Part shown: positions 1 to 64,000 of the stretch, in pieces
Position numbering within the stretch: position 1 is the first letter of the stretch
Layout of the letters: each line of letters begins with the position of its first letter
Source of the DNA: Bacilli bacterium
GTDB taxonomy: Bacteria; Bacillota_I; Bacilli_A; RF39; UBA660
NCBI GenBank assembly: GCA_017406955.1
Contig: JAFQXM010000007.1
Span: 80,729 to 144,728 of the forward strand
Direction: 5' to 3'
Length of the DNA stretch: 64,000 bases
Made by a program: the position numbers and the translations under genes
The notes under the pieces: model-generated
What the model saw: only the letters and a program-made list of their open reading frames with translations
What the model was told of the DNA's origin: nothing
Database searches by the model: none

Positions 1-459
1 TATTCTTATTATATTAGATGGAAAAGTACTAACTAATTTATTATTAATAGAAACATTATCATTATAAAACTTAATAGATGCAGAAAGACTAATTTCATTT
101 TCATTTAATTCATCTATAACAGAAACTAAAGCTTTTCTTTTATATAATTTTTCGTTTTCATCTAATGTTTTAAATAATTTATTATAATTTTTTCTTAAAT
201 AATTATGAAGTTCTAAAGAAGTCATTTCTCTTTTAGAAAACTCTTCTAAATCTTCCATATATGTTTTATCTTTTAGACTTCTTCTAATAGGAGCAATACA
301 TTTTTTTAATAAATCAAGCTTCTTATCCAATAAAATACCTATATTATTTTCAGCTTCTTCAATCTTTACAATAACACTTTTATATTTATTATGGTATATG
401 ATTATAATTAGTGTAATTAACGCAACAAACACTATACAACCTAAAATAATTTCAAACAT
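1..459 (-). CDS. LemA family membrane protein, partial. Its start codon is at 459 and the 3' end runs off the window edge.
   Basis: Minus-strand translation from ATG 457-459 gives MFEIILGCIVFVALITLIIIIYHNKYKSVIVKIEEAENNIGILLDKKLDLLKKCIAPIRRS. That is an N-terminal TM helix followed by a LemA-like helical region. An SD (GAGGTGA) is upstream. This ORF is not in the supplied track. Confidence 0.45.
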   Translation of the reverse strand, partial: MFEIILGCIVFVALITLIIIIYHNKYKSVIVKIEEAENNIGILLDKKLDLLKKCIAPIRRSLKDKTYMEDLEEFSKREMTSLELHNYLRKNYNKLFKTLDENEKLYKRKALVSVIDELNENEISLSASIKFYNDNVSINNKLVSTFPSNIIRI

Positions 460-526
460 ATAATCACCTCTATGCTAAAGTAATTATATCAGAATTATTC
501 TTAACTTACAATAATTGTAGTAATAA

Positions 527-2521
527 TTATGAAGGTGATTTATTAGAAAATTTTTCTTCAAAAGTTTGATCAGTTTCTAATGGTTCAGTACCCTTTATAA
601 AATACATTAATTTCTTTTTTGTAGAATTTTCAGTTGCAGGTTTACCAGATATAGGATCAACGAATACAGCAGAAACATTTTTAGGCATAGGATACCACTC
701 TTTAGATTTACCTTCTTCATACTTCTCCATTACTTTATACCAAATATTTTGAGAATACTTATAATCTTTTGTACTCAAATTTTTATTATTATCATAACCA
801 ATCCATACAGAACCAACTAAGTATTTATTAAAGCCTATATTCCAATTATCACTATCAGTAGTACCACTTTTTAAAGCATATTTATGCTTAAGTTTAGCAT
901 TTAATCCAACGGCAGTAGGATAATTATAATCTATATAGTCTGGATCATATGTTGCCGTTAACATATTGTTTAAAATATAGACTAAACTAGAATTTAACAC
1001 TAATTCTTTATCTTTTTTAGCTTTATATAAAACATGACCACTGCCATCTTCCACTTTTTCTATCAAATGCGGAGTAACTTTATAACCCATATTCGCAAAA
1101 GCTGCATACCCAGCTGTCATTTCTTTAATACCTATTTCATTGGTTCCTAAAGGAAGAGATGGAATATCTTCTAATTTAGCTTTTATCCCAACACGTCTCG
1201 CCACATTTATTAAAGCATCACTTCCTAAAAACAAATGAGTCTTTACTGCATATATATTTTCAGAATAAGCAATTGCAGTTGCCATAGAAATAGGTTTATT
1301 TCCATATTTATTATTATAATTGCTTGGAGTATAACTGTTTTTATTATTTAAATTAAAAGTAGTTGCTTCACTAGTAAAGGCAGAAGAAGAGGTAAATCCA
1401 TTTTCTAAAGCTGCATAATATAAATAAGGTTTCATAGTAGAACCAACTTGTCTAGTAGAACTAGTTACTCTATTATATGAAGACTTATTATAATCTTTTC
1501 CCCCAATCAAAGCCTTAATTCCTCCAGTATTAGGATCCATTAAAACAGATGAAACTTCTAATTTAGAACTACTAGGAATAGTTTCCTTAGTAATGGACTC
1601 TAAATTTTTTTGTAGATTGTAATCAAGATTAGTATATATTTTCAAACCCTTAGTATCACTAATAGATTTAGGTATACTATCAATAGTTTTTAACTCTTCT
1701 AATACCGCATCTTCATAATACATCGCTACACTCAAATCATCTCTTTCTTTTTCTCCAACAAAAGATAAGTCTTCATTATATGCCTCATTCATTTCCTCTT
1801 CACTAATAACACCGTTTTTAACCAATTCTTTTAATATTAAATATTGACGTTTCTTAGATTCTGTTAAATCTATTAAAGGAGAATAGACACTAGGAGCTTT
1901 AGGAATACCAGCTAAAATAGATGCTTCTGCTAAATCTAAGTCTTTAGCTTTTTTACCAAAATAAAACCTACTAGCGTTTTCTATTCCATACATTCCATGA
2001 CCATAATTAATAGTATTTAAATAACCTTCTAATATTTCTTTTTTAGAATAACTATTTTCTATTCTAATTGTATACCATAATTCTTCCCATTTTCTCTTCC
2101 AAGTCTTATCAAAATCCAAAAACAAGTTTTTAGCGTATTGCTGTGTTATAGTAGAAGCTCCTTGTTCTGTTTTTCCACTAGTAATATTAATATAACTAGC
2201 TTTTAATATTCTTAAAAAATCAAAACCATGATGTTTATAAAAATTCTTATCTTCTGTATATATAGTAGAATTAATTACATTCTTTGATATATTATTTAAA
2301 TTAACCCATTTTGTTGATTTGTTACCCTGAAAAAAAAGCTTCTTTTTATTATCATATAAAGAAATATTACCTGCACTATTAATTCTTAATTTAGGAGAAG
2401 TTTTAACATAAATTAAAATTCCTACATTAATAGTAATTATAATTAATATAATAAAAATAATAACTTTTTTTAATTTCATAAAAACCAACCTTTCTTTATT
2501 ATTATTTAAAATAAGGAACAA
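527..2521 (-). CDS. Class A penicillin-binding protein (bifunctional GT51 transglycosylase / transpeptidase)
   Basis: N-terminal TM anchor. GT51 motifs EDKNFYKHHGFD and GASTITQQ. Transpeptidase SxxK (STMKP). Confidence 0.85.
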   Translation of the reverse strand: MFLILNNNKERLVFMKLKKVIIFIILIIITINVGILIYVKTSPKLRINSAGNISLYDNKKKLFFQGNKSTKWVNLNNISKNVINSTIYTEDKNFYKHHGFDFLRILKASYINITSGKTEQGASTITQQYAKNLFLDFDKTWKRKWEELWYTIRIENSYSKKEILEGYLNTINYGHGMYGIENASRFYFGKKAKDLDLAEASILAGIPKAPSVYSPLIDLTESKKRQYLILKELVKNGVISEEEMNEAYNEDLSFVGEKERDDLSVAMYYEDAVLEELKTIDSIPKSISDTKGLKIYTNLDYNLQKNLESITKETIPSSSKLEVSSVLMDPNTGGIKALIGGKDYNKSSYNRVTSSTRQVGSTMKPYLYYAALENGFTSSSAFTSEATTFNLNNKNSYTPSNYNNKYGNKPISMATAIAYSENIYAVKTHLFLGSDALINVARRVGIKAKLEDIPSLPLGTNEIGIKEMTAGYAAFANMGYKVTPHLIEKVEDGSGHVLYKAKKDKELVLNSSLVYILNNMLTATYDPDYIDYNYPTAVGLNAKLKHKYALKSGTTDSDNWNIGFNKYLVGSVWIGYDNNKNLSTKDYKYSQNIWYKVMEKYEEGKSKEWYPMPKNVSAVFVDPISGKPATENSTKKKLMYFIKGTEPLETDQTFEEKFSNKSPS

Positions 2522-2586
2522 AATATGTATTAAAATTTATTAATATATGTTATAATCTAAACTGTAATTTAATGTGAGGTGTTTTT

Positions 2587-2940
2587 ATGCCTAAAATAAA
2601 AATTAAAACTAGTTTAAAAAATGACATAGAAGAAATAAAAGAACAAACAAACGCTAAATTAGATAAAGATAAAATAAGTTATTATGAAAAATCTAAAACA
2701 AAGGTAATATATAATTATAAAAATAATGTTTTAACTAGGGATAATAATGAGATTAATATGATATATACTTTTAATAAAAATAAAGAAACTACAGGAAAAA
2801 TATTAATAAAAGAATTAAATAAAGAATTAAATGTTAAAATAAAAACAGAAGAATTAAAACAAAAAGATCATAATTTAGAAGTAAAATTTATAGTAGAAAA
2901 TCAAACATTTATATATAAAATAGAAGTAAAGGAGAATTAG
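2587..2940 (+). CDS. Hypothetical lysine-rich protein, translationally coupled to argS
   Basis: 117-aa ORF. Its stop lies 1 nt before the argS ATG. No recognisable motif. Confidence 0.35.
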   Translation: MPKIKIKTSLKNDIEEIKEQTNAKLDKDKISYYEKSKTKVIYNYKNNVLTRDNNEINMIYTFNKNKETTGKILIKELNKELNVKIKTEELKQKDHNLEVKFIVENQTFIYKIEVKEN

Positions 2941-2941
2941 T

Positions 2942-4690
2942 ATGAGTATTATTAAAGAATTAACTAAGGATGTTAAAGACATAGTAAGAAATGCTGGATA
3001 TGAAATAGACACAGTAGTTTTAGAATCATCTAATAGACCAGATCTAGGACAATTTCAAATAAATAATGCGATGACTTTAGCTAGAACATATCATAAGAAT
3101 CCAAGAGATATTGCTACTGATATTGTAAAAGAATTAGAAAAGGATAATAGATTCACTAATTTAAATATTGCAGGGCCTGGTTTTATAAATATTACTTTAA
3201 CTAATGATTATTTAATAGAATGTCTAAATACATTAACTAATAATTTAGATAATATTATAGATAAAAAAGATAAAAAGAAAGTAATAATTGATTATGGTGG
3301 GGCAAATGTTTCTAAAGCACTTCATGTAGGTCATTTAAGAAGCGCTAATATTGGAGAAGCTTTAAAAAGACTTGCTAAAACACTAGGTTATGAAGTATTA
3401 GGAGATGCTCACCTTGGTGATTATGGAAGGCCTTTAGGTTTAGTAATTAGAGAAATAAAAGAAATGTATCCAGACTTAGATTATTTTAATGAAAATTATA
3501 TTGGAGATTATAATGATATAGATTTACCAATTACTAATGAAGATTTAGAAAGAATTTATCCAATTGCTTCAAGTAACGCAAAAGAAAACGAAGAATATTT
3601 AGAAGAAGCTAGAATAATAACTAATAAACTTCAAAACAAAGAAAAAGGTTATTATGAATTATGGAAGAAAATAATAGAAATATCTAAAGAAGATATTAAA
3701 AAGACCTATGATGATATAAATACTTTCTTTGAAATATGGAATGGGGAAAGTGATGAAGCAGAATATATTAATGAAGTAACTAAGATATTTAAAGAAAAGA
3801 ACCTATTAGTAGAAAGTGAAGGAGCTAAAATAGTAGAAGTAAAAAAGGAAGAGGATAATGCTCCTATGCCACCACTAATGTTTGAAAACTCAAATAACAC
3901 ATATACTTATGCTACTACAGATCTTGCAACAATCCTAGATAGAAAGAAAAACTATAATCCAGATGAAATATGGTATGTAACAGATGATAGACAATCACTA
4001 CACTTTGAACAAGTATTCCGTGCTGCAAGACTTGCTAATTTAGTAGATAATAACGTTATATTAGAACATATTCCATATGGAACAATGAATGGAAAAGATG
4101 GTAAACCATTTAAAACTAGAGATGGTGGAGTAATGTCTTTAAAAGAATTAATTAAATTAGTTAACACAGAAACCGATAAAAGAATAAATAATAATACTAT
4201 TTCAGAGGAAGAAAGAAAAAAAATATCTAAAACAGTTGCTATTGCTGCTATTAAATATGCAGATTTAGTACCTTATAGAAAAACAGATTATATATTTGAA
4301 ATAGATAAATTTTCAGAAATAGAAGGTAAAACTGGACCATACTTATTATATTCAACTATTAGAATGAAATCATTATTAGATAGAGCTAAAGATTTACCTA
4401 AAAATAAAATAACTAAATTTAAAACAAGTACAGAAATAGATTTAGCATTACAAATACTAAATTTACCAGTAGTATTAGATAAATCATTGGAATTAAAGTC
4501 ATTAAATGAAATAACAGATTATTTATATAAACTAACGTCTTTATATAATAAATTCTATTCAGAAAACAAAATATTAACAGAAGAAGATAAAGAGTTACAA
4601 GAATCATGGTTAACTTTAACTAGTATAGTTTATAGTATAAATAACTTACTATTAGATATACTATCTATAAAAGTTCCAGAAAAAATGTAA
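2942..4690 (+). CDS. argS: Arginine--tRNA ligase
   Basis: Class I HIGH motif HVGHLRSANIGEAL. Length 582 aa. N-terminal Arg-tRNA-synthetase anticodon-binding-like domain. Confidence 0.9.
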   Translation: MSIIKELTKDVKDIVRNAGYEIDTVVLESSNRPDLGQFQINNAMTLARTYHKNPRDIATDIVKELEKDNRFTNLNIAGPGFINITLTNDYLIECLNTLTNNLDNIIDKKDKKKVIIDYGGANVSKALHVGHLRSANIGEALKRLAKTLGYEVLGDAHLGDYGRPLGLVIREIKEMYPDLDYFNENYIGDYNDIDLPITNEDLERIYPIASSNAKENEEYLEEARIITNKLQNKEKGYYELWKKIIEISKEDIKKTYDDINTFFEIWNGESDEAEYINEVTKIFKEKNLLVESEGAKIVEVKKEEDNAPMPPLMFENSNNTYTYATTDLATILDRKKNYNPDEIWYVTDDRQSLHFEQVFRAARLANLVDNNVILEHIPYGTMNGKDGKPFKTRDGGVMSLKELIKLVNTETDKRINNNTISEEERKKISKTVAIAAIKYADLVPYRKTDYIFEIDKFSEIEGKTGPYLLYSTIRMKSLLDRAKDLPKNKITKFKTSTEIDLALQILNLPVVLDKSLELKSLNEITDYLYKLTSLYNKFYSENKILTEEDKELQESWLTLTSIVYSINNLLLDILSIKVPEKM

Positions 4691-4790
4691 AAACTATTGT
4701 AAATATACGCAATATATGTTATAAGTTTATTGGTGATTTTCACTACATAAATATTGAACTAAGCATATAATGTTTTATTAGGAGGATCAT

Positions 4791-5231
4791 ATGAAAGTTA
4801 GTAAAATGCCGAAAGAAGAATTAGAGTTATTATCAAATCAAGAAATAACTAGATTAATCTTAGAAGAAAATAAGAAACCTATGAGTACTGCAGATTTGTT
4901 TAAAAAGAAAATAGAATTATTAGGGTTACCTAAGAAAACTTTCGAGGCAAAGATTGCCGATTATTATACTGCTATCGCTACGGATAAAAACTTTATTTTA
5001 TTAGATGATGGTAGATGGGATTTAAAGAGTAAATATAAATCTGATAAAGTAGTTAAGTTAGAAGACGATGATGATGAAGAAGATGACGATACTCCAGAAA
5101 CAGAAGAAGAAATAATAGATGAAGCACCAGAAGAAGATAATTATGATGATACAGATGAAGATTATGATGAAGAAGCAGAGGAAGATCTAAAAGACTTAGT
5201 AGTTATAGATGAAAATGAACTAGAGGAATAA
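4791..5231 (+). CDS. rpoE: DNA-directed RNA polymerase delta subunit
   Basis: N-terminal HARE-HTH-like region (ELELLSNQEITRLILEEN) plus a long poly-acidic C-terminal tail (DDDDEEDDDTPETEEE...). This is the typical Firmicutes RpoE architecture. Confidence 0.7.
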   Translation: MKVSKMPKEELELLSNQEITRLILEENKKPMSTADLFKKKIELLGLPKKTFEAKIADYYTAIATDKNFILLDDGRWDLKSKYKSDKVVKLEDDDDEEDDDTPETEEEIIDEAPEEDNYDDTDEDYDEEAEEDLKDLVVIDENELEE

Positions 5232-5285
5232 TCTAGTTTTTTTCTTATAAAGTATGATATAATACGAAGCAGAAAGGGTGATATC

Positions 5286-6350
5286 ATGATAGATAGATTA
5301 GAAACTACATTAAATAAGTATAATGAATTACAAAATGAGTTAACTAAACCAGAAGTTTTAGGTGATATTAAAAAAACAAGAGAGTATTCTAAAGAAATAG
5401 CGGAAATAGAAGATATTGTCACTTGCTATAAAAGATATAAAAAAGTATTAGAAGATATAGAAAACACTAAAGAAATGACTAAAGATCCAGAAATAGGAGA
5501 AATGGCTAAAGAAGAATTAAAGGATCTAGAAGAAGAAAAAGAAAAACTAGATAAAGAATTAGAAATACTTCTAATACCTAAAGATCCCAACGATAGTAAG
5601 AATATTATTATGGAAATAAGAGGAGCTGCTGGTGGAGATGAAGCTAATATTTTCGCAGGAGATTTATTTAGAATGTATACAAGATATGCAGAAAAACAAG
5701 GGTTTTCATATCAAGTATATAACTCAGTAGATGGTACTGCCGGAGGATTTTCTCAAATAGAGTTTATTGTTAAAGGAACAGGAGCTTATTCTCTTTTAAA
5801 ATATGAAAGTGGATCTCATAGAGTACAAAGAGTACCAGTAACAGAATCAAATGGAAGACTACAAACTTCTACGGCTACAGTCCTAGTAATGCCAGAGGCA
5901 GATGATGATGTAGATTTAGAAATAGATCCAAATGACTTAAGAATAGATGTTTATAGATCAAGTGGTAAAGGAGGACAAGGAGTAAATACAACAGATTCAG
6001 CAGTTAGAATTACTCATTTACCTACAAATACAGTAGTAACTTGTCAAAATGAAAGAAGTCAAATCCAAAACAAAGAACAGGCCATGAAAGTATTAAAATC
6101 ATTATTATATGAACAACAAGAACAAGAAAGATTAGAAAAAGAGGGAAACGAAAGACGTAGTAAAATAGGTACAGGAGATAGAGCAGAAAAAATAAGAACT
6201 TATAACTATCCACAAAATAGAGTAACCGATCATAGAATAAGTTTTACTACAAAGAACCTAGATAGAGTAATGGATGGAGATTTAGATGATATAATAAATG
6301 CTTTAATCCAAGAAGATCAAAAAAGGAAACTTGCAGGTCAAGAAGAGTAA
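5286..6350 (+). CDS. prfA: Peptide chain release factor 1
   Basis: GGQ motif (GGQGVNTTDSAVRITHLPT). RF1-specific PxT (PVT). Followed by prmC. Confidence 0.9.
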   Translation: MIDRLETTLNKYNELQNELTKPEVLGDIKKTREYSKEIAEIEDIVTCYKRYKKVLEDIENTKEMTKDPEIGEMAKEELKDLEEEKEKLDKELEILLIPKDPNDSKNIIMEIRGAAGGDEANIFAGDLFRMYTRYAEKQGFSYQVYNSVDGTAGGFSQIEFIVKGTGAYSLLKYESGSHRVQRVPVTESNGRLQTSTATVLVMPEADDDVDLEIDPNDLRIDVYRSSGKGGQGVNTTDSAVRITHLPTNTVVTCQNERSQIQNKEQAMKVLKSLLYEQQEQERLEKEGNERRSKIGTGDRAEKIRTYNYPQNRVTDHRISFTTKNLDRVMDGDLDDIINALIQEDQKRKLAGQEE

Positions 6351-6351
6351 T

Positions 6352-7176
6352 ATGAAAGTAGAAGAATTAATAGTATATGGAAAAGAATATATTCACTCTG
6401 ATTATGTAAAAATGTTACTAGGAGATATTTTAAATTTAAATCCCTTAGAACTACTAAATCATCTAGATGAATATGTAGATGAAGACAAAGTGAAACTCTT
6501 CAAAGAAGAGATGAAAAGTCTAAAAGAAGGTAAACCTATACAATATGTATTAGGTCATGTAAATTTCTTTGGCAATAAGTTTTATGTTAACAAAAATGTA
6601 TTGATACCACGTTTTGAGACAGAAGAGTTAGTTGAAAAAACCATAGAATATATAAATAAATATTTTAATAGACCTATAGATATAATAGACTTGGGTTGTG
6701 GAAGTGGAGTAATCGGACTTACTTTAGAAAAAAAAGTTTCCACAAAATCTGTGGATTTAATAGATATAAGTAAAGAAGCGTTGGAAGTAACAAAAGAAAA
6801 TATAAAGAACTTAAAATCTAAAGCTAACACTATAGAAAGCAATTTCTTTGAAAATGTAGATAAAAAATATGATCTAATAATAAGTAATCCACCATACATA
6901 AAAACTAATGAAGAAATAGAAGTTATTGTAAAAGAAAACGAACCACATTTAGCTTTATACGCTGGAGTTGATGGCCTAGATTGCTATAAAAAGATAATAG
7001 AAAATATAAAACCTCATATGAAAGATAGATGTATAATAGCTTTTGAAATAGGTTGTGACCAAACAGAAGATATTAAAAAATTAATAAACAAATACTTAGA
7101 TGATGTAAGAATAGAGGTAAAAAAAGATCTATCTAATAGAGATAGAATGATATTTATATTTAAAAATATTGAATAA
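6352..7176 (+). CDS. prmC: Release factor glutamine N5-methyltransferase
   Basis: NPPY motif (ISNPPYIK). SAM-binding DLGCGSG. Start placed at the ATG 1 nt after the prfA stop; the track ORF starts 21 nt earlier, inside prfA. Confidence 0.85.
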   Translation: MKVEELIVYGKEYIHSDYVKMLLGDILNLNPLELLNHLDEYVDEDKVKLFKEEMKSLKEGKPIQYVLGHVNFFGNKFYVNKNVLIPRFETEELVEKTIEYINKYFNRPIDIIDLGCGSGVIGLTLEKKVSTKSVDLIDISKEALEVTKENIKNLKSKANTIESNFFENVDKKYDLIISNPPYIKTNEEIEVIVKENEPHLALYAGVDGLDCYKKIIENIKPHMKDRCIIAFEIGCDQTEDIKKLINKYLDDVRIEVKKDLSNRDRMIFIFKNIE

Positions 7177-7200
7177 ACCTATATTATATAGGTTTTTTCT
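7177..7200 (+). terminator. Rho-independent terminator after prmC
   Basis: AACCTATA-tta-TATAGGTT hairpin followed by a T-run. Confidence 0.6.
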
Positions 7201-7211
7201 TTGTTCAATAG

Positions 7212-7242
7212 TTGACAAAAAGCTTCTGGGGGGGGGTATACT
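7212..7242 (+). promoter_or_regulatory. Sigma-A-like promoter with a G9 homopolymer in the spacer. TTGACA is at 7212-7217 and TATACT at 7237-7242, giving a 19-nt spacer.
   Basis: The sequence reads TTGACAaaaagcttctGGGGGGGGGTATACT. Nine consecutive G (7228-7236) in a genome of roughly 27% GC. The -10 is followed by an RBS (AAGGAAGTGA) and the ATG at 7264. Confidence 0.45.
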
Positions 7243-7263
7243 TTTTATAAAGGAAGTGATTAA

Positions 7264-8157
7264 ATGTCAGATTTTACAAAAGAAGAATTAACACAAATAT
7301 ATTATAATACTATGCCTGGAGTTGATGGTTCAAAAGATAAATGTGGATATGGAGCAGACAATCCATGGTTAAAGAAATTATGGAATGATACTATAAATAA
7401 GTATCTTGAGAACTATGATGAGACTAAAGAAGCAGATACAATATCAGAAGAAATAACTAGTGAATTTGAAAACAAAATAGTATCAGTTTTAAATGAAATT
7501 ACAGAAACCGAGGAATATAAAATAGCTGATGCACCAAAATGGGCAGAATACGGAGAGCAGAAAGCTTTAGAAAAAATGGTACAGTATATAGAAACAAACA
7601 CAGATAAAAAATCAGAAGTTAGAGATGCAATGAGAAATGTATGTGAAAAAAGAGAAGAAGGAACTGAAGTATTTAAAGAACCCCCACTACCTGTTGTATA
7701 TTCAGAAGAAATTGAAGATGTGGTTTTAGATTATGTAGATAATTATTTGTATGACAATGCAATAGAACTTGGAATAGATGGTTTAGAGAATGATGACAGC
7801 GATATAATGCAAGCGAAAGAAGAAGGAAAACTTAAACCAAACGAGAAATATACAAAACTATTTAATGCATTGAACCATAATTTTAGTTTTGAAAACGAAA
7901 AGGATAATCCAGAGTTTGGATATAGCGAAATGTTAGTACCAACTAAGGAAGTTACAGATAAAATAGTAAATAAAAATATAGAAAAATTTATTAAAGAAAA
8001 CAACATAAACTCACCAGAAGAATATTTCATTAGAGAAAACAACAAATTATTAAAAAAGTTATCAGAAGCAACAGATTATGACGAAAATGAAATAGAAAAC
8101 TTATTTGAATCAGATGAGGTAAAACCAAAAGACATTATTTCGGGCAGAAAATTCTAA
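7264..8157 (+). CDS. Hypothetical acidic protein
   Basis: 297-aa ORF rich in E/D. Good RBS. No recognisable catalytic motif. Confidence 0.5.
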   Translation: MSDFTKEELTQIYYNTMPGVDGSKDKCGYGADNPWLKKLWNDTINKYLENYDETKEADTISEEITSEFENKIVSVLNEITETEEYKIADAPKWAEYGEQKALEKMVQYIETNTDKKSEVRDAMRNVCEKREEGTEVFKEPPLPVVYSEEIEDVVLDYVDNYLYDNAIELGIDGLENDDSDIMQAKEEGKLKPNEKYTKLFNALNHNFSFENEKDNPEFGYSEMLVPTKEVTDKIVNKNIEKFIKENNINSPEEYFIRENNKLLKKLSEATDYDENEIENLFESDEVKPKDIISGRKF

Positions 8158-8214
8158 ATCTTGAATAAAATTTAATAATAAACTTCACTATATAATTGAA
8201 AGTGAGGTTTTTTA

Positions 8215-8736
8215 ATGAAAAAAACTATTATAATACTAGCAATCATAATAATGATTTTATCTTTAAATAAAGAAGAAAAGGTAATAATACCTAAAAAGTC
8301 TATTAGATTTAGAGTAATTGCAGATAGTAACAATAAAAAAGATCAAGATATAAAAAAAGAAGTAGTAAGTGGTTTAAAAAATAAAATATCAAGATTAGAT
8401 TTTTCTAACAATTTAAATGATAATAGAAAAATGATAAAAGAACAAATACCAGAATTTAAACAAGTAGTAGAGGATACATTAGCTAAAAATAATTATAATA
8501 AACAATATAATATAAAATATGGTATGAACTATTTCCCAGAAAAAGAATATAAAGGAACAATTTATAAAGAAGGAGAATACGAGTCATTAGTAATTACTTT
8601 AGGAGATGGATTAGGTAGAAACTTTTGGTGCGTATTATTTCCACCATTATGTTTATTAGAAGCGGAAGATACTAAAGAAGTAGATAAAGTAGAATATAAA
8701 TCATTTATAAAAGAAGTAATAGATAAGTATTTTTAA
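8215..8736 (+). CDS. spoIIR: Stage II sporulation protein R
   Basis: Signal/TM N-terminus. SpoIIR signature IRFRVIADSNNKKDQDIK (family consensus IRLHVIANSDS..DQ.LK). Conserved C-terminal NFWCVLFPPLC. Confidence 0.65.
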   Translation: MKKTIIILAIIIMILSLNKEEKVIIPKKSIRFRVIADSNNKKDQDIKKEVVSGLKNKISRLDFSNNLNDNRKMIKEQIPEFKQVVEDTLAKNNYNKQYNIKYGMNYFPEKEYKGTIYKEGEYESLVITLGDGLGRNFWCVLFPPLCLLEAEDTKEVDKVEYKSFIKEVIDKYF

Positions 8737-8770
8737 TAGTTTTAAATAATAAAATATATAAGGTGATAGT

Positions 8771-9301
8771 TTGAAACAACTACTTATATATTTTTTTATT
8801 GCAATAGGATTAAGTATGGATGCTTTTTCATTAGCTTTAGCTTATGGAACTACTAAAATATCTAAAAACAAAATAATTATACTAAGCTTAGTAGTAGGAT
8901 TATTTCATTTCATAATGCCTATAATGGGTTCATTTATTGGAATATCAATACTTTCTAAACTGATAAACAAAGCAGATATAGTAGTAGGAATAATCTTTAT
9001 AATACTGGCTATAGAAATGTTTATATCAAAAGAAGAAGAGAAAAAAGGTACGATTACTAATATATACTCTTGTATTTTATTTGCTTTTACAGTAAGTATA
9101 GATAGTTTTACTGTAGGAATAGGATTATCTCTAACAAACAAAAATATAGTTATACCTAGCATAATCTTTTCTATAATAAGTCTAATATTTACTTTGATGG
9201 GTCTTATACTAGGTAAAAAATTAAGTAAAACACTTGGTAAAAAAGCAATCTATGTAGGGATCATAATATTACTAGTTTTAGGTATAAAATACTTATTATA
9301 A
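8771..9301 (+). CDS. DUF204 family membrane protein (MntP manganese efflux / sporulation YtaF-like)
   Basis: Two-repeat polytopic membrane protein. GLSMDAFSLALAYG in repeat 1 and SIDSFTVGIGLS in repeat 2. Confidence 0.55.
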   Translation: MKQLLIYFFIAIGLSMDAFSLALAYGTTKISKNKIIILSLVVGLFHFIMPIMGSFIGISILSKLINKADIVVGIIFIILAIEMFISKEEEKKGTITNIYSCILFAFTVSIDSFTVGIGLSLTNKNIVIPSIIFSIISLIFTLMGLILGKKLSKTLGKKAIYVGIIILLVLGIKYLL

Positions 9302-9341
9302 TTATTGACTATGATGATTTAATTTCTTATAATTATATTAG

Positions 9342-10196
9342 GTGATAGTTGTGTTAGTAGATTTAAATAAAATGCTTTTAAAAGCAAAAAAAGAACATTA
9401 TGCAGTTCCTCATTTCAATATAAATAATTTAGAATGGACGAGATTTATATTAGAAGAATGTGATAAACTAAATATTCCTGTAATATTAGGAGTTAGCGAA
9501 GGTGCTGCTAAATATATGGGAGGATACATTACTGTTACTAACTTAGTTAAATCTTTAATAATAGATTTAGATATAAAAGTACCAGTGTGCCTACATTTGG
9601 ATCATGGTAGTAGTTTTGAGGTGTGCAAAAAAGCAATTAATGCTGGATTCAGTTCAGTAATGATAGATGCTTCTAAATATCCATTAAATGAAAATATAAA
9701 GATCACTAAAGAAGTGGTAGATTATGCACATGAAAGAGGAGTAACTGTAGAAGCAGAAATAGGTCATATTGGAGAAAATGTAAGTAGTAATGATACTAAA
9801 GATACTAATGCAAAATTAGATGAATGTATTAAATTGTATGAAGAAACAAAAATAGATGCTATGGCACCAGCTTTAGGAAGCGTTCATGGTTTTTATAAAG
9901 GAGAAGCAAACCTTGATTTTGAAACTATGAAAGAAATACATGAAAATCTACCAATACCATTAGTATTACATGGAGGCACAGGCATACCTAATGAAAAAAT
10001 TTCAAAAGCTATAGAATGTGGTATAACTAAGATTAATGTTAATACTGACTTACAATCAGTATGGTCTAAAGCTGTTAGAAAGTTCTTAGAAGAAGAGAAA
10101 GAAGTATATGATCCAAGAAAAATTATTAAAAGTGGAGAAAAAGCTATTAAATCTAGAATTGATGAAATAGTAACATTATATAAAACTCAGTTATAA
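9342..10196 (+). CDS. fba: Class II fructose-bisphosphate aldolase
   Basis: HLDHG zinc-site motif. EAEIGHIGE. 284 aa. Confidence 0.85.
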   Translation: MIVVLVDLNKMLLKAKKEHYAVPHFNINNLEWTRFILEECDKLNIPVILGVSEGAAKYMGGYITVTNLVKSLIIDLDIKVPVCLHLDHGSSFEVCKKAINAGFSSVMIDASKYPLNENIKITKEVVDYAHERGVTVEAEIGHIGENVSSNDTKDTNAKLDECIKLYEETKIDAMAPALGSVHGFYKGEANLDFETMKEIHENLPIPLVLHGGTGIPNEKISKAIECGITKINVNTDLQSVWSKAVRKFLEEEKEVYDPRKIIKSGEKAIKSRIDEIVTLYKTQL

Positions 10197-10223
10197 AATA
10201 TATAGACTAGAAAGGAGTAAGAC

Positions 10224-11477
10224 ATGCAAATAATAGAAATTGAAGGACAAAAAAAATTAAGTGGAACAATAAGAATAAGTGGAGCTAAAAACGCAACAGT
10301 TGCTTTAATACCAGCAGCCATTTTAACAGATGAAACCGCAACTATATGCAATGTGCCAGAAATTACAGATACAGATGCATTATGCGATATTTTAGAAGAA
10401 TTAAATGTAGAAATCAAAAGGGCCAGTGAAAGTATTATAATAGATCCAACTAATATGGTGAATAAAGAGATATGTGAAGAACACTCTAGAAAACTAAGAG
10501 CTTCATATTACTTTATGGGAGCACTACTTGGAAAATATAAAAGAGCAGAAATGCATTTCCCAGGAGGATGTTCTATAGGTGCTAGACCAATAGACTTACA
10601 CTTAAAAGGGTTTGAAGCATTAGGAGCAAAAGTAACTAATGATAAAAACAAATATATAGTAGAAGCTGACGAATTAAAAGGAGCTAATATTTACTTAGAT
10701 TTTGCATCAGTAGGAGCAACAATAAATATTATGTTAGCAGCTGTTAAAGCAGAAGGAACAACAATTATAGATAATGCTGCTAAAGAGCCAGAAATAGTAA
10801 ATATCGCAACATTCTTAAACAATATGGGAGCTAAAATAACAGGAGCTGGAACATCTACTATAAAAATTATTGGAGTAGATAAATTACATAATTGTTTCCA
10901 TGAAGTAATACCAGATAGAATAGAAGCAGGAAGTTATATTATAATGGGCGCTTTATGTGGAAACAATTTAAAAATAGACAATATTATTCCAGAACATATA
11001 GATTCTTTAACATCAAAATTAGAAGAAATGGGAGTAGAACTAGAAATAGGAAGAGATTATGTAATGGTTTCTAGAGTAGAAGGGCTTAAATCTACTAATA
11101 TAAAAACAGCTGTTTATCCAGGATTTCCAACAGACTTACAACAACCTTTTACAGTATTATTAACTCAAAGTGAAGGGAAATCAAAGGTATTAGAAACTAT
11201 TTGGGAAAACAGATTTATGCATGTTCCATACTTAAATAATTTAGGAGCTGATATAACTGTTAAGAATCAAACAGCTACAATAATAGGCCCAAGAGACTTA
11301 AAAGGAACTACAGTAGTCGCAACAGACTTAAGAGCAGGAGCTGCTATGGTTGCGGCAGGATTAACTGCTTCAGGAAAAACAACTATTACAAATGTAGAAC
11401 ATATATTAAGAGGCTATGAACAAATAGTAGAAAAATTAAATAGTGTAGGTGCTAAAATAACATTAAAAGAAATATAA
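10224..11477 (+). CDS. murA: UDP-N-acetylglucosamine 1-carboxyvinyltransferase
   Basis: 417 aa. N-terminal KLSGTIRISGAKNA. EPT fold throughout. Confidence 0.9.
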   Translation: MQIIEIEGQKKLSGTIRISGAKNATVALIPAAILTDETATICNVPEITDTDALCDILEELNVEIKRASESIIIDPTNMVNKEICEEHSRKLRASYYFMGALLGKYKRAEMHFPGGCSIGARPIDLHLKGFEALGAKVTNDKNKYIVEADELKGANIYLDFASVGATINIMLAAVKAEGTTIIDNAAKEPEIVNIATFLNNMGAKITGAGTSTIKIIGVDKLHNCFHEVIPDRIEAGSYIIMGALCGNNLKIDNIIPEHIDSLTSKLEEMGVELEIGRDYVMVSRVEGLKSTNIKTAVYPGFPTDLQQPFTVLLTQSEGKSKVLETIWENRFMHVPYLNNLGADITVKNQTATIIGPRDLKGTTVVATDLRAGAAMVAAGLTASGKTTITNVEHILRGYEQIVEKLNSVGAKITLKEI

Positions 11478-11507
11478 TTAAATATATTTCTTTTTTTTGG
11501 AGGCACA

Positions 11508-12194
11508 ATGAAAATTATAATAAAACACAAAAAATTAATACTCTTATTAATAATAATTATATCAGTAGTATTAATATCTAAAATAAATATAAACAACAAT
11601 ATCTCTTACACTTCTTTAGGAGATGGATATGCTGAAGGAATAGACTCATATGGAGAAATAAATGGATATAACAAATACTTAAAAAAACATTTGAAAGAGA
11701 ATAAAAAACTAAATGACTATACTAATCTATCTAATAAAGATATGTCCATAAATGAATTATATACAAATATACTAATCAACAAAAATAATATAAAACAAAA
11801 ATTACGAGAAAGTAAAATAGTTACTTTATCTATTGGATTAAATGATTTAAGATATAAACTAAGTATTACTAATAATATAAATGATTATAAATTAAATAAA
11901 ATAATTAATGATATAAATATAGACATAAATAAACTATTAACAGAAATTTCTAAGTATCATAAACATCTAATATATGTAATTGGTTACTATTATAAAGATA
12001 ATGATGATATATATTTAGTTAAAGGAATTAAAAGAATAAATAAATTATATAAAAAGAAAAATATAATATATATTCATGATAAATCCATTCAAAAGAATAA
12101 TAAAAAGTATTTAATAAATCCAAATAATATATATTTAAATAAGGAAGGATATAATCTATTAGGATTAAAATTAGTAAAAAAACTTGAAAAATAA
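11508..12194 (+). CDS. Hypothetical membrane-anchored protein, possibly an SGNH/GDSL-like hydrolase
   Basis: N-terminal TM helix. SLGDGYAEG near the N-terminus and LSIGLNDL resemble SGNH blocks I and III. Weak. Confidence 0.35.
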   Translation: MKIIIKHKKLILLLIIIISVVLISKININNNISYTSLGDGYAEGIDSYGEINGYNKYLKKHLKENKKLNDYTNLSNKDMSINELYTNILINKNNIKQKLRESKIVTLSIGLNDLRYKLSITNNINDYKLNKIINDINIDINKLLTEISKYHKHLIYVIGYYYKDNDDIYLVKGIKRINKLYKKKNIIYIHDKSIQKNNKKYLINPNNIYLNKEGYNLLGLKLVKKLEK

Positions 12195-12267
12195 AGAAAA
12201 AGTTGCTATACTAATATGCGAATTGAATTACTATGACTAATTAAGTCATGGCGGAAGGAGAGATAGT

Positions 12268-12480
12268 ATGAAAAAGGGTATACATCCAGAAATGAAAGAT
12301 TGTAAGGTTACATGTGCATGTGGAGAAACATTTACTTGTAAGTCAGTAAAAGATGAAATGACTGTAGAAGTTTGTTCTAAATGTCATCCATTCTATACTG
12401 GACAACAAAGTAGAGCATCTCGTGCAGGACGTGTTGATAAATTTAACAAAAAATATGGATTTGATAAGAAAGCTGCTTAA
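12268..12480 (+). CDS. rpmE: 50S ribosomal protein L31, zinc-binding type
   Basis: [22 protein letters not shown]...[12 protein letters not shown]. It has the CxxC...CxxC zinc ribbon. Confidence 0.9.
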
Positions 12481-12542
12481 AAAAGCAGTTTTTATTTTTA
12501 TAAAAAAATGTTATTATAAAGATATAAGTAAAGGAGAATAAT

Positions 12543-12986
12543 ATGAAAATAGGAATAGCTAATGATCATAGAGGATTAATTTTAAAAAATTATTTAGAAA
12601 AAGAATTAGAAAAAATTGGTTATACAGTAGTCAATTATGGTACAAATGCTATAGAATCAGTGGATTATCCAGATTTTGCTTTTAAATTAGGAGAAGACGT
12701 AGCTACTAAAAAAGTGGATTTTGGAATTGCTATATGTGGTTCTGGTATTGGAATAAGTATAGCTTGTAATAAAGTTAAAGGAGTTAGGTGTGCTAAAGTA
12801 TCTAATATAGAAGAAGCTAAATATACAAGAGAAGATAATGATTCTAATATAGTTGCTTTTGGAGAAAAAACTCCTAAAGAAGAAGCTATAGAAATAGTTA
12901 AAACATTTATTAATACACCATTTTCTAATTTAGATAAACATATCAATAGAATAAATAAAATAACTAATTATGAGGAGAATAAATAA
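12543..12986 (+). CDS. rpiB: Ribose-5-phosphate isomerase B
   Basis: MKIGIANDHRG and the catalytic CGSGIGISIACNK region. Confidence 0.85.
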   Translation: MKIGIANDHRGLILKNYLEKELEKIGYTVVNYGTNAIESVDYPDFAFKLGEDVATKKVDFGIAICGSGIGISIACNKVKGVRCAKVSNIEEAKYTREDNDSNIVAFGEKTPKEEAIEIVKTFINTPFSNLDKHINRINKITNYEENK

Positions 12987-13183
12987 TGTTAGGTAAATTA
13001 TTATTATATGTACTTGTAACTATGTTAGTTATTTGGGCAATGGATTCAGTTAATATAAATAAATTTTTTAAAAAAGATAAAATTGTTCAAGCAAGAGTAT
13101 TTTACTTTTTATTAGGAATATCTTTGATATATTTAGTAACTAATTTTATTATGGATTTATTTAGTGTATCAAAAATTTTCTAA
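12986..13183 (+). CDS. Small hypothetical membrane protein (65 aa)
   Basis: ATGA overlap with the rpiB stop. Two predicted TM helices. Confidence 0.3.
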   Translation: MLGKLLLYVLVTMLVIWAMDSVNINKFFKKDKIVQARVFYFLLGISLIYLVTNFIMDLFSVSKIF

Positions 13184-13204
13184 AAGAAGTATAATTCTTT
13201 TTTT

Positions 13205-13870
13205 TTGGTTAAAACTTATAATGAGGTGAATAAAATGAAAAGAAAAAAATTAAAGTCTTATGTGTTGCCTAGTTTATTGATGATGTTAATTGCAGGAACA
13301 ATTCTTTTAACTGCCATAACAACATCATTAAATAAAAATAATGAAGAAGATACTTCTACATATGTATCAAGAATTATCTTAGAACCAGATGTTGCGGTAA
13401 TTAATGATTCTAGAAAAGTAATTAATCCATATACAGATTCATCAGTAACAATAGGTAAAAGCTATTATGATTATAAGGCAGATGCTAAAGATCAAGAGAA
13501 ATCAATTATCTATCATGATAATACGTATATGCAGAACTCTGGAATTGATTTTGTAAACAAAAATACTTTTGATGTAGTATCAGTACTAGATGGCACAGTA
13601 ACAGATGTAAAAGAAGATGAAACATTAGGTAAAATAGTAGAAATAAAACATGATAATGACTATATTAGTATTTACCAAAGTCTATCAGAAGTAAATGTAA
13701 AAAAAGGAGATAAAGTAACACAAGGACAAGTACTTGGAAAGAGTGGAAATAATGAATTAGATAAAGAAATGGGAAATCACTTACATTTTGAATTTTATGT
13801 AAATGGACAAGTAGTAAATCCAAGTCTTTATCTTGATAAAGAGCTAAAAAGTGATAAAACAAAAGAGTAA
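13205..13870 (+). CDS. Membrane-anchored M23 (LytM) family peptidase; SpoIIQ-like by context
   Basis: N-terminal TM. C-terminal M23 motif HLHFEFYVNGQVVNP. Sits immediately upstream of mreB/mbl, as spoIIQ does in clostridia. A hairpin terminator follows. Confidence 0.55.
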   Translation: MVKTYNEVNKMKRKKLKSYVLPSLLMMLIAGTILLTAITTSLNKNNEEDTSTYVSRIILEPDVAVINDSRKVINPYTDSSVTIGKSYYDYKADAKDQEKSIIYHDNTYMQNSGIDFVNKNTFDVVSVLDGTVTDVKEDETLGKIVEIKHDNDYISIYQSLSEVNVKKGDKVTQGQVLGKSGNNELDKEMGNHLHFEFYVNGQVVNPSLYLDKELKSDKTKE

Positions 13871-13970
13871 AAAGCTCTTTTTTTCATAAAAGAAATAAAA
13901 TTTAATATATTGTATTATAATTATGAAAAAGTGTGATAAAATAATAGTGACAAAAGGAAGTGAACAAAAT

Positions 13971-14969
13971 ATGTTGGCAAAAGATATAGGAATTGATTTA
14001 GGTACAGCAAATGTTTTAATTTATATAAAAGGTCAAGGTATAGTATTAAATGAACCTAGTATAGTAGCAATTGATATGGATAGTAAAAACGTTATTGCAG
14101 TTGGTACTGAAGCAAATGAGATGCTAGGTAGAACACCAGGTAAAGTAAAAGCTATTAAACCTATGAAAGATGGAGTTATAGCTGATTTTGAAATTACAGA
14201 AATAATGTTAAATAGTTTTATTAAAAAGATAAAAGCTAAAAATTTATTTTCTAGACCAAGAATATTAATATGTTGTCCTACCAATATTACACCTGTTGAA
14301 AAAAATGCTATTAAAGAAGCAGCAGAAAGAACAGGAGCAAGAAGAGTATATATAGAAGAAGAACCAAAAGTAGCTGCTATTGGGGCAGGAATGAATATAT
14401 CAAAACCAACAGCTAATATGGTCATAGATATTGGAGGAGGAACTACTGATATTGCTATACTTTCCTTAAATGATATAGTAACTTCCACATCAGTAAGAAT
14501 AGCTGGCAATGTATTTGATCAAGATATAATAAAATATATAAAAGAAAAGTATAAATTACTAATTGGGGAAAGAACAGCCGAAGATATAAAAATAAACTTT
14601 GCTAATATATTTAAACCAAGTAAAAAAGAAAAACTTGAGATTAAAGGAAGAAATTTAATAACAGGGCTTCCTCATACTATAGAAATAACACAGGAAGAAA
14701 CAGAAGAAGCACTACATGAAAGTATTTTCAAAATCATAAAAGCAACAACTAATGTTTTAGAACAAACGCCACCTGAACTATCTGGAGATATTGTAGATAA
14801 AGGAATAGTTTTAACCGGAGGAGGAGCTATGCTACAAGGATTACCTGAACTTTTTGAACAAGAATTAAAAGTACCAGTATTAATTGCAGATTCACCACTT
14901 ACATGTGTAGTAGAAGGTACTGGAACACTTCTTGATGATATTAAATTATTAGAAAGAAACCAATATTAA
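13971..14969 (+). CDS. mreB: Rod shape-determining protein MreB/Mbl
   Basis: Actin-like ATPase. N-terminal KDIGIDLGTANVLIY. Start chosen at the ATG giving MLAKDIG (the track ORF starts 48 nt earlier). Confidence 0.85.
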   Translation: MLAKDIGIDLGTANVLIYIKGQGIVLNEPSIVAIDMDSKNVIAVGTEANEMLGRTPGKVKAIKPMKDGVIADFEITEIMLNSFIKKIKAKNLFSRPRILICCPTNITPVEKNAIKEAAERTGARRVYIEEEPKVAAIGAGMNISKPTANMVIDIGGGTTDIAILSLNDIVTSTSVRIAGNVFDQDIIKYIKEKYKLLIGERTAEDIKINFANIFKPSKKEKLEIKGRNLITGLPHTIEITQEETEEALHESIFKIIKATTNVLEQTPPELSGDIVDKGIVLTGGGAMLQGLPELFEQELKVPVLIADSPLTCVVEGTGTLLDDIKLLERNQY

Positions 14970-15028
14970 TTGGTTTTTCTTTTACATTAAAACTAAATTT
15001 GATATAATCAATATAGGAAGTGAGATAA

Positions 15029-16132
15029 ATGAAAGAACAAATACTAGATGCTAGTAAGATAGTATTAGTTACATTTTTAGTTTCAGCTTTAATTATGCCA
15101 TTAATGAAAAGAGTAGCTATTCATGTAGGAGCAATAGATGTTCCTAGAAAAAAAGAAAATAGTAGACATATACATACAAAAACAACTCCATTATTAGGAG
15201 CAGTAGGAATATTTTTAGCATTCCTAGTAGGATATATGTTATTTGGAGAACAAAGTGTAAGAATGAATTCCATTTTAATTGGTAGTTTTATAATAATACT
15301 TACAGGAATAGTAGATGATATTAAACCTATAAAAGCACATCAAAAAGTAGTAGGACACTTAGCAGCAGCAGCAGTTATAGTGTTCTATGGAAAAATATTA
15401 CTAAATAATATAACAGTTTTTGGATTCTCATTTGATTTTGGTTCTTTATCACCAATAATCACTATATTATTCATAGTAGCTTGTACTAATATTATAAATT
15501 TAATAGATGGATTAGATGGACTAAGTGGCGGAATTTGTTCTATATTCTTCTTAACTATTGGAATTATAGGCTTTTGCCAAGGAAGATCAGGAAGTCTAGT
15601 TATGATTTTAACTTTTATAATGTTAGGATCAACTTTAGGTTTCTTATTACACAACTTTTATCCCGCTAAAATATTTGCTGGAGATTGTGCTACATTCTTA
15701 GGATTTATAATAGCAGTAATAACATTATTAGAGTTTAAAGGAGCTGCACTAACATCATTCTTTGTACCAGTAATGATATTAGGTATACCAATATTAGATA
15801 CATTATTCGCAATTATAAGAAGACTATTAAAAGGTCAAGATCCATTTAAAGGAGATAGAAAACATCTTCATCATCAATTATTAGGAATGAACTTCTCACA
15901 GAGAACAACAGTATTAATTATATATGGAATAAATACATTATTTGCTTTATCATCAATATTTTATACATTAAAAGATCAATTAATAGGTGAAATACTATAT
16001 ATAATTATATTTATAATAGTATTATGGTTTGTACTACACACAACTATAATTTCAGATAAAACCCCAAAAAGAACAAAAAAAATAAGAGAAAAATTATCAA
16101 TAAGAAAGAAAAGAAAAAATACTAAAAAATAG
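15029..16132 (+). CDS. tagO: Glycosyltransferase family 4 (MraY/WecA/TagO-like undecaprenyl-phosphate N-acetylhexosamine-1-phosphate transferase)
   Basis: Eleven-TM topology. NLIDGLDGL motif. Cytoplasmic loop DCATFLGF. Confidence 0.75.
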   Translation: MKEQILDASKIVLVTFLVSALIMPLMKRVAIHVGAIDVPRKKENSRHIHTKTTPLLGAVGIFLAFLVGYMLFGEQSVRMNSILIGSFIIILTGIVDDIKPIKAHQKVVGHLAAAAVIVFYGKILLNNITVFGFSFDFGSLSPIITILFIVACTNIINLIDGLDGLSGGICSIFFLTIGIIGFCQGRSGSLVMILTFIMLGSTLGFLLHNFYPAKIFAGDCATFLGFIIAVITLLEFKGAALTSFFVPVMILGIPILDTLFAIIRRLLKGQDPFKGDRKHLHHQLLGMNFSQRTTVLIIYGINTLFALSSIFYTLKDQLIGEILYIIIFIIVLWFVLHTTIISDKTPKRTKKIREKLSIRKKRKNTKK

Positions 16133-16201
16133 TATTTTTTTTATAATATATATTTAAAAAATGGAAAAATATGGTAAAATTATAATCGTGCAGGTGATTA
16201 T

Positions 16202-16933
16202 ATGATAAATTTTATAGTATGTGAAGATATAAAAGAGTTATCTAATAAATATAAACAAGAAATAGATAAATTCATGATGAAATATGATATAGATTATAAG
16301 TGTCATATGTATACAGATTATGGTAAAGAATGGCAAAGTATTGCTAAAAAGGAAATGGGATTTAAAATATATTTACTTGATATAGTAACCAAAAATGGTT
16401 CAGGATTAGATGCCGCAAGACTAATAAGAGAAGAATATGATGATTGGTCATCTATGATTATTATAATAACTTCATATCCGGAATATAAATATGAAGCACT
16501 AGGTAAAAGACTAATGTTAGTAGACTTTATAAGTAAAGTAGATAATTGTGAGAAAAAACTTCAAGATGCTTTCTTAATATGTATGAAAAATTATGATAAG
16601 AAATATAAGAGTCTAAAATATACTTATAAAAATACAGTTTATAACTTAGAATTTAGAAATATAATTTCTATTGAAAAAGAACAAGATAGTAAAAGATGTT
16701 TAATAAAAACAATCCATGGTAATTATTATATTCCAGGAAGTCTAAATCAAGTATTAAAGAAATTAGATAAAAGATTCTTTAAATGTCACAGAAGTATGGC
16801 AGTAAATATTAATCAAATAGAAAGATATAACCAAAAGAAGAATACAATATATTTTAAAAATGAAACTAAATCAACATTAGTTGCACGAAACAAAAAGAAG
16901 GAGTTGATGGATCGTGTTAGAAGTCTTAACTAA
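16202..16933 (+). CDS. agrA: AgrA-like two-component response regulator with a LytTR DNA-binding domain
   Basis: Receiver-domain landmarks: CED, LLDI (phospho-Asp), IIIITSYPEY, K. C-terminal LytTR domain (IYFKNETKSTLVARNK). Adjacent to the kinase and to agrBD. Confidence 0.7.
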   Translation: MINFIVCEDIKELSNKYKQEIDKFMMKYDIDYKCHMYTDYGKEWQSIAKKEMGFKIYLLDIVTKNGSGLDAARLIREEYDDWSSMIIIITSYPEYKYEALGKRLMLVDFISKVDNCEKKLQDAFLICMKNYDKKYKSLKYTYKNTVYNLEFRNIISIEKEQDSKRCLIKTIHGNYYIPGSLNQVLKKLDKRFFKCHRSMAVNINQIERYNQKKNTIYFKNETKSTLVARNKKKELMDRVRSLN

Positions 16934-18212
16934 ATTAATTTGTTTTATTTTGATGAGTGTAGTAGGTTTTTATATAATAAGGATAATTATAAATAGCAAG
17001 GAAAAAATCACCAGTATAAAAAACATATTATTATTAACAATCCCAACTATAATACCTTTCTTTTTGTATAAAATCCAATATACAGGATTATATACGTTGA
17101 TAACATATTTAATAAATATATTTATATACAAATATATATTTAAAGAAAAAATTATAGAGAGTATTATTTCGACCAGTTTATTAATGATAATTTTATTCTT
17201 ATCAGATGTAATCAATTCTTTAATATATGTGCCTTTCTTTCAAATAAGTGATATACGAGGAATATGGTATCTAAGATTAATAGGAAATATAACTTTATCT
17301 CTTATTTGCGTTGGTTTTTTAGAAATTAAGCAATTTAGAAATTTAATTCAAAAAATATATAAAAAGCTATCTACTAGAAGATACAGAACAAGTATATTGT
17401 TTGTTGTCTTGATTATTTCAGTTTTTACAATAATAGAGTATAATTTTGCAATTAAATTTAAATTGGGTTCAGAGTTTTTTATTAATATATTTTTAGTAAT
17501 AATATTTACTTTTTTAATGTCTCTTTTTATAAGGGAAAAAGATAATAATGATAGATTGGCAAGCGAATATGATAATTTATTTAATTATATTCAAAACTTT
17601 GAAGATTGGATTGAAAAAGAACAATTAAATAGACACGAATATAAAAATCAATTAGCGGTTCTTAGGGATATAACAAAAGAAAAGACTACAAGAGCTAAAA
17701 TTGATGAAATATTAGAGGATAATATTAATTTAGAAGGGGAAGTACTTAATCAACTTAAGACATTACCTAAAGGTGGTATAAAGGGTTTAATGTACTATAA
17801 ACTAGTAATTGCTCAAAAAAATAAAATTGATCTTACTGTAGACGTTAGTATAAAGAGAAAATCAATTTTAAATAAATTGTCAGAAAAGCAAATAAGAGAT
17901 TTATGTAAATTAATAGGAATATATTTTGATAATGCTATTGAAGCGGCCAGTGAAACTAGAAAGAAGAGAGTTTTGGTTGAAGTATATGAATTAAAGGATA
18001 AGGTTAATATAGTGTTTTCTAATACATTTAAGAAAAACAATAATTTCGATAATAGAAACAAAAAAGGTGTTTCTTCAAAAGGAGATGGACACGGAAATGG
18101 ATTATATTTTGCTAAAAAGTTAATTTCAAAAAATGAATGGTTAAAAGAGAAACAAGAGATAATAGATGGTTATTACATAGAGCAATTAAGTATATTAAAA
18201 CTAGAGAAATAA
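16914..18212 (+). CDS. agrC: AgrC-like membrane sensor histidine kinase (HPK10 / GHKL)
   Basis: Polytopic N-terminus with 6-7 TM helices. H-box NRHEYKNQLAVLRDI. C-terminal ATPase G-box GDGHGNGLYFAKKLI. Overlaps the response-regulator stop by 20 nt. Confidence 0.7.
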   Translation: MLEVLTKLICFILMSVVGFYIIRIIINSKEKITSIKNILLLTIPTIIPFFLYKIQYTGLYTLITYLINIFIYKYIFKEKIIESIISTSLLMIILFLSDVINSLIYVPFFQISDIRGIWYLRLIGNITLSLICVGFLEIKQFRNLIQKIYKKLSTRRYRTSILFVVLIISVFTIIEYNFAIKFKLGSEFFINIFLVIIFTFLMSLFIREKDNNDRLASEYDNLFNYIQNFEDWIEKEQLNRHEYKNQLAVLRDITKEKTTRAKIDEILEDNINLEGEVLNQLKTLPKGGIKGLMYYKLVIAQKNKIDLTVDVSIKRKSILNKLSEKQIRDLCKLIGIYFDNAIEAASETRKKRVLVEVYELKDKVNIVFSNTFKKNNNFDNRNKKGVSSKGDGHGNGLYFAKKLISKNEWLKEKQEIIDGYYIEQLSILKLEK

Positions 18213-18225
18213 AAAGCTCTAGTTT

Positions 18226-18345
18226 TTAGTCATTAAATAAGTTGTTTGCTTTTGGTTCGTCAATTAACCACCAAACACATCCTACACTTGCAGCAGTAGT
18301 AGCTAACATAGCAACAGCTGCAAAAATTCCAGCTAATCTTTTCAC
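18226..18345 (-). CDS. agrD: AgrD autoinducing-peptide precursor (39 aa; below the ORF-track cutoff)
   Basis: Minus-strand GGAGGG-N6-GTG start. Translation is MKRLAGIFAAVAMLATTAASVGCVWWLIDEPKANNLFND. It has an amphipathic leader, then Cys followed by 4 residues (CVWWL), then the conserved acidic tail with EP, as in clostridial AgrD. It lies 43 nt downstream of agrB. Confidence 0.6.
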   Translation of the reverse strand: MKRLAGIFAAVAMLATTAASVGCVWWLIDEPKANNLFND

Positions 18346-18388
18346 TCTCTTCCCTCCTTTTATTCTATATTGCTAAATACTTCAGTAT

Positions 18389-18988
18389 TTATGCCGTGTT
18401 TAAATTTTTATAATTATTATATGGTTGTCCAAATAATCTATAAGTTAATGGGTTAATTACAATTACTTCAATAATTAAACTTGATAATATAAGTGATGTT
18501 AAATAATTGTTTTTAAATACTATTATTAATATAGTAAATATAATTCCAATAAGAGTAGTTAATATTTTTCTAATTACTCTTTTTCTTTTGTTTGGAAGAG
18601 GTCTTTTTATTGTATCTGCAGGTGCAAATAATAAATAATTAAATATGCAAATTATAGAAATAATAATTTTTAATTCAAATGAAATATTAATTTTCAAAAA
18701 CAATAATGGAATACAAATAAAATTAATTATTGAAGATATTAAACATTGGTAACTCTTTTCAGCGTGAAATCCAAAACCTGTATATCTAATAATATTAAAT
18801 AAAATAATAACAATAATGACTTCTTTAAGTATTCCTAATAATATAGCTAAAAGTATAATAACTATTGTCTTAGTCACAGTTAAATATAATCCTTCTAAAC
18901 CATATTTAAGCTTTTCTATATCTTTTTTAGAGTATTTCTTATATTTAGTGATAAAATTTATACTTTTATCTAAAAACCATTTTTTCAT
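18389..18988 (-). CDS. agrB: AgrB, the AgrD-processing membrane peptidase
   Basis: Conserved catalytic His/Cys region NIIRYTGFGFHAEKSYQCLISS (family R.Y.GG.HA.....C..S). Multiple TM helices. Start placed at MKKWFLDK with a GGAGGG SD; the track ORF extends 132 nt upstream. Confidence 0.75.
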   Translation of the reverse strand: MKKWFLDKSINFITKYKKYSKKDIEKLKYGLEGLYLTVTKTIVIILLAILLGILKEVIIVIILFNIIRYTGFGFHAEKSYQCLISSIINFICIPLLFLKINISFELKIIISIICIFNYLLFAPADTIKRPLPNKRKRVIRKILTTLIGIIFTILIIVFKNNYLTSLILSSLIIEVIVINPLTYRLFGQPYNNYKNLNTA

Positions 18989-19211
18989 ATACCCTCCATA
19001 TTCACCTAGACTATAGCACTCAAACTTATCTAAAAAATAATATTTCCTTAAAAAGAATAATAGAAAATAGTTGTGTCGAATTTTGTCGAAAACAAAAGTA
19101 AAATTACCAAAAAATACCAAAAGTAATACATATTATGGAATTTGCATTTACGAGTTTTATAATTTGCTAGAATTAATTTACCAGATAGGTAGAAGGAGAG
19201 GTGTGAGAAGT

Positions 19212-19433
19212 ATGATGTTTGGACACGTAAAGTGGTTCAATAATGAAAAAGGATACGGCTTTATAGAGTACAAGACAGATGAAGATGTCTTTGTTCATTA
19301 CTCAGCTATTGATATTGACGGCTATAAAACACTATCCGAAGGGCAGTTGGTAGAATTTAAGTTGGTTGAAACTAGCAAAGGGTATCAAGCTTTAAATGTG
19401 AAATTAGTAAAAGAAACTGCTGACATTAAGTAG
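19212..19433 (+). CDS. csp: Cold-shock protein (CspA family)
   Basis: [23 protein letters not shown]1-like KGYGFI and VFVHYSAI. Start placed at the internal ATG after the GGAGAGG SD; the track ORF has a spurious N-terminal extension. Confidence 0.85.
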
Positions 19434-19471
19434 TAGGTTGTGCTATACTAAACATATAAGGAGATGATATT

Positions 19472-19999
19472 ATGGAAATTATTATTCATGGGGATAAGAT
19501 CAAAGTTACTGATGCTATGAAGGAGTATATTAAAGAAAAATTACAGAAGCTAGACAAGTATCTAGAAAATAGTGATAATGTAAGAGCTAATGTCATAGTA
19601 AAAGTAAAGAATTATACTCAAAGAGTAGAAATTACCATACCGCTAAAAACATTTATTTTAAGATCAGAAGAACAACAAGAAGATTTCTATGCAGCTGTTG
19701 ATAAAACAATTGATAAGTTAGAAAGACAAATAAGAAAGAATAAGACAAAAATGATGTCTAAACATGTTAAAGTTAGTCAAGATTTCAATTTTGCTTCTTT
19801 TGATTCAGACGAAGATGATGAAAAGAAAATCGTTAAGAGAAAGAAAGTAGAAGTAAAACCAATGAATGAAGAAGAGGCTATAATTCAAATGGAACTTTTA
19901 GGTCATCAATTTTATATGTATAAAGATAGCGAAACTAATAAACCTGCTGTAGTATACAAAAGAAAAGACGAACATTATGGAATAATTGAGTCTGAATAA
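19472..19999 (+). CDS. hpf: Ribosome hibernation-promoting factor, long form
   Basis: S30AE N-terminus MEIIIHGDKIKVTDAMKEYIKEKL. C-terminal dimerisation domain. Located upstream of secA, as in other Firmicutes. Confidence 0.85.
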   Translation: MEIIIHGDKIKVTDAMKEYIKEKLQKLDKYLENSDNVRANVIVKVKNYTQRVEITIPLKTFILRSEEQQEDFYAAVDKTIDKLERQIRKNKTKMMSKHVKVSQDFNFASFDSDEDDEKKIVKRKKVEVKPMNEEEAIIQMELLGHQFYMYKDSETNKPAVVYKRKDEHYGIIESE

Positions 20000-20087
20000 G
20001 AAAAAGAGATAAGAATAAAAAAAAGAAAGAATAACCTTTAAAACTTTCTTTTTTTTTGGTAAAATATATAAATGAGGAGATGACACA

Positions 20088-22580
20088 ATGGGTATATTAA
20101 AAAGACTATTAGATCATGAGTATAAAGAATTAAAAAAGTTTAGAAAACTAGCTGATGAAATAGATGCTTTAGACGAAGAATATTCTAAACTTTCAGATAG
20201 TAAATTAAAAGATAAAACAGATGAGTTTAAAGAAAGATTATTAAAAGGAGAAACTCTAGATGATATCTTAGTAGAAGCATTCGCAACTGCTAGAGAAGCT
20301 TCATATAGAGTTATTGGAGAAAAACATTTTTATGTACAAATACTAGGTGGACTTGCTATTCACTATGGTAATATTGCAGAAATGAAAACAGGTGAAGGAA
20401 AAACTTTAACTTGTGTACTTCCAGGTTATTTAAATGCACTAACTGGAGATGGAGTTCATGTAATTACAGTTAATGAATACTTAGCTAGCCGTGATGCTGA
20501 ATGGATGGGTGAAATATATAGATTCTTAGGATTAACAGTAGGAGTTAATACAAGGGACTTATCACCTTCAGAAAAACAAGAAGTATATAACTGTGATATT
20601 CTTTATTCAACTAATAATGAAATAGGATTTGATTACTTAAGAGATAATATGGTTATTAAAAAAGAAGATAGAGTACAAAGACCATTAAATTTTGCTATTA
20701 TCGATGAAGTTGATTCAGTATTAATAGATGAGGCTAGAACTCCATTAATTATATCTGGTGGAGAAATGAATAGTGCTAATCTATATATAGATGCAGATAG
20801 ATTTGCTAAAAGTCTAAAAGAAGAAAAAGACTTTATCTATGATGAAAAAAGTAAAAGTGTATCCCTAAATGAAAGTGGTACAGATAAAGCAGAAAAACAT
20901 TTCCATATAGATAATTTATATGATATAAACAACGCAACACTAGTACACTTTATAAACCAAGCGCTACGTGCAAACTACTCAATGAAAAATGATGTAGACT
21001 ATGTAGTACAAGATGATGAAGTAGTAATAGTAGATCAATTTACTGGACGTTTAATGAAGGGAAGAGCTTTCTCAGATGGACTTCACCAAGCATTAGAAGC
21101 TAAAGAAGGAGTAACTATCAATGAAGAAACTAAGACTCTTGCTACTATAACATTCCAAAACTTATTTAGAATGTATAAAAAACTATCTGGTATGACAGGT
21201 ACTGCTAAAACAGAAGAAGAAGAGTTTAGAAATATCTATAATATGTATGTTATAGAAATACCAACTAATAAAGAAGTAATAAGAATAGATGCACCAGATT
21301 TAGTATATGCAACACAAGAAGCTAAGTATAAAGCTATAATTAACTTCGTAAAAGAATGTTATGAAAAAGGTCAACCTGTTCTTATTGGTACTATAGCTAT
21401 TGAAACAAGTGAATTAATTTCTAAATTATTAAAACAAGCACATATACCACATGAAGTATTAAATGCCAAGAATCATGCTAGAGAAGCGGAAATAATTTCT
21501 AAGATAGGTACAAAAAAATCAGTAACTATCGCAACAAATATGGCTGGACGTGGTACTGATATTAAATTATCAGATGAAATAAGAGATTTAGGTGGATTAT
21601 GTGTAGTTGGTACAGAAAGACACGAATCACGTCGTATAGATAACCAATTACGTGGACGTTCAGGACGTCAAGGAGATCCAGGATATACACAATTCTTTGT
21701 TTCAATGAAAGATGACTTAATGGTAAGATTTGGATCAGATAGAATTGGAACAATGATGGAAAGTATGGGTCTAGGAGACCAAGCTATAAGATCTAAAACA
21801 TTTACTAAATCAATAGGTACAGCTCAAAAAAGAGTTGAAGGAAATAACTTCGATATAAGAAAAAGCTTACTACAATATGATGATGTAATGAATAATCAAA
21901 GAGAAATAATCTATGATAAAAGAAATAAAATATTAGATAATGAATCAATCCATGAAATGATTCTATCTACATTTAGACATCATATAGAAGATGTAGTAAA
22001 TTCACACTTACCACCAGAAGGATATCTAACAGAAGATGATTATAAAGAAATAGTAGAATTCGTAAATGAAAACTTACTACACAAAGATATAAAGAAAAAC
22101 AAAATAGAAAACTTATCACCAGAAGAGGCAATAGATACTATAGTAGAACTAGTAACAAAAGAATATGAAGATAAGATAAAAGATATACCAGAAGAAGTAA
22201 CACAAGAATTTGAAAAAGCAATTACTCTACAAGTAGTTGATAAATATTGGATGGAACATATAAATACAATGTCTCATTTAAGAGAAGGAATCCATTTAAG
22301 AGGTTATGCTCAAGAAGATCCACTAAGAGCATATACTATGGAAGGATTCGATATGTTTGATTCAATGCTTCAAAAGATAGATCAAGACGTATCAGTATTC
22401 TTACTAAAAGCAGAAATAAGACAAAACATAGAAAGAAAAGAAGTTTCTAAAAAGAAAATAACAAACGAAGGTGGCAAAGAACCTGCTAAACAAAAACCTA
22501 AAAGAGTTAAAAAAATAGGTAGAAATGATCCATGTCCATGTGGCTCAGGACGCAAATATAAACAATGTTGTGGTAAATAA
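20088..22580 (+). CDS. secA: Preprotein translocase ATPase SecA
   Basis: 830 aa. DEAD motor. C-terminal SEC-C zinc finger DPCPCGSGRKYKQCCGK. Confidence 0.95.
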   Translation: MGILKRLLDHEYKELKKFRKLADEIDALDEEYSKLSDSKLKDKTDEFKERLLKGETLDDILVEAFATAREASYRVIGEKHFYVQILGGLAIHYGNIAEMKTGEGKTLTCVLPGYLNALTGDGVHVITVNEYLASRDAEWMGEIYRFLGLTVGVNTRDLSPSEKQEVYNCDILYSTNNEIGFDYLRDNMVIKKEDRVQRPLNFAIIDEVDSVLIDEARTPLIISGGEMNSANLYIDADRFAKSLKEEKDFIYDEKSKSVSLNESGTDKAEKHFHIDNLYDINNATLVHFINQALRANYSMKNDVDYVVQDDEVVIVDQFTGRLMKGRAFSDGLHQALEAKEGVTINEETKTLATITFQNLFRMYKKLSGMTGTAKTEEEEFRNIYNMYVIEIPTNKEVIRIDAPDLVYATQEAKYKAIINFVKECYEKGQPVLIGTIAIETSELISKLLKQAHIPHEVLNAKNHAREAEIISKIGTKKSVTIATNMAGRGTDIKLSDEIRDLGGLCVVGTERHESRRIDNQLRGRSGRQGDPGYTQFFVSMKDDLMVRFGSDRIGTMMESMGLGDQAIRSKTFTKSIGTAQKRVEGNNFDIRKSLLQYDDVMNNQREIIYDKRNKILDNESIHEMILSTFRHHIEDVVNSHLPPEGYLTEDDYKEIVEFVNENLLHKDIKKNKIENLSPEEAIDTIVELVTKEYEDKIKDIPEEVTQEFEKAITLQVVDKYWMEHINTMSHLREGIHLRGYAQEDPLRAYTMEGFDMFDSMLQKIDQDVSVFLLKAEIRQNIERKEVSKKKITNEGGKEPAKQKPKRVKKIGRNDPCPCGSGRKYKQCCGK
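22560..22580 (+). repeat. Left copy of the 21-bp direct repeat AAACAATGTTGTGGTAAATAA (the secA 3' end, encoding KQCCGK*). The right copy is at 26329-26349.
   Basis: Exact 21/21 match between 22560-22580 and 26329-26349. A 24-mer match with one mismatch if extended 3 nt upstream. Confidence 0.6.
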
Positions 22581-22585
22581 GCCCG

Positions 22586-22620
22586 CAAACCCGCATAAAA
22601 TAAGGGATTGCGGGTTTTTC
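22586..22620 (+). terminator. Rho-independent terminator after secA
   Basis: AACCCGCA ... TGCGGGTT stem followed by TTTTTC. Confidence 0.5.
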
Positions 22621-22663
22621 TATGATTACAATATTTAGGTAAAAACTGACGTGTTCACTGTCC

Positions 22664-22684
22664 TAGATAAGTTTTAGATAAGTT
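22664..22684 (+). repeat. Tandem decamer TAGATAAGTT-t-TAGATAAGTT
   Basis: Read directly. The same tandem decamer recurs inverted at 22758-22780 and directly at 26178-26199. Confidence 0.7.
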
Positions 22685-22757
22685 ATTAAAATCTCACAAA
22701 CCCTTATAAAATAAGGCTAAAACATATGTTGAGACATTAATTTCAAATTAAATACAA

Positions 22758-22780
22758 AACTTATCTAAAAATTATCTAAA
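22758..22780 (-). repeat. Inverted copy of the tandem decamer (reverse complement TTTAGATAATTTTTAGATAAGTT)
   Basis: Read directly. With 22664-22684 it forms an inverted pair flanking about 73 bp. Confidence 0.65.
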
Positions 22781-22859
22781 TTGTAATTTATTACCTAAAA
22801 GTAGTAATATCAAAATTAATGACAAAGATTTATGGTATAATTTATATAGAAGAAAAGCG

Positions 22860-24776
22860 GTGATATTCTTGGAAAAAAGCAATCTTTTAAAAGATAATAA
22901 AGAACTAATGAAGTATTGGGACTATGAGAAAAATAAAGATTTAAATTTAGATAAGCTAACACTTGGAAGCAGTAAAATTGCATGGTGGAAATGTGATAAA
23001 GGCCATTCGTATGATGCAAAAATAAAAAGGAAAAATTATGAAAAAATAATATGCCCCATTTGTTCTAATCATAGAGTACTAAAAGGATATAATGATTTAG
23101 CGACAACTAATCCTGAATTATTAAAGGAATGGGACTTTACCAAAAATACTATTTCGCCATATGAGATAACAGCTGGTGCGGAAAAAATGATATGGTGGAT
23201 TTGTCCTAAAGAGCATTCATACCAATCATATGCTTTTAACCGTAAAAGAGGAGTTGGATGTCCAATTTGTGATGGTAAGAAAGTATTAATTGGATATAAT
23301 GATTTAGCAACAACAAATCCTAAAATTGTAAAAGAATGGGACTATGAAAAAAATAGAAATCTTAAACCAACTGACATTACAGAAGGAAGCGCTATAAATG
23401 TTTGGTGGAAATGCGATAAAGGCCATTCGTATGATGCAAGAGTGAAAGATAGAAAACGAGGATTAAATTGTCCATTCTGTTCAAATAAAAAAGTATTAGT
23501 CGGTTTTAATGATTTATATACATATTGTATTAATAATCATCTTGAAGAAATAATAGAAGAATTTGATAATGATAAAAACAAATTTTCAATGAAAGACGTT
23601 ACAGCAGGTAGTGATAAAGAAACATGGTGGAAATGTCCAAAGGGGCATTCATACCAGTCTAGTCCATCCAGAAGAGTTATGAGAGGATCTGGCTGTGGGA
23701 TTTGTAGCCATAATATTCTAGTAAAAGGTGTAAATGATTTACTAACCACACACCCTGAAATAGCAAAAGAATGGGATTATAAAAAGAATAAAGTTGGTCC
23801 AGATGAAGTAATGGCCGGAAGCAATATAGATAAATACTGGTTTATTTGTCCAAAAGGCCATAGTTACCATACCACTGTCTTAGGTAGAAAAAGAGGAACT
23901 AACTGTCCACAGTGTAACATAGAAAAGCATACATCAATTCCAGAAAGATCAATTTATTATTACATGAAAAAATATTTTGTTGATGTAGTTGATAGTTATC
24001 ATAGTAAAAAAATCGGAAGAAAAGAAATTGATATATTTTTGCCAGCATTTAACTTTGGGATAGAGTATGATGGTAGAGCTTGGCATAAAAATTATAAAAG
24101 AGATATAGAAAAAGATAACCTTTGTTTAAAAAATGATATTACGTTATTTAGAGTAAGGGAAATAGGTTGCTTCGAATATGATAGTAGTTCAATAAAAAAA
24201 TATATAAATCCATATGATATAAAAGAATTAAATGAAGCAATTAAATCTATTTTTGATTATATAAATAAAAAATATAAACAAAACATTAGTGTAGATATAG
24301 ATATTGAAAGAGATAAAATCAAAATTCTTGAATTAATGAACTTATCCGAAAAAGAAAATTCAATTGCTAAGTATTGTCCAAGTATTAAAAAATATTGGGA
24401 CTCAACTAAAAATGGATTGATTACTCCTGAACAAATTTCACACGGAAGTATGAAAAAAGTATTTCTAAAATGTGAAAAAGGCCATGAGTGGGATAAAATT
24501 GTAAGTAATATTAGAAAAGAAATAAAATGTCCATTTTGTTTTGGAAGAAAAGTACTACCTGGATTTAACGATTTGGCAACTACTCATCCTGAAATATCAA
24601 AAGAATGGAATTATGAAAAGAATGGAGATCTTAAACCAACAGACATTAAAGCAGGAAGTAATAAAAATGTATGGTGGAAGTGTGAAAGAGGTCATGAATG
24701 GCAAGCTGTTATAAATATAAGAACTAACGGATATAGAAAATGTTCAATTTGTTCGAAATCATTGACAGTGAGATAA
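22860..24776 (+). CDS. Multi-repeat zinc-ribbon (zf-trcl-like) protein with a central Vsr/DUF559-like PD-(D/E)xK nuclease-fold domain
   Basis: Seven repeats of about 48 aa, each K(E/Y)WDYEKN...WWKC(D/P)KGH(S/E)Y...R......CP(I/F)C (five N-terminal, two C-terminal). The central domain has FGIEYDGRAWH...ITLFRVRE. GTG start per the track; an alternative ATG (MKYWDYEKN) lies 54 nt downstream. Confidence 0.6.
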   Translation: MIFLEKSNLLKDNKELMKYWDYEKNKDLNLDKLTLGSSKIAWWKCDKGHSYDAKIKRKNYEKIICPICSNHRVLKGYNDLATTNPELLKEWDFTKNTISPYEITAGAEKMIWWICPKEHSYQSYAFNRKRGVGCPICDGKKVLIGYNDLATTNPKIVKEWDYEKNRNLKPTDITEGSAINVWWKCDKGHSYDARVKDRKRGLNCPFCSNKKVLVGFNDLYTYCINNHLEEIIEEFDNDKNKFSMKDVTAGSDKETWWKCPKGHSYQSSPSRRVMRGSGCGICSHNILVKGVNDLLTTHPEIAKEWDYKKNKVGPDEVMAGSNIDKYWFICPKGHSYHTTVLGRKRGTNCPQCNIEKHTSIPERSIYYYMKKYFVDVVDSYHSKKIGRKEIDIFLPAFNFGIEYDGRAWHKNYKRDIEKDNLCLKNDITLFRVREIGCFEYDSSSIKKYINPYDIKELNEAIKSIFDYINKKYKQNISVDIDIERDKIKILELMNLSEKENSIAKYCPSIKKYWDSTKNGLITPEQISHGSMKKVFLKCEKGHEWDKIVSNIRKEIKCPFCFGRKVLPGFNDLATTHPEISKEWNYEKNGDLKPTDIKAGSNKNVWWKCERGHEWQAVINIRTNGYRKCSICSKSLTVR

Positions 24777-24900
24777 ATATCTAAATAAAAGAAAACTAAT
24801 TAACCAATAATGACATTTTATGGAAAAAGTAGTATAATGGAACTATAGAAATTCTATACAATTAAAGTATAGATTTTTTTCTTTTAAGGAGGATTAAACT

Positions 24901-25071
24901 ATGAGTGACACTATTATAGCATCCATTATAACTGGTATTGTTAGCCTTATTGTAGGTTTCATCTCTGGATATAAGTATTGCTTTAAAACAAATATTGTAA
25001 AAAGGCAATTTCAAAAAGCAAGAGATAATGCATCTCAAATTCAAGTGGGTGAACTAAATGGTAAAAAGTAA
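24901..25071 (+). CDS. Small single-TM protein (56 aa; below the ORF-track cutoff)
   Basis: Strong SD (AAGGAGGA) 7 nt upstream. Translation is MSDTIIASIITGIVSLIVGFISGYKYCFKTNIVKRQFQKARDNASQIQVGELNGKK. Overlaps the next gene's start by 14 nt. Confidence 0.4.
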   Translation: MSDTIIASIITGIVSLIVGFISGYKYCFKTNIVKRQFQKARDNASQIQVGELNGKK

Positions 25072-26164
25072 AAAAACGCAAAAAGCTGGGAACAATGTTA
25101 ACCAATATCAAATAGAAACGATTAATGTAAATGTTACCCCTGAAGATGTAAGGGATATGATAAAGAGGGAAAATGAATTGCTATTAGCAAATTCTCGAAT
25201 AGTTGCATTAGAAACAGCACAAAAACGATTAGATAATTATACGGATGTTTTAATTCCAAAACTTGTAAAAGCTGAAGTATTATCAGCGTTTAATGAACCA
25301 GAAATACAAATGTTGTATAAAAAGACAGAGGGTACAGCAATATGTACAGAGAGAAAGGCTGATTACGAAATGTTATCTGAGTTATTAATACATAAAATTA
25401 ATAAAAAGGAAGATTATTTAGTATCAGCATCAATAGAAAAGGCTATATCTGAAGTAAATAATATATCTGTAGATGCATTGATGACTTTAACATTAATTTT
25501 TTCAATTGTTACATATATTCCAGCATCTGGAAAAACAAAAGCCGGGTTAAAAGCATTAGATGATTTATACGCACATTTATTGGAATATTTTGAACTTCCT
25601 GATGATAATGATTGGAAGGATAATCTTGAAATTGTTAATGCTATTAAAACCTTTAATATTGGAAATAGTAAAAAATTAGATGACTATTTTTATGAAAGAT
25701 TTGAAGGCTATTCATCAATGGGATTAAAAATTGGAAGTGAACAATATAATGAAGCTATAAAAAAAATATTGTCTGTTAATTTACCACAGAATATATTAGT
25801 AAAAAATGATATAGATGATGAATATGTTAGAATTGAGATATTACATAAAAGCAATATTGATGATTTATCATTAACTATAAATATTAATGGCGTTTCATAT
25901 ACCAAGCCATTAACTGAAGAACAAAAAAGTGTGTTGAAAGAAATATATGATAATTATGAAGTGAAAAGCAATGATACAAAGGAAAAATTCGTTAGTATAT
26001 TGAATGAATTTGATAATATAAAAAAAATCATAGAATGGTGGAATAAAAATATTGTTAATTATTCCTTTGAAATTACACCTATAGGTAAAGTTTTAGCTTG
26101 CACTAATGCAGTAAGAATCGATAGTAGTTTGCCTAATATTATTATGAAAAATAAGTCTAAATAA
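25058..26164 (+). CDS. Hypothetical protein (368 aa), cargo of the insertion after secA
   Basis: Long ORF with normal codon usage. No recognisable motif. Confidence 0.5.
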   Translation: MVKSKKTQKAGNNVNQYQIETINVNVTPEDVRDMIKRENELLLANSRIVALETAQKRLDNYTDVLIPKLVKAEVLSAFNEPEIQMLYKKTEGTAICTERKADYEMLSELLIHKINKKEDYLVSASIEKAISEVNNISVDALMTLTLIFSIVTYIPASGKTKAGLKALDDLYAHLLEYFELPDDNDWKDNLEIVNAIKTFNIGNSKKLDDYFYERFEGYSSMGLKIGSEQYNEAIKKILSVNLPQNILVKNDIDDEYVRIEILHKSNIDDLSLTININGVSYTKPLTEEQKSVLKEIYDNYEVKSNDTKEKFVSILNEFDNIKKIIEWWNKNIVNYSFEITPIGKVLACTNAVRIDSSLPNIIMKNKSK

Positions 26165-26177
26165 AATTAAATTTTTT

Positions 26178-26199
26178 TAGATAAGTTTTTAGATAAGTT
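26178..26199 (+). repeat. Tandem decamer TAGATAAGTT-tt-TAGATAAGTT
   Basis: Read directly. It is in direct orientation relative to 22664-22684. Confidence 0.7.
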
Positions 26200-26232
26200 C
26201 TGCTAGGTTTGCCGGGTGCTACGGAGTGCTCC

Positions 26233-26349
26233 CAAGTGCAATCAAGTGCCGAATTAACGAGCCAAGTGCTCCCAAAAGCTCCCAAAATCCCCAATACAAA
26301 AGGCCATGTGGCAGTGGTAAAAAGTACAAACAATGTTGTGGTAAATAAA
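26233..26349 (+). pseudogene. Remnant of a SecA C-terminal tail / SEC-C zinc-finger (no start codon; displaced or duplicated 3' end)
   Basis: The frame reads ...EPSAPKSSQNPQYKRPCGSGKKYKQCCGK*. The secA end reads ...EPAKQKPKRVKKIGRNDPCPCGSGRKYKQCCGK*. The last 21 nt are identical to the secA 3' end. Followed by the terminator AGACTATTTATAGTCTTTTTTT. Confidence 0.55.
26329..26349 (+). repeat. Right copy of the secA-tail direct repeat
   Basis: See the left copy. It is embedded in a degenerate SEC-C zinc-finger reading frame. Confidence 0.6.
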
Positions 26350-26400
26350 AGACTATTTATAGTCTTTTTTTGTGCTATAATAAAAATAGGAGGATAAGAT

Positions 26401-27591
26401 ATGATTAAATTTGATTTTGAAACACATGTTGATAGTAATATACTAGAAGAATATAAAGAAGTATTAAATAAAAAAGAAGAAGTATTAGAACAATTTAATA
26501 ATAGTAGAATGATTGGATGGAGTAAGCATATTGGTAAAAATAATTTAGACAAAATAAATAATACAGCTAACTACATAAAAGAAAATTTTGATTGTTTAGT
26601 AGTAGTAGGTGTAGGTGGATCATATCTTGGTAGTTATGCTTTTAGTCAGACATTTAAAAAATATTTTAAACCCCATCCATTTGAAGTCATATATGTTGGA
26701 ACAACACTATCTACTAAGTTTTTAAATGATTTATTAGTAGAATTAGAAGATAAGAATTATTGCGTAAATGTTATTAGTAAAACAGGTAAAACTATGGAAA
26801 CTAATATGATATATAATTTCTTAAAAGAAGATTTATTAAGAAGATATGGATATGAATCAGTAAAAGACCATGTCATTATAACAACATCTGATGATGGTAA
26901 TAATCTAGATAGTGAACCATGTCTTGAAAAATTTGATATTCCAAAAAATATCGCAGGAAGATATTCTTTTCTAACTGCAGCTCATCTTCTACCTTTAGCG
27001 ACTAATTTTGATATATATGACATAGTAGATGGCTATTATGAAGGAGCAAATTTAATAGATGAAGCTTTTAATTATGCAGGAATAAGATATTTGTTATTTA
27101 AACAAGGTAAAATAGTAGAGAATTATTCTATTCACGAAGAACATATGGTAGCGTTTACTGAATGGTTAAAACAATTATTTGCTGAAACTGAAGGTAAAGA
27201 AGGAAAAGGAATTTTACCTATGTCTACACTATATACAAGAGATCTACATTCTTTAGGACAATTTATTCAAGAAGGAAATAAAATATTATTTGAAACTTTT
27301 ATTAGATTTAAAAAGAGTAATATAATAAACTATAAATCTTTAGATATTAATGATATTAATAATAAAGTGCTTGATTCAGTAATAACTGCTCATCATAAAG
27401 GAAATACAAATATATTAGAAATAACAATGGATGAATTAAATGTTAAAGAACTATCTAAATTAATATATTTCTTTATGCTTAGTGCATCTTTTTCAGGATA
27501 TTTATTTGGAGTAAATCCATTTGATCACCCTGGAGTAGATGTTTATAAAGAAGAAGCGAAGAATTTATTAGATGAAGTAATTAATTTTTAA
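26401..27591 (+). CDS. pgi: Glucose-6-phosphate isomerase (short clostridial/archaeal-like type)
   Basis: SIS-domain motif VVGVGGSYLGS. About 400 aa. Confidence 0.75.
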   Translation: MIKFDFETHVDSNILEEYKEVLNKKEEVLEQFNNSRMIGWSKHIGKNNLDKINNTANYIKENFDCLVVVGVGGSYLGSYAFSQTFKKYFKPHPFEVIYVGTTLSTKFLNDLLVELEDKNYCVNVISKTGKTMETNMIYNFLKEDLLRRYGYESVKDHVIITTSDDGNNLDSEPCLEKFDIPKNIAGRYSFLTAAHLLPLATNFDIYDIVDGYYEGANLIDEAFNYAGIRYLLFKQGKIVENYSIHEEHMVAFTEWLKQLFAETEGKEGKGILPMSTLYTRDLHSLGQFIQEGNKILFETFIRFKKSNIINYKSLDINDINNKVLDSVITAHHKGNTNILEITMDELNVKELSKLIYFFMLSASFSGYLFGVNPFDHPGVDVYKEEAKNLLDEVINF

Positions 27592-27617
27592 TATATTAGA
27601 AGTTTGGAGGAGCAATA

Positions 27618-28079
27618 ATGAATAAGTATATGGAAATAGCTAACGAATTAGCAAAAGATAATTTAAATACAAACAATGGAGGCCCTTTTGGAGCGTGCAT
27701 TGTTAAAGATGGAGAAATAATAGGAAAAGGTTCAAATAATGTATTAAAAAATAATGATCCAACTGCTCATGCAGAAGTAATGGCTATTAGAGAAGCGTGT
27801 CATAATATTAATTCATATGATTTAAGCGGTTGTGAATTATATACAAATTGTTTTCCATGTCCAATGTGCTTATCTGCTATAATTTGGGCTAATATTGATA
27901 AAGTATATTATGGCAACACTAAAGAAGATGCTGCTAAAATAGGTTTTAGAGATGAATATATATATGAATTTATTAAAAGTACAGAAAAAAATAATATAGA
28001 GTTAAAATGCATAGACAGAGAAGAAACTATAAAAGCATTTGATAAATTTATAGAAAAAAAAGATAAAGTTATATACTAA
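27618..28079 (+). CDS. CMP/dCMP-type zinc deaminase (TadA / guanine deaminase-like)
   Basis: HAEVMAIREA and PCPMC zinc-ligand motifs. 153 aa. Confidence 0.8.
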   Translation: MNKYMEIANELAKDNLNTNNGGPFGACIVKDGEIIGKGSNNVLKNNDPTAHAEVMAIREACHNINSYDLSGCELYTNCFPCPMCLSAIIWANIDKVYYGNTKEDAAKIGFRDEYIYEFIKSTEKNNIELKCIDREETIKAFDKFIEKKDKVIY

Positions 28080-28486
28080 TATAGACAATATATAAAAGCA
28101 GAACTTAAATCTGTTTTTTTATTTGTTATATAAACAAAAACTACAAGATTATGAACTTTCATATTTTTATGGATTAGTAAATAGACATAGATTCTATAGT
28201 TATGATGCATCTTCATCAGTTAGTAAAACACAAAAATTTGTATATATGAAAAATTTAATGCCAGATAACGAAGAAATATATAAATGGTATATGAAAGGTT
28301 CTACTAACGAAGAAGAAGATAATAATTTAATAGAAGCCTTCAGAATGGCTATGATTAATTATAATTAAAGTGGTTCAGTTAAGATTTAAATAAAGAAAAA
28401 AGTAGAATTTTCTACTTTTTTATTATTAATAGATAATTTGTGTTATAATATTGCTGGAGATTTTGTATATAAAAAGGAGTAATATT

Positions 28487-29329
28487 ATGACAGAATGTAT
28501 AATAGATGGAGTAATAGACACATTAAAACTATTACCATATTTGTTAATAACTTTTATAATAATAGAATATATTGAACATAAACTTAGTAAGAAGAATCAA
28601 AAAGTATTAGTAGAAAATGAAAAATATGGGCCCATATTAGGAGGAATACTAGGAGCTATACCACAATGTGGATTTAGTTCTATGGCTGCTAATTTATTTT
28701 CAGGTAGAGTAATTACTATGGGTACTTTAATTGCTGTATTTTTATCTACTAGTGATGAAATGTTACCTATAATGATTAGTGAACATGCAGATATACTTTT
28801 ATTATTAAAAATAATTGGTTTTAAAATAATAGTAGGTATTATAATAGGTTTTATAATAGATATATTCTATAGAAAAAAACATAATAAAGATAATATAGAT
28901 ATATCACATATATGCGAACATGATCATTGTGATTGTAAGCATAATGGAATAATAAAATCTAGTATCAAACATACAATTAAAATAGGATTATTTATTTTAA
29001 TAGTTAATCTTTTACTTAATATTATTATATTTAAAGTAGGGGAAGATAATTTATCTAATTTATTACTACATAAAAATATATTTACTTATTTTATCGCAAG
29101 TATTATAGGATTAATTCCTAACTGTGCAAGTAGTGTTTTAATAACAGAATTATATTTATCTAAACTAATAACTATTGGTACACTATTATCAGGATTATTA
29201 ACAGGTAGTGGATTAGGTATATTGTTATTATTTAAAACTAATAATAAATTAAAAGAAAACTTAACTATAGTATCTATTATATACTTTGTAGGAGTAATTA
29301 TAGGTATGTTAGTAGATCTATTTATATAG
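28487..29329 (+). CDS. Polytopic membrane protein, putative metal permease (ArsP_2-like 10-TM family)
   Basis: Two homologous halves with GxIP(Q/N)CG/AS motifs (GAIPQCGFS; GLIPNCASS). Cys/His-rich loop HICEHDHCDCKHNG. Start placed at the ATG after the AAGGAGT SD. Confidence 0.45.
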   Translation: MTECIIDGVIDTLKLLPYLLITFIIIEYIEHKLSKKNQKVLVENEKYGPILGGILGAIPQCGFSSMAANLFSGRVITMGTLIAVFLSTSDEMLPIMISEHADILLLLKIIGFKIIVGIIIGFIIDIFYRKKHNKDNIDISHICEHDHCDCKHNGIIKSSIKHTIKIGLFILIVNLLLNIIIFKVGEDNLSNLLLHKNIFTYFIASIIGLIPNCASSVLITELYLSKLITIGTLLSGLLTGSGLGILLLFKTNNKLKENLTIVSIIYFVGVIIGMLVDLFI

Positions 29330-29365
29330 TTTGACAAATATTAAAAAAAGTAATAAAATAAAGAA

Positions 29366-29590
29366 GAAATTTGTTGATGAAGAAGTTATCTAAGTAGTTA
29401 ATTTGAAACTCTATACAGGAAGTTATGATCATTGACTGAGAATCATAATAGAAAGACAAATTAATGAATTTCAATAATGGAGTCAAATCGTTTAGAGCGT
29501 TAATCTATTAGAGGTAGTAGAAATACTATAAAAAAAGGTGGTACCACGAGCAATTCGTCCTTTATGGGTGTTTTGCTCGTTTTTTATTTA
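29366..29590 (+). ncRNA. T-box riboswitch leader of pheST
   Basis: Promoter TTGACA-17-TAAAAT at 29330-29358. T-box motif AAGGTGGTACCACGAG. Terminator GAGCAATTCGTCC...GTTTTGCTCGTTTTTT immediately before pheS. Confidence 0.7.
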
Positions 29591-29617
29591 ACGTTTAAAT
29601 GATAGAAAGGAAAATAT

Positions 29618-30655
29618 ATGAAAGAAGAATTAGAAAAAATTAAAAGTAAGGGATTAGAAAGAATTAAGGAAGCTAAAGATATTTCTGAATTAGAAGAAAT
29701 TAGAAAAGAAATAACTGGTAAGAAAAGTGAATTATCTGATGTATTAAAACATATGAAAGATTTATCTAATGAAGATAAGAAAACTGTTGGTATGAAAGTC
29801 ACTGAAATAAAAAAAGATTTTTCAGATAACCTAGATAAAAAGAAAGAAGAGCTAATTGAATCAATGAGTGTATTAGAAGAACCTATTGATCTAACTTTGC
29901 CAGGTAAAAAAGTTAATGAAGGATCTCTTCATCCTATTACACAAATGCGTAATGATTTAAACGATGCTTTTTTATCATTAGGTTTTGAAGTGTATAGTGA
30001 AGATGATATCAGTAGTGAAAAATATGCTTTTGATAATTTAAATTTCCCAAAAGATCATCCAGCTAGAGAATCTATGGATACATATTGGATAGAAGGAACA
30101 GAAAATAAAGAAGGTGCAGAAAGATTATGTTTAAGACCACATTTAACAGGAGGATCTGTTAGATATTTAATGAGTCATGGCGCCCCTGCTAGATTCGTAT
30201 ATCCAGGAGGAGCATTTAGAAATGAAACAACAGACGCTAGACATGAAAGAGCCTTCGTTCAATATGAAGCTTTAATAGTAGATAAAGATATATCATTCTC
30301 ATCAGGAATGGTAATGATTCAAACAATACTAGAAAAAGTATTTGGTAAAAAGATAAATACTAGAATGAGAGAAGGATTCTTCCCATTTACTGAACCAGGA
30401 TATGAAATAGATATGGAATGTTTAGTGTGTGGTGGAAAAGGCTGTAAAGTATGTAATAACGTTGGTTGGATAGAAGTTATGCCAGGAGGAGTTATTCATC
30501 CTAATGTTTTAAAATCCGCAGGATTAGATCCAGAAGAGTGGACAGGATTTTATATTAATATAGGATTAGACAGATTAGTAATGATGAGATATGGAGTAGA
30601 TGATGTTAGACTATTCCATAGTGCTGATTTAAGATTCTTAAAACAATTTAAATAG
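29618..30655 (+). CDS. pheS: Phenylalanine--tRNA ligase alpha subunit
   Basis: Class II motifs: FRNETTDARHE; GWIEVMPGGVIHPNVL. Confidence 0.9.
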   Translation: MKEELEKIKSKGLERIKEAKDISELEEIRKEITGKKSELSDVLKHMKDLSNEDKKTVGMKVTEIKKDFSDNLDKKKEELIESMSVLEEPIDLTLPGKKVNEGSLHPITQMRNDLNDAFLSLGFEVYSEDDISSEKYAFDNLNFPKDHPARESMDTYWIEGTENKEGAERLCLRPHLTGGSVRYLMSHGAPARFVYPGGAFRNETTDARHERAFVQYEALIVDKDISFSSGMVMIQTILEKVFGKKINTRMREGFFPFTEPGYEIDMECLVCGGKGCKVCNNVGWIEVMPGGVIHPNVLKSAGLDPEEWTGFYINIGLDRLVMMRYGVDDVRLFHSADLRFLKQFK

Positions 30656-30668
30656 AAAGGAAGATAAT

Positions 30669-33092
30669 ATGAGAGTATCGTTAAATTTAATAAAAAAATA
30701 TATAGATTTACCTAAAGATATAACAGATAAACAAATAGCTTATGATATGACTCTACGTACTGTAGAAGTAGAAGATGTAGAATCTACTGCAGATAAATAT
30801 CATGATATAGTAGTTGGTAAAATCTTAGAGTTAAAGAATCATCCAAATGCCGATAGATTGAGAATATGTATAACTGATATTGGAGAAGATAAACCAGTAC
30901 AAATAGTATGTGGGGGAACTAATCTATATGAAGGAGAATATGTAGTAGTATCTAAACCAGGATCAGAAGTAGTATGGCATGGAGAAGGAGAACCAGTAAA
31001 AGTAAAAGAAACTAAGATGAGAGGAGAATCATCATATGGAATGATTTGTGCTGCATCAGAAGTATATTTAGAAGATTTCTTCCCATCAGATAACGAATAT
31101 GAAATAGTTGATTTAAAAGGAGTAGACTGCAAACCAGGAGATAATATTGCTGATATAGTAGAAATGAATGATACTGTATTAGAAATAGATAATAAATCAC
31201 TATCTAATAGACCAGATTTATGGGGACATTATGGTATAGCTAGAGAATTATCAGCTATTTATAACGTTCCATTAAAGAAATTAGATACATATAAATTAGA
31301 TAAAGATTTACCAAAATATAATGTAGAAATAAAAGAAAAAAATAAATGCAATAGATATATTGGAGTAGAAATAGATGGTATCTATGAAAAAGAATCTCCA
31401 ACGTGGATGAAATCATTACTTTCAAAAACTGGACAAAGACCAATAAATGCTATTGTAGATATAACTAACTATGTAATGGTAACAGTAGGACAACCTCTAC
31501 ATGCTTTTGATAAAACACATGTTAATGGTGAAAAAATAATAGTTAGAAATGCTAAAGAAAATGAAGAATTATTATTACTAGATGATAACAGTATTAAACT
31601 AACTAAAGAAGACTTAGTAATAAGTGATGAAGCTGATGCTATGGCTTTAGCGGGTATTAGAGGTGGAAAAAAAGATTCTATCTTACCTGATACTAAAGGA
31701 ATAGTATTAGAAGTCGCAAACTTTTCTGCCAATACTATAAGAAAAACAGGTAAAAGATTTGCTGAAAAAACAGATTCATCAATTAGATATGAAAAAGGAA
31801 TAGATACACAGAGGGTTGATCAAGGAGTAAATTTAGCTCTAGAATTAATAAAAGAAATATTCCCAGATAGTAAAATAGTTAAATATGTAGATGTTTATCC
31901 AAATAAAACAAAGAATAATAAAATAGAAGTAACAGAAGAGTTCTTAGATACAAGATTAGGTAAAAAAATAGATAGAAAATCTATTACTCAAATACTAACA
32001 TCTTTAGGATATGAAGTATCTTATAAAGATAAAATATATGATGTAGTTGTTCCGACATGGAGATCTACAGGCGATATATCTTTAAAAGATGATGTAATGG
32101 GAGATATAGCTAGAATACTATCATTTAATAGTTTTGAAGCAAAACCAATAGATATTACTATAGAACATTCTATTAACCAAAGAGAAGTATCACTAACTAG
32201 AAGAATATCTGAATATTTAGCTAATAGATGTGGATTTTATGAAATATATACATATCCATGGATAGACGAAAAATACATAAATGCTGCTAGAATAGATACT
32301 TCTAAATCATTAAAATTAACTACCCCACCTGCACCAGAACTAGCATATCTTAGAAGTTCATTAATACCAGGTATGTTAGAAGCAATTTCTAAAAACTTAA
32401 GATACTATAATAATTTTAAATTATTTGAAATAAAGCAAGTGTATGAAAAAGGTGATTATAGACCATCTTCTGAAGATGAAATATTACCAATTCAAACAAA
32501 TTATTTAACTGGATCTATAGTAGGTAAAAATGCTAAAGAAATATTCTATGAATTAAAAGGTATTATAGAAGAAATGTCTAGATATAACCATATGGAAGAT
32601 ATAGAACTAATACAAAAAGAAAAACCTGCTTGGGCAGATAAAAACGCTTATTTAAATATAGTTAAAAATAATGAAATAATTGGTTCTTTAGGATTATTAT
32701 CAGTACAAACTATGAATAAATCTAAAATAAAAAGAACTAATGTAGCTATATTTGAAATTAATATGGAAAAACTAACTCCATATAAATCTAGAACTAATAC
32801 ATATGAAAGACTACCAGAATTACCATTAGTAGAAAAAGATTTATCTATAATAGTTGATAAAGATATTAAATGGGAAGATATAATTAATCCTATAAAAAAC
32901 AAAGTAAAAGAAATAGAATTTGTAGATGAATATAAAGGTAATCAAATACCAGAAGGTAAAAAATCTATTACTTTAAAACTTAAAATGATAAATGAAGGTT
33001 CTACTATGACATCAGATGAAATAAATAATAAAATGAAAAGTATTCTAAAAGTTCTAAATAAAAAATGTAACGCTACATTAAGAGAAGAATAA
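30669..33092 (+). CDS. pheT: Phenylalanine--tRNA ligase beta subunit
   Basis: 807 aa. tRNA-binding domain, B3/B4, B5 and C-terminal FDX-ACB domains. Confidence 0.9.
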   Translation: MRVSLNLIKKYIDLPKDITDKQIAYDMTLRTVEVEDVESTADKYHDIVVGKILELKNHPNADRLRICITDIGEDKPVQIVCGGTNLYEGEYVVVSKPGSEVVWHGEGEPVKVKETKMRGESSYGMICAASEVYLEDFFPSDNEYEIVDLKGVDCKPGDNIADIVEMNDTVLEIDNKSLSNRPDLWGHYGIARELSAIYNVPLKKLDTYKLDKDLPKYNVEIKEKNKCNRYIGVEIDGIYEKESPTWMKSLLSKTGQRPINAIVDITNYVMVTVGQPLHAFDKTHVNGEKIIVRNAKENEELLLLDDNSIKLTKEDLVISDEADAMALAGIRGGKKDSILPDTKGIVLEVANFSANTIRKTGKRFAEKTDSSIRYEKGIDTQRVDQGVNLALELIKEIFPDSKIVKYVDVYPNKTKNNKIEVTEEFLDTRLGKKIDRKSITQILTSLGYEVSYKDKIYDVVVPTWRSTGDISLKDDVMGDIARILSFNSFEAKPIDITIEHSINQREVSLTRRISEYLANRCGFYEIYTYPWIDEKYINAARIDTSKSLKLTTPPAPELAYLRSSLIPGMLEAISKNLRYYNNFKLFEIKQVYEKGDYRPSSEDEILPIQTNYLTGSIVGKNAKEIFYELKGIIEEMSRYNHMEDIELIQKEKPAWADKNAYLNIVKNNEIIGSLGLLSVQTMNKSKIKRTNVAIFEINMEKLTPYKSRTNTYERLPELPLVEKDLSIIVDKDIKWEDIINPIKNKVKEIEFVDEYKGNQIPEGKKSITLKLKMINEGSTMTSDEINNKMKSILKVLNKKCNATLREE

Positions 33093-33136
33093 AAAATTAA
33101 AATTTTTTAAAACTTATTATATAATTTCATAAAAAA

Positions 33137-33170
33137 ATAGAGATTAATATACTATCTCTATTTTTTATAT
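33137..33170. terminator. Bidirectional hairpin terminator between pheT and the convergent gene
   Basis: ATAGAGAT-taatatact-ATCTCTAT with T-runs on both sides. Confidence 0.55.
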
Positions 33171-33835
33171 TGTTTTTGTTCTAACATAATATCATTCATA
33201 ATATTTTCTGCATATAATTGATCGTTATCATATAAATTATTAAAGTTTTCTAAAATATTAAAGTTATATTTAATTTGATCAAAGAAATTAGGAATACTAC
33301 TATTGATTAAATCAAAACTATCCTTAATATTAAATTCTTCTATTTCTAAGGCAGTTCTAAGAATACTTTTTAACTTTTTATCATTAGATGAAGCTACTGT
33401 AACTTTATTATCAGCTTTAAGTTTTAATATATCATCTTTTTTTTCTATTTCTAAATAGTCATTATCCTCATAATCATCAAGGCTTATATTTTCTATAGCT
33501 AATAAACTGTTGTTATCTTTTTCTAAAAATTTAATTTTTTTAATACATGATTCACCGTTTTCATCTTTTGAAATTGAAATCATAAAAGCATCATTATTTA
33601 TATAAATATCATATATAGTGAAATCTTTCATACCATAGAATCTAAAATTGTCATTATTAAACCATACATTATAAACTCTATCTCCATATTTCTTAAAACT
33701 AGCACTTAAATCTAAATTACCTTCTTCATCAATATTATAGTTAAGTATATGACTACTATCTATATAATTATTAGTAGTAGGTAAAGACATATTCATATCT
33801 TTAGATATGCCAGTTATTAAGTCTTTATTATTCAT
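33158..33835 (-). CDS. Hypothetical protein
   Basis: 225-aa ORF on the minus strand. No motif recognised. Confidence 0.45.
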   Translation of the reverse strand: MNNKDLITGISKDMNMSLPTTNNYIDSSHILNYNIDEEGNLDLSASFKKYGDRVYNVWFNNDNFRFYGMKDFTIYDIYINNDAFMISISKDENGESCIKKIKFLEKDNNSLLAIENISLDDYEDNDYLEIEKKDDILKLKADNKVTVASSNDKKLKSILRTALEIEEFNIKDSFDLINSSIPNFFDQIKYNFNILENFNNLYDNDQLYAENIMNDIMLEQKQYKK

Positions 33836-33956
33836 ACTATTACCTCCAAAAAAGGAACTATATTATACCATATTTTAATAAAAAAGTAAATATGATAGTT
33901 TTTATTTAAAAAAATTGTAATTTATTGTATAATATAGGCAAGAAAGGAGTGTTTTT

Positions 33957-34445
33957 ATGATCTTAACAGCTTTAACAGACAAAGACATGTCTATTGCATT
34001 AGCAGGTGGATTTTTAGGAGCTATATTTTCATTAATTGCAATCGCAGTTATTGCAGCTTATGTTTTATTGGTAGTAGCATCTTGGAAAATATTTACAAAA
34101 GCAGGTATTGCAGGATGGAAATCAGTAATTCCAGTATATAATGTATATCTACTTTATAAAATTTCAGGTGTTAATTTCTGGGTTTGGTCTTTTGTTCCAA
34201 CAATACTTTGCGGTGTTGTACAATCAATTGCAGGACCAAATGCTGAAAACGTAAATGCTTGGGTAACTATTTTACTAATCGCAGTTTTAGTATATGCAAT
34301 AGTTGGTACTTGCAAATTCGTAAAAGGTTTAGCTAAGTCATTTGGAAAAGGAACAGGTTTTGCAGTAGGATTATTCTTCTTCCCTAATATTTTCAAACTT
34401 ATCTTAGGATTTGGAAAAGCAAAATATGTAGCTAAGAAGAAATAA
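33957..34445 (+). CDS. Small polytopic membrane protein (DUF5684-like)
   Basis: Four TM helices; WKIFTKAGIAGWKSVIPVYNVY. A hairpin terminator follows. Confidence 0.45.
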   Translation: MILTALTDKDMSIALAGGFLGAIFSLIAIAVIAAYVLLVVASWKIFTKAGIAGWKSVIPVYNVYLLYKISGVNFWVWSFVPTILCGVVQSIAGPNAENVNAWVTILLIAVLVYAIVGTCKFVKGLAKSFGKGTGFAVGLFFFPNIFKLILGFGKAKYVAKKK

Positions 34446-34522
34446 ATACACAAATAATTAAAGATATTCATAAGTATGAATATCTTTTTTTGTGTTATAA
34501 TGAATAAAAATAAGGAGTATTT

Positions 34523-35032
34523 ATGAATAATTTGAAAGAATATAGTAAAAAAGAAATAATAGAATTAGTAAAAAAGAATAAGATAACTGCTAAAGATTTT
34601 GTAGATTCTGGAATATGTCCTACTTGCTTTGATAGAGAGAATAATAATATATTATATGGAGATAATAAAGATAAAATAATATATGAAGATGAGGATATTG
34701 AATGCTTTTTAGTAGGAAATCCAAGAGCTAATGGACATACTGCTATTAGTAGTAAGAAACACTATAAAGATATGATGGCAATAGATGATCTATTATGTAA
34801 AAAAGTATTTATTTTTTCTAAAAAAATGATGAATATAATAAAAGAAGTATATAAAACAGAAAGTGTTTATTTATGTACTATGTGTGATGGACCTATGAAT
34901 CACTTTCATGTGCAGTTAATTCCTAGATATTCTAATGAAAAAAGAGGTTCTAAAAACTTTGTTAAACCTAGATTACGTTATATAGAAGATAAAGAAAAAC
35001 TAGATAAATTAAGAAAATTAATAAAAGAATAA
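34523..35032 (+). CDS. HIT-family hydrolase-like protein
   Basis: Histidine-triad-like NHFHVQLIPR near the C-terminus. N-terminal CPTC. Confidence 0.5.
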   Translation: MNNLKEYSKKEIIELVKKNKITAKDFVDSGICPTCFDRENNNILYGDNKDKIIYEDEDIECFLVGNPRANGHTAISSKKHYKDMMAIDDLLCKKVFIFSKKMMNIIKEVYKTESVYLCTMCDGPMNHFHVQLIPRYSNEKRGSKNFVKPRLRYIEDKEKLDKLRKLIKE

Positions 35033-35123
35033 TGTTTACTTAGTAAGCATTTTTTTATTTAAAAGTTTATGTTATAATTTAGATAGAATAAAGCAAATTA
35101 TTAAATAGAAAGTAGGCGCATAT

Positions 35124-35957
35124 ATGTATAAAGTATTAAAAAACGAAAAATTAAATGAAAATTCTTTTGAAATGGTTGTAGAAGCACCATTAGTAGTTAA
35201 AAAAGCTATGCCAGGACAATTTGTAATAGTAATGGCAAAACCTGATAGTGAGAGAATTCCTCTAACTATTTATGATTATGATAAAGAAAAAGGACTACTT
35301 CATCTTATTTATCAAGTGGTAGGGGCTTCTACTTTAGAGTTAAGTAAAGTAAAAAAAGAGATGTTTGGAGTAGTTGGACCATTAGGTAATCCTAATGAAA
35401 TATGTGAAAATATAGATAAATTTAAATCTAAAAAAGTAGTTTATGTTGCGGGTGGTGTAGGAGTTGCGCCTGTATATCCACAAGTTAAATATTTAAAAGA
35501 ACATGGTATTAAAGTAGATGTTATCTATGGAGCTAGATCTAAAGATTTATTCTTAATTCAAGATAAAATAGAAACTGTGGCAAATAATATATATTATGCA
35601 ACAGATGATGGTAGTTTTGGTACTAAAGGATTTGTTACTACTGTTTTAGAAGAACATATTAAAGATTATGATATATGCGTCGCAATTGGACCGGTAATAA
35701 TGATGAAAAACGTCTGTGATTTAACTCAAAAATATAATTTAAAAACAATAGTTAGTATGAATCCAATTATGGTAGATGGTAGTGGTATGTGTGGTGCCTG
35801 TCGTTGTGAAGTAGATGGTAAAACAAAATTTGCTTGTATCCATGGACCAGAATTTGATGGACATAAGATTAATTTTGATATAGCTCTAAACAGAATGAAC
35901 ATTTATAAAGAAGAAGAACAAGTTAAATTAAAAGAAATGGAGGCTAACTATGAATAA
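35124..35957 (+). CDS. nfnA: NADH-dependent reduced ferredoxin:NADP+ oxidoreductase subunit A (PyrK/SudB-like FAD/[2Fe-2S] subunit)
   Basis: PyrK-like FAD/NAD fold. C-terminal Cys cluster CGACRCEVDGKTKFAC. Overlaps nfnB by 8 nt. Confidence 0.75.
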   Translation: MYKVLKNEKLNENSFEMVVEAPLVVKKAMPGQFVIVMAKPDSERIPLTIYDYDKEKGLLHLIYQVVGASTLELSKVKKEMFGVVGPLGNPNEICENIDKFKSKKVVYVAGGVGVAPVYPQVKYLKEHGIKVDVIYGARSKDLFLIQDKIETVANNIYYATDDGSFGTKGFVTTVLEEHIKDYDICVAIGPVIMMKNVCDLTQKYNLKTIVSMNPIMVDGSGMCGACRCEVDGKTKFACIHGPEFDGHKINFDIALNRMNIYKEEEQVKLKEMEANYE

Positions 35958-37308
35958 TGATCAAAAAACTAAAATGAGAGTTCAACCTCCAAAGGAAAGA
36001 GTAAAAAATTTTGATGAAGTTGCGTTAGGATATACTAAAGAAGAAGCGATGAAAGAAGCGAGTAGATGTCTACACTGCGTTAATCCTAGATGTGTTAAAG
36101 GATGTCCTGTTAATATAATGATTCCTGATTTTATCAAAGCAATTAAAGAAGAAGATATAGAAAAAGCCTATGAAATAATTACAAAGTCATCATCACTTCC
36201 CGCAGTATGTGGAAGAGTATGTCCGCAAGAAAAACAATGTGAAAAGATGTGTATTAAAGGATTCAAAAGTGATGCCATATCTATTGGATCACTTGAAAGA
36301 TATGTTGCGGATGAAGCGATGAAGAATAACTATGGATCAGTAAAACCAACAAAGAAAAAGAAAGAAAAAATTGCAGTCATAGGTAGTGGGCCTGCTGGAC
36401 TTAGTTGTGCAGGAGAGTTAGCTAAAGAAGGATATAATGTAACTATTTATGAAGTTTTACATAAAGCCGGAGGAGTATTAACTTATGGTATTCCAGAATT
36501 TAGATTACCTAAATCTATTGTAGAAAAAGAAGTAAATAGTTTGAAAGACTTAGGAGTAGAAATAAAAACAGATGTACCTATTGGTAATGCTATTACTATT
36601 GATGAACTAAAAAAAGAATATGATGCCATATTCTTAGGTACAGGAGCAGGACTTCCCAAATTTATGAATATTAAAGGAGAAGATGCTAATGGAGTATTTT
36701 CTGCTAATGAAATATTAACTAGAATAAATTTAATGAGTGCATATAAATCTGATGGAAAAACACCAATAAAAAAAGGAAAAGTTGCCTATATTATAGGTGG
36801 TGGTAATGTTGCTATGGATGCAGTTAGATCTCTAAGACGTTTAGGAGTAGAAACACACTTAATGTATCGTCGTAGTGAAGAAGAATTACCTGCTAGAAAA
36901 GAAGAAGTAGAGCATGCTAAAGAAGAAGGTATTGAATTTAATTTATTAACAAACCCTGTGGAAATACTTACTGACAAAGATAATAATGTTATTGGCATGG
37001 AAGTAGTTGATATGGAATTAGGGGAACTAGGAGAAGATGGACGTAGAAGTGTTAGTGAGAAAAAAGGATCTAATCATAAAGTAACTTGCGATATGGTTGT
37101 TATGGCACTAGGTACTTCTCCAAATCATGAAGCTTTAAAAGAAAGCAATATTAAACTTAGTGATAGAGGATTAATAGTAGTAGAAGAATCTAAAACTTCT
37201 ATTAATAATGTATATGCAGGTGGGGATATAGTAACCGGAGCTGCTACTGTAATATTAGCTATGGAAGCAGGTAAAAAAGCCGCTAAAGAAATTATAAATA
37301 ATTTATAA
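35950..37308 (+). CDS. nfnB: NfnB / GltD-like NADPH-dependent oxidoreductase subunit (glutamate synthase small-chain homolog)
   Basis: Two [4Fe-4S] Cys clusters (CLHCVNPRCVKGC; CGRVCPQE). FAD motif GSGPAGLSCA. NAD motif IGGGNVAMD. Confidence 0.8.
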   Translation: MNNDQKTKMRVQPPKERVKNFDEVALGYTKEEAMKEASRCLHCVNPRCVKGCPVNIMIPDFIKAIKEEDIEKAYEIITKSSSLPAVCGRVCPQEKQCEKMCIKGFKSDAISIGSLERYVADEAMKNNYGSVKPTKKKKEKIAVIGSGPAGLSCAGELAKEGYNVTIYEVLHKAGGVLTYGIPEFRLPKSIVEKEVNSLKDLGVEIKTDVPIGNAITIDELKKEYDAIFLGTGAGLPKFMNIKGEDANGVFSANEILTRINLMSAYKSDGKTPIKKGKVAYIIGGGNVAMDAVRSLRRLGVETHLMYRRSEEELPARKEEVEHAKEEGIEFNLLTNPVEILTDKDNNVIGMEVVDMELGELGEDGRRSVSEKKGSNHKVTCDMVVMALGTSPNHEALKESNIKLSDRGLIVVEESKTSINNVYAGGDIVTGAATVILAMEAGKKAAKEIINNL

Positions 37309-37491
37309 CAAAAAAAGGAGCCTTAATGGCTCCAATCTATTTATAGAGGATCTTCACATTATACAGTGAACCTTCCTCAATAATAATATATGTAATAATA
37401 AGAAAAAATATACAAAAATTGAAAATATTTATATATTATGTTAATTTATAAGTAAATAATTAAATAATGGGTAAAATAGAAAAGAGGATTT

Positions 37492-38587
37492 ATGGAAAAA
37501 AGTGATATAAAAAAAGAATTGTTAAAACAAACAAAAAAAGTTGAAGAACTATGGAGGTTACTTTGACATAGATAGAAAGTTAGAAGAAATTAAATCTTTA
37601 GAACAAGAAATGACAAAACCTAATTTTTGGGATAATAAAGAAGAAAGTGATAAAGTAATTTCAGAACTTACTAATTTAAAGAATATTAGTTCGACTATAT
37701 CTAGTATTAAAGAAAAATTAGATTCTGATAATGAATTAATAGATTCATTAGAAGAAAATGATTCTGACATGTTAAGTATTATAGAAGAAGAACTAAATAG
37801 TTTAAAGAAAGATATAGATGAATTATCTCTAAATATCTATTTAAGTGGACCATATGATAAAAACGATTGTATTTTAGAAATACATCCAGGAGCGGGAGGT
37901 ACAGAAAGTTGTGATTGGGCTTCAATGCTTTATAGAATGTATACTAGATACCTAGAAAAAGAAGGTTATAAGATAAGTATACTTGATTATCAAGTAGGAG
38001 ATGAAGCGGGTCTTAAAAGTGTAACTATCTTAGTTAAAGGTACTAATGCCTATGGTTATTTAAAAAACGAAAAAGGTGTTCATAGATTAGTAAGATTATC
38101 CCCTTTTGATTCTAATAATAGAAGACATACATCATTTGCATCTGTTGATGTAACACCAGAAATAGAACAAAATAATGAAATAGATTTAGATGAAAAAGAT
38201 TTAAAAATAGATGTTTATAGATCAACAGGAGCAGGTGGACAAGGAGTAAACACAACAGATTCAGCAGTTAGAATTACTCATTTACCTACTAAGATAGTAG
38301 TAACTTGTCAAAACGAAAGAAGTCAAATACAAAATAAAGAGCAAGCTTTAAAAGTATTAAAGAATAAATTATTACTATTAGAAATAGAAAAGCAAGAAAA
38401 AGAATTAAACAAAATAAAAGGAAATCAAGCTAATATAGACTTTGGTTCTCAAATAAGAAGTTATGTTATGCATCCATATTCTATGGTAAAAGATCATAGA
38501 ACAAATATAGAAACAAGTAATGTAGAAAAAGTATTAGATGGAGATATAAATTTATTTATAGAAGAAAATTTAAAAAAGGAGCTATAA
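37492..38587 (+). CDS. prfB: Peptide chain release factor 2, with a programmed +1 ribosomal frameshift at CTT TGA C (37561-37567)
   Basis: Frame 0 reads MEKSDIKKELLKQTKKVEELWRLL then TGA. An SD-like GGAGG lies 3 nt upstream of CTT TGA C. The +1 frame continues DIDRKLEE... and carries the RF2 SPF motif plus GGQ (GGQGVNTTDSAVRITHLPT). Confidence 0.85.
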
Positions 38588-38588
38588 T

Positions 38589-39470
38589 ATGAATTTCTTT
38601 TCTGAAAGAAACAATTTAAAAATAGTTAAGCAAATTAATTCTAAAGCTTCATTAAAAAGATATATAGAATTCTTTATAGGTTGCCTAGTATCTGCAGTAG
38701 CTTATAATATCTTTTTAGCACCTAATAATATTGTAGCTGGTGGAGTTAGTGGTATTGCAATAGTTTTTAATTATGTATTTAAAATAGATAATTATATTAC
38801 AATATTAATAGGTAATATATTATTAGTTATATTGTGTTATTTTATGATGGGTAAAGAAAAAACAAAAAACACTATTCTAGGATCATTAGTTTTTCCATTG
38901 TTAGTTATGCTAACAGCTAATATAAATAATTATCTAAGGATAGATACAACACAGTTATTATTATCTTCAGTATTTGGAGGAATACTACTAGGCCTTGGTG
39001 GAGGAATGATCTTTAAAGCTGGTTTTTCAACAGGAGGAACGGATATTCTAAATCATATAATAGCTAAATATAAAAAAATAAGTGTAGGAACATCTATTCT
39101 TTTAACAGATGGATTAATAGTATTATTATCAGCTTTCATATTTGGCCCAATAAGACTTATGTATTCTATAATAATACTTTATTTAACCAGTATAATGTCA
39201 GATAGAATAATATTAGGTATATCTGATAGTAAAGCTTTTTATATAATTACAAAAGAAAATAAAAAAGTAAAAGAATATATATTAAAATATTTAAGCCATG
39301 GAGTAACAGTTTTTAATGCTACAGGGGGATATAATAACAATAAAGAAAATGTATTAATGTGTGTACTTCCTACAAAAGATTATTATAAACTAAAAGAAGG
39401 TATACATACTATTGATAAAGATGCTTTCTTTGTAGTAACAGATTCATATGAAGTAGTTGGTGGTGAGTAG
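38589..39470 (+). CDS. YitT family membrane protein (DUF161/DUF2179)
   Basis: Polytopic N-terminus plus C-terminal DUF2179-like domain. Paralog of the next gene. Confidence 0.7.
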   Translation: MNFFSERNNLKIVKQINSKASLKRYIEFFIGCLVSAVAYNIFLAPNNIVAGGVSGIAIVFNYVFKIDNYITILIGNILLVILCYFMMGKEKTKNTILGSLVFPLLVMLTANINNYLRIDTTQLLLSSVFGGILLGLGGGMIFKAGFSTGGTDILNHIIAKYKKISVGTSILLTDGLIVLLSAFIFGPIRLMYSIIILYLTSIMSDRIILGISDSKAFYIITKENKKVKEYILKYLSHGVTVFNATGGYNNNKENVLMCVLPTKDYYKLKEGIHTIDKDAFFVVTDSYEVVGGE

Positions 39471-40340
39471 ATGGAAAATGTATTAGAAAATGTAATAGAA
39501 ACAATAAGAAAAAAAGATGTACTAAAGAGAACAGTGATCTTAATAGTAGCTTTATTTATATCAGCTTTGGTATATAATATATTACTATTACCATTTAATT
39601 TAGTATCAGGAGGAGTAAATGGTATAGGTGTTATTTTTAGATATATGTATCATATAGATCCTTCAGTTATAATATTAGCAGTATTAGTAATTTGCACATT
39701 ATTAAGTTTTATATTTCTAGGTCCAGAAAGAACAGCTGGTACCTTAATAGCATGCATAGTATATCCAGTTTTTGTAGAATTAACATCTCCATTAGCAGAA
39801 AAGTTTGCTTTGCAAACACAAGATATGTTATTAGTATCAATATTTGCTGGAGTATTATTAGGTTTATCCAATGGACTAATATATAAAACAGGATATAGTA
39901 ATGGAGGGCTACAAATAGTTAGTCAAATTTTATATAAATATTTTAATATACAGATATCAAAATCTAATTTAATGATTAATGCTACTATAGTAGTAATAGG
40001 AGGATTATTCTTTGGTTGGACAATGGTAATGTATGCAATAATATTATTATATATTAGTACCATAGTAATAGATAAAGTCTTACTTGGTATATCCAATAAT
40101 AAAGCCTTTTATATCATTACTCATGAAGAGAAAAAAGTAAAAGATTATATAATTAATAGTTTAAATCATAGTGTAACTACTTTTGATGTTAAAGGGGCAT
40201 TTTTAGAAAAGAAAAGAACAGTATTACTAGCAGTTATACCATCAAGAGAGTATTTTAGAGTAACAGAAGGTATAAAACTAATAGATAAAGATGTATTCTT
40301 TGTAGTAACAGATGCCTATCAAGTAGAAGGAGGAAAGTAA
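39471..40340 (+). CDS. YitT family membrane protein (DUF161/DUF2179), tandem paralog
   Basis: Same architecture. The start overlaps the previous stop. Confidence 0.7.
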   Translation: MENVLENVIETIRKKDVLKRTVILIVALFISALVYNILLLPFNLVSGGVNGIGVIFRYMYHIDPSVIILAVLVICTLLSFIFLGPERTAGTLIACIVYPVFVELTSPLAEKFALQTQDMLLVSIFAGVLLGLSNGLIYKTGYSNGGLQIVSQILYKYFNIQISKSNLMINATIVVIGGLFFGWTMVMYAIILLYISTIVIDKVLLGISNNKAFYIITHEEKKVKDYIINSLNHSVTTFDVKGAFLEKKRTVLLAVIPSREYFRVTEGIKLIDKDVFFVVTDAYQVEGGK

Positions 40341-40447
40341 TTAACATAAGTAGACACTTTCCAAATAAAGGTAAGAAAAGTTAATTTAGTTACCTTTTTT
40401 TTTGTCGAAAAATATGGTATACTTATTTATACTAGTGGAGGTATTAT

Positions 40448-41143
40448 ATGGACTTAATTAACTTAAAAAATGTAGAGAAAAAATACAAAAATGGAGTTAC
40501 TGCTATATATGATTTGAGTATATCTCTAAAGAAAGGATCCTTTACTTTTGTTATAGGTGGATCAGGTAGTGGTAAATCTACATTAATTAAGATGTTATAT
40601 AGAGAAGAAAAGCCTACTAAGGGACAAATAAATGTAGGTGGTCTTAATGTTGCTAAATTAAGAAATAAAAAAGTATATAAATTAAGAAGAAAATTAGGAA
40701 TAGTTTTTCAAGATTATAGATTATTGCCAAAGCAAACAGTATATGAAAATGTAGCCTTTGCCATGGAAGTAATTGGAGCTAAAAAAGATGTTATTAGGAA
40801 GAAAGTATTAAGAGCATTAGAAGAAGTAGGATTAAAAAACAAAATACATAATTATCCAGATCAATTATCAGGAGGAGAACAACAAAGAGTTGCAATTGCT
40901 AGAGCGATTGTTAATGATCCTAAATTATTACTATGTGATGAGCCTACTGGTAACTTAGATCCTGAACGTAGTATGGAAATTATGAAAGTATTAGAAGATA
41001 TAAATAAGTCAAGAGGTACTACAATAATTATGGCTACACATGATAAAGATATTGTTAATAGAATGAAAAAGCAAGTTATTACTCTAAAAGATGGACACCT
41101 AGTAGAGTTTAAGAAAAAGGGGGTATATAATGAAATTGTTTAG
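40448..41143 (+). CDS. ftsE: Cell division ATP-binding protein FtsE
   Basis: Walker A GGSGSGKST. ABC signature LSGGEQQRVAIARA. Confidence 0.9.
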   Translation: MDLINLKNVEKKYKNGVTAIYDLSISLKKGSFTFVIGGSGSGKSTLIKMLYREEKPTKGQINVGGLNVAKLRNKKVYKLRRKLGIVFQDYRLLPKQTVYENVAFAMEVIGAKKDVIRKKVLRALEEVGLKNKIHNYPDQLSGGEQQRVAIARAIVNDPKLLLCDEPTGNLDPERSMEIMKVLEDINKSRGTTIIMATHDKDIVNRMKKQVITLKDGHLVEFKKKGVYNEIV

Positions 41144-42029
41144 AATGCTAAAAAGGAGTATAAGAGATGCATTTAAAAGTGCTATAAGAAATTTTAGTTT
41201 ATCACTAGCTTCAATTTCTTGTATTACAATCACTTTAATAATAGTAGCAATTGCTATTATGGCATCACTAAATGTACAAAATTTCACTAAAGTAATAGAA
41301 AAAGACTTAACTATTGTAGTATTTTTAGATAATGAAGCAACTCCAGAAGATGCAGAGTTAGTAAAAAAAGAAATAAAAAATAATTCTAATGTTGAAAGTT
41401 ATACATTCAAATCAAAAGATGAAGTAAAAAAACAAATGCAAGAAGAGTCAGATGTATTTAATACAGTATTAGATGGTTGGGAAGGAAAAGAAAGTCCTTT
41501 AAAAGATACTTTTCAAGTAAAAGTAAAAAAAGTAGAAGATATAGCTAAAACAGCTAATAAAATAAAAGGTATTGAACATGTATCAGTAGTAAGATATGGA
41601 GAAGGAATGGTTGATAAAATGGTAAGTGCATTTTCTTCAATAGAAAAAGCTACTTATATTGTTGTAATAGCATTAGTAGTTGTAACAGTATTCTTAATTA
41701 TTAATACTATTAAATTAACTATTTCTGCAAGAAGAAGAGAAATTAGTATTATGAGATTAGTTGGAGCTAGTAACTTTACAATAAAAACACCTTTTATTAT
41801 TGAGGGAATGATTTTAGGATTATTTGGATCAATTGTACCAGTAATATTTACAACATATGGTTATTTAGCTTTTTATAATCACTTTGATGGACATTTATTC
41901 TCAGATTTAATAAGACTAATAAAACCAGAACCATTTATTTATAATACTTCAGTAGTAGTAGTTATAATTGGTATATTAGTAGGTATGGTTGGTAGTGCCG
42001 GTGCTGTAAGGAAGTATTTGAAGATATGA
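41130..42029 (+). CDS. ftsX: Cell division permease FtsX
   Basis: Four-TM topology with a large extracellular loop. Overlaps ftsE. Confidence 0.85.
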   Translation: MKLFRMLKRSIRDAFKSAIRNFSLSLASISCITITLIIVAIAIMASLNVQNFTKVIEKDLTIVVFLDNEATPEDAELVKKEIKNNSNVESYTFKSKDEVKKQMQEESDVFNTVLDGWEGKESPLKDTFQVKVKKVEDIAKTANKIKGIEHVSVVRYGEGMVDKMVSAFSSIEKATYIVVIALVVVTVFLIINTIKLTISARRREISIMRLVGASNFTIKTPFIIEGMILGLFGSIVPVIFTTYGYLAFYNHFDGHLFSDLIRLIKPEPFIYNTSVVVVIIGILVGMVGSAGAVRKYLKI

Positions 42030-43234
42030 TGAAGAAAGTAGTAGTAATAGTTATAGTTTTATCGCTTATAGTATCTTATACAATACTACCTATAGATACT
42101 AGTGCTAAAACTATAAGAGAATTTGAAGCAGAAGTTGCTAAATATACTTCTGAGTTAGAAGCTAAAAAGAATAAAGTAGCTAAAAATGATAAAGAAGTAG
42201 CAACTATTAAAGAAAAAATAAAAAGTATCGAAGGTCAAATAACAAAAGCAGAACAGGATATTAAAAACTTACAAAAAGAAATAGATGAAAGTAATAAAAA
42301 AATAAAAGAAAAGAAAGCAGAAAGTAAAAAGATAATGGAATATTATCAAATATCTAATGGAGAAAATGTTTATTTAGAATATGCTTTTGGGGCTACAAGT
42401 ATTACTGATATGATATATAGAATGTCAGTAGTGGAACAATTAACTGAATATAATGATAAAGTAATGAAAGAACTTGATCAGTTAATCAAAAGGAATGAAC
42501 AGAGTCAAAAAAATCTAGCATCTAAAAAAGAAGAATTAGGAAAACTAAAGAAAGATCTTAATAGTGAAAAAGAAAAAATAAATGCTGATACAGCTTCATT
42601 AAAAGCGGCTATGCCAGGTTTAGAAGAACAAATAAAAGCAGCTAAACAACAAATCCAAGATTTAAAGAGAATGGGTTGTGGAACTAATGAATCAGTACAA
42701 AGTTGTACAGCTAGATACTATGCAAGATTTGTACCACAAGCATCAAGCGGAAGCTATAGTGGTGGAGGAGGAGCAATTTCTACACCAAGTGCTAATGGTT
42801 TCTATAGACCAATAGAATACGGATATTTAACTCAAGGATATAGAGGATCAGCTCATATGGGAGTAGATATCTCAAGTAGTAACAAAACAATTACAATATA
42901 TCCGATAGCTTCTGGACAGGTAAGTGCTAAATACTATGACTATTATGGAGCCCTAGTATTAAAGATTAGACATAATGTTGGAGGTAGAATTATTTATTCA
43001 ACTTATGCTCATCTTAGTAGTTGGTCAGTTAGTGTAGGACAAAATGTAAGTGCTGCTACACCAATTGGAAGAATGGGTAGTACTGGATATTCAACAGGTC
43101 CACATCTTCACTTAGAAGTAACTTCTTGTGATTGGAAATCTGCAGGTGGTGGTTGTACTTGGGCACAATATCAAAGAAGTACTATGAATCCTGCTAGTTA
43201 TGTATCATTCCCAAGTAGTTGGAGTAACAGATAA
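42026..43234 (+). CDS. Coiled-coil M23 peptidoglycan hydrolase, FtsEX-associated (PcsB/CwlO/EnvC-like)
   Basis: Signal peptide, long coiled coil, and C-terminal M23 domain (GPHLHLEV). Confidence 0.8.
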   Translation: MMKKVVVIVIVLSLIVSYTILPIDTSAKTIREFEAEVAKYTSELEAKKNKVAKNDKEVATIKEKIKSIEGQITKAEQDIKNLQKEIDESNKKIKEKKAESKKIMEYYQISNGENVYLEYAFGATSITDMIYRMSVVEQLTEYNDKVMKELDQLIKRNEQSQKNLASKKEELGKLKKDLNSEKEKINADTASLKAAMPGLEEQIKAAKQQIQDLKRMGCGTNESVQSCTARYYARFVPQASSGSYSGGGGAISTPSANGFYRPIEYGYLTQGYRGSAHMGVDISSSNKTITIYPIASGQVSAKYYDYYGALVLKIRHNVGGRIIYSTYAHLSSWSVSVGQNVSAATPIGRMGSTGYSTGPHLHLEVTSCDWKSAGGGCTWAQYQRSTMNPASYVSFPSSWSNR

Positions 43235-43235
43235 A

Positions 43236-43265
43236 AAAAGTACCTATCATAGGTACTTTATTTTT
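43236..43265. terminator. Bidirectional hairpin terminator
   Basis: AAGTACCTAT-cat-AGGTACTT flanked by A- and T-runs. Confidence 0.55.
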
Positions 43266-44512
43266 TATTTATCTTTATTAAAATTTTTAAATAACCCATA
43301 AGCAAAGTTATTTAATACTATATCAAATTCTCCTATATATTCAGTTATTATAGAATTAAATCCTAATTTAGCCTCATTTAATCCGCTATATTTATTTTTC
43401 TTTTCAAATTCTCCAACTACAGCATTAAGATTTAAATATTTATACCCCTTTTTATTGTATAAATCAATCATTTTCCATTTCAATAAATAATTAGCATTCA
43501 AATAACTATATTCTTTATTGAAACCATCTATTACTATATGAGCAGAATTGTCAAAATTGATAACTAAAGCTCCAGCAATCTTCATTCCTTGTGGATATTT
43601 TTTTAATAGTTCAGTAGCCTTTACCAAACTGTTTTTATATACATTTAGTAATCTATCAGAATTCATTTTTTTATTTAATATATTGTTTCTTTCTTCAATG
43701 CTTAAATCAGGATTCTGAATCATATATGCCATATTATCATTATCTGCCATTTCTTTTTCATATAGTTTTCTACTATTAATAACAAATATTTCTGTATTTA
43801 TTTTAGCATAGAAAACATCTATATCATCACCATAAGCTTTTACTAATTCTTCATAAAATTTTATTGGTTTTAAGGTTTTTCTTTTAACAAATTCATATAA
43901 AACCTTAATATTTTTAGTTTTATCTACATATACTTCTACACCAGAATTGATAGCTTTCCTAATTTTGTGTCTAGTTCTTTTGTCAAAACCTGCAAAAATA
44001 GCTCTTAAGTCTTTATTTAATACTGTTATGGCTTCCCATCTAGGTTTTTCATCATTAAAGTATTTAGTTTTACCCTTATAATTAAATCCAGAACTTTTTA
44101 GATTAGCCATTATTAAATCAGTTTGATTATTAAAATTAATTATATTTCCCTTATTATCTCTAATAGTTAAAGGTATATATGGATCCATTCGTAAAAGCAT
44201 TATACCTTTTTTACTAAGAGTTTTTTTGATTAATTCAACCATCTCAGCAACTTGATCTGTTTTTTCATAATTAAATAGAATTCCTCTAGGAGCATATGCA
44301 ATTTTATAATTCATAAAAGCTTGTTTATATAATAGCAATGTTGCGCCAATTAATATATGATCATCATTTACAATACCTAAATATTGAGTACTATAATCAA
44401 AATTCTGCATGAAATGACCATAAGCAGTAGTTTGATAATAACTCTTATACTTATGTTTATGCGCAAATTTATTAAATTGTTCAGCTTTAAGTGAAACTAC
44501 TCTCATAAGCAT
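43265..44512 (-). CDS. FemAB-family peptidoglycan interpeptide-bridge aminoacyltransferase
   Basis: 415 aa. FemAB-like N-terminus (AEQFNKFAHKHKYKSYYQTTAYGHFMQ). Coiled-coil insert. Confidence 0.7.
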   Translation of the reverse strand: MLMRVVSLKAEQFNKFAHKHKYKSYYQTTAYGHFMQNFDYSTQYLGIVNDDHILIGATLLLYKQAFMNYKIAYAPRGILFNYEKTDQVAEMVELIKKTLSKKGIMLLRMDPYIPLTIRDNKGNIINFNNQTDLIMANLKSSGFNYKGKTKYFNDEKPRWEAITVLNKDLRAIFAGFDKRTRHKIRKAINSGVEVYVDKTKNIKVLYEFVKRKTLKPIKFYEELVKAYGDDIDVFYAKINTEIFVINSRKLYEKEMADNDNMAYMIQNPDLSIEERNNILNKKMNSDRLLNVYKNSLVKATELLKKYPQGMKIAGALVINFDNSAHIVIDGFNKEYSYLNANYLLKWKMIDLYNKKGYKYLNLNAVVGEFEKKNKYSGLNEAKLGFNSIITEYIGEFDIVLNNFAYGLFKNFNKDK

Positions 44513-44615
44513 TCTCCTATCTTAGAATATTATAACATATATTTTAAGTTTGTTTCAATAATTAAATTAGGTGTTCAAAATATTTTTTTTATAGTATAAT
44601 TATATTGGTGATAGA

Positions 44616-47187
<2,572 letters not shown>

Positions 47188-47223
47188 TTGACATATTATA
47201 ATAATTATATTATTATATAAGCA

Positions 47224-47425
47224 GTTAAAGCGAAGGAAAGAGTATAGTATTATTAGCTCTTATATCAGTGAGTTAAGGATAGTGTGAACTTAATAATAAT
47301 CTAATAATATTCCAGACTTTCTAGTGATTTATATCCGGTTAATTACCGTTATCAAGAAAAGTAAAAGTAAGGATGGTACCGTGCTATGCACGCCTTTAGG
47401 TATCATTCTTTTTATATTTAGGAGG
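47224..47425 (+). ncRNA. T-box riboswitch leader of proS
   Basis: Promoter TTGACA-17-TATTAT at 47188-47216. T-box motif AAGGATGGTACCGTGCT. T-rich tract before the proS RBS. Confidence 0.6.
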
Positions 47426-47431
47426 AATTAT

Positions 47432-49096
47432 ATGAAGTTAAAAAATAGTTATTTCTTTACTAAAAGAGAAAATGTAAAAGATGAAGAATCAGTAAGTGCT
47501 AATTTATTAGTTAGAGCTGGTATGATTAAAAAAGTAGGTAGTGGGATTTATTCTTTCTTACCTTTAGGACTAAGAGTTTTTAGAAAAATAGAAAAAATAG
47601 TACGTGAAGAGATGGATAATGCAGGTGCTCAAGAATTAGTTATGCCTTCATTATTACCTGAAAGCTATTATATAGATAGTGGTAGAAGAGAAACTTTTGG
47701 AGAAAGCATGTTTTCTTTAAAAGATAGATCTATGAGAGATTATGTTTTAGGACCTACTCATGAAGAATTATTTGTAGAAGCGGCTAAAGAAGTAATAAAA
47801 TCATATAAAGATATGCCTATTAATATATATCAAATGGCTAATAAGTATAGGGATGAACCTAGAAGTAGATATGGTTTAATTAGAACTCGTGAATTTGTTA
47901 TGAAAGATGCTTATTCTTTTGATAAAGATATGGATGGATTAGATAAATCATATGATATTATGTTTGATGCTTATAAAAAGATATTTGATAGAATGAATCT
48001 AGATTATAGAGTAGTAAAAGCATCTAGCGGAGTAATGGGCGGATTATTATCAGAAGAATTCCAAGCTATTACTGATATAGGAGAAGATGTAGTTATATTC
48101 TGTGATAAGTGTGGTTTAGCTACTAATGAAGAAATATGTGAATGTAAGAGTGAAGAAGCGGATAATAACGAGGAAAAGAAATCTAAAGAACTATTAGAAA
48201 CACCTAATTGTGGTACTATAGATGAATTAGTAGACAAATATAATTTTGATCCTAAGAAGTTAACTAAAACTTTAGTATATAAGGCAGATGATAAGTTCTA
48301 TGCAGTAATGGTTAGAGGAGATAGAGAAGTTAATGAATATAAATTACAAAAACTATTAGGATCTAAATCTTTATCATTAGGAACACAAGAAGAAGATGAA
48401 GAAGTTACAGGAGCTAAAGTAGGTTTTGCTGGACCTATAGATTTAGATGTAGATGTTATTGTTGATAATGAAGTATTAAATATGAGAAACTTCTTAGTAG
48501 GAGCTAATAAAGATAATTATCACTATATAAATGTTAATTTAGAAGACTTTAAATACAGTAAATCTGGTGATATTAGAAATGTATCTAGTGATGATGTTTG
48601 TCCAAATTGTGGAAGCAAACTAGAATTTAAACGTGGTATCGAAGTAGGTAATACATTTAAATTAGGAACTAAATACTCAGAAGCTATGAATCTTTATTTT
48701 ACAGATGAAGATAATAAATTAAAACCTGTATATATGGGTTGTTATGGAATAGGTATTGCTAGAATACTATCTGCTATAGTAGAACAAAATAATGATGAGA
48801 ATGGTATTATATTCCCTGATGTAGTTGCCCCTTATGATATGGCTATTGTAGTAGTTAATTCTAAGGATGAAGAGCAAAATAAAGTTGCAGAAGATTTATA
48901 TAATAAATACAAATCTAAAGGATTAGAAGTATTACTTGATAATAGAGATGTTATGGCAGGAGTTAAATTCAAAGATATGGATTTAATTGGAATACCAAAA
49001 ACTATTATAGTTGGTAAAAATATTAAAGATAATAAAGTTGAATGTAAAATTAGAAAAACTGGAGAAAAGTCAGAAGTTTTACTTTCAGAAATTTAG
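47432..49096 (+). CDS. proS: Proline--tRNA ligase
   Basis: Class II aaRS motifs (LGPTHEE; RDEPRSRYGLIRTREFVMKDAYSF). Start placed at the ATG after GGAGGA; the track ORF extends upstream through the leader. Confidence 0.9.
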   Translation: MKLKNSYFFTKRENVKDEESVSANLLVRAGMIKKVGSGIYSFLPLGLRVFRKIEKIVREEMDNAGAQELVMPSLLPESYYIDSGRRETFGESMFSLKDRSMRDYVLGPTHEELFVEAAKEVIKSYKDMPINIYQMANKYRDEPRSRYGLIRTREFVMKDAYSFDKDMDGLDKSYDIMFDAYKKIFDRMNLDYRVVKASSGVMGGLLSEEFQAITDIGEDVVIFCDKCGLATNEEICECKSEEADNNEEKKSKELLETPNCGTIDELVDKYNFDPKKLTKTLVYKADDKFYAVMVRGDREVNEYKLQKLLGSKSLSLGTQEEDEEVTGAKVGFAGPIDLDVDVIVDNEVLNMRNFLVGANKDNYHYINVNLEDFKYSKSGDIRNVSSDDVCPNCGSKLEFKRGIEVGNTFKLGTKYSEAMNLYFTDEDNKLKPVYMGCYGIGIARILSAIVEQNNDENGIIFPDVVAPYDMAIVVVNSKDEEQNKVAEDLYNKYKSKGLEVLLDNRDVMAGVKFKDMDLIGIPKTIIVGKNIKDNKVECKIRKTGEKSEVLLSEI

Positions 49097-49151
49097 TTGC
49101 ATAAACTCTTATTTCATGTTAAAATAATATGCAGTTATATGGAGGTGCTTT

Positions 49152-49370
49152 ATGGAAGTAGCATTACTAATCATATCAATTTTATTAATAGTTATAGTGC
49201 TTTTACAAAGTGCTAAAGCAGAAGGTGCTGCTCAAATAATATCTGGTAGTACATCTGATTTATTTACAAATAGAAAAGAAAGAGGTTCTGAATTATTTGT
49301 TAGTAGACTAACTTTAGCTTTAGGACTTGCATTCTTTGGTATTTGTTTAGTATCAATGTTTATAAAATAA
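49152..49370 (+). CDS. secG: Preprotein translocase subunit SecG
   Basis: 72 aa, two TM helices, LLQSAKAEGAAQIISGS. A terminator hairpin follows. Confidence 0.75.
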   Translation: MEVALLIISILLIVIVLLQSAKAEGAAQIISGSTSDLFTNRKERGSELFVSRLTLALGLAFFGICLVSMFIK

Positions 49371-49430
49371 GAGCTTTAGCTCTTTTTTTTCTTGTCAAAA
49401 TAAAGTATAATATAATAGAAGGTGATACTA

Positions 49431-51533
49431 ATGAAGGACTATATAATTAATGTTTTAAAAAATAGTGATAAAGCTTTAACTATTTTTGAATTACAAGATA
49501 AACTTAATTTAAAAGAAGTAGAAGAAATAAGGGAACTTGGCAATTTATTAAGAGAGTTAGAAAAAGAAACAATAATATATCATACAAATAAAGATCGTTA
49601 TATGATGCTTGAAGATAGTCAATTAAAAAAAGGTATTATGAGAGCTAATAAAAAAGGTTTTGGTTTTGTAGAAGTAGAAAATTCAGAAGATGATATTTAT
49701 GTTGCGCAGGAAGATATGAATGGTGCTTTACATGATGATGAAGTGCTAGTAGAAATTACTAGTAAAAAAAATATTGATCGATTAGAAGGTAGAATTCTAA
49801 AAGTAATCAAGAGAAGAGAAAACAGATACATTGGAGAAATTAATTTTAAAGATGATATAGGTTATATAACTTTAGATGATAATAAATTAAAACTAGAAAT
49901 CAAAATACCTAAAGAAGACTCTATGAATACAGTAGATGGACATAAAGTAGTTGTAGAATTAGGTAAAAAAATAAATAATAGTAGTTATTATGGTAGGATA
50001 GTAGATATCATTGGACACAAAAATGATCCAGGAGTAGATATTTTATCCGTTGTTTATAAATATAACATTAATACAGAATTTTCAGATGATGTTAAAGAAG
50101 AATTAAAAACTATTCCTAATGAAGTTAAAGAAGAAGACCTTGTAGGAAGAAGAGATTTAAGAGATGAAGTCATATTTACTATAGATGGTGATGATACTAA
50201 AGATATAGATGATGCTATATCCATTGAAAAATTAAACAATGGTAATTATAAATTAGGAGTACATATTGCAGATGTATCTTACTATGTAAAAGAAGGATCT
50301 CCACTAGATGATGAAGCAATGGAAAGAGGTACAAGTGTTTATTTAGTTGATAGGGTTATACCAATGCTCCCACATGAATTATCTAATGGTATATGTTCAC
50401 TTAATCCAAATGTAGATCGTTTAGCAATCTCTTGTGTTATGGAGTTTGATGCTAATGGTAAACAACTTAATTATGAAATATCCCCAAGTGTAATTAAGTC
50501 TAGAATCCAAATGACTTATAAAAAGGTTAATAATATTTTAGAAGATAATAAAGTACCAGAAGGGTATGAAGAATACGAAAAAGATTTAAGAATAATGTTA
50601 GAACTTGCTCATATTTTAAGAAAAGAAAAAGTTAGTAGAGGATATATTGATTTTGAAGTAGATGAAGCTAAAATTTTAGTAGATGAAGAATGTAAACCTA
50701 CTGAAATCACTTTAAGAGAAAGAGGAGAAGGAGAAAAATTAATAGAAGACTTCATGATCGCAGCGAATGAATGTGTTGCGTCTCACATATATTTCATGAA
50801 TTTACCATTCATATATCGTGTACATGAAGTGCCTAAAGAAGAAAAACTAAGAGATTATTTAACGTTTGTATCTAGTTTAGGTTATACAGTTACTGGAGAT
50901 ATAAAAAGTTCAGATCCTAAATCAGTACAAAATATTATTAAACAACTAGAAGATAAACCTGAATTTAAAATATTATCTAGTTTACTTCTAAGAAGTATGC
51001 AAAAAGCAGTATATAAACCAGAGAATTTAGGTCATTATGGACTTGCAAGTAAATGCTATACTCATTTCACCTCTCCAATAAGAAGATATCCAGATACAAC
51101 GGTTCATAGATTGTTAAGGACATATTTGTTTGATGGAAAAATAGATATGCCAACAATAAGAAAATGGGAAGAAAAACTTGTATATATTGCTGAACATTCT
51201 TCATCACGTGAAAGAGCTAGTGTTGACTGCGAAAGAGAAGTAGAAGACATGAAAATGGCAGAATATATGGAAGATCATATTGGAGAAGAATTTGAAGGAA
51301 TGATCTCATCAGTTACTAATTTTGGTATGTTTGTAGAATTAGATAATTTAATAGAAGGTTTAGTGCCACTTAGAGATATGAAAGACTTTTTTCACTTTGA
51401 TGAGACAACTATGTCATTAGTAGGTGAAAGAAGTAAAGTTAAATATCAAATCGGTGAAAGAGTAAAAGTAAAAGTAGTTAGAGCTTCAAAAGAAGAAAAG
51501 ATTATAGATTTCGAGGTAGTAAGGAAGGTGTAG
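49431..51533 (+). CDS. rnr: Ribonuclease R
   Basis: RNB domain motifs (DIDDAIS; YLVDRVIPMLP). C-terminal S1 domain. Confidence 0.9.
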   Translation: MKDYIINVLKNSDKALTIFELQDKLNLKEVEEIRELGNLLRELEKETIIYHTNKDRYMMLEDSQLKKGIMRANKKGFGFVEVENSEDDIYVAQEDMNGALHDDEVLVEITSKKNIDRLEGRILKVIKRRENRYIGEINFKDDIGYITLDDNKLKLEIKIPKEDSMNTVDGHKVVVELGKKINNSSYYGRIVDIIGHKNDPGVDILSVVYKYNINTEFSDDVKEELKTIPNEVKEEDLVGRRDLRDEVIFTIDGDDTKDIDDAISIEKLNNGNYKLGVHIADVSYYVKEGSPLDDEAMERGTSVYLVDRVIPMLPHELSNGICSLNPNVDRLAISCVMEFDANGKQLNYEISPSVIKSRIQMTYKKVNNILEDNKVPEGYEEYEKDLRIMLELAHILRKEKVSRGYIDFEVDEAKILVDEECKPTEITLRERGEGEKLIEDFMIAANECVASHIYFMNLPFIYRVHEVPKEEKLRDYLTFVSSLGYTVTGDIKSSDPKSVQNIIKQLEDKPEFKILSSLLLRSMQKAVYKPENLGHYGLASKCYTHFTSPIRRYPDTTVHRLLRTYLFDGKIDMPTIRKWEEKLVYIAEHSSSRERASVDCEREVEDMKMAEYMEDHIGEEFEGMISSVTNFGMFVELDNLIEGLVPLRDMKDFFHFDETTMSLVGERSKVKYQIGERVKVKVVRASKEEKIIDFEVVRKV

Positions 51534-51534
51534 T

Positions 51535-52713
51535 ATGGCCAAAAGAAAAGTTAGAAGAGTGAAAAGAAAAGTAAAAGTATTTTTAGTAATTAGTATTTTA
51601 CTTATAGTAGTAGGTATCTTTTTACAAATTACTAGCTTTTCTAAAGAAGATAAAAAAGATTCTAAGAAAGTAGTAAAAAAAGAAAAACCTAAAGATTATG
51701 AAATTAAAATGTTAATGGTAGGAGATGCTTTAATACATAGTGGAGTTTATATAGATGCTAAGGGGAGTGATGGATCATATAACTTTAAACCTATGTTAGA
51801 ACAAATAAAGCCAATATCTACAAAGTATGATTTATCTTATTATAATCAAGAAACAGTACTTGGAGGAACAGAATTAGGACTTTCTAGTTATCCTAGATTT
51901 AATTCCCCATACGAAGTAGGAGATGCTTTTATTGATGCTGGTTTTAATGTAGTGTCTCTTGCTACTAATCATACTATGGATAAAAATGAAGAAGGAGTTC
52001 TAAATTCAGTTGCCTATTGGAAGAAGCAAAAGAATATTGTAACTAGTGGGCAATGGAGTTCAGAAGAAGAAAGAAATAAAGTAAGAACATATGAAAAAAA
52101 TGGTATTAAGTACGCATTTTTCTCATATACTACTTGGACTAACGGATTAGAAACTCCTGTAGGTAAAGAATATTTAAATAATGTCTATAGTGAAGAAAAA
52201 GCAAAAGAAGATATAGAAAAAGTAAGAGATAAAGTGGATGTAGTTATTGTCGCAATGCACTGGGGAACAGAATATTCCTTAGGAGTTAGTGAAGAGCAAA
52301 CAAAAATCGCTAATTATTTATCCGATTTAGGAGTAGACTTAATAGTAGGAGCTCATCCACATGTAGTAGAACCAGTTGAATATATTAATGATAATAAAAC
52401 CTTTGTAATATATTCATTAGGTAATTTTATATCTGATCAAGAAGGAACAGAAAGACTTACTGGTCTTATGATGGAAGTTACTATTAAAAAACATGTTGAT
52501 AAGAAAAAGAAAACCACTGTAAAAATAGATAATCCTAAAGCTGAACTTATATATACTAAATCTAATATGGGTAGTAAAAAAGACTTTAAAGTATACCCAT
52601 ATCCTGAATTAAACAATACTTTACTTCCAAACTATATGAGTTTTTATGCCCAATACAAAACAGTAGTAAGCGAAAGATATCCAGATATAACATGGGGACT
52701 TACAGAGGAGTGA
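51535..52713 (+). CDS. CapA/PgsA-family metallophosphatase (poly-gamma-glutamate / capsule biosynthesis-like)
   Basis: N-terminal [10 protein letters not shown] and GAHPHVVEP metallophosphatase motifs. Confidence 0.65.
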
Positions 52714-52717
52714 TAAA

Positions 52718-53155
52718 ATGGAAATCTTAAATAGAAAAGCTAAACATGATTATTTTATAGAAGAAACATATGAAGCAGGTATTGCTCTTACAGGTACTGA
52801 GATTAAATCTATAAGAGAAGGTAGTTGTAATATAAAAGATTCTTATGGAATAGTAAAAAAAGGTGAAGTATATTTACTTAATATGTTTATAGGACAATAT
52901 AAACAAGGTAATATATTTAATCACGAAGAAACTAGAAGTAGAAAATTATTACTTCATAAAAATGAAATTAAAAAAATAGAAAAAGCTAAAGAAGAAAAAG
53001 GATTAACTTTAATACCTTTAAAACTATATTTTAAAGATAATAAATTAAAAGTATTACTTGGAGTATGTAGAGGTAAAAAAGATTATGACAAAAGAGAATC
53101 TTTAAAACAAAAAGATATAAAAAGAGAAGTTGCTAGAAATTTAAAGAATTTCTAA
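52718..53155 (+). CDS. smpB: SsrA-binding protein
   Basis: [22 protein letters not shown]. 145 aa. Immediately upstream of ssrA. Confidence 0.9.
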
Positions 53156-53277
53156 CAACTTTTTATATAGATTAAATTATAAAATATGTATTAATAATAC
53201 AAAAATTATTATTTAAATATATATAATATAAATTGGTATAGATTTTTATTTAATTATATGTTATAATCTATGCACAT

Positions 53278-53652
53278 GGGGCTGCCTTGGTTTCGACGGG
53301 AGTCTTAGGATATAGATGGCAAGTCGTACGCAATACGTTAAGGCAATTAAAAATAACTGGAAACAGTAAAACTGATGTGTTTAATGGTTTAACACCAGCA
53401 TTCGCAGGCGTTTAATCAATTTAAAAAGACACAGTTCTTTTAATCTTTTTCCTATGAAGATTTTAAGAGCTTTATTTTAATAGGATATATCTTATTTTTT
53501 GTCTAGAAAATAAGATGAATATAATAGACTGGTCTATCTATTTGAGTCGTTAACTAGCTTTTAGATAGATGAGAATTTGTAGTTAACTAAACTTGTAGAG
53601 GTTTATATACCGGGATTTTCGGACAGGAGTTCGACTCTCCTCAGCTCCACCA
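53278..53652 (+). ncRNA. ssrA: Transfer-messenger RNA (tmRNA)
   Basis: 5' end GGGGCUGCCUUGGUUUCGACGGG. 3' tRNA-like end GGAGUUCGACUCUCCUCAGCUCCACCA. Upstream TATAAT. Adjacent to smpB. Confidence 0.85.
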
Positions 53653-53762
53653 TGTGAATTTACCGAACCTATTAGGTTCGTTTTTGTTTGACAAAAAAAT
53701 ATCTATATGATACTCTAAATTTCTCTAATCCACTGGGAGGTATTAGTTTTACAGGAGGTATT

Positions 53763-54197
53763 ATGAAAAAGAAAAATAAAGAAGCAAAAAGGACTATAAA
53801 GTATTTATTACAAAAAAACGAAATGTTTAGTAATAAGATAATTCAAATAGATAAACATTTAAATATATTATCTATGAATCCTGATTACGTTATCGCAAGA
53901 TTTTCAAGATTAGGTTTAATTAATCCTGAGGAAGAATTAACTGACCTAGATAAAGCTATGCTTTTGGATAATTTAATTAGTATGTGCGATTGTGACAATA
54001 AAAATTACAATTATCATATAGAAGACGAATTCATAAGAATTGGTTTTAAAACAGATCAGTTTGAAACAGGTCATTGCCATAATAAATGGGGTAGTCTAAT
54101 GAGTGATGATTACTTTGGATTTGGTAATGAACCAACGTCTTTATATGATGATTATGTTGATGAAACGAATGATTTAAAACATAATAGAAAAAAATAA
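53763..54197 (+). CDS. Hypothetical protein
   Basis: Start at the ATG after the AGGAGGT SD. The Cys/His cluster CDCDNKNY...GHCHNKWG suggests a metal-binding site. Confidence 0.4.
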   Translation: MKKKNKEAKRTIKYLLQKNEMFSNKIIQIDKHLNILSMNPDYVIARFSRLGLINPEEELTDLDKAMLLDNLISMCDCDNKNYNYHIEDEFIRIGFKTDQFETGHCHNKWGSLMSDDYFGFGNEPTSLYDDYVDETNDLKHNRKK

Positions 54198-54346
54198 ATC
54201 AACCTTAAAAGAAACATTAATAAAAGTAGATATGAATAATATAGTTCAATCTACTTTTTGTATGATATTAAAAGTGGTGAAGATAGATAATATATAATTT
54301 ATATTAAATATAATACTTCATATATTACTATGAAAGGAGTGTTATA

Positions 54347-54553
54347 ATGAAATGCAATGGAAAAGATTATAAAGAAATAGAAAAAAGAATTGAAAAAGCT
54401 AGAAAATGTTTACTTAATAATTTTGAATTTGTAGGTCCAGCAGGACCACAAGGACCAGCCGGTGAATGTTCTTGTTCTTGTCAATCAGTAGGACAAATGA
54501 TTATTAATGGTGGAATGGAAAGTATAATTGATGATAGACCAACATTTTACTAA
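54347..54553 (+). CDS. Small Cys-rich protein with a short collagen-like GXY run
   Basis: GPAGPQGPAGECSCSCQSVGQ. Overlaps the next ORF by 26 nt in a different frame. Confidence 0.35.
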   Translation: MKCNGKDYKEIEKRIEKARKCLLNNFEFVGPAGPQGPAGECSCSCQSVGQMIINGGMESIIDDRPTFY

Positions 54554-54944
54554 TCCAACTGGAATTTCTTCTGTAGATGCTCAGGGTAGAGTACATTCAG
54601 GTGATTTTGCTGTTAACATAGAAAATGATTCTGCAATAGAACAAACTATTCCTATATTAGAGGGAGGTTGCTTTTATGAGTTATCTTTCTTTGCACGTGG
54701 AGAGGGTGCGCAAGTAGGTTTTACAGCCACAGTAACTTTTGAAACACCAACTGGACCAGTTGTAGGAGGAGAAATCACTGTTGATCAACAAGATGTTCCA
54801 AATAGTAATAGAGATTTTGGCTTCTATCAGATTATTACTGAAGCAGCACCTATTAATGCCACAGGAATTACTGTTAGGTTTGATGTTGTTGCAAATGGAG
54901 AACAATCATTAGATTTAGATGATGTTTCATTAGTGGTAAGCTAG
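54528..54944 (+). CDS. Hypothetical beta-rich protein; possibly the C-terminal domain of a frameshifted collagen-like (BclA-type) surface protein
   Basis: Gly/Thr/Val-rich globular domain. No independent RBS. Overlaps the upstream ORF. Confidence 0.35.
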   Translation: MMIDQHFTNPTGISSVDAQGRVHSGDFAVNIENDSAIEQTIPILEGGCFYELSFFARGEGAQVGFTATVTFETPTGPVVGGEITVDQQDVPNSNRDFGFYQIITEAAPINATGITVRFDVVANGEQSLDLDDVSLVVS

Positions 54945-55019
54945 TAATAGAAATAATTGAAGCATATGTTTATTAATATACTGATTTTTGATATAATTAT
55001 TATATAAATAGGAGGATTT

Positions 55020-55895
55020 ATGAAAACAGAAAAGAATATTTTAATTGCGTTTATCCTAAATTTAGGATTTTCTATATTTGAATTTTTTGGAGGTATATTT
55101 ACTAATAGTGTGGCGATTATTTCTGATTCTGTTCATGATATGGGAGATGCAATTAGTATTGGATTATCTTACTTTTTAGAAAGAAAAAGTAAAAAAAGTC
55201 CTGATAATAATTATACTTATGGATATATTAGATATTCTGTATTAGGTGGATTAATTACCACTTTAATCTTAATGGTAGGTTCTATCTTAGTTATATATGG
55301 AGCTATTAATAGAATAATTAATCCAGTAGAGATTAATTATAGTGGTATGATAATATTTGCGATATTTGGAGTTATTATTAACTTTATGGCTGCATATTTT
55401 ACTAGTAGAGGAGATTCTATTAATCAAAAATCAGTTAACTTACATATGTTAGAAGATGTCCTAGGATGGATAGTAGTTCTAATAGGTGCTATTATAATGA
55501 ATTTTACTGATATTAAGTTAATAGATCCTATTATGTCTATATGTGTATCTTTATTTATACTATGGCATGCTTTAAAAAACTTTAAAAAAGTATTAGATTT
55601 ATTCTTAGAAAAGACTCCTAATAATATAGATATAGATAAAATTAAAGACTCTTTATTAAAAATATCTAATGTAGAAGATATCCATCATATACATGTTTGG
55701 AGTATAGATGGATATAATAATTATGCAACTCTTCATGTGGTTAGTAATAATAAAGATATAAAGAATAAAATAAGATCTAAATTAAAAGACTTCAATATAA
55801 AACATGTTACTATTGAAGTAGAAAGTAAAGATGAAGAATGTTTAGATAAAAATTGTGATGTAGATAACCAAAAACATCATCATCACCATCATTAG
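55020..55895 (+). CDS. Cation diffusion facilitator (CzcD-like Zn/Co/Cd efflux) with a C-terminal His6
   Basis: Six-TM CDF architecture. HD...D metal site (SDSVHDMGD). The C-terminus ends QKHHHHHH. Confidence 0.8.
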   Translation: MKTEKNILIAFILNLGFSIFEFFGGIFTNSVAIISDSVHDMGDAISIGLSYFLERKSKKSPDNNYTYGYIRYSVLGGLITTLILMVGSILVIYGAINRIINPVEINYSGMIIFAIFGVIINFMAAYFTSRGDSINQKSVNLHMLEDVLGWIVVLIGAIIMNFTDIKLIDPIMSICVSLFILWHALKNFKKVLDLFLEKTPNNIDIDKIKDSLLKISNVEDIHHIHVWSIDGYNNYATLHVVSNNKDIKNKIRSKLKDFNIKHVTIEVESKDEECLDKNCDVDNQKHHHHHH

Positions 55896-55904
55896 GAGGT
55901 ATTT

Positions 55905-56411
55905 ATGGAATTTGAAGATGTTATTAGAAAAAGAGAATCTACTAGAAAGTTTAGTGATAAAGCAGTAGATACTAATATATTAAATAAAATATTAGAAGCT
56001 GGAAGACTTGCGCCTACAGCTAAAAATATACAACCTTTTAAGATTTATGTAGTAAAAACTAAAGAAGGATTAGAAAAAATAGATAAAGCATCTAGATGTA
56101 GATATAATGCACCTATAGTATTACTTATCTGTGGCAATAAAGAAGAAGCTTTTAAAGATGAATTTGGTTCTACATATGAAACAGATGCATCTATAGTTAC
56201 TACTCATATGATGTTGGAAGCTACTAATTTAGGAGTAGATAATATATGGATTAGATTATTTGATGAAAAAGTATTAAGAGAAGAGTTTAATATTAGTAAT
56301 GAGTTTATTCCGGTAGCCTTACTACCAATAGGTTATAGAACTGATGATTGTCCAAATAGTCCTCGTCATAATATAAGAAAAGATATAGAAGAATTAGTAG
56401 AATATTGCTAA
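55905..56411 (+). CDS. Nitroreductase family protein
   Basis: RKRESTRKF N-terminal FMN-binding motif. 168 aa. Confidence 0.75.
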   Translation: MEFEDVIRKRESTRKFSDKAVDTNILNKILEAGRLAPTAKNIQPFKIYVVKTKEGLEKIDKASRCRYNAPIVLLICGNKEEAFKDEFGSTYETDASIVTTHMMLEATNLGVDNIWIRLFDEKVLREEFNISNEFIPVALLPIGYRTDDCPNSPRHNIRKDIEELVEYC

Positions 56412-56458
56412 TTCTTTAATTTTATGATATAATATGTGCCAATTAAGGGGGCATAATT

Positions 56459-56905
56459 ATGAATAATAAAAAATTATGTGATCATCCTATGTTTGTTATA
56501 GTTGGAAGAAAAGATGCATCTAATGGAGATATACATAATGAAGTAAGATGTATCATGTGTGACAAAGAATTTAATAAAGAAGATCGAATAGAAAAAAATA
56601 GATGGTTGGAAACTTTGTATCATAATAAAAGATTATTAGCTAAATATTATGGTTTAGCTGTAGACAAATTGCCCATGTTTGATTATATAGATACTTATAT
56701 AAAAGAAATGGAAAGCCCTGTGGAAGGGATGAGAAATGTATATTTAGAATATTATAATGAAGCCCAAGAATTAATAGAAAAGGGATATTTACCAAAAGAT
56801 TTTTCTTTTGAAGATTCATTTTTTGATTCAATATGCACTAAAGAATATAATAAATATTTAAATGATAAAAATTTATTAGAAAAAGAAAAGATAAAAACAA
56901 AATAA
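56459..56905 (+). CDS. Hypothetical protein with an N-terminal CxxP...CxxC zinc-ribbon-like motif
   Basis: CDHP...CIMCDKEF. No further motif. Confidence 0.4.
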   Translation: MNNKKLCDHPMFVIVGRKDASNGDIHNEVRCIMCDKEFNKEDRIEKNRWLETLYHNKRLLAKYYGLAVDKLPMFDYIDTYIKEMESPVEGMRNVYLEYYNEAQELIEKGYLPKDFSFEDSFFDSICTKEYNKYLNDKNLLEKEKIKTK

Positions 56906-57086
56906 TCCATATGGATTATTTTTTAGTTTTATATAATAATTACTATTAAAACTAATTCATATAATAGTAATATATTCATTAATTTTAATAAAAAAATAAT
57001 TATTGGATATTCTATAATTAGGTGATAATTTTGACAAAAAAATTCAAAAATGTTATAATAAGACCTGTTTCGGGAGGAGATTATAC

Positions 57087-58130
57087 ATGAAAGACGAAAT
57101 ACCCTCGTCGATTAAGAATTTCTTAATGTTGACTATAAGTGTATGTTTAAGTCTATTAATTTGTTATGCTGTAGAATATAACATAGTTTATAAGAATATA
57201 AAGGTAAAAGCAGATAGTATTAAAACTTTAGAATATGGTAGTTCTAATTACCAAGTAGAAGAATTTGTTAAAAATACTTATGGAGAGGATATATCTTTAA
57301 AGAAAAATATTAATACTAAAAAGGTAGGTACTCAAAGTATTATTGTTGTAGCAACTAAGAATGGTGTAAAAAAAGAAATACCTATGAAAATTAAAGTTAA
57401 AGATACAACTGCACCAGATATAAAAATAAAAGAAGAAAATATATCATTATCTGTTGGAGAAGATTATAATGTTTTAAATAACTTAAAATCTGTATCTGAT
57501 AAAGTAGATGGAAATATAGAGTATCAACAAAAAGAAATAGTTAATGATGAAGTAGATACTAATTATTATACTGTTTATGGAAATGTTGATACAGAAGAAG
57601 AGGGAATTTACCCTATAACTATTAAAGCTGTAGATAAATACGGTAATTTATCTTCTGTTACATATAATATAGAAGTAAAAAATGAAGTAGAAACATATAC
57701 TTCAAATAATAATATAGAAGTTAATAATACTATCAATAATAATGCTTTAGCAACAGGTGATATGTCTGGACTTGTGAATTTAGCTTATTCACTAGTTGGT
57801 TCTAGATATGTTTCTGGAGGAGCAGATCCATCTGTAGGTTTTGACTGTAGTGGATTTGTATATTATTTATATTCACAAATTGGTATAACTATTAGTAGAA
57901 GTAGTTACACTCAAATGTATGAGGGAACTGGGGTAAATTATGAAGCAGCTCAACCAGGAGATATTCTTAGTTGGGGATATGCTGAAGGTTCACCAACACA
58001 TTCTGCGATCTATGTAGGTGGAGGAAAAATGATTCACGCTACAAATCCTAGTATGGGTGTTATAGTTAGTGATGTAGCTAGTTGGACTAGAGGATCTGGC
58101 ACCAGAGTAATCGCAGTTAGAAGAATTTAA
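57087..58130 (+). CDS. NlpC/P60 cell-wall endopeptidase with Ig-like (DUF5011-type) domains
   Basis: N-terminal TM. DTTAPDI Ig-like domain start. C-terminal catalytic Cys in GFDCSGFVYYLYSQIG, with His in the HSAIYVGGG region. Confidence 0.8.
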   Translation: MKDEIPSSIKNFLMLTISVCLSLLICYAVEYNIVYKNIKVKADSIKTLEYGSSNYQVEEFVKNTYGEDISLKKNINTKKVGTQSIIVVATKNGVKKEIPMKIKVKDTTAPDIKIKEENISLSVGEDYNVLNNLKSVSDKVDGNIEYQQKEIVNDEVDTNYYTVYGNVDTEEEGIYPITIKAVDKYGNLSSVTYNIEVKNEVETYTSNNNIEVNNTINNNALATGDMSGLVNLAYSLVGSRYVSGGADPSVGFDCSGFVYYLYSQIGITISRSSYTQMYEGTGVNYEAAQPGDILSWGYAEGSPTHSAIYVGGGKMIHATNPSMGVIVSDVASWTRGSGTRVIAVRRI

Positions 58131-58188
58131 TAAAAATATGAATAAATATTCTTCCTATGGTAATAATATGTATAGGAGGAATATTTTT

Positions 58189-58389
58189 ATGGAAACAATT
58201 CAAAAAATTTTATTAGTTGTTACTATTATAGGTGCAGTAAACTGGGGACTAATTGGATTATTAGACTTCAATCTAGTTGATATGATATTTGGAACTGGAT
58301 CAGTATTCAGTAGAATAATCTATACATTAGTAGGGATTAGTGGTCTAGTTAATATTGGTATACTTTTCAACCATATTGAAACTAAATAG
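58189..58389 (+). CDS. DUF378 family small membrane protein
   Basis: METIQKILLVVTIIGAVNWGLIGLLDFNLV. Start placed at the ATG after the GGAGGA SD. Confidence 0.6.
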   Translation: METIQKILLVVTIIGAVNWGLIGLLDFNLVDMIFGTGSVFSRIIYTLVGISGLVNIGILFNHIETK

Positions 58390-58444
58390 ACAATTAGTCT
58401 TTTTTTTTAATAAATTTTGTTATAAAATAAATATATAATTTATT

Positions 58445-58520
58445 GCCGATTTAGCTCAGTTGGTAGAGCAGTACATTCGTAATGTAAAGGTCAGAGGTTC
58501 AAATCCTTTAATCGGCACCA
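58445..58520 (+). tRNA. tRNA-Thr (anticodon CGT)
   Basis: Cloverleaf folded by hand. Acceptor GCCGATT/AATCGGC. Anticodon loop TTCGTAA. T-loop GGTTCAAAT. 3' CCA encoded. A terminator hairpin follows. Confidence 0.85.
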
Positions 58521-58634
58521 TTATTAATAATAACTTAAGATAATATGGTCTTAAGTTTTTTGTTTAATGCTTATTTAGCTGTTGTCAAAATATACAAAAA
58601 ATGATATCATAATAATGAGAATAGGGGTGATAAT

Positions 58635-59237
58635 TTGGATGTCTTTATAGCATTTTTTAGAGATGTTTTAGATGGCCCTATTTATATTACGAGTACAGTA
58701 ATAAGTGTGATACTAATTTGTGCAGGTATAGGATACTTTGCAGAAAAAAAACAAAATAGAGAACAAGCAGAAAAAAAATTTAATGATACTCATGTAAAAA
58801 TAGAAAATACACATGCTAATGAAACAAATAATAATGTATCAACAGGAGCACAGAAGACAACAATTTCTAATGTTAATGTAAATAGTAATCAATATAATGT
58901 TTCTGATAGTATAAATAGAGGAAAAGTAGAAAGTAAAGTAGTACCAGAAGTTTTAGCACCTACACAACCAATTCCTAATGTACAAACAGCCCCAAATACA
59001 AATTATAATAATCAAAATATGGTATATCAAAATAATGTACAAACACAAAATAATAATATAAATTATAATAATCAATATAATTCTCAAGTTTCAAATAATA
59101 CAAATTATAATAACCAAAATAATATGGAAACAAGTAGTTATTATAATTCAACAGCTAGTAATCAACCAAATACAAATTATAATAATCAAAATCAAATATA
59201 TAACAATACAAATATAAATAATAACTTTACTAACTAG
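58635..59237 (+). CDS. Membrane-anchored low-complexity N/Q/Y-rich (prion-like composition) protein
   Basis: N-terminal TM helix. C-terminal half is repeats of TNYNNQN-like units, visible as direct nucleotide repeats. Confidence 0.5.
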   Translation: MDVFIAFFRDVLDGPIYITSTVISVILICAGIGYFAEKKQNREQAEKKFNDTHVKIENTHANETNNNVSTGAQKTTISNVNVNSNQYNVSDSINRGKVESKVVPEVLAPTQPIPNVQTAPNTNYNNQNMVYQNNVQTQNNNINYNNQYNSQVSNNTNYNNQNNMETSSYYNSTASNQPNTNYNNQNQIYNNTNINNNFTN

Positions 59238-59286
59238 TATATTTTTTATATACTAGTATAGTAGCTTTTTTGAAGGAGACGATATA

Positions 59287-60120
59287 ATGATATTTAATAT
59301 GACTAATGTATTATCAATACTTAGAAAGTTAGCTGATATTGGTTTAGTATGGTTAATTATATATTACATACTAAAAAATATACGTAATAATGTTAAACTT
59401 TCTTTAATATTTAAAGGTGTAGCTTTCATAGTTATTTTAAAACTAGTTAGTGATTGGTTAGGATTTACAACTATAGGAGTATTACTTGATTATATTATTC
59501 AATGGGGACCTATATCTTTAATTGTAATTTTCCAACCAGAAATAAGAACTATTTTAGAGCAATTAGGAAGAAGTCAATTATTAGGTCGTCATAAAGTATT
59601 AACTGTTGATGAAAGAGAACATTTAGTATATGAAATGGTTAATGCAATAGATTACTTAAGAAAAGACAAAATTGGTGCTTTAATTGTTATTGAAAGAGAT
59701 ATAAGTTTAGGTAATTATATAGATAAAGCTAAAAAATTATATGCTGATTTATCAAGTGATTTATTAATAGCAATTTTCTATGAAGGAAACCCACTTCATG
59801 ATGGTGGGGTGATTATTCAAGGAGATAGGATAACTTGTGCAGGAGCAGTATTCCCTACAAGTAATAGTCAAAAGATTAATAGACGTTTAGGTACAAGACA
59901 TAGAGCGGCATTAGGTCTAGCTGAAGAAACAGATGCTATTTGTATAGTTGTATCTGAAGAAACAGGAAGAATATCTATTGCTCTTAAAGGTGAAATGCTA
60001 TATAACTTAACAATTGATGATGTTAGAATGTTATTAATAGATGAACTTAGACCAAAACAAGAAATAGAAGAAGATTTTGAAGATATAGATGAGGAAGAGA
60101 TTTATGAAGAGAATAATTAG
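59287..60120 (+). CDS. cdaA: Diadenylate cyclase (c-di-AMP synthase) CdaA
   Basis: Three N-terminal TM helices. DAC domain with the DGA and RHR signature motifs (HDGGVII; GTRHRAALG). Confidence 0.85.
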   Translation: MIFNMTNVLSILRKLADIGLVWLIIYYILKNIRNNVKLSLIFKGVAFIVILKLVSDWLGFTTIGVLLDYIIQWGPISLIVIFQPEIRTILEQLGRSQLLGRHKVLTVDEREHLVYEMVNAIDYLRKDKIGALIVIERDISLGNYIDKAKKLYADLSSDLLIAIFYEGNPLHDGGVIIQGDRITCAGAVFPTSNSQKINRRLGTRHRAALGLAEETDAICIVVSEETGRISIALKGEMLYNLTIDDVRMLLIDELRPKQEIEEDFEDIDEEEIYEENN

Positions 60121-61459
60121 AAGTATTGGAAAATTCTTTCAAATTTTAGGTTCGTTTTTTGATAAATGGTTAATTACACCTATTACTAAGTTGATCTTAA
60201 AAATAATGGATTTATTAAAAAACAATTCTAAAAATATTGATAGAATAGCAAGTAGAAAATCAACTTTAATAACTGTTAGTTTAATACTAGCATTTGGAGT
60301 ATTCTTTATCATTGATAGAGAATCTAATGTTATGATTGATAAATATGCAGAGATTTTATATAATCAACCAGTTACTGCTGTTTATAATGAAGAGTTATAT
60401 GTAGTTGAAGGATTACCAAAAACAGTTGATATTACCTTAGTAGGACAAAGAAGACATATCTTCTTGGCAAAACAATCTCCTTCAAAAGGGGTATCTGTTG
60501 ATTTAACTGGATTAAAACCAGGTAATCATAAAGTTACTTTAAAGTATTCACAAAGATTAAAATCACTAGATTATAAACTTAATCCATCTCAAGTAACCGT
60601 AACAATACATGAAAAAGTTAGTGATACTAAAAATTTAACAGTAGATATATTACATAAAGATAATTTGGATAAAAAATTATATATTGACAATGTAGAACTG
60701 GACAGAACAGAAGTTATTGTTAAAGGGGCTGAATATAAACTAAAGAAAGTTGCTACAGTTAAAGCATTAGTTGATGTTAATGATATATCTAATCCAAAGG
60801 CTGGAGAAATGACATTAAAAGATGTTCCACTAGTAGCTTATGATACTAATGGAAAAGTAGTAGATGTTGAAGTTGTACCTAAGAAAGTAGATGCAAAATT
60901 AACTATTACATCTCCATCTAAAGAAGTACCAATTAAAGTAGTTCCTAAAGGAAATTTAGCATTTGGTAAATCTATAAGTTCTATTGATACTAGTATATCT
61001 AAAGTTACAATTTATGGAGAAGAAGCTGCAGTTGATAAAATAAATAGTCTGAAAGTTGAAGTTGATGTTAAAGGATTAGAAAGATCTAAAGAATTTAATG
61101 TTACTTTAAATAAACCTAAAGGTATAACAGAACTTAGTTCTAAAACTGTTAAGATTAAAGTAAGTATAGATAATTCTACAAGTAAAGAATTTGATAACAT
61201 TTCAATATCTACAGAAAATCTTGATAGTAAGTATAAAGTTCAAGCTTTATCTGCAGATGATATTAAGGTTACAGTTATAGTTAAAGGTAGTGCAGATATA
61301 GTAGATAAAGTAGATTCATCTTCAATCCATGCATATATCAATCTTAAAAATTATGGAGTAGGAGAACATGAAGTTCCAGTTAAAGTAACTGGTGAAGATG
61401 TAAAACTTAAATATACTCCAAAGACTAAAAAGATTAAGATTAGAATTTCAGAGAAATAG
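60089..61459 (+). CDS. cdaR: CdaA regulatory protein CdaR (YbbR-domain protein)
   Basis: N-terminal TM followed by repeated YbbR-like beta domains. Overlaps cdaA by 32 nt. Confidence 0.75.
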   Translation: MRKRFMKRIIRSIGKFFQILGSFFDKWLITPITKLILKIMDLLKNNSKNIDRIASRKSTLITVSLILAFGVFFIIDRESNVMIDKYAEILYNQPVTAVYNEELYVVEGLPKTVDITLVGQRRHIFLAKQSPSKGVSVDLTGLKPGNHKVTLKYSQRLKSLDYKLNPSQVTVTIHEKVSDTKNLTVDILHKDNLDKKLYIDNVELDRTEVIVKGAEYKLKKVATVKALVDVNDISNPKAGEMTLKDVPLVAYDTNGKVVDVEVVPKKVDAKLTITSPSKEVPIKVVPKGNLAFGKSISSIDTSISKVTIYGEEAAVDKINSLKVEVDVKGLERSKEFNVTLNKPKGITELSSKTVKIKVSIDNSTSKEFDNISISTENLDSKYKVQALSADDIKVTVIVKGSADIVDKVDSSSIHAYINLKNYGVGEHEVPVKVTGEDVKLKYTPKTKKIKIRISEK

Positions 61460-61536
61460 TAAGTTACTATTTCTTTTTTTTGTAATAAAATAAAAAACAA
61501 TCCATATAATTAAGTAAAACAAAAAAGAGGTGGATT

Positions 61537-62535
61537 ATGAAGAAAATTATTCTTTTCTTATTATTAGGATGTTTTTTATTAGTAGGATGTAATAAAAATA
61601 GTGAACAAGGTATAATAAATAGATTAAATAAAAAAATAAATAGGACAAATGCTTATAAACTAGATGGAAATTTAGAAATAGTAAATAATGATGAAGTTTA
61701 TAAGTATAAAGTAGAAGTCAGTTATAAAAAAGGAGATTATTATAAAGTTAGTTTAACTAATACTAATAATAATCACACTCAAATAATATTAAGGAATAAA
61801 GATGCAGTATATATTTTAACTCCATCACTAAATAAAAGTTTTAAGTTTCAAAGTGATTGGCCTAGCAATAATTCACAAATATATTTATTAAAATCAATTA
61901 TAGAAGATATAAATAATGATAAAAATAGAAAATTTTCTAAAAATAAAGATACTTATCAATTTATAACTAAAGCAAATTACCCAAATAATAAAAAATTAGT
62001 TAAACAAAAGATTGTTTTATCTAAAAATTTAAATATCAAAGAAGTGATTATTTATGATAAAAATGGTTCTACTATCATGGATATGAAATTTAATAAAATA
62101 AGTTATAGACCATCATTTAATAAAAACTACTTTAAAATTAAAAATATTATGAAAAGTTATTCTATCAAAGATAATAAAGTCAAAAAAACCAGTAATTTAG
62201 ATGATAGTATATATCCATTATTTATTCCTAAAGGTACTAAACTTGCGAATGAAGAAAAATTAAAAAAAGATGTAGGAGAAAGAATTATAATGACATTTGA
62301 TGGTAAAAAACCATTCTTATTAGTAGAAGAAACAACAAAGAAAGAAGATGAATTTACAATAGTACCTACATCAGGGGAACCGTATAGATTAATGGATACA
62401 CTAGGTGTAATGACTGATAATTCCTTGTCTTGGACCAGTAATGGTATAGATTATTATATTGTAAGTGATGTTTTAAATAAAGATGAATTAGTGGAAGTAG
62501 CGCAATCTATAAATCTAGTTCAAACTAGTAAATAG
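61537..62535 (+). CDS. Lipoprotein, LolA-like/DUF4367-type fold
   Basis: Lipobox LLVGC. Beta-rich. Occupies the position glmM usually takes after cdaAR. Confidence 0.45.
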   Translation: MKKIILFLLLGCFLLVGCNKNSEQGIINRLNKKINRTNAYKLDGNLEIVNNDEVYKYKVEVSYKKGDYYKVSLTNTNNNHTQIILRNKDAVYILTPSLNKSFKFQSDWPSNNSQIYLLKSIIEDINNDKNRKFSKNKDTYQFITKANYPNNKKLVKQKIVLSKNLNIKEVIIYDKNGSTIMDMKFNKISYRPSFNKNYFKIKNIMKSYSIKDNKVKKTSNLDDSIYPLFIPKGTKLANEEKLKKDVGERIIMTFDGKKPFLLVEETTKKEDEFTIVPTSGEPYRLMDTLGVMTDNSLSWTSNGIDYYIVSDVLNKDELVEVAQSINLVQTSK

Positions 62536-62584
62536 AGACTTTACCTCTATTTTTTCTTGTGCTATAATTTTATTAGGTGATTTT

Positions 62585-63100
62585 GTGACAAAAAGTATAA
62601 AAAAGAATAATAAAAAGAAGACTAATAATGTGTCAAAAGAAATATATAGTATAGTTAAACTATTAGTAATAGTATTAGTAATTTTAGGTATATTTTATTT
62701 CTTAACTGTGTATATTACTAGTAAGAAAGAAAATAAATATGTAAAAGAAGAAAAAACAGGAAATGTTGATATTTCTTATCAAGAAATACTTGCTGGAAGT
62801 AGTTTCAATATTGATGAAGAAGAATATATAGTTATATATTATGACATGTCTGATAAAGATTTAAAATCAAATATAACAACATCAATTAGTAAGTATGAAT
62901 CTAAAGAAAAACATTTACCTATATATACTGTTAATATGAGTAGTGCTTTTAATAAAAAATATAATAGTAGCGAAAGTAATAATAATCCAAGTAGTTTAGA
63001 AGAATTATCTATTAGTGGTCCTACACTTATTAAATTTTCTAATAATGAAGTAAATGAGTATATAGAAAGTTATGATAATATAAAAGAGTATTTAGATTAA
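62585..63100 (+). CDS. Hypothetical membrane-anchored protein
   Basis: Basic N-terminus plus one TM helix. No motif. Confidence 0.4.
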   Translation: MTKSIKKNNKKKTNNVSKEIYSIVKLLVIVLVILGIFYFLTVYITSKKENKYVKEEKTGNVDISYQEILAGSSFNIDEEEYIVIYYDMSDKDLKSNITTSISKYESKEKHLPIYTVNMSSAFNKKYNSSESNNNPSSLEELSISGPTLIKFSNNEVNEYIESYDNIKEYLD

Positions 63101-63113
63101 TTCTAAATCTTTT

Positions 63114-63190
63114 GCCTCAATAGCTCAGCTGGTTAGAGCACTTGACTGTTAATCAAGGGGTCCTAGGTTCAAGTCCTAGTTGAGGCGCCA
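63114..63190 (+). tRNA. tRNA-Asn (anticodon GTT)
   Basis: Acceptor GCCTCAA/TTGAGGC. Anticodon loop CTGTTAA. T-loop GGTTCAAGT. CCA encoded. A terminator hairpin follows. Confidence 0.85.
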
Positions 63191-63281
63191 ATTAGACAGT
63201 AAAGACATATGTCTTTCTTTTTTTTGATTCTAAAATATAGTTTAATGTGATATGATAGTAATGGATATGAAGGTGATTATA

Positions 63282-64000
63282 TGGACCAAAAGAAAAAGAA
63301 AAAAGAAAAAATAAGAGAAATAATTGTTGAAAATAAAAGTGGATTTAATATTGCAGAAGTTATAGTAATTATAATTGTTTCTATACTTTTTGGTATTGTA
63401 GTAGGTAGTATAATAACAAGTTCTAAAAAAGAAATTTCTGGTACTAAAGTATCAAAAGAAATGCAAGAATTTATCGCAACATATAATAATATAAAGAATA
63501 ATTACTATGATAATATAAGTGATAAAAAACTAATAAATGCCGCTATAAAAGGTATGGTTAATTCTTTAGATGATCCATATTCTGTTTATATGAATGATAA
63601 ACAAACAAAAAATTTCAATCAAACAGTAAGAGGAATATATGGCGGTATTGGCGCAACTGTTGCTAATAAAGATGGAAAAAACTATATAGTTGGAGTATTT
63701 AAAGGTTCACCTGCAAAAGAAGCTGATTTAAAAGAAGGAGATATATTTGTAAAAGTAAATGATAAAGATGTTAGTAATTATGATGTAGGTAAACTTACTG
63801 ACATAATAAAAGGTAAACCAAACACAAAAGTAAAAATAACTATTCTAAGAAATGATCAAGAAATAACAAAAACAATTACCAGGAAATATATTGATATACC
63901 ATCCGTTGAAAGCAAAATAATAGATAAGGAAAATAAAAAAGTAGGATATATTTATATAAGTACTTTTGCTTCTAATACTTATTCACAATTCAAAAAAGAA
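63282..64000 (+). CDS. S41 carboxyl-terminal processing protease (CtpA-like), 3' end beyond the window
   Basis: N-terminal TM, then a PDZ-type region (GGIGATVANKDG...GSPAKEADLKEGDIFVKVNDKDV). Confidence 0.7.

Follow-up and report, generated by a model that had tools for sequence, protein, structure and literature searches.

A convergent agr-type quorum-sensing locus with a 39-residue AgrD precursor in an uncultured gut bacterium of the order RF39

Organization of the locus

Four agr genes lie in the window (the whole 64-kb stretch of DNA that was analysed), with agrA and agrC on the + strand facing agrD and agrB on the − strand. The gene neighbourhood mbl-tagO-agrA-agrC> <agrD-agrB csp-hpf-secA recurs in 41 related loci wherever the contig reaches far enough, and all four genes keep their order and chromosomal site in 41 related species genomes of uncultured gut Bacilli (RF39). 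The initial annotation had described a convergent agr-type locus with agrAC on the + strand and agrBD on the − strand, and coordinates, family models and synteny agree with it. It had also called the split convergent arrangement less common. The convergent layout stands, but separate agrBD and agrCA operons have already been described in clostridia, and the split is a variation rather than a novelty. The agr type is well known and the AgrD gene already carries a public label; the locus is thus an ordinary find of modest interest, with a few interesting details.

The response regulator and the sensor kinase

The agrA gene (16202–16933, + strand) encodes a response regulator of 243 aa, in which a receiver with a phospho-acceptor Asp precedes a C-terminal LytTR DNA-binding domain, the architecture of AgrA-type regulators. 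The LytTR domain is matched by Pfam at 7.2e-17, while the receiver profile is weak (21 bits against 30.2). The best solved-structure match is the LytTR domain of S. aureus AgrA (1.5e-8), and across 33 orthologues Asp9, Asp60 and Lys112 are invariant and Thr/Ser90 is conserved. The product is named response regulator transcription factor at NCBI (MBQ2639673.1). Its score against the NCBIfam AgrA equivalog model, 58 bits, lies far under the cut-off of 400.

The agrC gene (16914–18212, + strand) starts with GTG, overlaps agrA by 20 nt and encodes an AgrC-type (HPK10) membrane histidine kinase of 432 aa. The sensor comprises about residues 1–205, with at least six hydrophobic spans in the hydropathy profile of residues 1–208. 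The kinase half contains the phospho-acceptor His241 and an ATPase domain matched by HATPase_c_5 (Pfam, 3.7e-10), so that a polytopic sensor, an H-box His and a HATPase_c_5-type GHKL ATPase are combined as in the HPK10 group. The NCBIfam equivalog of S. aureus AgrC (NF046015) aligns along the full length of the protein with 67 bits, below its cut-off of 500. The kinase module of S. aureus AgrC is the best PDB match (3.8e-10), with RHEYKNQL aligned to RHDYVNIL, and His241, Asn340, Gly394 and Gly396 are invariant in 34 orthologues. These Pfam and PDB matches agree with the earlier description of a LytTR response regulator and an HPK10-type kinase ending at 18212 on the + strand. Both proteins are distant relatives of their staphylococcal counterparts, not orthologues in the narrow sense.

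Upstream of agrA, a candidate promoter, TGGAAAAATATGGTAAAAT (16162–16180, + strand), contains an extended −10 element (TATGgTAAAAT) and, 10 nt further upstream, a TGGAA repeat; the motif is found in nearly all related loci. The pattern TGGWA-N5-TGGTAA has exactly two matches in the 64-kb window, one upstream of agrA and one upstream of agrB, against 0.06 expected by chance. The agrAC pair would be driven from this strong extended −10 promoter of its own.

The AgrB peptidase and the AgrD precursor

The agrB gene (18389–18988, − strand) encodes a membrane cysteine endopeptidase/cyclase of 199 aa that processes AgrD. Its open reading frame had been listed as 18389–19120 (−), but gene callers and NCBI place the true start at the ATG at 18988, preceded by a GGAGGG ribosome-binding site. 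The protein matches the Pfam family AgrB (PF04647) at 1.7e-30, with 106.2 bits against a gathering threshold of 23 over model positions 2–183 of 185, and NCBIfam PRK01100 at 3.8e-31. NCBI names it accessory gene regulator B family protein. Arg68, Gly73, His75, Cys82, Pro123 and Lys128 are invariant in 42 sequences, and His75 and Cys82 align with His77 and Cys84 of S. aureus AgrB. The PF04647 match and these two invariant residues uphold the initial assignment of a minus-strand agrB with a catalytic His...Cys motif, and the same dyad, H77/C84, is catalytic in S. aureus AgrB (PMC10482373).

At a distance of 43 nt from the agrB stop codon and on the same strand, a small open reading frame of 39 aa (agrD, 18226–18345, − strand) begins with GTG, 6 nt behind a GGAGGG ribosome-binding site (18352–18357, −). 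Both the start signals and the gap are read from the sequence as the initial annotation had given them. The encoded peptide, MKRLAGIFAAVAMLATTAASVGCVWWLIDEPKANNLFND, comprises a hydrophobic leader (residues 1–22), the ring Cys23, a variable core (Val24–Ile28) and an AgrB-recognition tail (Asp29–Asp39). Its size and position fit an AgrD gene, a small open reading frame of about 35–55 aa adjoining agrB on the same strand. The NCBIfam model TIGR04223 (quorum_AgrD) recognizes residues 2–32 with 21.0 bits against a cut-off of 19. The Pfam model PF05931, which had been proposed for this check, gives no match, nor does any other Pfam family at E <= 1; the peptide lies outside this narrower staphylococcal AgrD model.

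An AgrD-like small open reading frame is present 40–65 nt downstream of agrB in all 41 related loci and is thus more than a chance occurrence. The conservation check likewise found the small open reading frame, the synteny and the Cys position kept in the 41 related genomes. The precursors follow the pattern leader-GC-x5-[DE]EP, an invariant ring Cys, then a few variable core residues and a conserved tail that is acidic and contains Pro. C-x5-[DE]EP fits 41 of 42 orthologues and 35 further homologues; the exception, L040, has six residues between the Cys and DEP. The Cys, Glu and Pro are invariant in 41/41 aligned peptides, as expected from the earlier reading of a Cys followed by an acidic, EP-containing tail. 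The leader, by contrast, is not amphipathic as had been claimed; it is hydrophobic throughout, like a signal peptide, with a mean Kyte–Doolittle value of 1.83. The gene had also been called unannotated, which holds for the first-stage track with its 60-aa cut-off but not for NCBI, where an identical peptide (MBQ2639675.1) is named "cyclic lactone autoinducer peptide".

Such a leader, together with the N-terminal Lys-Arg and a lipobox-like A-S-V-G-C ahead of the Cys, could also belong to a tiny lipoprotein or secreted peptide processed by the lipoprotein pathway instead of AgrB, and the peptide reaches 18 bits with NF038029, the NCBIfam model of lipoprotein signals. This score stays below the model's cut-off of 24, while the AgrD model passes its own. 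Moreover, the open reading frame always lies directly 3' of agrB, the invariant [DE]-E-P tail and hypervariable core form the AgrD pattern and would have no role in a lipoprotein, and the mature part would have only 17 residues, which makes a lipoprotein very improbable. The evidence supports an AgrD propeptide, from which a secreted thiolactone is predicted; the TIGR04223 score, the NCBI name and conservation next to agrB all bear out its initial identification as AgrD. At the level of sequence, 16202–18988 is confirmed as a genuine agr-type peptide quorum-sensing locus, tiny signal-precursor gene included, because family models, S. aureus structure matches, the His/Cys dyad and a synteny that includes the invariant ring Cys coincide.

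The size of the ring

All five positions between the Cys and the [DE]-E-P motif are hypervariable (entropies of 1.5–3.1 bits, 40 distinct versions among 41 peptides), and no other column of the peptide varies as much as position +5 after the Cys, at 3.08 bits. In S. aureus AgrD the ring begins at Cys28, AgrB releases a C-terminal fragment of 14 residues with Asp33 at the cut, and Glu34 and Leu41 are essential (PMC10482373). A gapless alignment maps these features to Cys23, Ile28|Asp29, Glu30 and Phe37 of the window, and the Phe37 column is conserved as hydrophobic among the orthologues (F in 23, L in 15, M in 3). A cut before Asp29 therefore makes a six-residue ring, CVWWLI, the probable form, by an alignment logic in which the Cys-to-EP spacing is, as L040 shows, not absolutely fixed. 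Rings of six residues are documented in C. acetobutylicum.

The initial annotation had predicted the five-residue ring CVWWL, which requires a cut between Leu27 and Ile28 and leaves Ile28 in the discarded tail. The rings of Listeria and C. perfringens do precede a non-acidic residue (Y, H), followed by an E-P/P-x-x-P region. Five-residue rings are by far the commonest among characterised autoinducing peptides (PMC12312760). Nevertheless, the extreme variability at +5 fits a residue that contacts the receptor better than one recognized by AgrB, and D29-E30...F37 matches D33-E34...L41 of S. aureus without a gap, which places the cut before the Asp. The shorter ring is accordingly the less probable form, about a one-in-three prospect, and CVWWLI is preferred. 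The predicted [M+H]+ values of the candidate cyclic peptides are 801.41, 957.50, 688.33 and 844.42.

The hairpin between the convergent operons

Between the convergent stop codons, a hairpin of the form AAAACTAGAG-N10-CTCTAGTTTT spans 18197–18226, slightly wider than the shared bidirectional hairpin earlier placed at 18200–18226. The last agrC codons make up its left arm, with the stop codon of agrC in the loop. The 61-nt segment that holds it (18180–18240) folds with −9.4 kcal/mol on the − strand (z = −2.3; 5 of 200 shuffles fold as well), and on the + strand the hairpin forms within a 66-nt segment with −10.5 kcal/mol (z = −1.1). A consensus terminator scan did not call the hairpin at 18197–18226, because it has only three G-C pairs and a 10-nt loop. 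A comparable hairpin with an A-tract, a stem and a U-tract occurs 3' of agrD in about 31 of 40 related loci. The structure is likely a weak two-way transcription terminator that separates both operons.

The control region upstream of agrB

Three conserved blocks lie upstream of agrB, none of them clearly made up of two 9-bp repeats spaced by about 21 bp. One block is a tandem repeat, TGTCGAA-TTT-TGTCGAA (TTCGACAAAATTCGACA on the agrB strand), at 19074–19090 (+ strand), 86–102 nt upstream of the agrB ATG. The heptamer TGTCGAA is the core of the 0A box recognised by Spo0A of Bacillus and Clostridioides (PMC3485338). Each copy matches this core perfectly, and the position, within about 100 bp upstream of the start codon, is that of sites in the Spo0A regulon. 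The tandem site is the only one in the 64-kb window, where 0.11 would be expected even allowing two mismatches. It is perfect in the window and in 19 related loci, once each and always upstream of agrB. At least one 0A box in fixed register is present in 28 of 42 sequences; the remaining 14 have no intact box.

Since the tandem site is unique in the window, perfect and conserved, agrBD may tentatively be placed under the sporulation master regulator Spo0A as well, although the odds of this fall slightly short of even. Sporulation is under agr control in several clostridia, and the window encodes SpoIIR (1.9e-38) and a SpoIIQ-like protein (9.3e-51). Published assessments of sporulation are divided: RF39 genomes, CAG-877 included, are predicted to be able to sporulate (PMC10868615), whereas cattle RF39 genomes were scored as non-sporulating by one machine-learning study (PMC12536801).

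The same repeat, read as TTCGACA-N3-TTCGACA, could instead be an AgrA autoinduction box or the site of another regulator that binds direct repeats. It is specific to the agrB promoter, single in the window and found once per locus, and it is lost exactly in the distant loci with the most diverged AgrA (LytTR-domain identity of 27–56%), a loss that co-evolution of site and regulator would predict. There must be an autoinduction site somewhere, and no other was identified; Spo0A itself was not found in the 64-kb window or in the related loci examined. On the other side, known LytTR regulators bind 9-bp repeats spaced by about 21 bp, and TTCGACA-N3-TTCGACA is missing upstream of agrA. The 3-bp spacer, giving a 10-bp period, is the tandem Spo0A arrangement known from the abrB promoter layout and the Spo0A–DNA crystal structure. 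In view of the perfect match of both heptamers to the 0A-box core (PMC3485338), an AgrA or other direct-repeat site is the unlikelier assignment, and this one of the three blocks seems better explained as Spo0A boxes.

The other two blocks keep a fixed register across loci. The block TGGTATTTTTTGGTAA (19104–19119, − strand), in register with the 0A boxes, holds the agrB-side match to TGGWA-N5-TGGTAA, the pattern shared with the agrA upstream region. It may serve as a second extended −10 promoter, in a distal position, or as a site for a regulator. The block AAATTCCATAATATGTATT (19125–19143, − strand), in the control region shared by agrB and csp, keeps its register even in distant loci without 0A boxes. 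Its opposite strand reads (C)CAnTTAAGGAA in related loci, resembling a LytTR half-site; L007 reads CCAGTTAAGG, compared with ACAGTTAAG, the S. aureus AgrA consensus. As for an AgrA binding site, none can be assigned, and 9-bp repeats paired across the classical 12–13-bp spacer were not found, so that autoinduction is an assumption. Closer to agrB, a candidate proximal agrBD promoter with an extended −10 element, TGcTATAGT (19010–19018, − strand), is read directly from the sequence. A −10-like hexamer lies at a constant 58–59 nt downstream of the 0A boxes in the close relatives L001, L002 and L011, as counted by eye. An Rfam search of 15800–19600 matched no family except for a weak cspA match inside the csp gene.

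Diversification of signal and sensor

The sensor of AgrC evolves fast: its median identity to the window is 33%, compared with 68% for the kinase half of AgrC and 85% for SecA. Between near-identical genomes compared in pairs, DNA identity is 95–100% in the flanks and falls to 44–56% in agrD and the agrC sensor. A hypervariable ring together with a fast-evolving sensor is the signature expected of a signalling pair, and the signals would be private to each species.

The strong reduction of RF39 genomes, an insertion sequence between agrD and agrC in one relative (L014) and an internal deletion in one AgrD variant (P0040) might suggest an inactive remnant within a shrinking genome. However, none of the four genes is disrupted in the window, the residues for catalysis and phospho-transfer do not vary across some 33–42 orthologous loci, each from a different species, and synteny is maintained in related genomes of about 1.3–1.4 Mb. 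Ligand and sensor diversify while the enzymatic parts stay conserved, a pattern that requires selection on function, and decay is hardly credible. A working agr circuit of two convergent operons in an uncultured, small-genome gut bacterium of the GTDB order RF39 is the favoured interpretation, with a probability of about 0.85; the sequence of the window matches an assembly from ruminant gut.

Proposed signalling circuit

By analogy with S. aureus, AgrB would cut AgrD before Asp29 and pass the acyl group to the Cys23 thiol, forming the thiolactone ring. The hydrophobic leader would be removed by a protease; if this cuts behind the A-A-S motif, Val-Gly would remain as a tail, giving VG-cyclo(CVWWLI) with [M+H]+ 957.50. 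The exported peptide would bind the hypervariable AgrC sensor, whereupon His241 of AgrC would phosphorylate AgrA at Asp60, and phosphorylated AgrA would alter transcription, presumably including that of agrBD. Ring sequences differ between species, each with a fast-evolving sensor to match, so that every species would possess a private signal.

Comparison with known systems

The region upstream of agrB resembles Spo0A promoters such as that of B. subtilis abrB in its two head-to-tail TGTCGAA heptamers, 3-bp spacer and location no more than about 100 bp from the start codon. In contrast to those promoters, the target here is a quorum-sensing signal operon, and a spo0A gene was not seen in the window or related loci.

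In the case of S. aureus agrBDCA, the four components are shared, with AgrB H77/C84 corresponding to H75/C82, AgrC H239 to H241 and AgrA D59 to D60, and the ring Cys is likewise followed by an acidic D-E tail. The same module is hypervariable, namely agrD and the AgrC sensor; AgrB varies more in its second half than in its first, and the staphylococcal AgrA and AgrC are the best solved-structure matches. However, S. aureus has one agrBDCA transcript, whereas the window has convergent operons, agrA-agrC> <agrD-agrB. No RNAIII-like gene was found in the window, and RNAIII is also missing from clostridial and Listeria agr systems; the gene divergent from agrB, at a distance of 223 nt, encodes a cold-shock protein. 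Further differences are the hydrophobic, signal-peptide-like leader, the probable six-residue ring and the low sequence identity, below the NCBIfam equivalog cut-offs; no classical AgrA boxes were found in the window.

C. acetobutylicum shares the separate agrBD and agrCA operons, a six-membered thiolactone ring followed by x-E-P-K, and a sporulating Firmicute host in which agr affects sporulation. Compared with it, the operons of the window are convergent, with the regulator gene ahead of the kinase gene and without a LanM-like effector gene downstream, and the host is an uncultured member of the Bacilli with a reduced genome. The C. acetobutylicum literature examined reports no perfect tandem 0A boxes in front of agrB.

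The agr2 locus of C. difficile (agrACDB in R20291) also reverses the order of S. aureus, with agrA and agrC before agrD and agrB (PMC3754575), and its host, too, is a gut anaerobe, and a spore-former. Whereas agr2 is accessory, varies between strains and has a ring built on Ser (SSWVA), the locus described here is Cys-based and belongs, fixed and syntenic, to the core genome of its whole clade.

Organization of the agr locus

The ORF map of the region resolves four genes into two convergent units. On the + strand, agrA (16202–16933) encodes a 243-aa response regulator (Pfam LytTR, 7e-17) and overlaps by 20 nt the GTG-initiated agrC (16914–18212), which encodes a 432-aa membrane kinase (Pfam HATPase_c_5, 3.7e-10). 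On the − strand, agrB (18389–18988) encodes a 199-aa membrane protein matching the Pfam AgrB model over nearly its full length (1.7e-30); the mechanical ORF reaches a TTG at 19120, and the ATG at 18988, preceded by a GGAGGG ribosome-binding site, is the start chosen by the gene callers and by NCBI. The 39-aa agrD (18226–18345, −) begins 43 nt beyond agrB, with a GGAGGG six bases before its GTG start, and its product is MKRLAGIFAAVAMLATTAASVGCVWWLIDEPKANNLFND. These matches and the map bear out the convergent agr locus of the initial annotation, including its AgrB family assignment, and the sequence, start and ribosome-binding site of the small ORF are re-read as first given. In the case of agrD, the family model that matches is NCBIfam TIGR04223 (21.0 bits; curated cut-off, 19) rather than the expected PF05931, since a Pfam search of the ORF that included PF05931 returned zero matches; PF05931 is effectively a staphylococcal model, unlike TIGR04223.

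The nearest solved structures are the LytTR domain of S. aureus AgrA for agrA (1.5e-8) and the kinase module of S. aureus AgrC for agrC (3.8e-10), and in the structure-database alignment RHEYKNQL of the AgrC pairs with the phospho-acceptor motif RHDYVNIL of S. aureus AgrC. AgrB has no meaningful match among solved structures. The NCBIfam equivalogs of staphylococcal AgrA and AgrC align over their full length with scores far under the cut-offs, which marks the two proteins as distant family members. As judged by these searches, the locus shows the features that characterise the AgrD (TIGR04223), AgrB, AgrC-type kinase and LytTR regulator families, and the family tests that it fails are narrow staphylococcal models only.

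The locus is uncharacterised, yet already auto-annotated in NCBI, where the agrB product is MBQ2639676.1, the response regulator MBQ2639673.1, and a record identical to the agrD peptide, MBQ2639675.1, reads "cyclic lactone autoinducer peptide [Bacilli bacterium]". The earlier description of agrD as unannotated therefore applies to the first-stage ORF track, with its 60-aa cut-off, and not to NCBI. Identical proteins come from ruminant gut metagenomes, on contigs of up to 470,673 bp.

Across the window, ORFs of at least 110 aa lie nearly all on the + strand, with agrBD among the very few − strand units, and the order prfA, spoIIR, fba, murA, spoIIQ, mbl ... secA, prfB, ftsEX ... eno, rnr, smpB is similar to that of the matching region in B. 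subtilis. A 638-aa ORF downstream of secA (22860–24776, +) has no NCBIfam match; on related contigs, pre-computed annotation gives the same gene only DUF4379 and faint zinc-finger matches.

Conservation of the locus in RF39

A scan with AgrB as the query, taking one genome per species, yields 41 loci, all from uncultured gut genomes labelled "Bacilli", "Tenericutes" or "Mycoplasma sp. CAG:877". GTDB places CAG-877 (Candidatus Faecimonas) in order RF39, the family being CAG-611 or UBA660 according to release; genome size is about 1.4 Mb and G+C content 28%. Every one of the 41 loci carries an ORF of 37–41 aa located 40–65 nt after agrB, and in all contigs of sufficient length the neighbourhood is constant: mbl, a TagO/WecA-like transferase, agrA, agrC, convergent agrD/agrB, csp, hpf and secA. 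The small ORF had been expected to be conserved in synteny and Cys position in related genomes, and both hold, the Cys being invariant in the aligned peptides. From this comparison, the agr locus evidently belongs to the core genome of the clade and has been inherited vertically, rather than forming a mobile island.

The predicted functional residues are retained as well. AgrB R68, G73, H75, C82, P123 and K128 are invariant among 42 sequences, and H75/C82 align with the S. aureus AgrB catalytic dyad H77/C84 (PMC10482373). Similarly, D9, D60 and K112 of AgrA (33 sequences) and H241, N340, G394 and G396 of AgrC (34 sequences) are invariant.

The AgrD peptide and its predicted ring

In an alignment anchored at the Cys, 41 of the 42 AgrD orthologues follow the pattern leader-(A)AS-x-G-C-x5-[DE]-E-P-x-[AS]-x3-[FLM], in which Cys, Glu and Pro are invariant, and a further 35 metagenomic homologues, retrieved with a 40-aa orthologue from a related locus as the query instead of the 39-aa window peptide, show the same pattern. 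Positions +1 to +5 after the Cys have entropies of 2.9, 1.5, 2.8, 2.6 and 3.1 bits; position +2 is mostly Trp, and the core occurs in 40 distinct versions among 41 peptides.

The initial annotation placed the ring at CVWWL; any synthesis depends on getting the ring size right. The ring of S. aureus AgrD is built on Cys28, and AgrB frees a 14-residue C-terminal fragment, which places the cut at M32|D33, with D33, E34 and L41 important for processing (PMC10482373). The window AgrD aligns gaplessly with S. aureus AgrD if its own cut is I28|D29, so that D29-E30 correspond to D33-E34 and F37, located in a conserved hydrophobic column, corresponds to L41. The most variable column, +5 (Ile28), would lie outside a five-residue ring, and such variability is expected of a signal residue, not of one in the tail that AgrB recognises. 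On the strength of this alignment and of Ile28, a six-residue ring, CVWWLI, is probable; CVWWL keeps a smaller, though substantial, share of the likelihood. The predicted CVWWLI resembles in size the six-residue ring of the C. acetobutylicum AIP [CVLVTL] (PMC12312760). The rings of the locus and its relatives match none of the characterised AIPs tabulated in PMC12312760, which agrees with the initial view that the ring is unlike those of staphylococci.

Two variants depart from the pattern. A single orthologue, with C-TLWWYL-DEP, has six instead of five residues between Cys and DEP, and ring size may thus vary within the clade. A metagenomic homologue, MKKRLSQLLMAVAMLATGMASVGCEWWINLFKD, lacks the x-D-E-P-x-S segment; this could reflect a natural loss of function or an error of assembly.

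The leader, initially described as amphipathic, is by hydropathy uniformly hydrophobic and ends in a lipobox-like ASVGC, features that account for a weak, sub-threshold match to a lipoprotein-signal model. If a signal-peptidase-type cut fell after A-A-S, the ring would carry a Val-Gly tail. The predicted [M+H]+ is 801.41 for cyclo-CVWWLI, 957.50 for VG-cyclo-CVWWLI, and 688.33 or 844.42 for the CVWWL candidates. Residues 1–23 (18280–18345, −) satisfy the formal lipoprotein signal pattern of K/R, hydrophobic stretch and A-S-V-G-C, and automated lipoprotein predictors probably miscall this and related AgrDs.

Divergence of ligand and sensor

Compared across species, the AgrC sensor (residues 1–205) has a median identity of 33% to its window counterpart, the kinase half 68%, the two AgrA domains 66% and 54%, and SecA 85%. 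In the two closest relatives, L011 and L013, whose six-residue cores read CMWWIL and CVWIMA, MreB is 95% identical and SecA, in L011, 96%, yet the sensors are only 34–38% identical. At the DNA level, close genome pairs are 95–100% identical in the flanks and 44–56% identical in agrD and in the stretch of agrC that encodes the sensor. A hypervariable module of this kind is known from the staphylococcal agr groups; here the inversion of agrC splits it into two patches. A decaying remnant would be the alternative, and this pattern argues strongly against it and for a functional, species-private signal. Among 6–7 contigs with an identical HPF or AgrD protein, from few samples, the agr allele is the same in all.

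Close genomes are also mosaic around agr, as in the pairs L005/L010, L009/L015, L011/L013 and L025/L026 of related loci. In L005 and L010, the csp-hpf-secA side is 98–100% identical, and identity is about 80% from the agrB start codon onward, which suggests a recombination breakpoint at the agr locus.

The stop codons of agrC and agrD, 13 nt apart, are spanned by AAAACTAGAG-N10-CTCTAGTTTT (18197–18226). The bidirectional hairpin initially noted is thus present between the convergent operons, but it is weak: the − strand segment bearing it folds at −9.4 kcal/mol (z = −2.3), and a consensus terminator scan of 15900–19500 called no terminator. In roughly three of every four related loci, agrD is immediately followed by a hairpin of A-tract, stem and U-tract, with a sequence that differs between loci; this supports a two-way terminator separating the operons. 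At the hairpin position, one related locus (L014) carries an IS3-family transposase in two overlapping frames between agrD and agrC (5857–6947), and another (L003) likewise has about 1.35 kb extra.

Control regions and the putative Spo0A boxes

The region before agrA contains, in nearly all loci, TGGAAAA-N3-TGGTAAAAT, which forms a strong extended −10 element. Ahead of agrB, three blocks stand in fixed register across loci: AAATTCCnTAATnTGT (19143–19125, −), TTTTTTGGTAAT (within 19119–19104, −) and TTTTCGACAAAATTCGACA (19074–19090), the other strand of which reads TGTCGAA-TTT-TGTCGAA. Each operon is preceded by one copy of TGGWA-N5-TGGTAA, and these two are the only copies in 64 kb (0.06 expected); a sigma-54 reading of TGG-N8-TGG was rejected, the spacing being 10 where 12 is needed. 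The upstream block AATTCCnTAATnTGTA has no significant additional copies within the window. Candidate transcription starts of agrBD lie near 19095, from a distal promoter, and near 19003, from a proximal one. The leader of the divergent csp (5′ region, 19144–19211, +) is conserved and includes a CTACC...GGTAG stem, and since csp and agrB share an upstream control region, the conserved block 19125–19143 could serve either gene. An Rfam search of the locus found no known RNA family, and the locus leaves no room for an RNAIII-like gene.

The third block consists of two perfect 0A-box cores, head-to-tail with a 3-bp spacer, as in tandem Spo0A binding at abrB. The core TGTCGAA is recognised by Spo0A (PMC3485338). 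This tandem site is the only one in the window, recurs once per locus at a constant position in 19 related loci, and at least one 0A box is retained in 28 of 42 sequences. The only other TGTCGAA in the window (40403–40409, +), within TTTTTGTCGAAAAATATGGTATACT, directly precedes an extended −10 and an ftsE-ftsX-M23 hydrolase operon (40448–43234).

The main rival reading is that the TTCGACA repeat is an AgrA box rather than a Spo0A site. No convincing AgrA boxes, in the form of the classical LytTR pair of 9-bp direct repeats about 21 bp apart, were found upstream of agrB or agrA, so autoinduction is an assumption. CodY-box and cre readings of the repeat were rejected for too many mismatches. As to Spo0A itself, a tblastn search with the B. 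subtilis protein as query gave no match in the window or the sequences of the related loci. Sporulation in RF39 is disputed: RF39, including CAG-877 genomes, have been predicted to be spore-formers (PMC10868615), and cattle RF39 genomes were scored as non-sporulating by machine learning (PMC12536801). The window bears on this question with SpoIIR (8215–8736, +; TIGR02837, 1.9e-38) and a SpoIIQ-like M23 protein (13205–13870, +; NF053738, 9.3e-51), both below the equivalog cut-offs; the SpoIIQ-like gene is directly upstream of the mreB/mbl gene. Weighing the perfect, conserved 0A boxes, these two genes and the divided literature, direct Spo0A input into agrBD is given slightly less than an even chance.

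Significance and comparison with known systems

Abundant in the guts of humans, ruminants, rabbits and poultry, RF39 bacteria have genomes of about 1.3–1.4 Mb and, to our knowledge, have never been cultured. No description of quorum sensing in RF39 was found in the literature searched. As agr loci are widespread in Firmicutes, the gene find itself is routine, and its value lies in the RF39 context: a four-gene circuit at the same chromosomal site in all 41 AgrB-positive species genomes with nearly all rings distinct, ring sequences that are rich in Trp and probably six residues long, and the Spo0A boxes. The reading that unites these points, a vertically inherited circuit that would produce species-private, Trp-rich thiolactone pheromones of an unusual six-residue ring size, with production wired directly to Spo0A through the 0A boxes, is tentative, with a probability of roughly 0.3. 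If true, cell-density sensing would be coupled to the sporulation decision, and hence to transmission between hosts, in a never-grown lineage. The predicted peptides are short and easily synthesised, thus testable tools, both as possible growth or sporulation cues in cultivation attempts and as possible species-specific probes of coordinated behaviour in reduced bacteria, and the tandem boxes offer a checkable proposal linking quorum sensing to sporulation beyond the model clostridia.

By analogy, the locus presumably functions in the same way as agr in staphylococci. Its nearest counterparts in gene organisation and probable ring size are those clostridial agr systems that have separate agrBD and agrCA operons.
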